NCBI GenBank assembly: GCA_048882505.1
Contig: JBHLRO010000003.1
Location: forward strand, 150,001 to 182,000
Direction: 5' to 3'
DNA length: 32,000 nt
Origin: Candidatus Thorarchaeota archaeon
GTDB lineage: Archaea > Asgardarchaeota > Heimdallarchaeia > Hodarchaeales > Hodarchaeaceae
In this document: positions 1 through 32,000 of the stretch, in pieces
How the letters are laid out: every line of letters begins with the position of its first letter
How positions within the stretch are numbered: the first letter of the stretch is position 1
Position numbers and translations under genes: made by a program
Notes under the pieces: model-generated
Databases searched by the model: none
Told to the model about the DNA's origin: nothing
What the model saw: the letters and a program-made list of their open reading frames with translations, nothing else

Positions 1-11
1 AAGGGAAAGGA

Positions 12-1001
12 GTGAGAAAAAAGAGCCAGAGGAGGAGCGAAACAAAAAAGTCTTCTACTGTAGTTCGTAAGCATATTCGACCTCTAGGTAGATTCTTCGA
101 TAAGAAAATCTACCCTCCAGAGGCTTCTTTATCTCTAGAACCTAAAACAAGTAGTTTCCAATCACTAAATCGAGAAAAAAGACCATTGCTTGATAAGGAG
201 GTTCATTTTCATTATTTGACCGAAGATCAATTTCTCGATGATACTGAACCATTCCCATTTTCGACCCTTAATGAGTGGCTAATTTGGCATCATAACTATC
301 CCCAGTATGCGCATGTCCGAGAAGCGTATGATTTAAATGAAATTCCAGAAACCATGGATCTTGAGATATTCTGGGTGAACATTAAATCTGAACCTGAATT
401 CTTTAGTTCAACGTGGGAAATGCTTGGGGCAAAAATAGCGGATGTAAACTCTATCAAGTTCAATGGACTTCCGGAATTTTTGCCAGAGTGGAAGATCGGT
501 TCTATGGTAACAGATGGTTTTGCCTCGCTTTTTATGGATGTTTATCAATTATTGATGATAAACCCAAAGGGGATAGCAAATAATAGATATCCAATTTTTC
601 AGTTTGCGATGAAAGGGTTAACGCTCCTAGGTTCAACCTACATGGACAAAAAAACGGGACGATGGCACTGTATACTTAAAGATAATGAGCTTGAAATGAG
701 AATTAAGGTCCTAGATCAATTTGTTAATCAGCAAGAGACTCCTATAGGCTACGAACGAACACTGGATCCTCTTTTGGCCGTCAACAAATGGTATGGTGGG
801 ATTATCGCCTTCGATTTACTTGCGAGTCGCTCTACGTTCATGAGGGAGTTTACCAATGGAAAAACGGATTTAAAAGAAGACATAAAGATCGAAATGATAA
901 AAAATAGCATATTCAAGGAAGGAGTTATTCAGAAACTTGAGTCGGTGAAGGAATTGGATAGGTATACGGTCCTTCAAATAATCGCAAAGCTGAACAAGTA
1001 G
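12..1001 (+). CDS. Hypothetical protein (329 aa); may be 5'-partial
   Basis: Long ORF converging on tyrS with a 13-bp gap. No family motif recognised. The frame is open back to the window edge, so the start is uncertain. Confidence 0.6.
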   Translation: MRKKSQRRSETKKSSTVVRKHIRPLGRFFDKKIYPPEASLSLEPKTSSFQSLNREKRPLLDKEVHFHYLTEDQFLDDTEPFPFSTLNEWLIWHHNYPQYAHVREAYDLNEIPETMDLEIFWVNIKSEPEFFSSTWEMLGAKIADVNSIKFNGLPEFLPEWKIGSMVTDGFASLFMDVYQLLMINPKGIANNRYPIFQFAMKGLTLLGSTYMDKKTGRWHCILKDNELEMRIKVLDQFVNQQETPIGYERTLDPLLAVNKWYGGIIAFDLLASRSTFMREFTNGKTDLKEDIKIEMIKNSIFKEGVIQKLESVKELDRYTVLQIIAKLNK

Positions 1002-1014
1002 GATCGAACCCATC

Positions 1015-2091
1015 CTATCTGGTTACATCGAAACTTTCTACCTGATCTTTCAAATCTCGAAGTCGGTTGTTTGTATCAAATGCCCTTCTGACAGGATCTA
1101 CAAGATTATTTAATTCTCGTACAATTGCCTTCTTAAGATCCAACGGATGAATCTCCTTATCCTTAAAAGTCTTAGATAGCTCTGTGAAAGTAGAAAATAC
1201 AATGTCTCCACCAAATTTAGATGATCGTTCAACAGAGAGCTTCTTTCCGACTTCAAAAACGAGGTATTTCGCGTACTCAAGGATTGGATTTCCATCAACT
1301 ATGCCTTCTGGACAATAGGCTTTCTTTATCTTCCTTGAAATATCTGATTCAGTATCAGTCATGAATATTGCCGAATCAGGATTGGATTTCGACATCTTTA
1401 GATCCATGATTTTCGTTTCAAGGTTATCATAATGATTCTTTGGCGGTACAAGCCCTAACAACATATGATGACTGATAACTACAGGCTTTTTCCCGAAGAG
1501 TTTAGGACCTACCTCCCGAGCAAGCATATTTACTTTTCGTTGATCCAAGCCCAGTTGAGTGGCATCTAGATCCTGCCAAAAGATATCAGCACATTGCATA
1601 CAGGGATATAAAATGTGCGATGCCTGAAGAATCTCGGACTCTGATCGTCCCATAATTTGTGACGTTCTCAAGATTCGCTTTAAAGTGGAGTTTCGGGCGA
1701 TTCTCATGACCATTTTCCAATAGGCATCATCTTTGACAAAATCACTTACCCAAAGAAAATTTACCCGTTTGAGATTCATTCCCGTCAATCGCCAAACCTC
1801 AACTAGGTAATCTCCCGTCGTTTGGATCTTTTCCAAATCACCTCCCAACTTATTGTTGGCCCAGGCATGCCAATCCGCGATAAGCATATTAAATTCGGCG
1901 CCCGCTTCAATCATGCGGTTCACATTCGTTGCGCGCAAAATTCCTTGAGCAATATGAATACGGCCACTGGGTTCAAACCCATCATAGGTTTTGAAGGTTG
2001 AGTTTGCCTCTAGAAGCCTGACAAGTTCCTCCTCAGTAATAATTTCCTCACCAACACTTCGGATAAGCTTTAATCGTTGTTCAATGGTCAA
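1015..2091 (-). CDS. tyrS: Tyrosine--tRNA ligase, archaeal/eukaryotic type
   Basis: YDGFEPSGRIHIAQG (HIGH-like), IADWHAWANNK, YPCMQCADIF, GLDQRKVNMLARE and KMSKS motifs; TTG start. Confidence 0.97.
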   Translation of the reverse strand: MTIEQRLKLIRSVGEEIITEEELVRLLEANSTFKTYDGFEPSGRIHIAQGILRATNVNRMIEAGAEFNMLIADWHAWANNKLGGDLEKIQTTGDYLVEVWRLTGMNLKRVNFLWVSDFVKDDAYWKMVMRIARNSTLKRILRTSQIMGRSESEILQASHILYPCMQCADIFWQDLDATQLGLDQRKVNMLAREVGPKLFGKKPVVISHHMLLGLVPPKNHYDNLETKIMDLKMSKSNPDSAIFMTDTESDISRKIKKAYCPEGIVDGNPILEYAKYLVFEVGKKLSVERSSKFGGDIVFSTFTELSKTFKDKEIHPLDLKKAIVRELNNLVDPVRRAFDTNNRLRDLKDQVESFDVTR

Positions 2092-2226
2092 AAAAATCGC
2101 CTTAATAGTCAGGAAGCGTCACAGAGAGAGGTTTTTAAACCCTTACTTGATAGAAGATATAATTCGGAATATAAGATCTTCGAATATCCGCATATCGCCC
2201 ATAAACCTAGATTGGTTTTACCAAAA

Positions 2227-4218
2227 ATGAAATCACACAGAATATTACACGGTGATGTTTGGGCGTGTCTTCTAACCCTGAAAGATGCGTCCTTTGATTG
2301 TGTAATCACATCTCCACCATACTGGCAGCAGCGTAACTATGGTTTTCATGAGCAATTGGGCCGCGAAGATCGTTTGGAAGATTATCTTGCAAAATTGGTT
2401 CAAATATTCGATCTTCTTCGATATAAACTTGTTTCCAAAGGTGTATTCTACCTGAACCTAGGTGATAAATACATTGCAAAGTATGGAAACACGAGTCTTG
2501 CTTTGATTCCGTTCAAACTGGCCTTTTTCCTGAAAAAGTCTGGGTGGCGGCTAGAAGACATTTTAATTTGGTATAAACCAAACCATATGCCCAGTTCTGT
2601 GAAAAATCGATTCACAAATACCTACGAACCGATTTTCGTTTTGACACGGGAGCGTGATAACTATTATCAAGAATATAAGAAATATAATTCCTTTTCTTCC
2701 ATCTTGAAGGTCCCTCTTCAACCTCTTCAATACAAACATATGGCTTCGTTCCCCGAGAAGCTCGTGGAAACCCTATTATCTATGGGCCTTCCTGAAACAG
2801 CACGAATTCTTGATCCATTCGCAGGTTCTGGGACAACCTGTGCAGCAGTTCAAACCCAATCTTCTGGGTACTTTAATAGTGTCAAAATGACGTCAGTTAT
2901 GATTGAGGCTAATCCTGAATTCATTCGGATTATCCAGGAGAGATGTAAGATACAGAATTCAGCTATTACAAAGGTTTCATTCGAGAAATACTCTGTGAAA
3001 CCCCTTCCCAGGGATGGCCGAATTCCAGCTAAAACGAACAAGAAAGAGGTTCCTCTTCGTTCCTCTCGCTTAAATACAAATAGGGTCTTTTTAGAGATAT
3101 TTCAATCCACAGACGAGTTCAATACTTTTTATCCCGCATTAAATGATGAATCGTTTTATTCAGCAATGCCAAATGATGGAATCTGTTTCATAGGCCTTTC
3201 AAAACCTATTATTGAGGATATTATGACCTTTTCATACCTTGATAGATGGATTATAAGAAATATTATTGTTGTTCCGAAGAATGGGCATTGGTTACCGATT
3301 TTCTTCCTTGTTAAAGATATTAAGTCAGTTAAATATCGCTTTAATCTGGATAGAGTCCGTGTTTCTCTGCAAACGCCCCAGGAAAATTGGAAAAACACGA
3401 ATTTTTTAGGCTACAGGGTCGAGCGAACCCAAACACTATTCATTAATCCACGTTCGGGTAAAATCGCTAGAATATTAACTAAATTTGCTGATGGTTTACC
3501 TCATTGGGTGGTCGTACATTGGAATTCAGGAAATAATTCTATCGAAGAAGTTCTGGATGACAACAACAGTTTGCGAAAAATCCAAATGAATTGTCCATCT
3601 TGTCTATCATTATTGGCATCCTATTACAACCGCTCAAGCAAATTACATTGTCCTGACTGCAACACAGAACTTTGGGATTCCTGGGAGCGAATACCTGCTC
3701 TCAGCCTGCCTAAGAGAGAAGAGCCAGACATGGATCTCTGTGAAATAGGCCCACCTCAAACCCGGCCTATGTCAAAAGAATACAAAGGTAAATTCAAGAA
3801 TACGGAAAGAATGAATCGTGGCCAATCGCCAGGAGCGCGGTCATCCCTAGACGAGCCATTCTTTTCAGTAAAACGTTTTTTTTCTGTTAATCAACCTTTG
3901 GTTTGTGATTATTTGAACCTACACAGAAAGAAGAAGAACTTGACCAAGGTTGGTCTAACTAAACTCTTTCCCGTTAAATACGAACATACGGTGGGTCACT
4001 GGTTAAGGAAAGATATGGGTGGCAGCCTACCCAAGTCGGAGGACCTTCAAAAGCTAAATAAGATTCTTGATTTGGATAAAACATACCTCGAATACATAGG
4101 CCGAACTGGAATTAAATTGCAAACGGTTCAACTCACGAAAAAGGGGAAAAACCCAGGTGATTTCCTCGATTTTCCAATTAAAACGATAATATCAATGCTC
4201 CAAAAACTTGGAACATAA
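2227..4218 (+). CDS. Beta-class amino (N4-C/N6-A) DNA methyltransferase with C-terminal extension (degenerate second MTase half, Zn ribbon, XRE-type HTH)
   Basis: ITSPPYW (motif IV) precedes HMASFPEKL and ILDPFAGSGTT (motif I). Later come CPSC/CPDC, an HTH-like segment and GKNPGDF. ATG 2227 (MKSHRILHGD) is preferred over 2077, which overlaps the tyrS start. Confidence 0.9.
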   Translation: MKSHRILHGDVWACLLTLKDASFDCVITSPPYWQQRNYGFHEQLGREDRLEDYLAKLVQIFDLLRYKLVSKGVFYLNLGDKYIAKYGNTSLALIPFKLAFFLKKSGWRLEDILIWYKPNHMPSSVKNRFTNTYEPIFVLTRERDNYYQEYKKYNSFSSILKVPLQPLQYKHMASFPEKLVETLLSMGLPETARILDPFAGSGTTCAAVQTQSSGYFNSVKMTSVMIEANPEFIRIIQERCKIQNSAITKVSFEKYSVKPLPRDGRIPAKTNKKEVPLRSSRLNTNRVFLEIFQSTDEFNTFYPALNDESFYSAMPNDGICFIGLSKPIIEDIMTFSYLDRWIIRNIIVVPKNGHWLPIFFLVKDIKSVKYRFNLDRVRVSLQTPQENWKNTNFLGYRVERTQTLFINPRSGKIARILTKFADGLPHWVVVHWNSGNNSIEEVLDDNNSLRKIQMNCPSCLSLLASYYNRSSKLHCPDCNTELWDSWERIPALSLPKREEPDMDLCEIGPPQTRPMSKEYKGKFKNTERMNRGQSPGARSSLDEPFFSVKRFFSVNQPLVCDYLNLHRKKKNLTKVGLTKLFPVKYEHTVGHWLRKDMGGSLPKSEDLQKLNKILDLDKTYLEYIGRTGIKLQTVQLTKKGKNPGDFLDFPIKTIISMLQKLGT

Positions 4219-4245
4219 GACTATCAAGGAGCGTACTCGTTTATC

Positions 4246-6651
4246 CTAGAGCCGCGCCAAAAGATTGGTAACTTGCTGATCTAGATCTGGTAATATATCG
4301 CTAATTTGCAGCCTCGCTTCCCTCCGCATCGTCCCGTTCTTTTGAAATGTAAGATCAGAAAATCGTTCATGAGCTATTCTGCTGAACTCCGCCAAATCAC
4401 AGTGTAAAGAATCAGAAGGATTGAACTGAGGTATTGGGAACGATAATGGTCTCCTGTGGATAGCACGGCCCCCTCCTAGCCCTTGGGGTTGTAAAGGTTT
4501 GATCAGCTGATTTAATACGTTACTATTGAAGACAGCGCATAAATAATGGGCCTCTGAGCTTTCGTTTGTTTCAAAGAACCAGGTTTTTACGTCCGCTATG
4601 AACTGTGGTGGATTGCTGATGCCGATCAGCTTCAGATTTTTTTTATCAATGACACACGACGTTAAGTTCGTTCCAGTCCCGCTATAAGCGACTACATACC
4701 TTCGATCTGGGCTTTGGTACGAGATCAAATTATTATAGTTTAATCTTGCAAGAAGAGAAGGGAACCTTATTTTTGATTTCTCAGTACTGAGCTGGTTCCA
4801 TGTCTTTTCCGCCTGTGCGAACCAATCGTAAGTGTTCTTATCCCGTCCCTTTAGCTCGTCCAAGGTCAAAGGTTTATATGAGGAACCTTCATCAATTTTG
4901 TTAGAAAGGGGAAGAACTACCCATCTAAGTCGATTGTAGCCGAAGTTGAACATCTCCCAGGATAGTAGAGTTACGAAGAGGTAGGCATTTGAAGTCAGAC
5001 CTCTAAGGAAGATATCCTTCCACCGAGGCTTTGAGAGTGAATTTATTTCAGGATCGGTCTCAATCTTAACAAATGGGCCATTTCTTCCTCGGATGTCTAC
5101 GAAGTAAAAGTTCCTTGGGAAAATACTCAATCCAACTTTAAACAAATCATAATAACGCGATTTTTTTGTGCGGGAAGAGGGAGGGGAATATTTGGCTTCT
5201 CTAATACTAATTTTGCTTCTATAATTCCCGAACGTAACCCCGTTATTCGGGATATTTCCGTTCCAAATATTCATTTGAACTGGATACCGAGTTTTTTTCC
5301 CCTTTGTCGCAAAAAGGACGCAGGCGGGCATTTGGAAGAGAGGAGAGATTTCTTGAAGGTCCCAAATTTTGTCTATTCTCATTTGCGGCTTGTCGAAGGT
5401 TTTAAATTTCTCGTGCTGTTTTGCACCAGTTAAAACGCTTTTTGGCATAATAAACGCAAGCTTACCGCCCTCATTCAAGAAAAACTCAGAACATTTTACA
5501 AAGAATAACGTAGATAAATCTAGTTGAGTAAAAAGATGAACGTCAGTACTGGTTGCTAGCCCGAAATCAAGAAATTGCTTTTTTAAATGATCTTGGTGTT
5601 TTTTATCTCTTATCGACCTCAGTACGGTCCAAGGCGGGTTACCTACAACAATATCGAAATTGTTTCTCAAATGACCTTTATCATTAAGCTTAGGAAGTAG
5701 TTGAGCTTCTAAAGAGTCCCTAACAACTATTTCTAGGTAAAATCTTGGTCTTTTTTCAAGTACGTTGAATAAAACATTAGGGGGAATTGAAAGAATGTAA
5801 TTAATACGCGAAATATACACCGCTACGGGATTTATATCAAAACCACTAATGATTAAATAGTTGGCAGTCGTACTTTCACTTTTTCTTATCTTATAGTAGT
5901 ATTTAACTAGATTAACAATGAATGTCCCACTTCCACAAGCGGGATCTAGGAATTGGGGGCTCTTGTTTTCCCGTTTATGTTTCAGAGCTATCTCCCACCG
6001 TTTCCAGGTTTCATTTATGATAGCAAGGGCCAGCCAATCGGGGGTGTAAAACTCTCCTCTTTCATGTCTTGATGTTTTTTTTATCAGTTTTTCATACAGT
6101 TCCCCAAACAGGTCTTCCTCTATCTCCCAAATCGTTATATCATTCAGTATATTGAGTCCCTCGTTTTCTAAATTCTTGACAATAGTAATCCCTTCGGGCA
6201 ACGACTTCCATCGCATAAAAGGCAGCAATTCGTTATCGTTCAATTGAAAATCTATGAGGATTCTTTCCAGATATCCCTGCGGATCTGAATAAATCTTCTT
6301 CAAATTCATCAAATATGATCTAAGAATTAGATTGGCAATGAGTATTAAATAACATTGATTTATCCATAATTCTTTAGAGATCTCCTTATCGATTTGACTT
6401 TGCATGAATCTCCACTTCCACTGATGAAGATGACGATGTTTTTGCTTCCAATTTCCCGATTCAAACCAAAAGAGGTTCATTTGGGCTTTAAAGCTCGTAT
6501 AAACAGGGCTTTCTGTTCCGAAAAAGTTTAATAGTGTGATTTTGGAAAGCTGCACTGGCCAAAACGACTCCAGAGTATCTCCAGGAAATTCCTCTGCTTG
6601 TTTGACGAAATGGGGGTGAAAATATAAGTGAACACCAGTAATCCTAGACAT
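4246..6651 (-). CDS. Gamma-class N6-adenine DNA methyltransferase with C-terminal TRD-like region (Type IIG/Eco57I-like MTase part)
   Basis: LFGELYE...RHERGEFYTPDWLA, FLDPACGSGTF (motif I) before VVGNPPW (motif IV), C-terminal HYLCAVFNS...FPIP. No PD-(D/E)xK nuclease motif recognised at the N-terminus. Confidence 0.88.
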   Translation of the reverse strand: MSRITGVHLYFHPHFVKQAEEFPGDTLESFWPVQLSKITLLNFFGTESPVYTSFKAQMNLFWFESGNWKQKHRHLHQWKWRFMQSQIDKEISKELWINQCYLILIANLILRSYLMNLKKIYSDPQGYLERILIDFQLNDNELLPFMRWKSLPEGITIVKNLENEGLNILNDITIWEIEEDLFGELYEKLIKKTSRHERGEFYTPDWLALAIINETWKRWEIALKHKRENKSPQFLDPACGSGTFIVNLVKYYYKIRKSESTTANYLIISGFDINPVAVYISRINYILSIPPNVLFNVLEKRPRFYLEIVVRDSLEAQLLPKLNDKGHLRNNFDIVVGNPPWTVLRSIRDKKHQDHLKKQFLDFGLATSTDVHLFTQLDLSTLFFVKCSEFFLNEGGKLAFIMPKSVLTGAKQHEKFKTFDKPQMRIDKIWDLQEISPLFQMPACVLFATKGKKTRYPVQMNIWNGNIPNNGVTFGNYRSKISIREAKYSPPSSRTKKSRYYDLFKVGLSIFPRNFYFVDIRGRNGPFVKIETDPEINSLSKPRWKDIFLRGLTSNAYLFVTLLSWEMFNFGYNRLRWVVLPLSNKIDEGSSYKPLTLDELKGRDKNTYDWFAQAEKTWNQLSTEKSKIRFPSLLARLNYNNLISYQSPDRRYVVAYSGTGTNLTSCVIDKKNLKLIGISNPPQFIADVKTWFFETNESSEAHYLCAVFNSNVLNQLIKPLQPQGLGGGRAIHRRPLSFPIPQFNPSDSLHCDLAEFSRIAHERFSDLTFQKNGTMRREARLQISDILPDLDQQVTNLLARL

Positions 6652-6735
6652 CCTTTCGTACGTAATTCTGAAGGCTTTCTAACCTACCTGAAATCACGCG
6701 AACCATTGACGTGTCAAGGTTTACCATTCGCGTTA

Positions 6736-6876
6736 TACGTAGCAGATCAAGATAATGGATTAATAATTCTGAGTAAGGATCCATCAGTTACCGAAAGAAC
6801 TACATCTGTTTCCGTGCCACTGATATTCTTCCTAGTTTTCACTTTGGTAAGAAAGAGTAGAAAGGGTAACTATTGA
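6736..6876 (+). pseudogene. C-terminal remnant of an LVIVD-repeat membrane-anchored protein
   Basis: YVADQDNGLIIL is identical at 12/12 aa to the 29142..30269 protein (from codon 30117), differing only at synonymous positions. It is followed by a hydrophobic anchor, a basic tail and a stop. Upstream sequence is not homologous. Confidence 0.7.
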
Positions 6877-6947
6877 CACAATAGATCAATTAAACTCTGA
6901 TATTGGGACCGCGACCAAGTTTATCCCAAAATGAATTAACCCCGAAT

Positions 6948-7487
6948 TCATTTTACCCTTTTTCGGAGTATGCTGAACACAATCTGATCCGTGGAATATC
7001 TCCACCAGCAATTGGTAACTGTTTTGCTTTTTTCTGCAATTAGGTGGAAATAATCCCCCTTTTGATAGAACTCCCTTAGAACATCCAACGAGAATTGATG
7101 ACGAGCAGGCTGAAGGTTTAGTAGGACCCCATCGACTTTCAAAACACGCCATGCTTCATATAACGCCTCTTCAACGATCTGTTCTGAATTCATGCAGCAT
7201 AATGACCCAGTGTAAAAGATAATATCGAAGGCGTAAGGTACAAATGGTAAAAACTCCCCCGTTGCAACCTGAAAATCTAGTTTGGAGGATAGTGGTTGAG
7301 ACGAGGTATGAAGAGCTCTCTCAACGTCTTTCCTGTCTGGATCAATTGCAATTACCCGTTTAGCAAGTCCTGAAAACTTGAAAGTTAACCTCCCGTCCCC
7401 ACATCCGATTTCAAGGATATTTTTTCCCTTGAAGGTTATTATATCGTCAAACACTTCTAGAATAATCCCTTCAGGGCTTTTCTTCAC
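6948..7487 (-). CDS. Class I SAM-dependent methyltransferase (Methyltransf_11-like); C-terminus possibly degraded
   Basis: ILEIGCGDG (motif I), IAID, LPFVPYAFDIIF, EAWRVLKVDG. Confidence 0.8.
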   Translation of the reverse strand: MKKSPEGIILEVFDDIITFKGKNILEIGCGDGRLTFKFSGLAKRVIAIDPDRKDVERALHTSSQPLSSKLDFQVATGEFLPFVPYAFDIIFYTGSLCCMNSEQIVEEALYEAWRVLKVDGVLLNLQPARHQFSLDVLREFYQKGDYFHLIAEKSKTVTNCWWRYSTDQIVFSILRKRVK

Positions 7488-7591
7488 GATCCATCACCAA
7501 CACCGAAATTAGAACGGAGGTTAATTTCTCCTTCTTTCCTCTACTTCCCTGTTTCTAATACCAATAACAGTTTTTGGATCCTAAAATCACC

Positions 7592-7858
7592 TTAGGAACA
7601 AACAATACACTGTGCGATGACTTCCTCACCTTTGAGTTTGGTTCTTGCTCGCCCACATTCATTGCATACATTAGTTTGACACTTACGGCATGGCTGGAGA
7701 TGCTCAGTACAATAGGATTTACTACATCCTTCGCAAACAACGGAATTATCCTTGGTATTGAACTTTCAATACTCTTGACATTCAAAAAGATAATCAGGCG
7801 CGCAGTCTTCGCAAACTGGTTCCTCTGCAGTGTTCTTAAAATCGTAATAAGAGCTAAA
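7592..7858 (-). pseudogene. Fragment of a Cys-rich multi-zinc-finger protein with one in-frame TGA (not in ORF track)
   Basis: Manual translation: FSSYYDFKNTAEEPVCEDCAPDYLFECQEY*KFNTKDNSVVCEGCSKSYCTEHLQPCRKCQTNVCNECGRARTKLKGEEVIAQCIVCS*. TGA at 7766-7768; no start codon seen. Confidence 0.55.
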
Positions 7859-7862
7859 AACT

Positions 7863-8160
7863 AAGGGAGTTGGATACGTTGAATCGATAGACGATTTAGC
7901 CTACTTAACCAATTTTGATAAAGGGCTTCGAATTGTAAAAGTGTTGAATCCCGCAAATATATCAATTATGGCTGATTATGCAGCGGGAGATGAATATTTC
8001 TCAAAAAAAGTGTTTGATGACTAAGCATGTCTCGCTGGGATATAGGATGGGTTTGCAATTTTGAACGTAGGTGATCTTTTTAATCCAGTAGAAATTGGAC
8101 GTTACTCGGAAGGGGGACGAGTTAATAACGCATACATGGTAAAGGATTTCACATATGTTG
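7863..8160 (+). pseudogene. Internal fragment of an LVIVD-repeat protein with two premature stops
   Basis: One frame reads KGVGYVESIDDLAYLTNFDKGLRIVKVLNPANISIMADYAAGDEYFSKKVFDD*ACLAGI*DGFAILNVGDLFNPVEIGRYSEGGRVNNAYMVKDFTYV, colinear with the C-terminal repeats of 29142..30269. TAA at 8022-8024, TAG at 8043-8045. Confidence 0.8.
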
Positions 8161-8220
8161 TGATAAGAAATATCCTGCTCGAAATCCTAGGTTCTCTTGT
8201 ATGTGAAGCAAAAGATGTTA

Positions 8221-10839
8221 CTAAGACTTTCGTTTCGAGTGATACGATTCTAAAACGGTAATGACGGCGATTGTGAAAAGAGCTGCCATGATTACAGAGT
8301 TGGTCTCTTGGTATTCCTCCAATTTTATAAATTTATGTTTGGGCTGCTGAATAAAAAACAGCCCCGATACCGAAAAGTTCGTCGCACCATCAGTACAAAT
8401 GGCATTAACCTTTACCAGATATCCGTCTCTCCACATTGAGGTTGTGTTCCATTTATATTCTGTCCCAAGAAGATTGTTTTCGATAAGTTTCCAGCGTCTC
8501 CCGAAATTTGATGAGTAATACACCTCATAATGGATCTGATGATCCCATAAAAACCAAGGATCAGATACCTTGGTCCACCTAATATTGACCACTCCTTCAT
8601 AAACCTGTCCAACCCCAGGACTTCTTATCGCAGGGATCGAAAGATAATGGGGAGAATTTCTTAGTGATACCGGGCCAAAGGCGAGGCCCTCAGATAAAAT
8701 ACCCTTTGAACATCGTGCTCTTACTCTTATCAAATAACTTATTCCGTCAGGTATTGAGGAAGTGTTCCATTTGTATGAAGTGCCGGTTATTCCAGCTACA
8801 AGCTGGATCCAACTTACGCCTTGGTCTCTGGAGTACTGTACTACGTAATCGACAGTATGGCCCTGAATGTCAGCGGAAGCTGTCCAAGATAGAAAAACAA
8901 TCCCGTTCATAATTTCACTTTCGGAGGGAGATAAAATGTTTGGGACTGAAAGGAAGTGAATTTGGTTTTGGACTGTAAATAAATCGCTCTGAACAGTAGC
9001 TGAGTATCCATCTGAACATAAAGCATCAATTTTAACTAGGTAATTCGACCCATCGGAACTTCCTCTCGTATCCCAAATCATAGAAGGTGTTGTTAGATTG
9101 GTCCTGATGAGTTGCCAACTATTACCGCCATTAGATGATATTGAAACATTGAAGTATGCTTTATGACCCCATGAATCTGTAACAGGAGTCCAATTCACGA
9201 TTTGTGTATCATTAAGTATTTCACCTCCAGTTGGGAAGGTTAGCTTGAGTTCTGAAAGGAAATGTGGAATTTTAGTTTTGTCTCCGAATTTTTGAAGTAT
9301 TCCATTTCCAATCTTATCTTGTTCTACAATCGTCCCATTACGAAATTGCTTGCTGGTTTTTGTATTACCAAAACCATCTATAGCCGTAACAACAGTAAAT
9401 TTAACATCGTTTTGATTGATTTGGGGAACCCCATAGTTTATGATATTGGGATTCCAGACCACTCTCCCATAGGACGAATTTTGCCAAAAAGTGGGATTTT
9501 TTATATTGGTATAATTCCAAACTGTTCCATTGTCTAAATAAACGCTTGCATAAACCCTAAATATGTTTGTCAGCTCATCATTAACCTCAAATCTCATGAA
9601 AGTAAAATTCAATAGTTCAGAAGGTTCCAAGTTCCATGATTGATTGAAAGTACGTGTCTTTAAATCAAAGTTGGATATGGTCGGGGATTTATTATCAAGT
9701 TCGGGAAGAGTATCCCAAACAGTAATGTTTTGGGCGGTTTGCTTGGGCACCATATCAAGAAGCAAATCAAAACGATCCCCATGATCTCGTAAGGAAAAAA
9801 GTGACGAATATTTTCCATCAATCCGAGGAAAAGGGGTTAACCATCCTTTTGGAATATCAATATGGATCGTCAAGGGAGCCTTGTATATGTTCTCATCTAG
9901 TGTTGGTGCCGAAACATTAAAAGTAATCCTATTTGTGTAGTAAATTGGATCACTTATTACTATCTGGCTCCGCTCCAATGTATAAGCGACTAATTCCCCC
10001 CATGAGGTATACCAAACATTTTCCCAGCCAGAAATTTGAGATATGATATTTTCATATCCGATCCAGTCTGTTACCCCGTAACTTTTCCCCGCAGAATTTG
10101 TGTGTCCGTAACCTTTGAATACATTGTAACCTGGTTTCCGATAGATTTGATTCATAATCGAACTAATTGATCCTAGGTTTCCATTGTCAATGCCATCCGT
10201 TGAAGTCGATGTCCCTGCTAAATGCCATGTTGACGGGGGCCACGATGTTCCTTCGTAGCTGATAGTGCGTCCTAGGTCAAAGTAGGCCTCAACATAACTG
10301 TAACCCCCTGTATCACCGTACGGATACGCAAAAACAATAGGGGTGAATCCAAAAAGATCTTCAATTCCAGTTTTTCCCCATTTGACCAATCTCTCTTGTT
10401 CTGAGTTATTATAATAAGACAAGTGGACGTGTTCCCCACCGTGTGATTGGATATCATGACCCTGGAACAGTTCATCCAGTAGGAAAGCATAACGCCACGA
10501 AGATCTATTCGGATATGACCTAAATGATGGAGCAAATATCGTATGCTTGATCCCATATTTCTCGTCAATGGGTGCTAGGTACGTGTCCCATATCCGTACG
10601 TCGTCCCAAGAAAGGGTGAACGTTGTATTTGCGTTCTGGTAGAAAGGGGTTACGTACGGAGCTTCCCAAGAGGTGGTGGTTTTTCTGCCCTCCTCTAAAT
10701 GATTGTCTCCAACAAAAGTTTCGATATTCTCAGAATTGATATTCAGGACTGGAAAGGATACTATGAGGGTGATGCTTATGATCAAGAAATACTGTATCAT
10801 GCTCTTATGGGTACTCCCTAATCTCAGGATCTCTTTCAC
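8221..10839 (-). CDS. Membrane-anchored polysaccharide deacetylase (NodB/CE4-like) with three C-terminal FN3/Ig-like repeats
   Basis: N-terminal hydrophobic segment; LSWDD, QSHGGEH and FAYPYG motifs; three ~95-aa repeats; C-terminal TM helix and basic tail. Confidence 0.85.
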   Translation of the reverse strand: MKEILRLGSTHKSMIQYFLIISITLIVSFPVLNINSENIETFVGDNHLEEGRKTTTSWEAPYVTPFYQNANTTFTLSWDDVRIWDTYLAPIDEKYGIKHTIFAPSFRSYPNRSSWRYAFLLDELFQGHDIQSHGGEHVHLSYYNNSEQERLVKWGKTGIEDLFGFTPIVFAYPYGDTGGYSYVEAYFDLGRTISYEGTSWPPSTWHLAGTSTSTDGIDNGNLGSISSIMNQIYRKPGYNVFKGYGHTNSAGKSYGVTDWIGYENIISQISGWENVWYTSWGELVAYTLERSQIVISDPIYYTNRITFNVSAPTLDENIYKAPLTIHIDIPKGWLTPFPRIDGKYSSLFSLRDHGDRFDLLLDMVPKQTAQNITVWDTLPELDNKSPTISNFDLKTRTFNQSWNLEPSELLNFTFMRFEVNDELTNIFRVYASVYLDNGTVWNYTNIKNPTFWQNSSYGRVVWNPNIINYGVPQINQNDVKFTVVTAIDGFGNTKTSKQFRNGTIVEQDKIGNGILQKFGDKTKIPHFLSELKLTFPTGGEILNDTQIVNWTPVTDSWGHKAYFNVSISSNGGNSWQLIRTNLTTPSMIWDTRGSSDGSNYLVKIDALCSDGYSATVQSDLFTVQNQIHFLSVPNILSPSESEIMNGIVFLSWTASADIQGHTVDYVVQYSRDQGVSWIQLVAGITGTSYKWNTSSIPDGISYLIRVRARCSKGILSEGLAFGPVSLRNSPHYLSIPAIRSPGVGQVYEGVVNIRWTKVSDPWFLWDHQIHYEVYYSSNFGRRWKLIENNLLGTEYKWNTTSMWRDGYLVKVNAICTDGATNFSVSGLFFIQQPKHKFIKLEEYQETNSVIMAALFTIAVITVLESYHSKRKS
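8350..9250 (-). repeat. Three intragenic tandem ~95-aa beta-rich repeats (approximate bounds)
   Basis: Shared pattern P..GE......I.W....D..GH...Y.V..S.N.G..W.LI...L.GT.Y.W.T.....G..YLV.V.A.CSDG occurs three times. Confidence 0.75.
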
Positions 10840-11347
10840 GCCCCTTAAAAAAGACAGGTCTATTTAAAAGGATGAGGAAGATGTTTTCATCAATTAGATG
10901 CAATCCTCGCTGCATTCAGAACATAGTTTATAATCTAACTGGTTGCCAAACTGAACATTTTGCAGTTCTGATGATCTGAATCGGACGAAAAGCAGCTTTA
11001 GAATTCATCAAAACAATTCAAAGGAACCAACCTGCAACGAATAACTGAACTGATACTCCTTACATCTCCAAAAACCACCTACTGACCCATCTATCTCAGG
11101 ATGGCCATAATCTCTTTTATAAAACATGAGTTTTAGCTTTAACTCGAATTACCATTAGGTAATGGACTCAAATGATCAATAGATTGGAGAGAAGGATTTA
11201 TGCTTGTGAGTAGCGAGTCCAGAAGTTCTAACACTCAATACATCTTTCGTTCAATAAGAAACAATCTAGAACCTCTCGATGGATCGTACAGCCTCGAATA
11301 AGCTGATTATACCTTCGATTATCGTAAGAGAACGTTCATGGGACGAT

Positions 11348-11363
11348 GTTCGTACGCCCGAAC
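11348..11363. promoter_or_regulatory. Candidate operator: inverted repeat GTTCG-N6-CGAAC
   Basis: GTTCGTACGCCCGAAC lies 12 bp upstream of the likely start of the DtxR-family gene. DtxR-family proteins are often autoregulatory. Confidence 0.4.
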
Positions 11364-11375
11364 TGTGACAGAATC

Positions 11376-11795
11376 ATGGTTACTTGGACTCAAGAAGACT
11401 ACCTACGAGCAATATATCGATTAACAGAGGAATCAGACCGGGAAATCAAGATCAAAGATTTGGTCAATTATTTGAATTTGGCCAAATCTACAGTGTCTGA
11501 GAGAGTGGCCGACCTTGTGAAGCGTAATCTAGTCCAAAAGTCACATTATTCACCCTTAGCCCTGACACAGAAAGGTCTAGAGATCGGCGCCAAACTGACG
11601 TTGAAACATCGAATCATTGAGGTATTTCTACATGAATTCTTGGGCCTCGACTTAGATTCGGTTCATGAAGAAGCTCATCGGCTTGAACATGCGTTCTCAG
11701 ATAAGGTTATCGAGCAATTAAGGACAAAATTGGACGATCCTCTTCATTGTCCACACGGACGCCCTTTTCCGAAAATTGAGTTGGTTACGGCTTGA
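11376..11795 (+). CDS. mntR: DtxR/MntR/TroR-family metal-dependent repressor, two-domain form (no FeoA/SH3 domain)
   Basis: TQEDYLRAIY, LAKSTVSERVADL HTH, LTQKG wing, KHRIIEVFL, EEAHRLEHA, DPLHCPHGRP. ATG 11376 (MVTWTQEDY) preferred over 11346. Confidence 0.9.
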   Translation: MVTWTQEDYLRAIYRLTEESDREIKIKDLVNYLNLAKSTVSERVADLVKRNLVQKSHYSPLALTQKGLEIGAKLTLKHRIIEVFLHEFLGLDLDSVHEEAHRLEHAFSDKVIEQLRTKLDDPLHCPHGRPFPKIELVTA

Positions 11796-11840
11796 TAGTT
11801 ACCCTGTCATCAATAATCCAGTGATCTGATGTGAGCTAAT

Positions 11841-12902
11841 GTGCAGTTAAGATCCGAAAATACAAAATCTTTAAATTTCGTAATTCTAGGAGTCCTTTTC
11901 TTCGGATTCGTAATGTTCGAACTTTTCACTCCCCAACTCTTCCTGCCAAATCAACAATCGGTCAATACTACATTTAAGGGCCATTTACACTCGCATACTG
12001 ATCCTGATGTCTTCGTAACACCATCGATTTTGCCTGAGAATCGAAAATTTTCACTTATAGTCGAAGAAATGGACTGGGAAGTGGCACCTGGCCAATTTAT
12101 ATCTGTTTGGACCTTCAATGGAACGATTCCTGGCCCTACCTTAGGAGTTTATGCTGGGGACACTGTGGAAGTGACCATAATCAATCATTTAAGGGAACCA
12201 ATAAGTTTGGACTTTCTTGATTCTCGATCTCAAACCAGATTGAATAACTCAGTTAGCCAGGCTGTTGTATCTTTAAATTCATATAAAGTGATTTCATTTG
12301 GAATCCCACTAAATAGCTCTGGAACATGGATATATCGGGATACAATCGCGTACAAAGGGTTAACTGAAGAAAAAATAGACTTGGGTATTTCAAGTACAGA
12401 AAGCGTTGAAAGAGGCTTGTATGGGGCGTTTATTGTCTATGATCGAGGTGTTTCATTTCCCGATCACGATGTTGTTATTTTCCTTGATTCTTTCAAACCC
12501 CCTGTAACCGCGAACAATGATTACTTTGCTGTTCAAAACGGAGGTAGTTATCCATTTGGCCCCCATTACGTCTTTCAGCAAGGTGAATTAATACGATACC
12601 GGGCTATTAACATCGATATCGGAACGGGAGGCGATCCTCACACAACTCACGTTCATGGCCATACATGGGGAGATGAAGAAAATCGGACGGTAGATAACGA
12701 GCTTCTTTTACCGGGAGAGTCCATTGATGTACTGATACGAGCACGAAAACCTGGAATATGGATGTACCATTGTCATATCTATGATCACATAGCGGCTGGA
12801 ATGACGGGGATGCTTTCAATTGTCCCGGAGTTTTGGACAGGGGATCCCCTTGACTATGTTGCCCTTCTGATGGAGGATACCGCTTTATGTGGACTCCCGT
12901 AG
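11841..12902 (+). CDS. Membrane-anchored two-domain cupredoxin/multicopper oxidase paralog A (domain-2 ligands intact, domain-1 His ligands lost)
   Basis: N-terminal TM; WTFNGTIPGPTL...GDTV; domain 2 has HTTHVHGH and WMYHCHIYDHIAAGM; domain 1 has SLDFLD and GTWIYRDT. Confidence 0.88.
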   Translation: MQLRSENTKSLNFVILGVLFFGFVMFELFTPQLFLPNQQSVNTTFKGHLHSHTDPDVFVTPSILPENRKFSLIVEEMDWEVAPGQFISVWTFNGTIPGPTLGVYAGDTVEVTIINHLREPISLDFLDSRSQTRLNNSVSQAVVSLNSYKVISFGIPLNSSGTWIYRDTIAYKGLTEEKIDLGISSTESVERGLYGAFIVYDRGVSFPDHDVVIFLDSFKPPVTANNDYFAVQNGGSYPFGPHYVFQQGELIRYRAINIDIGTGGDPHTTHVHGHTWGDEENRTVDNELLLPGESIDVLIRARKPGIWMYHCHIYDHIAAGMTGMLSIVPEFWTGDPLDYVALLMEDTALCGLP

Positions 12903-12938
12903 AGCTAGATCGCCTGTAATGTAAGAGAGGTACCATTA

Positions 12939-13946
12939 GTGTCAAAAAACAGGATAAAAAATCTTATTGTGGGTAATAAACCTGATTTAAGAATTCTTGG
13001 TTTCATTGTTGCTGGAATATTTCTCCTAGGCTTTATATTGCTTACTCCGCAAGTAATATTCCCTTCAACCAGGGGAATAGCGGAACAGAAAGCGGGTCAT
13101 CTAGCTTCCCATGATGAGCCACAATCTGATTGTGGGGACATATCTGACAATCCAGTCAAGGAAATGAAACTTACTGCGGAAACAGTGGTCTGGGAAGTGG
13201 CACCAGGCCGATCTTTTGTCGGATGGGCATTCAATGGCACAATCCCAGGGCCTCATATTTGTTTAAATGAGGGTGACACGTTAATATTGACACTAGAAAA
13301 CCGATTAAACACTATAATAAGTTTTCACGCTCATGGACTCCTTCATGATTTTAAAAGCGATGGAACTTTCATAAGCAACTCCTTTGCGGTTCCAGGGGGT
13401 ACCTACACCTATGTCCTTTACGCAACGAACGCAACCATAGGTACATGGGCCTATCATGATGCGGTCGCTGAATTAGATGAAGAAATTATTGTTGAAAACG
13501 TTACGATCCCAGAATCGGGTGAGGGTATTGAGAGGGGTTTGTTCGGGGCTTTGATTGTTTATCCTAAAGACGATCCAGTTCAAGCGGACCATGAAATTAT
13601 CTTGGTTGAATCGGAATTTGAAGCGGAAGTTACCCAGGGACCCACCTATATGACTTTTAATGGTAGAATATCCCCATATACTCCGCATTATTTTTTTAAG
13701 CTAGGAGAGACCATTAGATTTCGAGTTATTAATGTGGGCCCTAATGCAAATCACGATATATTTGTTCCAGGTCTTGAATGGAGAGATGCAAAGACTGGTG
13801 AACTGGTCGACAGTGTTTTATTCGGCGCTTTGGAATTTGGCGACTTTTTAATTGAAGCCAATAAAGTAACAGAAACAACGTATATCTGTGGTATCCCTGA
13901 CCACGATGTTTGGGGTATGATCGGCATGTTCACCGTCATTGAATAA
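12939..13946 (+). CDS. Membrane-anchored two-domain cupredoxin/multicopper oxidase paralog B (domain-1 His ligands largely intact, domain 2 keeps only the T1 site)
   Basis: N-terminal TM; WAFNGTIPGPHI...GDTL; domain 1 has SFHAHG and GTWAYHDA; domain 2 has NHDIFVP and YICGIPDHDVWGM. Confidence 0.85.
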   Translation: MSKNRIKNLIVGNKPDLRILGFIVAGIFLLGFILLTPQVIFPSTRGIAEQKAGHLASHDEPQSDCGDISDNPVKEMKLTAETVVWEVAPGRSFVGWAFNGTIPGPHICLNEGDTLILTLENRLNTIISFHAHGLLHDFKSDGTFISNSFAVPGGTYTYVLYATNATIGTWAYHDAVAELDEEIIVENVTIPESGEGIERGLFGALIVYPKDDPVQADHEIILVESEFEAEVTQGPTYMTFNGRISPYTPHYFFKLGETIRFRVINVGPNANHDIFVPGLEWRDAKTGELVDSVLFGALEFGDFLIEANKVTETTYICGIPDHDVWGMIGMFTVIE

Positions 13947-13980
13947 TTTAAATCTCACAGAAAATCGGAAATGTAGAATC

Positions 13981-14913
13981 ATGGCAGATATAAGTCAGCT
14001 GACAATCATAGGAATCCTGTTAGGTTTGTACGTGGGCCTGGTCCCAGTATATCTAGGTTTTTACTTTTTACCTATACTGAAACGTCTTTCACACGATTGG
14101 TTGAATGTAATTGTGAGTATTTCTCTTGGAGTTTTGGTTTTTCTATTTGTAGACGTTGTGGCTGAGTCTATAGAAATGGCAGAAAAACTTCCCGCAGGAA
14201 TGCAGATTCCTGCGGACGGACAAGCCACTGTACCACCATTAGATCGAATGTTGTTTGATTTAATTTCGAGAAATCAAGATATCGTGTTTTTTCTTGGACC
14301 AATTATACTCATTTTAGGTTTCACGGCTGGCTTGGGCATTTTAATATTCATTGAGACACTGGTTAAATCAGCGGAATCAGCAAAGAAAACGACACAAGAA
14401 GCAAAGGAAACGTCCAAATCCAAGAATCCTGGCAACAAACTATCATTAATTGGTATAGAAGAGCTATCCCCACCGTTTATATTGGCAGCCATAATTTCCT
14501 TCGGTATTGGCCTTCATAATTTGGGAGAGGGTCTAGCAGTGGGCGTAGCATATGGAACTGGCAATATTACCTTGGCTACCGTACTAATTTTTGGTTTTGC
14601 GATCCATAATGTGACTGAAGGACTTGCCATCACTGCCCCAGTATCAAAATCTACTGTTAATTATCGAACGCTATTTATTTTTGGACTGCTGGCTGGAGGA
14701 CCGACGATTGTTGGAAGTCTACTGGGTATTTTTGTCTTTTCCAATGGTGTTGCATTATTTTTCTTTGCCCTAGCTGCTGGTTCGCTTTTGAAGGTTGTTA
14801 TCGATATTACTTCTCATATTGGAAACGATTTTAAGAAAAACAAATGGAACTTCTTTGGACTGGCATTAGGGTTTTTTATCATGTATCTAACCTCACTTTT
14901 GGTTATACTTTGA
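13981..14913 (+). CDS. ZIP-family (ZupT/GufA-like) divalent metal transporter
   Basis: Multiple TM helices with IGLHNLGEGLAVG and FAIHNVTEGLAI signatures. ATG 13981 preferred over TTG 13939. Confidence 0.92.
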   Translation: MADISQLTIIGILLGLYVGLVPVYLGFYFLPILKRLSHDWLNVIVSISLGVLVFLFVDVVAESIEMAEKLPAGMQIPADGQATVPPLDRMLFDLISRNQDIVFFLGPIILILGFTAGLGILIFIETLVKSAESAKKTTQEAKETSKSKNPGNKLSLIGIEELSPPFILAAIISFGIGLHNLGEGLAVGVAYGTGNITLATVLIFGFAIHNVTEGLAITAPVSKSTVNYRTLFIFGLLAGGPTIVGSLLGIFVFSNGVALFFFALAAGSLLKVVIDITSHIGNDFKKNKWNFFGLALGFFIMYLTSLLVIL

Positions 14914-15208
14914 AGTTTAATTGTCTTTTTGAATTCTGAGGACTGAATAATGGGGTAATTTCAATTGAAAACCTTATGAAATCAAAGTATAGGCATTAGA
15001 AAACAATCCAAAGAACCACAAGTCTGGCTTTAATCCAGAGAAAATAGTTTCTTGTGCTTGAAGGAGTTTCTTCCACTTATGCTTGGATCACTTGACTATC
15101 ATCTATGTTACATTAATCCTTACAAACTTCAATTTGGGTCCTGACCATGTCGAGCAAGGACTGGATATTGGAAGGCTTGAAACAAAAAATAAACAGTGAG
15201 GTGTTTTA

Positions 15209-16126
15209 TTGAAATTAAATTTTGGGATTAAGCCCCTGGAATTTGACTTATTAAGGCTGTTAACAAACCCCGAGAAAAGGGAATCTCTCGAATCCCTAGT
15301 CACACTCTTTGAAAGGGCACTAGAGTTTGGATTTCGGCATTTTGAGATAGCATGGGACTATTATTATGCATTACCGAAATTAGTTACTGAAGCAAGAATA
15401 GCTGAACTGGTTGAATTTAAGGAAGACAATAACGTAACATTTACATTGCATGCACCGATCTGGGGGGGAATAGAGCTTGCGTCTCATGTAGAAAAGGTCA
15501 GAAGGGCATCTGTCGATATTTTGATTGACTCTCTTGAAGCTTCTAAGGAATTAAAGCCAGAAAGAATGGTGATTCATCTAAGTGGCGAGTTTGCCAACAA
15601 CCTTTCATCCCTCAATCCGTTAAAAGAAAATCCCGTGTTTGAGTTGATTATCCCTTCTATGGAGAAAAGTCTCACTGAAATCATATCCAAATCTGGAAAA
15701 AGTCCGGAATTCTTTTCTATTGAAAATATAGAATTCCCATTGGATATATTTCTTAATATCGTGAGAGATAAGAAAGCAAAACTCTGCTTAGACACTGGTC
15801 ATTTCTTAGCAGGCACAAAACAAGCAAGTGCAGAGGATTTAAATTTGATGAACTTTCTCAGGTCCTACCTTGAAGAAATAGATGTGATCCATGCTCACGA
15901 TGGAGGGATATTTTGGCACAAGTCCGGCAATTTTCTTCCCGATGATCATCGTGCACTCGGGAATGGAATTATTCCTTGGAAGGATATGGTTTCCCACTTA
16001 ATTGATCAAAAGTTCTCTAAACCAATTATATTTCAACTGACTCTGCCTGATGCCAAGCAATCACTTGAGCTCATTTCAAAGGAATTTCCTGATGCAGTTG
16101 GAGAGGAGTTCGGAAATATAACCTAA
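15209..16126 (+). CDS. Sugar-phosphate isomerase/epimerase / endonuclease IV-like TIM-barrel metalloprotein
   Basis: FTLHAP, MVIHL, SIENIEFP, LCLDTGH, IHAHD and DDHRALGNG motifs. Confidence 0.82.
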   Translation: MKLNFGIKPLEFDLLRLLTNPEKRESLESLVTLFERALEFGFRHFEIAWDYYYALPKLVTEARIAELVEFKEDNNVTFTLHAPIWGGIELASHVEKVRRASVDILIDSLEASKELKPERMVIHLSGEFANNLSSLNPLKENPVFELIIPSMEKSLTEIISKSGKSPEFFSIENIEFPLDIFLNIVRDKKAKLCLDTGHFLAGTKQASAEDLNLMNFLRSYLEEIDVIHAHDGGIFWHKSGNFLPDDHRALGNGIIPWKDMVSHLIDQKFSKPIIFQLTLPDAKQSLELISKEFPDAVGEEFGNIT

Positions 16127-16130
16127 CATC

Positions 16131-16149
16131 GTTCGATTGGTAATCGCAC
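16131..16149. promoter_or_regulatory. Candidate operator: 19-bp near-palindrome GTTCGATT-GGT-AATCGCAC
   Basis: 7 of 8 arm positions pair; lies 26 bp upstream of the troA-like ATG and shares the GTTCG half-site with the repeat upstream of the repressor. Confidence 0.35.
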
Positions 16150-16175
16150 AACAGAATCCGTTTTAGTGAGAAAGC

Positions 16176-17126
16176 ATGCTGAGTCTGAAAAGAATACCAA
16201 GCTGGCTTTTATTCATCTTCCTCTCAATTGTAATCCTTGCGGCATCTATATTCTATGTCGAAATCTACTCCAATCCTCGAGAAATATCATCCGTAGAAAC
16301 GATTGAGGTCGCTGCTACTACTGGTATGGTTGCAGACATTACTCAGATAATTGGAGGTAATATTCTAAGAGTAACCGGACTTATGGGTTCTGGAGTCGAT
16401 CCACATCTCTATAAGGCTACTGCGGGAGACTTAGATATCCTTGCAAATGCTGAGATTATTTTTTTCAGTGGTTTACACCTTGAAGCAGGCCTTGGTAAAA
16501 TCTTAGAAGTTGTTGCAAATGGCAAAGCAGTCACAGATGATATTCCACGGAACGAACTTCTTGGAGACGTTCAATTCGCAAATCAATTCGATCCTCACGT
16601 CTGGTTTGATGTAGAGTTCTGGATGAAAGCAGTCAAAACAGTTAATTTTACACTTGGCCTATATTTTCCCAGCTATAGAACGATATTCGATGCCAATACT
16701 ATTAACTATTTACAGGAGCTAGAGACTTTACACGAATACGTTATAAACCGATCACAAGAACTTCCTAAAGCCCAAAGAGTACTTGTAACGGCTCATGATG
16801 CCTTTCGATATTTTGGGAAGAAATACGGTTTTGAAGTTGTAGGGTTACAAGGAATAAGTACTGTTACCGAGGCGGGAACTGCAGATGTATCTGAGCTAGC
16901 TGATTTCATCCTGGAACGCCAGATACGGGCCGTATTCGTCGAATCCTCTGTCCCTCAAAGAACAATTGAAGCAGTAATTGAAGCATGTGCCGATCGAGGA
17001 TGGGTGGTTAACATTGGGGGTAGCTTGTTCTCCGACGCAATGGGGGATTCAGGCACCTTCGAAGGTACATATATTGGAATGGTAACCCATAATATCGACA
17101 CTATTGTTGACGCACTCTCTGATTAG
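16176..17126 (+). CDS. troA: Mn/Fe/Zn ABC transporter substrate-binding protein (TroA/MntA type)
   Basis: GVDPHLY, DPHVWFD, TAHDAFRYFG and LFSDAMG give the His3-Asp ligand set. N-terminal TM anchor without a lipobox Cys. Confidence 0.9.
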   Translation: MLSLKRIPSWLLFIFLSIVILAASIFYVEIYSNPREISSVETIEVAATTGMVADITQIIGGNILRVTGLMGSGVDPHLYKATAGDLDILANAEIIFFSGLHLEAGLGKILEVVANGKAVTDDIPRNELLGDVQFANQFDPHVWFDVEFWMKAVKTVNFTLGLYFPSYRTIFDANTINYLQELETLHEYVINRSQELPKAQRVLVTAHDAFRYFGKKYGFEVVGLQGISTVTEAGTADVSELADFILERQIRAVFVESSVPQRTIEAVIEACADRGWVVNIGGSLFSDAMGDSGTFEGTYIGMVTHNIDTIVDALSD

Positions 17127-17153
17127 TTAAATAACTTGGCAAAAAATCCATAG

Positions 17154-17918
17154 GTGAACATTGTGAACAATATCAAAAATGGAATGGCGATCGAAGTTTC
17201 AAACCTTACCGTAGCATACAGAGATACTCCTGTACTCTGGGATATTAGCTTTTCCATTCCCAAAACCGAATTTCTCGCTATCGTGGGACCTAACGGTGCA
17301 GGGAAGTCTACCCTGATTAAAGCGATTCTTGGACTAATAAAGCCCATTGCAGGCTCCATTAAGGTGTTTGGCAAGGATAGTAGACACTTACCTAAGAAAT
17401 ATCAGCTAATCGGATATGTCCCGCAACGAGGAAGCGTCGATTGGGATTTTCCTACGAATTGTCTTGATGTTGTCATGATGGGGCGTTATGGCCATTTGGG
17501 GTGGTTCAGGAGGCCTGGAAAACACGAAAAAGAAGCTGCACTGGAAGCATTAGAGAAATTTGGACTCAAAGAACTAGCCATGAGACAGATAAGCCAGTTA
17601 TCAGGCGGCCAGCAACAACGCGTCTTTTTAGCTCGTGCATATGTCCAAGATGCCGACATATACTTCCTGGATGAACCATTTGCAGGAGTCGATGCCAAAA
17701 CGGAGAAAGCCTTGGTTACACTGTTGCAAGAATTAACCAAAAAAGGCAAAACCATCATTGCTGTTCAGCACGACCTCCAAACACTAGCTGAGTACTTCTC
17801 ATCTGTTATGCTATTGAATAGAAGAAAAATTGCATTAGGGATCACAACAAAGGTATTGACTCCAGAAAACATCGAACGTACCTATGGCGGTACGATTCCT
17901 GTATTAAAAAACCGATAA
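17154..17918 (+). CDS. troB: Metal ABC transporter ATPase (TroB/MntB type)
   Basis: GPNGAGKST Walker A, YVPQRGSVDWDFP, LSGGQQQR, YFLDEPF, QHD. Confidence 0.95.
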   Translation: MNIVNNIKNGMAIEVSNLTVAYRDTPVLWDISFSIPKTEFLAIVGPNGAGKSTLIKAILGLIKPIAGSIKVFGKDSRHLPKKYQLIGYVPQRGSVDWDFPTNCLDVVMMGRYGHLGWFRRPGKHEKEAALEALEKFGLKELAMRQISQLSGGQQQRVFLARAYVQDADIYFLDEPFAGVDAKTEKALVTLLQELTKKGKTIIAVQHDLQTLAEYFSSVMLLNRRKIALGITTKVLTPENIERTYGGTIPVLKNR

Positions 17919-17948
17919 CAGCTTTGTTAGCGTTAAAGTGATGCTATA

Positions 17949-19085
17949 ATGGACATACTAATAGAAATACTTGCAAATCATACGATAAGAACTGTGGCAA
18001 TCGGCGCAGGAATCATAGGATTCGTATCAGGCAGTTTGGGAGCATTTGCGTTTTTACGTCGGCAAAGCTTGCTTGGTGATGCGATTTCCCACGCAACCTT
18101 ACCTGGTGTTGCCCTTCTCTTTTTGCTCACTCTAAGTAAAGAACCGATAACGCTATTATTCGGGGCGGCACTCGCAGGCATTTTGGGAGTTCTGTTGATT
18201 ACCCTTATTACCCGTTATTCCTCATTACATCGAACTACCGCGCTAGGTATCATCCTTTCGGTCTTTTTCGGATTTGGTATAGTTTTGTTGACCATCATAC
18301 AGGAGATTCCGACCGCGGCTCAGGCAGGGTTATCTACCTTCCTCTTTGGAAATGCAGCAACGCTTCTCCAAAGAGACATTGAGGTCATGGTCATTCTGAG
18401 CATTATTTCGTTACTGCTGCTTGCAATGTTTTGGAATCAGTTTAAATTGGTGGTTTTCGATCCAGATTTCGCGTTATCCCTCGGTTTCCCTGTTGGGAAG
18501 CTGGATATATTCCTTACCTGTCTTTTGGTAATAGCGATAATCATAGGACTCCAAACCGTTGGTGTAATTCTTATGAGTGCGATGGTAGTTGGCCCGGCTG
18601 CCGCCGCGAGACAATGGACAAACCGTTTAGACCGTATGGTGATCTTGTCAGGAGCTATCGGTGCTGGAGCTGGTGTGATAGGTTCAGTTATCAGTGGTTC
18701 AACAACAAAACTTCCAACAGGCCCCGTAATAATCGTAATAGTGACTCTACTGGTGGTCATATCATTTTTCTTTTCGCCAAACCGAGGATTACTTTGGGAA
18801 TGGGCGCGGATAAGAAGGAACCGAGGGAAATTGGAACTATTTAATGCATTAAGTGATTTTCTACATGAATCTTCACCCGAATTTATTGATAAATTTCCCT
18901 CAGAGATTGCGGTCGCGGAAATTAATTCAGATAAGGATGATCCTTTTCCTTTCCTTGAAGCTCTTGAAGGACTTGGATGGATTCATAGGATTTCAGAAGG
19001 ATATTGGGGTTTAACCTATCGTGGTCTCCGAGAAGCAAAACGTATCGAATTAGAGGAAGTCGAAAAATATGTCAGCCCAAACTGA
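17949..19085 (+). CDS. troC: Metal ABC transporter permease (TroC type) with cytoplasmic C-terminal winged-helix-like extension
   Basis: LRRQSLLGDAISHATLPG, GLQTVGVILM, PAAAARQWT, then an ~90-aa soluble tail. Confidence 0.9.
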   Translation: MDILIEILANHTIRTVAIGAGIIGFVSGSLGAFAFLRRQSLLGDAISHATLPGVALLFLLTLSKEPITLLFGAALAGILGVLLITLITRYSSLHRTTALGIILSVFFGFGIVLLTIIQEIPTAAQAGLSTFLFGNAATLLQRDIEVMVILSIISLLLLAMFWNQFKLVVFDPDFALSLGFPVGKLDIFLTCLLVIAIIIGLQTVGVILMSAMVVGPAAAARQWTNRLDRMVILSGAIGAGAGVIGSVISGSTTKLPTGPVIIVIVTLLVVISFFFSPNRGLLWEWARIRRNRGKLELFNALSDFLHESSPEFIDKFPSEIAVAEINSDKDDPFPFLEALEGLGWIHRISEGYWGLTYRGLREAKRIELEEVEKYVSPN

Positions 19086-19986
19086 AATCTTACTGATCTC
19101 AGCTGTCGTGGCTGTTGCTTGTGCTTTGCCTGGAACTTTTTTAGTATTAAGAAAGATGGCGCTAATTAGTGATGCAATAAGCCACTCCATTCTCTTGGGA
19201 ATAGTTATCGCGTTTTTCATTACTCCTGATTTGAATTCGCCTTTGTTAATTATTGGAGCGGCGTTGATGGGAGTTCTAACTGTTACATTGACGGAGATTA
19301 TCGTAAGGACAAGAAGGGTCAAAGAAGATGCAGCTATTGGCCTGGTATTCCCATTTCTATTTTCAATAGGCGTAATATTAATCACACGATTTGCAGGCAA
19401 TGTGCATCTAGACATAGATGCCGTTTTAAGTGGTGAAGTTATTCTAACGCCCTTTGATCGTCTTAAAATAAACGAAATAGACTTAGGGCCGAGGGCATTT
19501 TGGGTGATGCTTGGAATCTTGGTATTAAATCTGTTATTTATTATATCGTTTTATAAGGAACTGAAAATCGTGACTTTTGACCAACAACTTGCAGCTTCAC
19601 TTGGTATTAACGTCGGGTTTATTCATTACGGACTTATGACTATTACAAGTATAACGGCAGTTGGAGCCTTCGATTCCGTCGGCGCAATTCTTGTTGTAGC
19701 GTTGATGATAGTTCCTCCTGCAACAGCGTATCTGTTAACGGAGAAATTGAGTGATATGATCGGGATGAGCGTCTTAGTGGCAATTATATCCTCGACCGCT
19801 GGATTTTTCATTGCCCAATTGTTTAATACCTCAATATCAGGCTCTATGACCACCATATGTGGAATAATTTTCTTCATGGTGTTATTTTTTGCCCCAAGGC
19901 GTGGAATTTTCCAGAAGTATTTTCGGCATGGCCAGTTAGGGGCCAAATCCTCTGTAAGTATTGAAAACCAAAGTACTTTGAATTAA
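19069..19986 (+). CDS. troD: Metal ABC transporter permease (TroD type)
   Basis: LVLRKMALISDAISHSILLG, AFDSVGAILVVALMIVPPATAYLLT; overlaps troC by 17 bp. Confidence 0.92.
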   Translation: MSAQTEILLISAVVAVACALPGTFLVLRKMALISDAISHSILLGIVIAFFITPDLNSPLLIIGAALMGVLTVTLTEIIVRTRRVKEDAAIGLVFPFLFSIGVILITRFAGNVHLDIDAVLSGEVILTPFDRLKINEIDLGPRAFWVMLGILVLNLLFIISFYKELKIVTFDQQLAASLGINVGFIHYGLMTITSITAVGAFDSVGAILVVALMIVPPATAYLLTEKLSDMIGMSVLVAIISSTAGFFIAQLFNTSISGSMTTICGIIFFMVLFFAPRRGIFQKYFRHGQLGAKSSVSIENQSTLN

Positions 19987-20026
19987 ATCAGCGTGTTGGA
20001 TCCAATCTTGTCCAAAAACGGAACTG

Positions 20027-20045
20027 TTTTTTTTCGCATTTTTTT
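20027..20045 (+). terminator. Candidate archaeal oligo-T terminator of the tro operon
   Basis: T8 (20027-20034) and T7 (20039-20045) tracts 40-60 bp after the troD stop. Confidence 0.45.
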
Positions 20046-20218
20046 GTCCTTATTTATCTCTCCTCTACTTTACGCTCTATTTTGAGGGGTAAAGGACATA
20101 CCTGAGAAGTTAAAGGGATAAGAACATTCTGCCAAAGCAGATACCAAGGAAAAACCTATATTACGATTTCCCCTATGATTATGTATAAGAGACCCTACAA
20201 TTCGCCCTATTACACCTG

Positions 20219-21508
20219 ATGATAAGCAAAGATACCTTTGAAAAAGGCGCGTTTCTTGAAGTATCCTTCGATCAAAAGTTTAGTGGTTTGGATGAGGGAT
20301 TCAAGAAATGGTTAGATGTGGCTAAAGATCGGATTTTTTCGCTTGCAGCAGGAAATCGAATCGCTCAGATAGCTCCGAAAATAATGAGAATTGGATATGC
20401 TAAGGTTCTATATGGGGCGAATCAACTGGGGGCTGATGTAGAGGCTTCAAAATCCTTTGTGATATTCGCCCCAGACGGAACCTGCTCGTTTAATGGCGTT
20501 AGAACCAAGCGAGGTTTTGCTTACGGTGCAATCCTAGATATGGAATTCGACGGACTCATAGCAACTAATAATTCCATGCCCAATGGCTGCGGATATAGCC
20601 TTTACGAGCTAATCGACCCTATGCCAGATGATCAGTTATTTGGTCTAATAAATTCGGCGTATACGAGGTTAGGGGAAGACCAGATAAATCAATTAGGCAA
20701 AGGTAACCATTTTTCAGCGATTTATTATGTTAAAGATCCTTTGTCAGGTGAAGATAGCGGACGACGGTTTGTTGCTGTTCATTGTTCCGGTCACGTGGGA
20801 ACAGACACGCTTTATTATCCGGAGAAGTGGCTGAAAGATACTGCGGGCTATCATGAAATCTATACCCCACATGGAAAGGTTATCCTATTGGAAGAGGATG
20901 CAAAGGGCCTTTACCTTAAAAAATTCCAGAACACAGATACGATAAATACATTTAATAGGGACCATACGATGGAGAGCATATTTAAAAATCAACAGGAATG
21001 GCGGACATTAAGCAAAATTACGCATCAAGGATTAATTCAAGAAGGAAAATTACACCTAACTGGCACCCAAATCGCCAAGGGGATTGTACCGATTGCATTT
21101 AATCCTGAGGAAGGATTGATTGGAGTTGAGATAAAACCTAATCTAAATGCAGGATTCGTGGATAAATGGGAATACGGACAGAAAATTAAGGATATGGGGG
21201 TATATAACAAAGTCAAAGCACTCAATTTCGCCCCCCATGGCGGAGGTTATGAATTTCGATTTCCTCTAGAATACTTTAACATTCATTTGGGACCACATGG
21301 AATTAATCAATTTGATCTCCAGTTTAAGGGTAATGGGGTTCAATTACAGTTTAGAAACTTCCGAGAAATCCGAAACTGGATGACCTATCGCCGCAAAACT
21401 CCCTTGATTCATAAAATGGGGGAATCAGATCTCGTCAAGATTATTTATGATATGCCGTGTCTCATCCAAATCTATCCCCACCATAATATACCCGGCGGTC
21501 ATTCTTAG
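20219..21508 (+). CDS. Divergent RtcB-like (RNA 3'-phosphate ligase family) protein
   Basis: Ordered motifs PDG..GFAYG, PNGCG, LGKGNHF, VHCSG, THQG, PHGGG match RtcB PDxH..GFPIG, DxxCG, LGSGNHF, HxGSRG, HN, HGAG. Confidence 0.7.
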   Translation: MISKDTFEKGAFLEVSFDQKFSGLDEGFKKWLDVAKDRIFSLAAGNRIAQIAPKIMRIGYAKVLYGANQLGADVEASKSFVIFAPDGTCSFNGVRTKRGFAYGAILDMEFDGLIATNNSMPNGCGYSLYELIDPMPDDQLFGLINSAYTRLGEDQINQLGKGNHFSAIYYVKDPLSGEDSGRRFVAVHCSGHVGTDTLYYPEKWLKDTAGYHEIYTPHGKVILLEEDAKGLYLKKFQNTDTINTFNRDHTMESIFKNQQEWRTLSKITHQGLIQEGKLHLTGTQIAKGIVPIAFNPEEGLIGVEIKPNLNAGFVDKWEYGQKIKDMGVYNKVKALNFAPHGGGYEFRFPLEYFNIHLGPHGINQFDLQFKGNGVQLQFRNFREIRNWMTYRRKTPLIHKMGESDLVKIIYDMPCLIQIYPHHNIPGGHS

Positions 21509-21513
21509 GTACA

Positions 21514-21657
21514 TCAGTCGATTTTTCCTTTATCCATTCCCATTCTCTTGTATTCTCTCTTTTTGTACCGTAATTTATCAAATACTTGATCAATGGCCTT
21601 TTTTACTTCATAACGCTTGCTTCCCCAGATAAGTTTGGTAAGGTTTATTGACCACAT
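21514..21657 (-). CDS. Possible small basic protein (47 aa; not in ORF track)
   Basis: ATG..TGA ORF MWSINLTKLIWGSKRYEVKKAIDQVFDKLRYKKREYKRMGMDKGKID fills the gap between the RtcB-like gene and AMP phosphorylase without overlap. Confidence 0.3.
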   Translation of the reverse strand: MWSINLTKLIWGSKRYEVKKAIDQVFDKLRYKKREYKRMGMDKGKID

Positions 21658-21689
21658 TTAGACTGATTAAATATAAACGTGATTGAAAT

Positions 21690-22955
21690 TTGTCCCAAGG
21701 TTACAAATTGATCAAAAGAAGAATTTTTCAGCCAGGCTTTTCTTTTACTCAAACAGATATTGATTTAATAATTTCTAGCATCACTTCTGGTGAGCTTTCT
21801 CCGCTAGAGGCCTCGGTATTTATTACAAGTCAAATTTTTCAAACCTGGAGTATTGAAGAGATTGCCTCTCTAACCAAGGCCATTGCATTCTCGGGAGACA
21901 CGGTGGATTGGGATGGAGCTATGACATTCGACAAACACTCGCTGGGAGGGGTTCCAGGTAACAAGGTTACGCTTTTGATTGTACCAATAATTGCAGCTGC
22001 TGGACTAAAAATTCCGAAAACCAGTAGTCGAGCCATAACGAGTCCCAGCGGAACCGCTGATACCGTTGAGGCCTTGGGGGCTTCTGTCAAGTTCACACTA
22101 GATGAAATGAAGAATATCGTTAATGACGTTGGTGGGCTTTTCGCGTGGACTGGGGGATTGGGGATAGTGCCTGCTGATGCCAAAATTATACAAGATGTCC
22201 AATTTCCCTTGGAGATCGATCCTGAACCCATGATGATGGCTTCTATCCTTGCGAAGAAGGTGGCAATGGGAATAAAGTTCCTGGCGTTGGATATCCCGAC
22301 TGGAATCGGAACCAAGGCCAAAGACCTTAATACTGCAAAACGGTTTGCCCATAGATTCGCGGAATTGGGGAGAAACCTGGGTGTACAGATTGAAAGTGGG
22401 ATGACGTACGGTTCATCTCCTGTTGGTCATGCCATAGGCCCCGCTTTGGAGGCGCGAGAGGCGCTGGCGGCATTGAAAGATCCCCAAATGGCCTCTGAGT
22501 CCCTCGTAGGTAAAAGTACCTCTCTTGCAGGAATTCTTTTAGAAATGAGCGGGAAGGTTATAGCAGGAAATGGTCCCGACATGGCGCGTCAAATTCTGTT
22601 CTCGGGTAAGGCATATCAGAAATTCCAAGAGATTTTGGAGGCTCAATCCGCGGATCCCAAAATCACACCAGAGGAAATTGAGGTAGGAAGCGAGATTTAT
22701 GAGTATAAGGCCTCGCAAAATGGATGGGTGGTTGAGATCAACAACGAAGTCATATCTCGTGCTGCCCGAAGTGCGGGAGCTCCCAAGGACAAAAGGGCAG
22801 GAATCCAATTTTACAAGAAAAAGGATAGTGTGAAACGGGGCGATGTGATTTTTTCACTTCATGCATCATCCTCCGAAAACCTATCAGCGGCAGAAGCGGA
22901 ATTGACGAAGAGCCTTCCAGTAACCATTGAGGGAATGCTATTAGCTAGAGAATGA
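21690..22955 (+). CDS. deoA: AMP/NMP phosphorylase (thymidine phosphorylase family), lacking the usual extra N-terminal domain
   Basis: DKHSLGGVPGNK, IPKTSSRAITSPSGTADTVE, ASILAKKVAMG, IGPALEARE, ARSAGAPKDKRAGI. Confidence 0.9.
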   Translation: MSQGYKLIKRRIFQPGFSFTQTDIDLIISSITSGELSPLEASVFITSQIFQTWSIEEIASLTKAIAFSGDTVDWDGAMTFDKHSLGGVPGNKVTLLIVPIIAAAGLKIPKTSSRAITSPSGTADTVEALGASVKFTLDEMKNIVNDVGGLFAWTGGLGIVPADAKIIQDVQFPLEIDPEPMMMASILAKKVAMGIKFLALDIPTGIGTKAKDLNTAKRFAHRFAELGRNLGVQIESGMTYGSSPVGHAIGPALEAREALAALKDPQMASESLVGKSTSLAGILLEMSGKVIAGNGPDMARQILFSGKAYQKFQEILEAQSADPKITPEEIEVGSEIYEYKASQNGWVVEINNEVISRAARSAGAPKDKRAGIQFYKKKDSVKRGDVIFSLHASSSENLSAAEAELTKSLPVTIEGMLLARE

Positions 22956-23075
22956 AATCCTCTTTATGATCGCCGTTGAAGATCAGCAAAAGCCTTTTTA
23001 TATAGGGAGTATAAAACACTGTCCAAGGATCAGCTATTCGATGATGTCCAACCTTTCATTCGGTACTGCCGCGAT

Positions 23076-23387
23076 ATGCAGGATACGATAATTATTGTAG
23101 AAGGAACCCGTGACCGGAAAACACTCCAAAAGCTCGGCATTTTTAATTTGATCCTGGTTAAGGGAGGAAAATCGGTGGACGAAGTAGTGGATCTAATAAA
23201 CGGGGATAAACGTATAATCATACTGACAGATTTTGATAAAGAAGGAAAAAGGTTAAGAAGGGAATTTAAAAGAAGAATTCAACGCCACAAGGGAATCATC
23301 ATTGATTCATTTGCCCGTCATTTTCTTTACAAAATTTGCCGGAAAAGGGGAGTAACAGAAATCGAAAATCTAGATCGCCTTTTTTAG
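23076..23387 (+). CDS. Small TOPRIM-domain protein; start may lie upstream (~23019)
   Basis: IIVEGTRD and IIILTDFDKEG TOPRIM motifs. The frame is open upstream of the ATG. Confidence 0.85.
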   Translation: MQDTIIIVEGTRDRKTLQKLGIFNLILVKGGKSVDEVVDLINGDKRIIILTDFDKEGKRLRREFKRRIQRHKGIIIDSFARHFLYKICRKRGVTEIENLDRLF

Positions 23388-23423
23388 GGAAAATGTCTTC
23401 ATATAATAGGGAAAATGTCTTCA
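23385..23423. repeat. Perfect 17-bp direct repeat with 22-bp period
   Basis: TAGGGAAAATGTCTTCA at 23385-23401 and 23407-23423. Confidence 0.9.
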
Positions 23424-23443
23424 AAGTGAATATGGTGTAGAAG

Positions 23444-24520
23444 ATGGAAGCTATCATGAAAACAAAGCCCGACAAGGGCTTTGAAATCCAGGAAATTCCA
23501 GAACCCGAAATTTCTCGGGGTAACGAGGTCAAGATTAAAACTAATGTAACTTCAATTTGTGGAACTGATCACCACATGTGGGTATACGACACCTGGGCGC
23601 AGAAAAGGCTACCTCCAGCTATTCCGTTTGTTGCTGGACATGAAGTAGGTGGAACTGTAGTAGAAATTGGATCTGATGTTCGAAATATTGAAGTCGGTGA
23701 TATGGTCTCATTGGAATGTCATGATGCCTGTACAACATGTTATCAGTGTCGCAGCGACAGGATGCATATATGTAGAAACACTGCGATCTTTGGTGTTGAT
23801 AAAGATGGGATTTTCGCGGAATATGCTGTCATACCTGAATTAAATGTGTGGAAGAATGATAAGAACCTCGATCCGGCATTGGCAAGCCTACAAGATCCTC
23901 TTGGAAACGCAGTGCATACAATTCTCCCAAAGGGAAATGTAGAGGATGATGGAGTGGGAGGTAAAAATGTGTTGATTACGGGATGTGGGCCAATAGGTCT
24001 AATGGCGATTCCTGTAGTGAAAAAGCTGGGCGCCGCTCAGATATTTGCCACAGCGGGAGGTAACAACATGCTACGCCTAAACATGGCCAAAGAAATGGGT
24101 GCTGATATGGTACTGAATGCCCGGGAAGAAGGAGACAACATTCCAAGCATTATTCGTGATGCTACGGATGGAAATGGGGTAGATGTAATGTTGGAGATGG
24201 CCGGCAATGTCCACGCCCTTAAACACGGTCTCGAAGCCTTGACATATGGAGGACGTGTATCACTTCTTGGATTCTTTTCGGGCCCGATAACATTCGATAT
24301 TAACACTCTCATGATATCCAAAGGTGCCACTGTATACGGAATCGCGGGACGTAGGATGTTTCAAACGTGGCAGGTGATGCGAGGTCTACTAAAGGATAAA
24401 AACCTCCAAGAAAAGCTTGGAAAACTTATAACCCACCGAGTTCCCATGAATGAATGGGAAAAAGGAATGTTGGAGATTCACGAAAAACGCGCCATAAAGG
24501 TTACAATGGATCCTTTTTGA
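23444..24520 (+). CDS. tdh: L-threonine 3-dehydrogenase (Zn-dependent MDR family)
   Basis: SICGTDHH, AGHEVGG, CTTCYQC...HIC structural Zn site, QDPLGNAVHT, GCGPIG, VYGIAGRRMFQTW. Confidence 0.9.
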   Translation: MEAIMKTKPDKGFEIQEIPEPEISRGNEVKIKTNVTSICGTDHHMWVYDTWAQKRLPPAIPFVAGHEVGGTVVEIGSDVRNIEVGDMVSLECHDACTTCYQCRSDRMHICRNTAIFGVDKDGIFAEYAVIPELNVWKNDKNLDPALASLQDPLGNAVHTILPKGNVEDDGVGGKNVLITGCGPIGLMAIPVVKKLGAAQIFATAGGNNMLRLNMAKEMGADMVLNAREEGDNIPSIIRDATDGNGVDVMLEMAGNVHALKHGLEALTYGGRVSLLGFFSGPITFDINTLMISKGATVYGIAGRRMFQTWQVMRGLLKDKNLQEKLGKLITHRVPMNEWEKGMLEIHEKRAIKVTMDPF

Positions 24521-24615
24521 TAAATTCCAATGTAAGACCCTGTTTGGAATAAGCAGAACGGTATGAGATTCGATTTACCACAGTATGGCGCTTCCTAGAT
24601 TCGTCAGTCGCAAGT

Positions 24616-25569
24616 TTAAAGAACTTCAGGAAGGATTTCGTCATTAAACCGAACGAGATATTGTAATTCTTCCTTCATAGGGAACATAAGGATGAAATGT
24701 GATACTCCGAGATTTTTATAAGCGATAAGCTTCTCAATTATCATATCCTTGGTTCCGACAAGAGCGCCCTTAACCCGGTCTTTATATTGTTCGTAGCTTA
24801 AGTTTCGTTTTGAAGCTTCCTCCTTCATTCTGGATTCCATCTCGCCTTTATTTTTAAAGTATCGCACCCATGATCCTATCGAGCGGAGTACATCTCTAGC
24901 AGGACGTCCAAATTCGGAGCAGTACTTTTCCAATTGGCTAAATAGTTCAGTACATTTTTTGGGGCCAAATGACCATGCTACATTGATGCCATCCCCATAT
25001 TTCGCTGTTACTCTTAACATTCGTCTTCCTCCAGTCATTGTTCCAATCCATAGCCTTGGATGCGGTTTTTGAAAGGGCTTGGGTGAACAGATCGCTTCTT
25101 TTAGTGTATAGTAATTTCCAGAAAAGGTAGCTTTGTCTTCTTGCCATAATGCCTTTAAAACCTGAATGGCTTCCTCAAATTGACTAATCCGAACTCTTGC
25201 CGAGGGAAAAGGAATTCCATAGGCAGTGTACTCGATTTCTTTCCATCCGGCCCCATAACCTAATTCCAATCTCCCACCAGAGAAGTGATCTAACGATGTT
25301 ACCATTTTTGCGAGTATTCCAGGTTGTCTATAACTATTACATAGTACCAATGATCCAACACGTAATTTGGAGTATTTGCTCACCAAATAAGTCATAAGCG
25401 TAAAACAATCAAAGGCACACCTTTCCACGGAATCATTATCAAGAAACATATGGTCGGAGACCCAGACGGTATCGAACCGCGTTTCCTCAAGTTGTTCAGC
25501 AATAGAATCCATCTCAGAGATGGTATATCCGAATTGGGGTTCAAGTTGCAAACCAAATGAAAGTTCCAT
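24616..25569 (-). CDS. LLM-class flavin/F420-dependent oxidoreductase
   Basis: VWVSDH, VLCNSYRQPGILAKMVTSLDHFSGGRLELGYGAGW, PKPFQKPHPRLWIG. Confidence 0.92.
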   Translation of the reverse strand: MELSFGLQLEPQFGYTISEMDSIAEQLEETRFDTVWVSDHMFLDNDSVERCAFDCFTLMTYLVSKYSKLRVGSLVLCNSYRQPGILAKMVTSLDHFSGGRLELGYGAGWKEIEYTAYGIPFPSARVRISQFEEAIQVLKALWQEDKATFSGNYYTLKEAICSPKPFQKPHPRLWIGTMTGGRRMLRVTAKYGDGINVAWSFGPKKCTELFSQLEKYCSEFGRPARDVLRSIGSWVRYFKNKGEMESRMKEEASKRNLSYEQYKDRVKGALVGTKDMIIEKLIAYKNLGVSHFILMFPMKEELQYLVRFNDEILPEVL

Positions 25570-25711
25570 AATCTTTAACCTCTTGGCTAGTTAAAAGGAA
25601 AGAGTTTGTAAACTTACTCGAAATCTTTGTCCAGAATAAGTTCCGATAGCGAAAATGCTAGATACCAGGGATCCTGACACCTTTCGGCTCCTTCTTCTGG
25701 GGATTGCTAGA

Positions 25712-26824
25712 TCAATCACGCGCGTACTCGGTCGTAATAGAGAGCCAAAATGGAATGGAAAAGGCTACTAGAAAGAATATTGTGTGGTAGACGATATAAT
25801 CGGGAAGATGGAATTGCGTAACTCCAGAGATTATCGAAGTTATTAGGTATTGGCTTAGGACCAAAACAAATGCAATAATAATAAAGCCAATTAGTCCCTT
25901 TCGAACTTTAGGAACCGACCGCTTTTTTAAAGTTTTAATCCAATCCGCAGTTACCTTAGATCTAGAAATGAGGACTGTTACGGTTATGTAGATGATTGTA
26001 ATTAACCCGACCGCAAGGGCGAATATAGAAATCAAAACATAAACCAGATTTAAAATGTCGTTATTCAGTTGTGAGCCGAGAATGTCTGTTAGTTTATAGA
26101 AATCATATATAAGCGCGTACAGAAAACAATAGAACACATTTCTGGTAAAAACGTAAATTAATCCCGTTAAAATCGCGTAGATAAAAGTAGAGCCCAACCA
26201 GAAAATATTGCTTAATAGATTGGGAGTATTTAGGTAATATGACAAATCAAGTAGGATAAAACCAACACTAGAAGTCACCACGGCATGTGAAGGTGCCAAT
26301 CCGCGGTCCTCTAGGGAAGGGATTGCCGTTCGACGATAGATTAGTTCTGTGAAACCATGTATTACGACTCTTCCGATCAAGAAAAACGACAAGTACAACG
26401 GAGTAACGAATAGCAGATTATATGAGGGGAGATACCAAGGTAACAGTAATTCTATTGATCCCCCAAGGAACTCTGTTATAAGCGTACCAAAGCTTAATCG
26501 AATGCTCATGGCAACACAAAACAATACAAGCAACATAATCGAACTTTCCCTCGATAGGGTCTTATATTCGGCATCAATGACCTTTAAACGAGGTATAAAG
26601 ATAAAATATACAATTAAACTAACCAAAATCCCAGCCACAATCGGTGAAATAAGAAAGAGTAAATTGAAATCAAAACGAATATTGGCTTGATTGGCCGCCC
26701 AAGGAAGTAGGGATAGCGGCCAACTTATTAGGTTGATTAGGAAGTAACCCGAGGCAATGATAATTGCAGGGGTAAAGAAATTCAAAAAACTGTTTTCTAT
26801 CTCTACGATCTCGATTTTCCTCAT
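25712..26824 (-). CDS. CPBP/Abi (type II CAAX protease)-like membrane protein with degenerate catalytic motifs
   Basis: Polytopic membrane protein. FTELIYRR, SSVGFILLD and GLIYVFTRN...YALIYD align to EExxxR, FxxxH and HxxxN. Confidence 0.6.
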   Translation of the reverse strand: MRKIEIVEIENSFLNFFTPAIIIASGYFLINLISWPLSLLPWAANQANIRFDFNLLFLISPIVAGILVSLIVYFIFIPRLKVIDAEYKTLSRESSIMLLVLFCVAMSIRLSFGTLITEFLGGSIELLLPWYLPSYNLLFVTPLYLSFFLIGRVVIHGFTELIYRRTAIPSLEDRGLAPSHAVVTSSVGFILLDLSYYLNTPNLLSNIFWLGSTFIYAILTGLIYVFTRNVFYCFLYALIYDFYKLTDILGSQLNNDILNLVYVLISIFALAVGLITIIYITVTVLISRSKVTADWIKTLKKRSVPKVRKGLIGFIIIAFVLVLSQYLITSIISGVTQFHLPDYIVYHTIFFLVAFSIPFWLSITTEYARD

Positions 26825-26872
26825 TTACAACACAAAGAAGGAGTTACTCAATTACCGTGGGCTTTCTGTACG

Positions 26873-27397
26873 TTATTTCTTAAGACTTTTTTCCCTCCAT
26901 CGTAAAATATCAAGTATAGGCATTTTTATAGTTGCGCTAAGATGAGAGAAAGATGTTTTTTCATTTCTTGGTTTGGCGGGATGATCCAAATCGATGTCAA
27001 AAAGCGAAAGCATTCGGTTATAATCTGCATCGGATTCGTTTTCCAAATACTCAATCCACCAGTCGGTCAGAATAGAAAGAATCATCTTGTTAATTTTTAT
27101 TAGGTTCAACGTTCTATTTTTATCCCCACGAAGAAGTTCATTCGTGCTTATTGAATAATATCTGGTCTTAAGTTGTCGTCGGGCATCTTTTTTGTCTTCT
27201 CGATACTTCACAATTCCGCTCTCTTCCAGTTTTTTTATGTGATGATGGATCGTAGTTTTTCCTTTGTGGAGATACTCACCTAGTTGTTTTAATGTTAATT
27301 CGCTGTGGACCATTAAATAAATGTAGATGGATATGCGGGTCTCATCCTCTAAAACCTCATTCTTTCCCTGAGTAAGAAGGTTTGATGAGGAATTCAT
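26873..27397 (-). CDS. ArsR-family winged-helix transcriptional regulator
   Basis: ETRISIYIYL...LTLKQL...GKTTIHHHIKKLEESGIV...KTRYY. Confidence 0.85.
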   Translation of the reverse strand: MNSSSNLLTQGKNEVLEDETRISIYIYLMVHSELTLKQLGEYLHKGKTTIHHHIKKLEESGIVKYREDKKDARRQLKTRYYSISTNELLRGDKNRTLNLIKINKMILSILTDWWIEYLENESDADYNRMLSLFDIDLDHPAKPRNEKTSFSHLSATIKMPILDILRWREKSLKK

Positions 27398-27651
27398 CTA
27401 AGCTACCTTGTGTTTCCCGTGAGTTTTTAAATATCTACTTAATCTTTTCTTTACCCTGTCTTCATTTTTTTGGGGGATTGGTGAGCTTCAAGTTTTCTAG
27501 TGAGTATTAACCTAGATATTTTGAATATTCAGGACATTGCACGAACGGTTATTCTTATAAACATATCAGATATACTATTGCCTTATAAATTAATTGGATA
27601 TAATGATTTTCTTTATGGCATAAACCAGCACGAAAAGGGTTCAAGATAACG

Positions 27652-27933
27652 ATGTATTCCACAAATCATGAAATATTAAGGAATTTGCCTCCATCAGCTC
27701 AATTAGTATATGAAAAGTTACAAGAAAGAGAATTCATAAATTCTAAACAACTTATACTCGAAACGAGATACTCTCCACGAACGATAAGGTATGCCCTAAA
27801 TCAATTAATCAATGTCCATCTCATCAAAAGAATCCATGACATTAAAGACGCTCGTCGGTGCTATTACACTGTCTTCAGGGAAACATCTCCGTTATATTCA
27901 TTTCACCGAAGAAATGGGAAAATGGCGCCCTAA
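27652..27933 (+). CDS. Small archaeal winged-helix (MarR-like) DNA-binding protein
   Basis: LPPSAQLVY...ETRYSPRTIRYALNQL...DARRCYY. Confidence 0.8.
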   Translation: MYSTNHEILRNLPPSAQLVYEKLQEREFINSKQLILETRYSPRTIRYALNQLINVHLIKRIHDIKDARRCYYTVFRETSPLYSFHRRNGKMAP

Positions 27934-28051
27934 TGCCCTTTCATATAGATGGATTTGTCCATATGTAGAAGAATGACAACTTTGGTTTCCGACCCCATGT
28001 TATAACTATTTATCTCCCATGAGTACACCTTCACATTCGGTTGTGAGCTAG

Positions 28052-29140
28052 TTGGGCCATAAAAACCATTTTCTGGTATTAATTTATACAACTATTATCT
28101 CCACAAGTCTACTTATAAGTTCAGGAACGTTACAAGAAGATGTCGGTTTCGAATTAGGTCTTGAGGAAGTTGGACAAATTGATACAGGGGGCTGGGCACT
28201 TGATATATGGGTTGAAGGTGGCCTTGCGTATCTCACGGATTTAGAGGCTGGATTTCGAATCTATGATGTCTCGAATCCTTCGGAATCGGAGGAACTTGCC
28301 CATATGTTTCCTTCAGGAGGAGCTCATCAAATGTTTCTCGATGGGCCCGATGATCTTGTTTATCTTGCTAACCATGTTCACGGGTTAGAGATCATTAACG
28401 TGAGTGATCCTACAAATCCAAGAGAGATCGAACATACATACCATGAAGGGGGATATGTATCCGATGTCTATCTGGTGGACAATCTTCTGTATATTATCGA
28501 GCACGGGTTAACGGTTCTGAATGTAAGTGACCCTGGTAATCCAGTGAAATTGGGAGAGTATCCTGGCGATGATTATATGAGTGACATAAAGGTGATTGGT
28601 GATTATGGCTATTTATCGCATGGGCACTTTGGACTAGATATACTTGATATAACTGACCCAACAAACATGACCAAAGTTAAAACGTATGTTGATGAAGGTA
28701 TTGCAAATAATGCTGAAGTTATCGGGAATTTGCTTTTTTTGGCGGATTGGGACGGTGGTTTCAAGATATTAGATATCACAGACCGCAACAATCCAACTAA
28801 GATAGGAGAATCAGAAAGCAGCACGGATTATGCTGGAGATCTGACGATCACCGGTCATTTGGCTTTTGTTGGGGGATGGGAAGATGGGTTATATGTGTAC
28901 AACATTAGCGATCCAATCCAACCAATGCTTTTGGCTAATCATAATGATGGAGGTAAAGCGACCGGAGTTTATGTTCAGGATGACCTTATATTTGTTGCAG
29001 ATAACACGGACGGTCTTGAAATCCTTAGAATAAGGTCTAATATACCAGGTAACTCAACCTCATTCGAATTCTTGATTCCATTTGTTTTATGTATCGGTTT
29101 GATGTCCCTACATCAGAAAATCAGGAAGGACCGTATTTGA
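28052..29140 (+). CDS. Secreted, membrane-anchored LVIVD-repeat (beta-propeller) protein
   Basis: Signal-like N-terminus; repeated (Y/F)(L/V)AD...G(L/F).I.(D/N)(I/V)S(D/N)P.NP; C-terminal TM and basic tail; TTG start. Confidence 0.88.
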   Translation: MGHKNHFLVLIYTTIISTSLLISSGTLQEDVGFELGLEEVGQIDTGGWALDIWVEGGLAYLTDLEAGFRIYDVSNPSESEELAHMFPSGGAHQMFLDGPDDLVYLANHVHGLEIINVSDPTNPREIEHTYHEGGYVSDVYLVDNLLYIIEHGLTVLNVSDPGNPVKLGEYPGDDYMSDIKVIGDYGYLSHGHFGLDILDITDPTNMTKVKTYVDEGIANNAEVIGNLLFLADWDGGFKILDITDRNNPTKIGESESSTDYAGDLTITGHLAFVGGWEDGLYVYNISDPIQPMLLANHNDGGKATGVYVQDDLIFVADNTDGLEILRIRSNIPGNSTSFEFLIPFVLCIGLMSLHQKIRKDRI

Positions 29141-29141
29141 A

Positions 29142-30269
29142 ATGAAGTACAAGAGCTATTTAATTCTCTTTTGTCTTTTTATTATATCACCAACTCTTTT
29201 CACGGGGATTTCGGGTCAGAGTTATGATGGGGAATTGGTTCTCTCAAAAATCGGACAACTTCCGACTGGGGGGGACGCTTACGACGTCTGTGTAGATGAA
29301 GAAAGAGAAATAGCGGTTATAACCTGTGGTTATTACGGTGTGAGGTTTGTTAATGTAAGTGATCCCTCCAATCCAATCGAATTATCCCATATCCCTGCAC
29401 CGCCAGCCGCGATTGGAACAGGTCATGCGACAGGTTATGCTCATCAATTTTGTGTAGAAGACAACATTATTTATGTCGGGGATGGTGCTGCTGGATTAAC
29501 GGTCATAAATAGTACAGATCCGAGCAATCCCATTATTATTTCCGATAGTACAGAGGGATATGCATGGGATATCGAGATTCAGCAAAATATCGTGTACGTA
29601 TCAAGCGGATTGTTCGGGAATACCGCTGGTTTATTGATACTCAACGCCACAGATCCTGCCAACCTCTTGTTAATTTCAAGTTATAGCACAAAAGGAGATA
29701 TTACATCTGTTGAGGTAAAAGGGGATCTCGCATTCCTTGCTGATTATGATAACGGATTGATAGTCTTGGACATAAGTAATGTTTCAAATCCAATATTGAA
29801 AGGAGAGTTTTCAGGACCCGAAAACGATGGGATAAGTTATGTGGAAGTTGTAGATGATCTGGTTTATTCCACCAGTTGGGGCAGTGGTTTGAGGATTTGG
29901 AACGTCTCTGAATCCACTGAAATATCAAAAGTGGCTGACTATTCTCAAGGTGAAACGTATTTCTCCATAAGGGTTTTTGATGATTATGCGTTTCTGGGGG
30001 GAATGAATGATGGTTTAATTGTATTGAATGTAAGTAATCCCCTCAATCCTCTAGAGATAGGTCGTTACTATGAAGGAGGGAGGATTAATAGCGCGTATGT
30101 AGTGAATGATTTGGTTTATGTTGCAGATCAAGACAATGGACTTATAATCTTAAATATGAAGTCCTCAACTGAAGCGAAATGGCCTTTCCAAACCACATTT
30201 GTACCTGAGATAGCGGTTGTCTGTGTCATTCTCTTGATGGCTTTCACAAGAAAGCAAAAGACTGCTTAA
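29142..30269 (+). CDS. Secreted, membrane-anchored LVIVD-repeat (beta-propeller) protein, tandem paralog
   Basis: Same repeat pattern (e.g. FLADYDNGLIVLDISNVSNP); starts 1 bp after the previous stop. Confidence 0.88.
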   Translation: MKYKSYLILFCLFIISPTLFTGISGQSYDGELVLSKIGQLPTGGDAYDVCVDEEREIAVITCGYYGVRFVNVSDPSNPIELSHIPAPPAAIGTGHATGYAHQFCVEDNIIYVGDGAAGLTVINSTDPSNPIIISDSTEGYAWDIEIQQNIVYVSSGLFGNTAGLLILNATDPANLLLISSYSTKGDITSVEVKGDLAFLADYDNGLIVLDISNVSNPILKGEFSGPENDGISYVEVVDDLVYSTSWGSGLRIWNVSESTEISKVADYSQGETYFSIRVFDDYAFLGGMNDGLIVLNVSNPLNPLEIGRYYEGGRINSAYVVNDLVYVADQDNGLIILNMKSSTEAKWPFQTTFVPEIAVVCVILLMAFTRKQKTA

Positions 30270-30308
30270 ATCATCCGTTTTTGGTTAACTGGAAAAATTT
30301 CAACTCCT

Positions 30309-30590
30309 TTATAAATTATAATTTGCTCTTAATGCACCTAATCCTTCTTCAAAATGTTCTAGTTTGCATACTGGAAAAACTGGAAAACGAATACCATCCT
30401 TCTCTGGTACCCAAGCCAAAGCGATCTGAAAATGGGTAGCCCCTGTTTCATTCACTATTTCACTAGTGTCCTCTGCTGTTTCCCAATTTTTCATAGTATT
30501 CCTATCTGCCTGGAAAGGCTGCAGCTAGGGACAAACATTGTCAATTGCCCTCGGACGAGATAGTAATCATCCCTTCCCCATATTCTCCCG
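30309..30590 (-). pseudogene. Degraded C-terminal remnant of an aldo/keto reductase (5' bound approximate)
   Basis: ETGATHFQIALAWV...GIRFPV...LEHFEEGLGAL resembles the AKR C-terminal signature. Upstream sequence gives broken EYGEGMITISS and SLAAAFPGR* pieces. Confidence 0.6.
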
Positions 30591-30617
30591 ACCTAATAGA
30601 GGGGTAGAAGTTGGTAT

Positions 30618-30633
30618 CCCGATAATATAAATA
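30618..30633 (+). promoter_or_regulatory. Candidate BRE/TATA promoter for the mtmB-like gene
   Basis: CCCGATAA followed by TATAAATA (30626-30633), ~70 bp upstream of the proposed start. Confidence 0.4.
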
Positions 30634-30701
30634 CCATTTACTTGGAGAAGATCAGTGTAGAGAATTGGTTCACTACCCTTTCTCTTTTCGATTTGATTCC
30701 C

Positions 30702-32000
30702 TTGAAGAGAAATAAGCTTTTGGAAGTCATTCAACGGGCGGAAACTGGGCCCATTACATTAGAAAAGCACTTCGATCTCAAAGTCTTGAATGCTAAGGTC
30801 AAGGAAGTCGTGAAAGAGTACGACATTCGATTTTCAGATGATCCCACAATAGTTATCCCTAGTGATAATAGCCTAGCGGACTCTTTGTTTCAAGCAGCGG
30901 TAGATCTCTATTTAGAGACTGGTACATATTGTATGAGCAACCATCGACAGATAATATTTGAGGAAGCAGAGATTAGAGGAGCTTTCAGGAATGCGCCTGC
31001 GGAAATTACGTTTGGTGCAGGTTCCGACACGCGAAACATGAAAAATCGGAAAGTAGAGGATACTACACCCCCACTGTGCTTGACCTCGGGCGGAGGGGAA
31101 ATTTCGGAGGAAATATATGTTCAATTGATCCAAAGTTATGCGCAAGAGCCACTAGCAGACACGGTTAGTGGAGGGTTTCCGCTTCATAAAATCAGCGGGA
31201 TGGACCCAAAGCCAGGCACGCCTGCAGAGGTTTTAGCATCGATATATAATATCAAATATGCTAAAGAAGGTGCTAGGCTTGCCGGTCGTCCTTCCATTGG
31301 TTTTCATAACCTATTGGGCAGCGCCCTCTCCGCCTCGGGATATATTGCAGCCACTCAACCAGAATATGGAGTTCGACCAGTCGATGGAAACCTCATAGCA
31401 TCAATGGCTGAACTCAAGACGGACTTCGCCCAATTATCAAAGGCGCTATATTATACAGAACGAAACAATGTCCTCATAGGTGCAGTGTACGTGCCACTAA
31501 TGGGCGGATACGCGGGGGGACCTGAAGGAACGGCTGTGGTGACGCTAGCCCATCATTTTCAGGGACTTATGGTGCATAATGTAGCATATTCTGATTTTCC
31601 TGTATTGCATTTACAGCATTCTTGCAGTACCGCCCGAGAAACCCTGTGGATAGCTGGAATTGTAGGGCAGGCACTCAGTCGAAACACCCATCTTCTTTCC
31701 GCAACTGAAGCCATTACTGCTGCTGGTCCCTGTACGGAAATGTGCTTGTATGAAGTTGCTGCAAATGCAGTCATAGGGGCCGTTTCGGGGATTCACATTA
31801 ATAGTGCCAGCGCGGCCAAAAGTCAGTATTTAGATCGAGAATCAGGAATGGAAGCCCGAATTGGCTGTGAAGTCGGCCATGCTGCGACTGGAATGAAAAG
31901 GGATAGCGCCAATGAACTAGTTAACGCAATTCTAGCTAAATATGAACCTTCATTGGGAAAAGCTCCTCTGGGCAAAACTTTTCAGGAATGTTACGATTTG
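30702..32000 (+). CDS. mtmB: Monomethylamine methyltransferase MtmB-family protein without pyrrolysine; 3'-partial; absent from ORF track
   Basis: Manual translation shows an uninterrupted frame to the window end: MKRNKLLEVIQRAETGP...GTYCMSNHRQI...SYAQEPLAD...AGRPSIGFH...AELKTD...PLMGGYAGGPEGT...AGPCTEMCLYE...SGMEAR...APLGKTFQECYDL. TTG 30702 is the likely start. Confidence 0.9.
   Translation, partial: MKRNKLLEVIQRAETGPITLEKHFDLKVLNAKVKEVVKEYDIRFSDDPTIVIPSDNSLADSLFQAAVDLYLETGTYCMSNHRQIIFEEAEIRGAFRNAPAEITFGAGSDTRNMKNRKVEDTTPPLCLTSGGGEISEEIYVQLIQSYAQEPLADTVSGGFPLHKISGMDPKPGTPAEVLASIYNIKYAKEGARLAGRPSIGFHNLLGSALSASGYIAATQPEYGVRPVDGNLIASMAELKTDFAQLSKALYYTERNNVLIGAVYVPLMGGYAGGPEGTAVVTLAHHFQGLMVHNVAYSDFPVLHLQHSCSTARETLWIAGIVGQALSRNTHLLSATEAITAAGPCTEMCLYEVAANAVIGAVSGIHINSASAAKSQYLDRESGMEARIGCEVGHAATGMKRDSANELVNAILAKYEPSLGKAPLGKTFQECYDL

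Follow-up and report, generated by a model that had tools for sequence, protein, structure and literature searches.

Here we describe two adjacent genes of a Candidatus Thorarchaeota archaeon whose products, designated A and B, carry reciprocal halves of the ligand set of a multicopper oxidase cluster. A keeps all four cluster histidines of its second domain and none in its first; B keeps three cluster histidines in its first domain, and its second domain has a type-1 site only. We infer, with a probability of roughly 70%, that A and B together constitute an outward-facing, heteromeric two-domain oxidase with one A-B cluster, encoded in a (DtxR)-A-B-ZIP module and serving ferroxidase-like metal acquisition. 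The physical heteromer, the formation of a seven-histidine cluster and the stoichiometry are inferred without any protein-level data, and the substrate and the coupling to the ZIP transporter are guesses.

Two-domain multicopper oxidases are textbook homotrimers. In the enzyme proposed here, A and B would instead be membrane-anchored subunits, facing outward, of one heteromer. The sole O2-reducing copper cluster would form only where domain 1 of B (His130, His132 and His173) meets domain 2 of A (His270, His272, His310 and His312). The type-1 copper of A would be wired to this cluster via the usual His-Cys-His triad, and the type-1 copper of B, having no cluster of its own, would probably play an accessory part in taking up or relaying electrons. 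The subunits might combine as AB, AB2 or A2B. A metal ion would be oxidised at the cell surface, in a ferroxidase-like manner, aiding its acquisition through the dedicated ZIP transporter.

The window, i.e. the whole 32,000-nucleotide stretch that was analysed (contig JBHLRO010000003.1), holds the pair within a four-gene module (Table 1). A and B are 34% identical over 330 residues (E 2e-46). The repressor gene that opens the module scores under the cut-offs of the DtxR/MntR NCBIfam models, and a search upstream of it for an operator found only short palindromes and no convincing DtxR box. A DtxR-family gene also lies upstream of the pair in a Heimdall relative and in marine group III loci.

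Table 1. Genes of the module and ligand motifs of the two oxidase subunits (window coordinates)
Feature	Coordinates	Strand	Remarks and basis
DtxR/MntR-family metal-dependent repressor	11346..11795	+	First gene of the module; Pfam Fe_dep_repress and Fe_dep_repr_C
Oxidase subunit A, 353 aa	11841..12902	+	Two cupredoxin domains behind an N-terminal membrane anchor
A, N-terminal G-H-x3-H motif (GHLHSH)	11979..11996	+	Common to all paired-form subunits
A, degenerate first His-x-His motif of domain 1 (SLDFLD)	12204..12221	+	Alignment, translation
A, degenerate second His-x-His motif of domain 1 (YRDT)	12333..12344	+	Alignment, translation
A, HTTHVHGH: type-1 His267, cluster His270 and His272	12639..12662	+	Invariant in 21/21 A-type sequences
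A, HCHIYDHIAAGM: cluster His310 and His312 around type-1 Cys311, then type-1 His316 and Met321	12768..12803	+	Invariant in 21/21
Oxidase subunit B, 335 aa	12939..13946	+	Two cupredoxin domains behind an N-terminal membrane anchor
B, N-terminal G-H-x3-H-x6-C motif (GHLASHDEPQSDC)	13095..13133	+	Alignment, translation
B, FHAHG: cluster His130 and His132	13323..13337 (His at 13326, 13332)	+	Invariant in 33/33 B-type sequences
B, YHDA: cluster His173; eighth cluster position is Ala	13452..13463 (His 13455)	+	His173 invariant in 33/33
B, NHDIFVP: type-1 His272 retained, cluster positions replaced by Phe and Pro	13749..13769 (His 13752)	+	Alignment, translation
B, ICGIPDHDVWGM: type-1 Cys317, His322 and Met327 retained, flanking cluster positions replaced by Ile and Gly	13884..13919 (Cys codon at 13887, Met 13917-13919)	+	Alignment, translation
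ZIP-family transporter, dedicated	13939..14913	+	Overlaps/abuts the end of B; Pfam Zip

Pfam assigns A to the multicopper oxidase superfamily through Cu-oxidase_3 (55.1 bits) and Cu-oxidase_2 (44.4 bits), both above the curated cut-offs. B matches Cu-oxidase_3 at 57.3 bits, and its second domain gives only a sub-threshold Cu-oxidase match (17.5 against a cut-off of 21). A helix is predicted at residues 13-34 of A, and the AF2 model of B (mean pLDDT 82) places one at residues 15-40. The best fold matches of the B model were Streptomyces two-domain laccases (E 1e-25); the single-chain model of A, of moderate confidence (pLDDT 66), was left out of the fold search. The Cys of the extended N-terminal motif of B covaries perfectly, family-wide, with Cys108 (13260-13262); the window's A no longer has this pair.

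Both subunits have a complete set of type-1 ligands (His, Cys, His, Met). Alignment to canonical eight-histidine relatives gives D,L,R,T / H,H,H,H at the cluster positions of A and H,H,H,A / F,P,I,G at those of B, so that A has four and B three of the eight. Each ligand motif quoted in the initial annotation, which had been made from this DNA alone, translates as claimed and at the right coordinates, and the reciprocal halves that it recognised were upheld both by this alignment and by the wider family. The comparison set comprised 21 A-type and 33 B-type sequences, all distinct, drawn from other genomes and from metagenomes. All A-type proteins retain the four domain-2 cluster histidines and every type-1 ligand, and all B-type proteins retain the three domain-1 histidines and every type-1 ligand; this invariance extends across lineages that are just 40-45% identical. 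The lost positions drift freely: at the ligand positions of the SLDFLD motif, A-type proteins have D/S/T/N/R and L/V/A/G/T, and the domain-2 positions of B are never His. The extra electron-relay role that had been suggested for the B copper is plausible, if untested, and its type-1 ligands are among those kept in 33/33. Among the 80 loci kept from a scan of metagenome DNA with the A alignment, only five belonged to the family; the others were generic oxidases sharing the word WMYHCHI.

A pattern repeated in this way across 21 A-type and 33 B-type sequences is not due to chance, and the persistence of a half-cluster for so long makes sense only if a partner supplies the other half. One could suppose that there is no shared site at all, and that A and B each work alone or as homo-oligomers, as cluster-less blue-copper carriers or metal-binding surface proteins, the leftover histidines being relics or ligands of another metal. 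The complete type-1 sites would allow each protein to be a cupredoxin-like carrier, and the association has no experimental evidence behind it. Relics would be expected to drift, however, yet the four histidines of A and the three of B are invariant and it is the opposite halves that drift. We therefore consider this explanation very improbable, and the distribution of the genes and the existence of a fused analogue, described below, also speak against it.

The shared-site reading is borne out by gene linkage. The order upstream oxidase-B-ZIP was observed in every locus that could be judged, i.e. those with enough flank, in Heimdallarchaeota, marine group III and marine group II, and it is often preceded by a DtxR-family repressor. 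No A-type or B-type gene was found alone in any locus with enough flank, an occurrence that had been named at the outset as one that would refute the heteromer. Among 301 genomes of Poseidoniia, six carry B; the partner is adjacent in five, and in the remaining one B lies at a contig end with fragments of the partner. Furthermore, the tree of the upstream copies and the tree of B mirror each other. A third, ligand-free subunit is ruled against by two observations, although a very divergent one cannot be excluded: neither the window's genome nor any of four carrier genomes gave an additional Cu-oxidase_3 match, and the loci compared have no conserved extra gene within the module.

Only one member of the family was seen alone in its context. 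This protein, P0018, lies between a 140-aa gene and a ZIP gene, and it keeps both halves of the cluster, which counts against A and B each acting alone. A second one-gene protein, P0141, is 82% identical to it and likewise keeps both halves; its contig, of 1175 bp, leaves no neighbours visible. The one-gene form clusters with B in the tree (91/80). A tree with it outside all paired forms was not rejected (p-AU 0.29), so we do not claim it as the ancestor.

Other relatives are partly degenerate. In marine group II, the upstream copies keep both halves, and the B copies are without the domain-2 cluster histidines. One upstream copy of the marine group II type (L050) has lost its domain-1 histidines independently; in its sister, P0196, the first His-x-His motif is still visible, together with one His at the second motif. 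The family thus displays graded stages of loss. Since a marine group II upstream copy could be functional alone as a homo-oligomer, some lineages may not depend on the heteromer.

An unrelated SLAC-like lineage provides an independent analogue, observed in two assemblies: a single ORF of 722 aa with a B-like half, with four domain-1 histidines and a dead domain 2, joined to an A-like half, with a dead domain 1 and a full domain 2. Such a fusion would fix the two halves in a 1:1 ratio, and its existence speaks against A and B having no site in common. An Atlas look-up of the fused protein returned generic oxidase clusters only, with scores below 0.9, and no other fusions. A 763-aa protein (P0195) was considered as a second fusion and rejected, since its type-C oxidase is joined to a NirK-like half and the two do not complement each other.

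A model of the A+B complex scored 0.85, against 0.00 for the best control. Of 80 solved complexes, 58 attained this mark, as did two of 110 mismatched pairs. Agreement among runs was at least 93%, and pLDDT of the partners was at least 88. In the predicted interface, domain 1 of B (H130, H132) is set against domain 2 of A (H270, H272, H310, H312), so that of the two possible interfaces the model picked the one uniting the seven histidines. A compatible interface was the other feature whose absence had been listed as refuting the heteromer, which is thus supported in both in silico tests. The pass may, however, owe something to the likeness of the pair to solved homotrimeric two-domain laccases.

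The arrangement of the subunits is less clear. A three-fold ring built from two kinds of subunit cannot be symmetrical. The "dead" faces, domain 1 of A and domain 2 of B, are hydrophilic and show the lowest conservation within their domains, and it is therefore possible that no classic trimer forms. A heterotrimer is not established; with poorly conserved dead faces on the one hand and a 1:1 fused analogue on the other, AB, AB2 and A2B all remain possible.

The initial annotation had counted seven of eight histidines for domain 1 of B plus domain 2 of A. The count stands; the loss of the eighth is not specific to B. At the eighth ligand position, all B-type proteins have Ala or Ser, the residue is absent throughout the clade, including the one-gene form, and it is His in all outgroups. 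Its absence is a trait of the whole clade and not a decay of B. With seven histidines, one type-3 copper would be bound by only two of them. We know of no characterised oxidase with such a type-3 copper, so the site may hold fewer coppers or do different chemistry.

A and B might associate as proposed and still not form a classical oxidase. The seven-histidine site would then hold one or two coppers and do other chemistry of the kind known from NirK or the two-domain oxidase of Nitrosopumilus, with nitrite, hydroxylamine, NO or superoxide as examples of what it might turn over, or it would bind the transported metal. Apart from the clade-wide lack of the eighth ligand, this would be in keeping with the presence of NirK and NirK-like proteins among the sequence matches, and with the finding that hydroxylamine is turned into nitroxyl by a two-domain oxidase of archaeal origin whose structure is solved (PMC11761707). 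We nevertheless rate a non-classical site as quite unlikely. The type-1 ligands are in domain 2, whereas NirK has them in domain 1, and the NirK model TIGR02376 gives 63.9 bits for A and 55.8 bits for B, far under its cut-off of 296.3. Also, the His-Cys-His triad and both domain-2 His-x-His motifs are those of a canonical oxidase, and the gene context is one of metal uptake, not nitrogen metabolism.

For the oxidase reading, the closest known proteins are the Streptomyces small laccases (type B; SLAC 3CG8, Ssl1 4M3H and the S. griseoflavus enzyme 5LHL), which gave the best sequence and fold matches. As in the SLAC type, A and B each have a pair of cupredoxin domains, the second of which bears the type-1 site, and the cluster would lie between domain 1 of one subunit and domain 2 of its neighbour. 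The SLAC type, however, is a one-gene homotrimer with all eight cluster histidines in each polypeptide and three clusters per trimer, whereas A and B have half each and would form at most one seven-histidine cluster per pair. They also differ in having membrane anchors, no twin-arginine motif in our reading of either N-terminus, an added N-terminal G-H-x3-H motif, the Cys pair (absent from the window's A) and a link to a ZIP gene.

A single cluster with extra type-1 coppers is the layout of ceruloplasmin and hephaestin, which have six domains, one cluster between the first and the last, and additional type-1 coppers in the even domains. In the distribution of its ligands, B resembles ceruloplasmin domains 1-2 and A domains 5-6, and the complex model likewise joins domain 1 of B to domain 2 of A, so that a ceruloplasmin-like layout is inferred without a structure or a copper count. 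The C-terminal motif of A aligns with the C-terminal domain (domain 6) of ceruloplasmin, including the Asp that precedes the type-1 His. Both systems stand alongside a metal transporter. Ceruloplasmin, however, is a single eukaryotic chain with eight histidines and a third domain pair (3-4), in contrast to two separate archaeal two-domain ORFs with no third type found in the genome.

The Fet3p-Ftr1p and FOX1-FTR1 systems likewise have a surface multicopper oxidase that is linked genetically to a metal permease and controlled in the manner of a response to metal starvation. Fet3p is a three-domain single-chain oxidase, unlike A and B, and the Ftr1p-type permease, a member of the FTR1/OFeT family, accepts Fe(III), whereas the permease of the module is a ZIP with divalent-metal motifs.

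A related structure of archaeal origin is that of Nmar_1354 from Nitrosopumilus maritimus (PDB 9CCK), a two-domain oxidase described as an alpha-alpha-alpha' "heterotrimer", whose asymmetry arises because one copy of the single gene product is proteolysed and loses an extra cupredoxin (PMC11761707). We rejected it as a precedent for a two-gene heterotrimer, and every one of its interfaces has a full cluster, unlike A-B. A full-text literature search on heteromeric or split two-domain oxidases and on marine group II oxidases found no description of such an enzyme.

The metal role rests on the repressor and the transporter. The oxidase-linked ZIP (Pfam Zip 61.8 bits, above the cut-off) has the HNxxEG metal-site motifs in TM4 and TM5 and is the most divergent ZIP paralogue in each genome searched, the window's genome having three. 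It has an outward-facing acidic TM2-TM3 loop and, at the outer end of TM2, a D-x3-E-x2-E motif; both are conserved in the 13 oxidase-linked ZIPs compared, with the HNxxEG motifs kept, and absent from a housekeeping paralogue. The resemblance of D-x3-E-x2-E to the RExxE of FTR1/OFeT is only loose. The linkage to a DtxR-family repressor and a dedicated, divergent ZIP counts toward a metal role of the pair. On the other side, ZIP transporters move divalent ions, and it is not obvious how an Fe(III)-producing oxidase would supply a ZIP with canonical HNxxEG motifs.

The heteromer could be real and have a job that is protective or otherwise unrelated to the cargo of the ZIP, for example as a cuprous oxidase that excludes Cu(I) during broad-range import or as a Mn(II) oxidase. 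CueO-type bacterial oxidases protect the envelope and offer a precedent. The metal-site residues of the repressor, as we read them, are ambiguous between the Fe and Mn types, and a Mn/Zn/Fe-type ABC binding protein is encoded downstream in the window. Against this, it is the closest eight-histidine relatives that adjoin a copper ATPase, and these have no ZIP link; no Met-rich Cu(I) segment was noted on reading A and B; and Mn(II) oxidation under Mn starvation would be counterproductive. We regard such a role as unlikely.

A more far-reaching version of the ferroxidase reading is that A and B are a two-polypeptide, ceruloplasmin-like ferroxidase docked on a specialised ZIP, providing copper-dependent high-affinity iron (or manganese) uptake in Heimdallarchaeota and marine groups II and III, and that the one-gene, half-degenerate, reciprocal and fused forms are successive steps from homo-oligomer to obligate heteromer. 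We offer this tentatively, as a possibility that is somewhat doubtful as a whole.

If the heteromer is confirmed, a cluster formed only between two gene products would be a new quaternary form in a heavily studied enzyme class. Two-domain oxidases are the proposed ancestors of three- and six-domain oxidases, e.g. laccase and ceruloplasmin, and the one-gene, half-degenerate and fused relatives would then be a living series of redundant-site loss toward a ceruloplasmin-like layout. That the pair is constantly linked to a dedicated ZIP and to a repressor of the DtxR family suggests an undescribed kind of partnership between oxidase and transporter. Marine group II and III archaea are abundant and are major ocean heterotrophs; if the module serves iron or manganese uptake, their metal nutrition would be tied to the supply of copper.

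Retranslation of the window reproduced, in both translation and coordinates, all of the motifs that the initial annotation had quoted for the two tandem two-domain multicopper oxidase paralogs, here designated A and B. The two proteins share 34% identity over 330 residues (E 2e-46), and their nearest solved relatives, in sequence and in fold, are the Streptomyces two-domain laccases; in the match to solved structures the C-terminal domain of A also resembles the last domain of ceruloplasmin. By Pfam, A consists of Cu-oxidase_3 and Cu-oxidase_2 domains and B of a Cu-oxidase_3 domain followed by a domain with only a weak Cu-oxidase match, below the cut-off. In canonical relatives the oxygen-reducing T2/T3 copper site, or cluster, has eight His and is formed between domain 1 of one subunit and domain 2 of its neighbor. 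Ligand positions were assigned by alignment with such 8-His relatives, and the cluster positions of A proved to be D, L, R and T in domain 1 and H, H, H and H in domain 2, those of B being H, H, H and A in domain 1 and F, P, I and G in domain 2. The type-1 copper site (His, Cys, His, Met) is complete in both.

Positions of the oxidase genes and associated features in the window
Feature	Position	Strand	Description
Palindrome	11148-11166		CCATTA-GG-TAATGG
Repressor gene	11346-11795		DtxR/MntR family
A	11841-12902	+	ORF, 353 aa
A, N-terminal motif	11979-11996
B	12939-13946	+	ORF, 335 aa
B, N-terminal motif	13095-13133
B, second Cys	13260-13262
ZIP gene	13939-14913
Downstream extension	15209-19986	+	same strand as the module

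An N-terminal helix is predicted in each protein (residues 13-34 of A, 15-40 of B) and no twin-arginine motif was seen at either N-terminus when the sequences were read by eye, so A and B read as membrane-anchored proteins facing outward. In the public annotation A (P0003, 329 aa) begins 24 codons later, at Met25 (window 11841-11915), which truncates an N-terminal hydrophobic helix kept in homologs; GTG at 11841, or a nearby start, is the better fit. B starts with GTG at 12939, with the ribosome-binding-like GAGAGGT 7 nt upstream.

Homologs of A and B were gathered from metagenomes and MAGs by homology search, and the ligands were tallied over all distinct sequences. In all 21 A-type proteins the type-1 ligands and the full set of four domain-2 cluster His are conserved, and the domain-1 cluster positions are variable (D/S/T/N/R, L/V/A/G/T and others). 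Every B-type protein (33/33) retains the type-1 ligands together with three cluster His in domain 1, and its four cluster positions in domain 2 are occupied by a wide range of residues, with no His among them (0/33). Because these lineages are only 40-60% identical to A or B of the window, the tally indicates, at the level of sequence, that each protein keeps exactly one cluster half under purifying selection while the other half drifts, which is what a shared site would predict. The reciprocal half-clusters recorded in the initial annotation are accordingly a conserved family trait and not decay.

The two genes also travel together. Among 21 further genomes of the genus that were searched, a single one has them, likewise in the order DtxR-A-B-ZIP. 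When species-representative genomes were scanned with the B alignment, 12 loci emerged; they belong to a Heimdallarchaeote, to marine group III (Poseidoniia) and to marine group II (Poseidoniales, Thalassarchaeaceae). Every locus with sufficient flank has an oxidase paralog directly upstream of B and a ZIP gene directly downstream. The same order was found on contigs reached via individual proteins and in the five family members from a metagenome scan with the A alignment. B is present in 6 of 301 sampled Poseidoniia genomes, five times with an adjacent partner and once at a contig end with partner fragments. A profile giving ~1e-50 for a partner found no lone A-type or B-type gene in these 301 genomes, nor was one seen across the loci with enough flank. 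In two marine group II records (L018/L024:1-539; L051:3041-4061) the upstream oxidase is split over two reading frames; a frameshift, pseudogene or assembly error is possible, as is partner loss. The family is small, with 31 representatives at E <= 1e-30 in an exhaustive representative search, and the window's genome and four carrier genomes hold no further Cu-oxidase_3 matches beyond the pair.

The ectodomains of A and B, supplied with their own family alignments, were submitted to complex prediction in three runs. Two runs scored the complex at 0.85 and one at 0.83, and the best control reached 0.00; as a benchmark, only rough with own alignments, that score is reached by 58/80 solved complexes and 2/110 mismatched pairs. 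Contact agreement between runs was at least 93% and partner pLDDT at least 88. A ring offers two possible interfaces, and each run selected the one that sets B domain 1 against A domain 2, with contacts that include B 130 and 132 and A 270, 272, 310 and 312 and low expected error for pairs such as A272-B130. The predicted interface thus joins the cluster His as had been proposed, in the sense of compatibility, not binding, and the favorable score may reflect likeness to the solved homotrimeric two-domain laccases.

The stoichiometry is less certain. A three-membered ring of two subunit types cannot make every interface productive, and in an AB2 ring domain 1 of A would only ever face the dead domain 2 of B. 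When conservation of the modeled faces was compared with the rest of the same domain, the live faces, which carry cluster ligands, were equally or more conserved (0.90 vs 0.86 and 0.89 vs 0.88) and the homologous dead faces clearly less so (A domain 1, 0.68 vs 0.79; B domain 2, 0.73 vs 0.89), the dead face in the window's A being rich in Ser, Asn and Thr. In the marine group II upstream copy, with its domain-1 His kept, the same face is unrelaxed (0.80 vs 0.83).

Exhaustive search also yielded a fused analogue, P0194, a 722-aa protein encoded by an uninterrupted ORF (L130:1601-3769) on a 3.8-kb contig, with a second copy, P0333, from another assembly (721/722 identical). The B-like half, at the N-terminus, shares 44% identity with SLAC-like 8-His oxidases and has all four domain-1 His, with neither cluster His nor the type-1 Cys in domain 2; the A-like C-terminal half has Q, L, R and A in domain 1 and a complete domain 2. 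The middle consists of a beta-rich insert, a Thr-rich linker and two hydrophobic segments. The linker looks like a C-terminal sorting signal that leads into a new signal peptide, and the halves might be cleaved apart. The complementary split arose independently in a different, SLAC-like lineage, within one chain and hence at a 1:1 ratio, and the fusion lends Rosetta-stone-type support to both kinds of half working together. Given the less conserved dead faces and this 1:1 fusion, an AB unit or AB2 ring seems at least as likely as the A2B or AB2 trimers drawn initially, and no decision among them is possible; a trimer as such is not established.

The ZIP-linked clade is monophyletic (100/99*), and the eighth cluster His, present in every outgroup, is absent in all of its members (Ala, Ser, Leu, Ile or Thr). 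Relatives P0168-P0174, the nearest that keep all 8 His, have no ZIP link; the one checked, of P0171 type (L127:857-5795), lies within ~2.5 kb of a copper-transporting P-type ATPase and not of a ZIP, so linkage to ZIP coincides with absence of the eighth His. A one-gene form, P0018, lies between a 140-aa gene and ZIP and has three cluster His in domain 1 and four in domain 2; P0141, 82% identical, has the same ligands on a contig too short to show neighbors. Marine group II pairs have both halves in the upstream copy and have lost the domain-2 cluster His in B only; in pairs from marine group III and Heimdall, each gene lacks the half that its partner keeps. These three forms are read as stages of one process. 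L050, an upstream copy of marine group II type, has lost the domain-1 His separately from the marine group III/Heimdall branch, since the sequence of its sister P0196 retains the first His-x-His motif together with a His in the second. The tree of upstream copies mirrors the B tree. The one-gene form is not claimed as ancestor: it clusters with B (91/80), and the AU test does not exclude that it branches outside every paired form (p-AU 0.29).

Within A, the type-1 Cys311 sits between cluster His310 and His312, which would provide the standard electron path from type-1 copper to cluster. Cys317 of B is flanked by Ile and Gly, leaving its type-1 copper without a cluster of its own; the ligands are invariant nonetheless, and this suggests that the copper admits or relays electrons. 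We take the ligand pattern of B to be that of ceruloplasmin domains 1-2, and that of A to be that of domains 5-6. In a seven-His site one of the type-3 coppers would be bound by only two His, and whether the site is truly trinuclear is the main chemical uncertainty; it could instead be a different copper site between A and B. The evidence for the A-B oxidase is all comparative or predicted, and substrate, copper content and stoichiometry rest on no experiment.

Both subunits of all paired forms carry an N-terminal G-H-x3-H, with Arg at the second His in the L050 upstream copy; it is absent from the one-gene form and outgroups. Most paired forms have a Cys seven residues past the second His that co-varies perfectly with a second Cys (B Cys108); the one-gene form and Heimdall-type A (V and G) lack both together. 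The pattern suggests that a disulfide fixes the N-terminal segment to domain 1. For G-H-x3-H itself we have no explanation in hand; a second metal site or docking element is possible.

Full-text literature search returned no account of a heteromeric or split two-domain oxidase, or of an A-B-ZIP module in marine archaea. The Nmar_1354 "heterotrimer" is a proteolysed homotrimer (PMC11761707), and fungal laccase heterodimers comprise an enzyme and a small subunit of unknown function (PMC10443355). The present system is archaeal, of type B and encoded by two genes, and has seven cluster His and a link to ZIP.

Heimdall and marine group III loci have the module as [DtxR-family repressor]-A-B-ZIP; in marine group II it reads A'-B'-ZIP. 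The stop of B overlaps, or shortly precedes, the ZIP start. The palindrome lies ~180 nt upstream of the repressor gene and is possibly an operator; there is no convincing DtxR box match. The downstream extension comprises a xylose-isomerase-like TIM-barrel gene, a ZnuA/TroA-type binding protein and three further unannotated ORFs. It is absent from marine group II/III loci with enough downstream flank, and the related Heimdall contig stops at the ZIP gene.

Each genome searched has higher-scoring ZIP paralogs, the oxidase-linked ZIP being farthest from the Pfam model. HNxxEG motifs in TM4 and TM5 are intact in the linked ZIPs, which also share a D-x3-E-x2-E motif at the outer end of TM2 and a conserved TM2-TM3 loop of ~30 residues (AEKLPAGMQIPADGQATVPPLD in the window, within residues ~70-115), both absent from a housekeeping paralog of the same genome (L131). 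The positive-inside rule places the loop outside, where the oxidase also lies, and it is a candidate docking or metal hand-over element. Neither A nor B reached the curated NCBIfam equivalog cut-offs. ZIP transporters carry divalent ions, a caveat on any ferroxidase-like role. Since ferroxidase-permease iron uptake (Fet3p-Ftr1p) is, to our knowledge, the only well-known paradigm of an oxidase genetically coupled to a permease, we rank first, by analogy and at somewhat under even odds, a ferroxidase-like metallo-oxidase that would serve metal acquisition.

Follow-up and report, generated by a model that had tools for sequence, protein, structure and literature searches.

A divergent RtcB-like protein from a Heimdall-group archaeon represents a family, putatively sister to the RNA ligase RtcB, with replaced substrate-binding residues

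The 429-residue protein P0001, encoded within a 32,000-nucleotide stretch (the window) on contig 3 of a Heimdall-group (Asgard) archaeon, appears to belong to a family, as yet undescribed, that is sister to the RNA ligase RtcB and in which the catalytic centre is kept and the residues that in RtcB read the base and bind the strand are replaced. As judged from its sequence, the protein probably performs RtcB-type phosphate joining on a substrate other than that of RtcB. The reading favoured here, which we consider reasonably probable, is that P0001 is a catalytically competent sister of RtcB that would apply the same chemistry to another nucleotide than GTP and to another substrate than ordinary RNA ends, likely an ester of the glycerophosphodiester type. 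To our knowledge, RtcB is the only type of ligase that joins 3′-phosphate to 5′-hydroxyl ends, and we know of it so far only from nucleic-acid work, that is, from tRNA splicing, the unfolded-protein response and the repair of RNA. If P0001 indeed acts on a non-RNA substrate, RtcB chemistry would reach beyond nucleic acids, and would do so among those archaea that are most closely related to eukaryotes.

Within the window, the P0001 gene is flanked by a Tro-type transporter upstream and a gene of the thymidine-phosphorylase family downstream, and a sequence search returned 92 homologues of its product. The public runs listed with this sequence are five in number and come from three studies; all are of DNA and none of RNA. 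The spacer that separates the gene from the last transporter gene contains T-runs, which come after the transporter gene and upstream of the RtcB-like gene, as well as A/T-rich, TATA-like stretches approximately 30–60 nt before the ATG, and from these letters it may be surmised that the RtcB-like gene has its own promoter. With 232 bp, the spacer offers room enough for a separate one. The promoter and terminator scan relied on bacterial-type models and is uninformative for an archaeal host.

The initial annotation had described the product as a highly divergent RtcB-like protein forming a distinct subfamily, and had staked this reading on the predicted fold and on the position relative to the canonical clade. 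The AlphaFold (AF2) model of P0001 is confident (pLDDT 90.5, pTM 0.90), with the C-terminal tail residues 425–429 falling below a pLDDT of 50, and its predicted fold is that of RtcB. All 16 significant Foldseek matches of the model are RtcB proteins (probability 1.00, E-values from 1e-10 to 2e-6). With VIA-align, the closest entry, 4dwq_A, superimposes with a Z-score of 21.5 over 314 residues (rmsd 3.7, 15% identity), and ten RtcB entries score Z 18.9–21.5 over 300–320 residues at structural identities of 12–15%; the next fold reaches a Z-score of only 5.3.

At the sequence level the relationship is remote. P0001 scores 11.2 bits (E 0.22) against the Pfam RtcB profile (PF01139), below the gathering threshold of 27 bits, and none of the 57 sampled family members passes the cut-off, the best E-value being 0.0071. 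A single-sequence phmmer search of the PDB with P0001 gave no match, searches of NCBIfam and PHROGs gave only noise, and PADLOC gave nothing. Profiles recover the connection: the RtcB of P. horikoshii is matched by the family profile at E 0.0075, in an alignment that includes the GNHF motif and the His234 strand, and hhalign pairs the alignment of the P0001 family (A1) with a canonical RtcB profile (A2) at E 2.7e-4. In a joint tree, a very long, fully supported branch lies between the family and canonical RtcB, and the family and its main clade each stand on long branches with 100% support. The subfamily is therefore distinct, as had been proposed, lying below the Pfam cut-off and outside the canonical clade.

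The same genome carries an ordinary rtcB on contig 2 with an archease gene adjacent to it, which answers the earlier question of whether a canonical copy is present. Its product scores 541 bits against Pfam and 512 bits against 1uc2. Since the canonical rtcB and archease reside there, the RtcB-like gene is not the housekeeping tRNA ligase, and the P0001 gene is an extra, non-housekeeping relative of RtcB. Contig 2 carries two genes of the RtcA family as well, so that the earlier remark that neither archease nor RtcA is encoded nearby holds for the window on contig 3. More generally, no archease, RtcA, RtcR or kinase genes of RNA repair were found near a family gene in any locus examined.

Table 1. 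Positions of the P0001 gene, the preceding spacer and the putative functional motifs within the window.
Feature	Position	Strand	Basis or assignment
RtcB-like gene, 429 aa (P0001)	20219..21508, stop codon included	+	ORF list and translation, homologues, model, fold match
Spacer from last transporter gene to RtcB-like gene, 232 bp	19987..20218	+	Sequence read directly
Pro85-Asp86 of FAPDG strand	20471..20476	+	Probable counterpart of PD in the RtcB MPDxH strand
PNGCG with Cys124 (codon 20588)	20579..20593	+	Probable metal-bridging Cys (RtcB Cys98)
G-N163-H164-F165 in GKGNHF (Asn-His 20705-20710)	20702..20713	+	Aligns with RtcB GNHF (Asn202, His203, Phe204)
H188-C-S-G-H192 in VHCSGH (His188 at 20780)	20780..20794	+	His188 aligns with RtcB His234, His192 with Arg238
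His269-Gln270 in THQG	21023..21028	+	hhalign of A1 with A2: aligns with RtcB His329-Asn330
P-H340-G-G-G-Y-E (His340 at 21236)	21233..21253	+	His340 aligns with RtcB His404, Tyr344 with Arg of HGAGR
Tyr390-Arg391	21386..21391	+	hhalign: aligns with invariant Tyr-Lys of RtcB PGAYK
Tyr419 and clade-specific tail ending I-P-G-G	21473..21499	+	hhalign: Tyr419 aligns with RtcB Lys480

Invariant in the 42 homologues of A1 are C124, N163, H164, F165, H188, H269, Q270, P339, H340, G341 and G343, together with Pro85-Asp86. Across 57 sequences sampled from the wider family, with a mean column identity of 26%, only the five columns G103, H164, H188, H269 and H340 are invariant, and four of these are histidines that align with His203, His234, His329 and His404 of RtcB. 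The catalytic constellation read from the sequence at the outset is thus real and not due to chance, and the positions first given for Cys124, Asn163-His164, His188, His269 and His340 were exact. The individual residue equivalences to RtcB are to be read as resting on weak profile alignments, with hhalign probabilities of 15–42%.

In RtcB, Mn1 is bound by Cys98, His234 and His329 and Mn2 by Asp95, Cys98 and His203, whereas Asn202 contacts the 5′-OH nucleophile (PMC8051266), and His404 is the acceptor of GMP (PMC8668186). The match of GNHF is supported by the HMM match to P. horikoshii RtcB, by hhalign and by its invariance, and it places His164 on the Mn2 ligand His203; the invariant His188 and His269 align with the Mn1 ligands His234 and His329. 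His340 falls onto His404 in three hhalign runs. Cys124, present in 53 of the 57 wider-family sequences, is tentatively the equivalent of Cys98, based on its motif resemblance and on a weak local hhalign alignment of the N-terminal third (E 0.13) with the cysteine of the RtcB DINCG motif. The order of the predicted strands makes Pro85-Asp86 a probable counterpart of the PD in MPDxH, and Asp86 is found in 53 of the 57 sequences. The Tyr-Arg pair near the C-terminus is likewise kept across the wider family, with column 390 being Tyr in 48 and Phe in seven of the 57 sequences and column 391 being Arg in 56. The metal ligand Asp95 of RtcB aligns, albeit weakly, with Pro121, three residues before the cysteine, and the invariant Asn122 sits beside it, two residues before Cys124; the earlier statement that the Asp before Cys is replaced by Asn is hence approximate. 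The function of Asp95 could be taken over by another residue, either Asn122 or Asp86.

A different picture emerges for the residues that contact the nucleotide and the RNA. The side chains that read guanine are Glu206, Ser385 and Lys480 in the P. horikoshii enzyme and Glu230, Ser409 and Lys504 in the human one (PMC8668186), and in the hhalign alignments Glu206 and Lys480 are not kept in P0001, where they correspond to Ala167 and Tyr419. Column 167 is mostly Ala or Gly in the P0001 clade, and column 419 is Tyr in 29 and His in five of the 35 main-clade sequences, whereas in the wider family Lys (30 of 57) and Arg (8 of 57) prevail. The initial annotation had seen no C-terminal lysine motif, which stands for the P0001 clade but not for the wider family. 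The 5′-OH strand is held in RtcB by Arg238 (Arg189 in E. coli) and Arg190 (PMC8051266), and neither is kept in P0001 according to hhalign, Arg238 being replaced by His192 and Arg190 by Leu151, the alignment around the latter being weak. Column 192 in A1 is His in 30, Lys in five, Pro in five and Gln in two sequences. The conserved basic residues K62, R95, R247, R391 and R392 could bind nucleic acid, and an RNA substrate is possible. Since P0001 has Ala167, Tyr419, His192 and Tyr344 in place of the guanine readers and RNA-strand binders, it probably uses a nucleotide other than GTP and a substrate other than ordinary RNA ends.

By analogy to RtcB, two Mn(II)-type ions would be bound by Cys124, His164, His188 and His269, and His340 would become covalently nucleotidylated. 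Next, a phosphate monoester, or a cyclic phosphate once opened, would receive the NMP from His340, and a hydroxyl would attack the activated phosphate to yield a phosphodiester. Phosphate esters of small molecules, of lipid head groups or of polymers of the glycerophosphodiester kind form the most likely class of substrate, as suggested by the operon in which orthologues of P0001 reside, encoding a GDPD-type glycerophosphodiesterase and a metallophosphoesterase, and by the distant relative P0248, in which a small-molecule (APH-type) kinase is fused to an RtcB-like domain.

A gene for the GDPD-type enzyme adjoins the orthologue in eight of the 14 lineages examined, mostly along with a tandem metallophosphoesterase gene, and the encoded protein is a typical glycerophosphodiesterase, closest to the B. 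subtilis GlpQ-type structures. An Atlas cluster of 936 aa that bears Metallophos also has this RtcB-like fold. The operon evidence for function comes from orthologues in other Heimdallarchaeia with 46–55% identity to P0001, and in the present genome the gene is unlinked, with the GDPD gene on contig 77 and the tandem metallophosphoesterase gene on contig 2. The gene has thus left its operon and stands alone in this genome, which implies that it either functions apart from its usual partners or was moved away from them. Each of the 21 genus relatives encodes both partners, be the P0001 clade present or absent, and therefore their co-occurrence gives no support.

The family is sizeable, comprising 351 clusters at 50% identity, and P0001 belongs to its main clade, which has 100% support in the tree and in which P0001 nests beside the operon-linked members P0009, P0014 and P0025 (E 1.6e-158, 3.4e-149 and 2.3e-144, each match covering at least about 95% of the length). 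The closest relative is approximately 93% identical over the full-length protein and 88% identical at the DNA level. Within the genus, the P0001 clade is present in three of the 22 genomes searched, and distant family members of about 390–410 aa and 25% identity occur in all 21 relatives; a second, distant copy is also present in the same genome (G000:C1:510568-511800). In the main clade, the glycines of the C-terminal tail are well conserved (G426 in 34 and G427 in 31 of 35 sequences). A literature search on RtcB-like proteins, on RtcB in Asgard archaea or Heimdallarchaeota and on RtcB in connection with glycerophosphodiester turned up no account of the family, which is labelled "hypothetical" almost everywhere and merits a profile of its own.

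Several other explanations have to be weighed. P0001 could be a specialised nucleic-acid end-joining or capping enzyme that repairs a particular RNA or caps the 3′-phosphate ends of DNA or RNA, with the metallophosphoesterase of the orthologues' operon healing the ends. In other systems of RNA repair, ends are healed by metallophosphoesterases, and the RtcB fold, the complete His and Cys set, several invariant basic residues and Asn163, the counterpart of the 5′-OH-contacting Asn202, all agree with such a role. Specialised RtcB paralogues are also known (PMC13166195), an example from bacteria being RtcB2, which acts with PrfH on 16S rRNA. However, the strand holders Arg238, Arg190 and the Arg of HGAGR have become His192, Leu151 and Tyr344, the guanine readers are lost, RNA-repair genes are absent near every locus examined, and the conserved partner is a glycerophosphodiesterase without a known RNA role, which leaves this explanation rather doubtful. 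A purely hydrolytic two-metal enzyme, that is, a cyclic phosphodiesterase or phosphoesterase that degrades phosphodiesters together with its operon partners without ligation, for example in phosphate scavenging, appears improbable. RtcB itself has an intrinsic 2′,3′-cyclic phosphodiesterase step (PMC8668186), both operon partners hydrolyse phosphodiesters, and one orthologue of 42% identity comes after genes for a phosphate-binding protein of the PstS kind and for an ABC ATPase, but simple hydrolysis would need neither the nucleotide-acceptor His340 of PHGxG, one of only five family-wide invariant columns, nor the Tyr-Arg pair that corresponds to the Tyr-Lys of RtcB.

The location of the gene suggested a further possibility. 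As noted initially, it comes directly after a probable Mn uptake operon, being on the same strand and 232 bp downstream of the last permease gene of a Mn/Zn-type TroABCD operon, and since RtcB enzymes need Mn (PMC8051266), an enzyme that depends on Mn and shares its regulation with Mn import could be envisaged. The position is confirmed, but the linkage is probably incidental because only the approximately 93% identical nearest relative has the same arrangement; the neighbours are different for the two orthologues of the same genus with 68–70% identity and for every more distant one, and the T-runs after the transporter gene and the room for a separate promoter likewise speak against a functional tie, which is very improbable. 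That P0001 is a non-catalytic or decaying paralogue, as its patchy presence in the genus might indicate, is scarcely credible, given that the frame is intact, the model is confident, all putative catalytic residues are invariant across homologues of 37–93% identity and the closest relative matches over the full length. The preferred reading of P0001 as an active RtcB relative with another nucleotide and substrate can be taken a step further, and we suggest tentatively that RtcB-type chemistry may make or remodel phosphodiesters of non-nucleic-acid molecules in Asgard archaea and other microbes, for instance lipid glycerophosphodiester head groups or glycerol-phosphate polymers, with a cofactor other than GTP in this clade.

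Compared with the canonical RtcB ligases (PF01139; PH1602 in 1UC2, 4DWQ, 4DWR and 7LFQ, TTHA1785 in 2EPG and human RTCB in 7P3B and 8ODO), P0001 shares the predicted fold along some 315 residues (Z about 21) and is approximately 50 residues shorter. The order of the motifs is kept, with counterparts of Cys98, Asn202-His203-Phe204, His234, His329, His404 (in a P/C-H-G-x-G loop) and the Tyr-Lys/Arg pair, and the chemistry, in which a centre of two metals and a His-NMP formed covalently take part, is likely the same. In contrast, P0001 lacks an acidic residue at the aligned Asp95 position, has Gln270 in place of Asn330 and Tyr344 in place of the strand-binding Arg of HGAGR, and shares with its clade an own tail at the C-terminus, I-P-G-G, and a loop, N-P-E-E-G, that is invariant; its gene is not adjacent to archease, and a true RtcB is encoded elsewhere in the genome. 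The distant family members resemble P0001 in belonging to the same fold family and in having the set of four histidines, the Cys and the motifs GNHF, PHGGG and YR, but at the Lys480 position they mostly carry Lys or Arg, at the Glu206 position frequently Glu, Asp or Asn, and they have no I-P-G-G tail. Finally, the members encoded in the three-gene operon of Heimdallarchaeia (tandem metallophosphoesterase, RtcB-like protein and GDPD) share the clade, motif set, length and C-terminal tail of P0001, whereas the P0001 gene, as in its genus and order as sampled, has neither GDPD nor metallophosphoesterase adjacent to it.

The RtcB-like gene, whose product is here termed P0001, comes from a 4.3 Mb genome of 94.6% completeness, in which the window spans positions 150001-182000 of contig 3, and protein matches place the window among the Heimdall-group Asgard archaea of Hodarchaeales type. 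Translation of the ORF puts the cysteine, asparagine and histidine codons exactly where the initial annotation had located them. The Pfam RtcB profile scores 11.2 bits against P0001 (E 0.22), below its cut-off of 27, the protein rises above threshold in none of Pfam, NCBIfam, PADLOC and PHROGs, the last three giving no useful match, and a single-sequence search of the PDB returned no match. A word-indexed search found 92 homologues, 0/92 with a precomputed Pfam domain; the named ones derive nearly all from Heimdallarchaeota, Kariarchaeaceae, Heimdallarchaeaceae or Hodarchaeales MAGs, with one from Thorarchaeota, and are labelled hypothetical except for a single "RtcB family protein". In an alignment of 42 of these homologues (A1), 26 columns are invariant, among them K62, P85, D86, N92, R95, Y102, G103, N122, C124, G125, G162, N163, H164, F165, H188, Y232, H269, Q270, P339, H340, G341, G343, Y344 and E345. 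When 1.84 billion cluster representatives were searched exhaustively with a profile, the RtcB-like family grew to 351 clusters with an E of 0.001 or lower, 87 of them at 1e-30 or lower. A sample of 57 sequences from the wider family (A3; mean column identity 26%) leaves just G103, H164, H188, H269 and H340 invariant, while D86, G99, C124, G125, N163, F165, R247, G271, G282, P339, G341, G343 and R391 reach a conservation of 90% or more. With such a conservation pattern in A1 and A3, the motif series is far more than a chance occurrence.

Features of the RtcB-like gene and related genes of the source genome; residue equivalences to P. horikoshii RtcB are from hhalign of A1 against the canonical RtcB alignment A2 and rest on weak profile alignments
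Feature	Location	Strand	Remark
RtcB-like gene	window 20219-21508	+	open ORF, 429 aa
Cys124 in P-N-G-C-G	window 20588	+	codon position
Asn163-His164 in G-K-G-N-H-F	window 20705-20710	+	codon positions; N163/H164/F165 = Asn202/His203/Phe204
His188 in V-H-C-S-G-H	window 20780	+	codon position; = His234
His269 in T-H-Q-G	window 21023	+	codon position; H269-Q270 = His329-Asn330
His340 in P-H-G-G-G	window 21236	+	codon position; = His404
Y390-R391			= invariant Tyr-Lys of RtcB P-G-A-Y-K
Y419			= Lys480
Canonical rtcB	contig 2, 437331-438608		541 bits to Pfam
Archease	contig 2, 438774-439181		directly adjoins canonical rtcB
GDPD of source genome	contig 77, 696-1454		
Tandem metallophosphoesterase of source genome	contig 2, 324115-325719		

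The initial annotation had called the product RtcB-like, and the predicted structure of P0001 indeed has the RtcB fold. In the AlphaFold2 model built from A1 (mean pLDDT 90.5, pTM 0.90), pLDDT falls below 50 only at residues 1-13 and 425-429. All 16 Foldseek matches in the PDB at E up to 0.001 are RtcB (E 1e-10 to 2e-6, probability 1.00), from human, zebrafish, P. horikoshii and T. thermophilus, and VIA-align matches 314 residues of the model to 4dwq_A with a Z of 21.5 (rmsd 3.7, identity 15%); nine more RtcB entries score Z 18.9-21.1, against 5.3 for the best other fold. A shape search of the ESM Atlas, with which a language-model feature search is in agreement, shows that clusters without annotation share this fold, among them a 366-member cluster rich in Altarchaeota (TM 0.79), one with Pfam RtcB in 13% of its members and a 936-aa cluster with a Metallophos domain in 80%.

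P0001 is extra to a canonical RtcB (P0094), which is present with its archease on contig 2; the genome's two RtcA-family genes are also on that contig, in keeping with the earlier remark that neither archease nor RtcA is encoded near the gene. In a joint maximum-likelihood tree of 65 rows, computed by a quick method, the RtcB-like family, P0001 included, stands apart from canonical RtcB on a branch with full support and a length above 5 changes per column, although the poor alignment between the two makes the root and branch lengths rough. The window's clade comprises 28 rows (100% support, stem 1.7), where P0001 groups with P0002 (94%) and P0003; all three belong to a subclade with 96% support, of which the operon-linked homologues P0009, P0014 and P0025 are also members. 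P0001 is a member of a separate, undescribed family; a literature search found no description of it.

Upstream of the gene lies a metal locus with a DtxR-type repressor, two multicopper-oxidase genes, a ZIP transporter, a TIM-barrel gene and a TroA/ZnuA-type ABC system ending at 19986. The position directly after a probable Mn uptake operon, to which the initial annotation drew attention, is correct, but this neighbourhood is not conserved beyond the nearest relative (P0002, 93% protein identity; G016, 88% DNA identity over 4.2 kb). The intervening 232-bp spacer has T-runs and TATA-like A/T stretches, and a separate promoter there is plausible. A thymidine-phosphorylase-family gene follows 181 bp downstream, and beyond it are genes for a small Toprim protein and for a zinc alcohol dehydrogenase. 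The first of the three (21690-22955, +), of just 421 aa and with weak, partial Pfam matches (Glycos_transf_3, ~75 residues), may encode a diverged member of the thymidine-phosphorylase/AMP-phosphorylase family. The stand-alone Toprim-domain protein (23076-23387, +; 103 aa) is kept in the closest relative, where it is called as 122 aa, and a 370-aa ORF further on (25712-26824, -) has no Pfam match at E 0.001, its counterpart in the closest relative showing a weak Rce1-like (CPBP protease) match.

Orthologues at the 46-55% level directly adjoin a GDPD gene, and most of these loci also have a tandem Metallophos gene. Gene order runs metallophosphoesterase, RtcB-like, GDPD in G038, G028 and G024, and RtcB-like, GDPD, metallophosphoesterase in G030 and at the P0009, P0014 and P0025 loci, with at least the GDPD present in G026; overall, 8 of the 14 lineages inspected have the GDPD neighbour. 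Orthologues at 36-42% are solitary, one being preceded by a PstS-like binding protein and an ABC ATPase. The complete genome G009, of the same genus, has two window-clade copies (C1, 285082-286197 and 1170658-1171863; 68% and 70% identical to P0001). One is flanked by an ABC/FtsX transporter and a methyltransferase gene, and no GDPD or metallophosphoesterase gene lies within ~6 kb of either. With 5t91 as its best match (E 8e-22), the GDPD partner looks like an ordinary glycerophosphodiesterase; for the metallophosphoesterase there is a weak resemblance to the 2dxl/2zo9 phosphohydrolase (E 0.003). Co-occurrence is uninformative, since both partners have orthologues in 21/21 genus relatives and the window's clade was found, among these and the source genome (G000), only in G000, G016 and G009. 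In the same-order relative G023 the two partner genes are adjacent (C520, 173-2559) with the RtcB-like gene on a different contig, and therefore the pair can persist alone.

A second, distant family member is encoded in the source genome (C1, 510568-511800; L023:8515-9804, +; 429 aa, 25% identical to P0001, no Pfam match), followed downstream by a 989-aa ORF, likewise without a Pfam match (L023:10113-13082). This type occurs in 21/21 genus relatives, often in two copies. Many of its matches in G001-G021 contain one in-frame TAA or TGA, the proteins ending ~10 residues before the profile, which is probably alignment read-through of a true stop. Another distant relative, P0248 (743 aa), has an APH-type (aminoglycoside/choline-kinase-like) phosphotransferase domain (57-268) fused to an RtcB-like domain (324-735), an architecture that might serve to phosphorylate a substrate before joining it.

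The A1 profile aligns with P. horikoshii RtcB at E 0.0075, laying G-N-H-F on G-N-H-F and the V-H-C-S-G strand on V-H-T-G-S-R-G. A2, comprising 25 canonical RtcB sequences and built from P0094 (512 bits to 1uc2), aligns with A1 over 245 columns (E 2.7e-4), and the A3 profile against canonical RtcB (E 0.0017) has the same anchors except His329. The N-terminal third aligns weakly (E 0.13), with C124 on Cys98, P121 on Asp95 and the invariant N122 one residue later; the predicted strand order suggests that F-A-P-D86-G is the counterpart of the RtcB M-P-D-x-H strand. In RtcB, Mn1 is bound by Cys98, His234 and His329, Mn2 by Asp95, Cys98 and His203, and Asn202 contacts the 5′-OH nucleophile (PMC8051266), while covalent RtcB-GMP arises by attack of His404 on GTP (PMC8668186). 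P0001 would thus be an active two-metal enzyme on which His340-NMP forms, a phosphate then being activated for attack by a hydroxyl.

As for the substrate, the GDPD and metallophosphoesterase genes conserved beside the orthologues, like the kinase fusion, suggest a phosphate ester of a small molecule, lipid or polymer. A specialised role in joining or capping RNA or DNA ends is a serious rival, if a rather unlikely one, and a purely hydrolytic role is more improbable still, because the nucleotide-accepting histidine is invariant.

The window contributes a stand-alone copy of the RtcB-like gene and a clade-specific loss of guanine-reading residues. Compared with RtcB, P0001 keeps the asparagine and, at positions aligned with the metal-binding and nucleotide-accepting residues, the cysteine and all four histidines, whereas the position aligned with Asp95 is non-acidic in the weak N-terminal alignment (E 0.13). 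The guanine base is read by human Glu230, Ser409 and Lys504, that is, P. horikoshii Glu206, Ser385 and Lys480 (PMC8668186); in P0001 Glu206 becomes Ala167 (A or G across most of the window's clade) and Lys480 becomes Tyr419 (in the main clade Y in 29/35, H in 5/35). Since the wider family in A3 mostly has Lys or Arg at column 419 (38/57), with Glu or Asp (17/57) or Asn (14/57) at column 167, the loss is derived in the window's clade, whose other signatures are an invariant N295-P-E-E298-G loop and a C-terminal tail, conserved yet flexible, that ends in I-P-G-G. Finally, of the residues that hold the phosphates of the 5′-OH strand in RtcB, Arg238, Arg190 and Gln194 (PMC8051266), Arg238 is replaced by His192; the arginine of H-G-A-G-R is replaced by Tyr344, invariant in A1. 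With its guanine readers and strand-binding arginines lost, P0001 probably uses a different nucleotide from RtcB and acts on something other than ordinary RNA ends.
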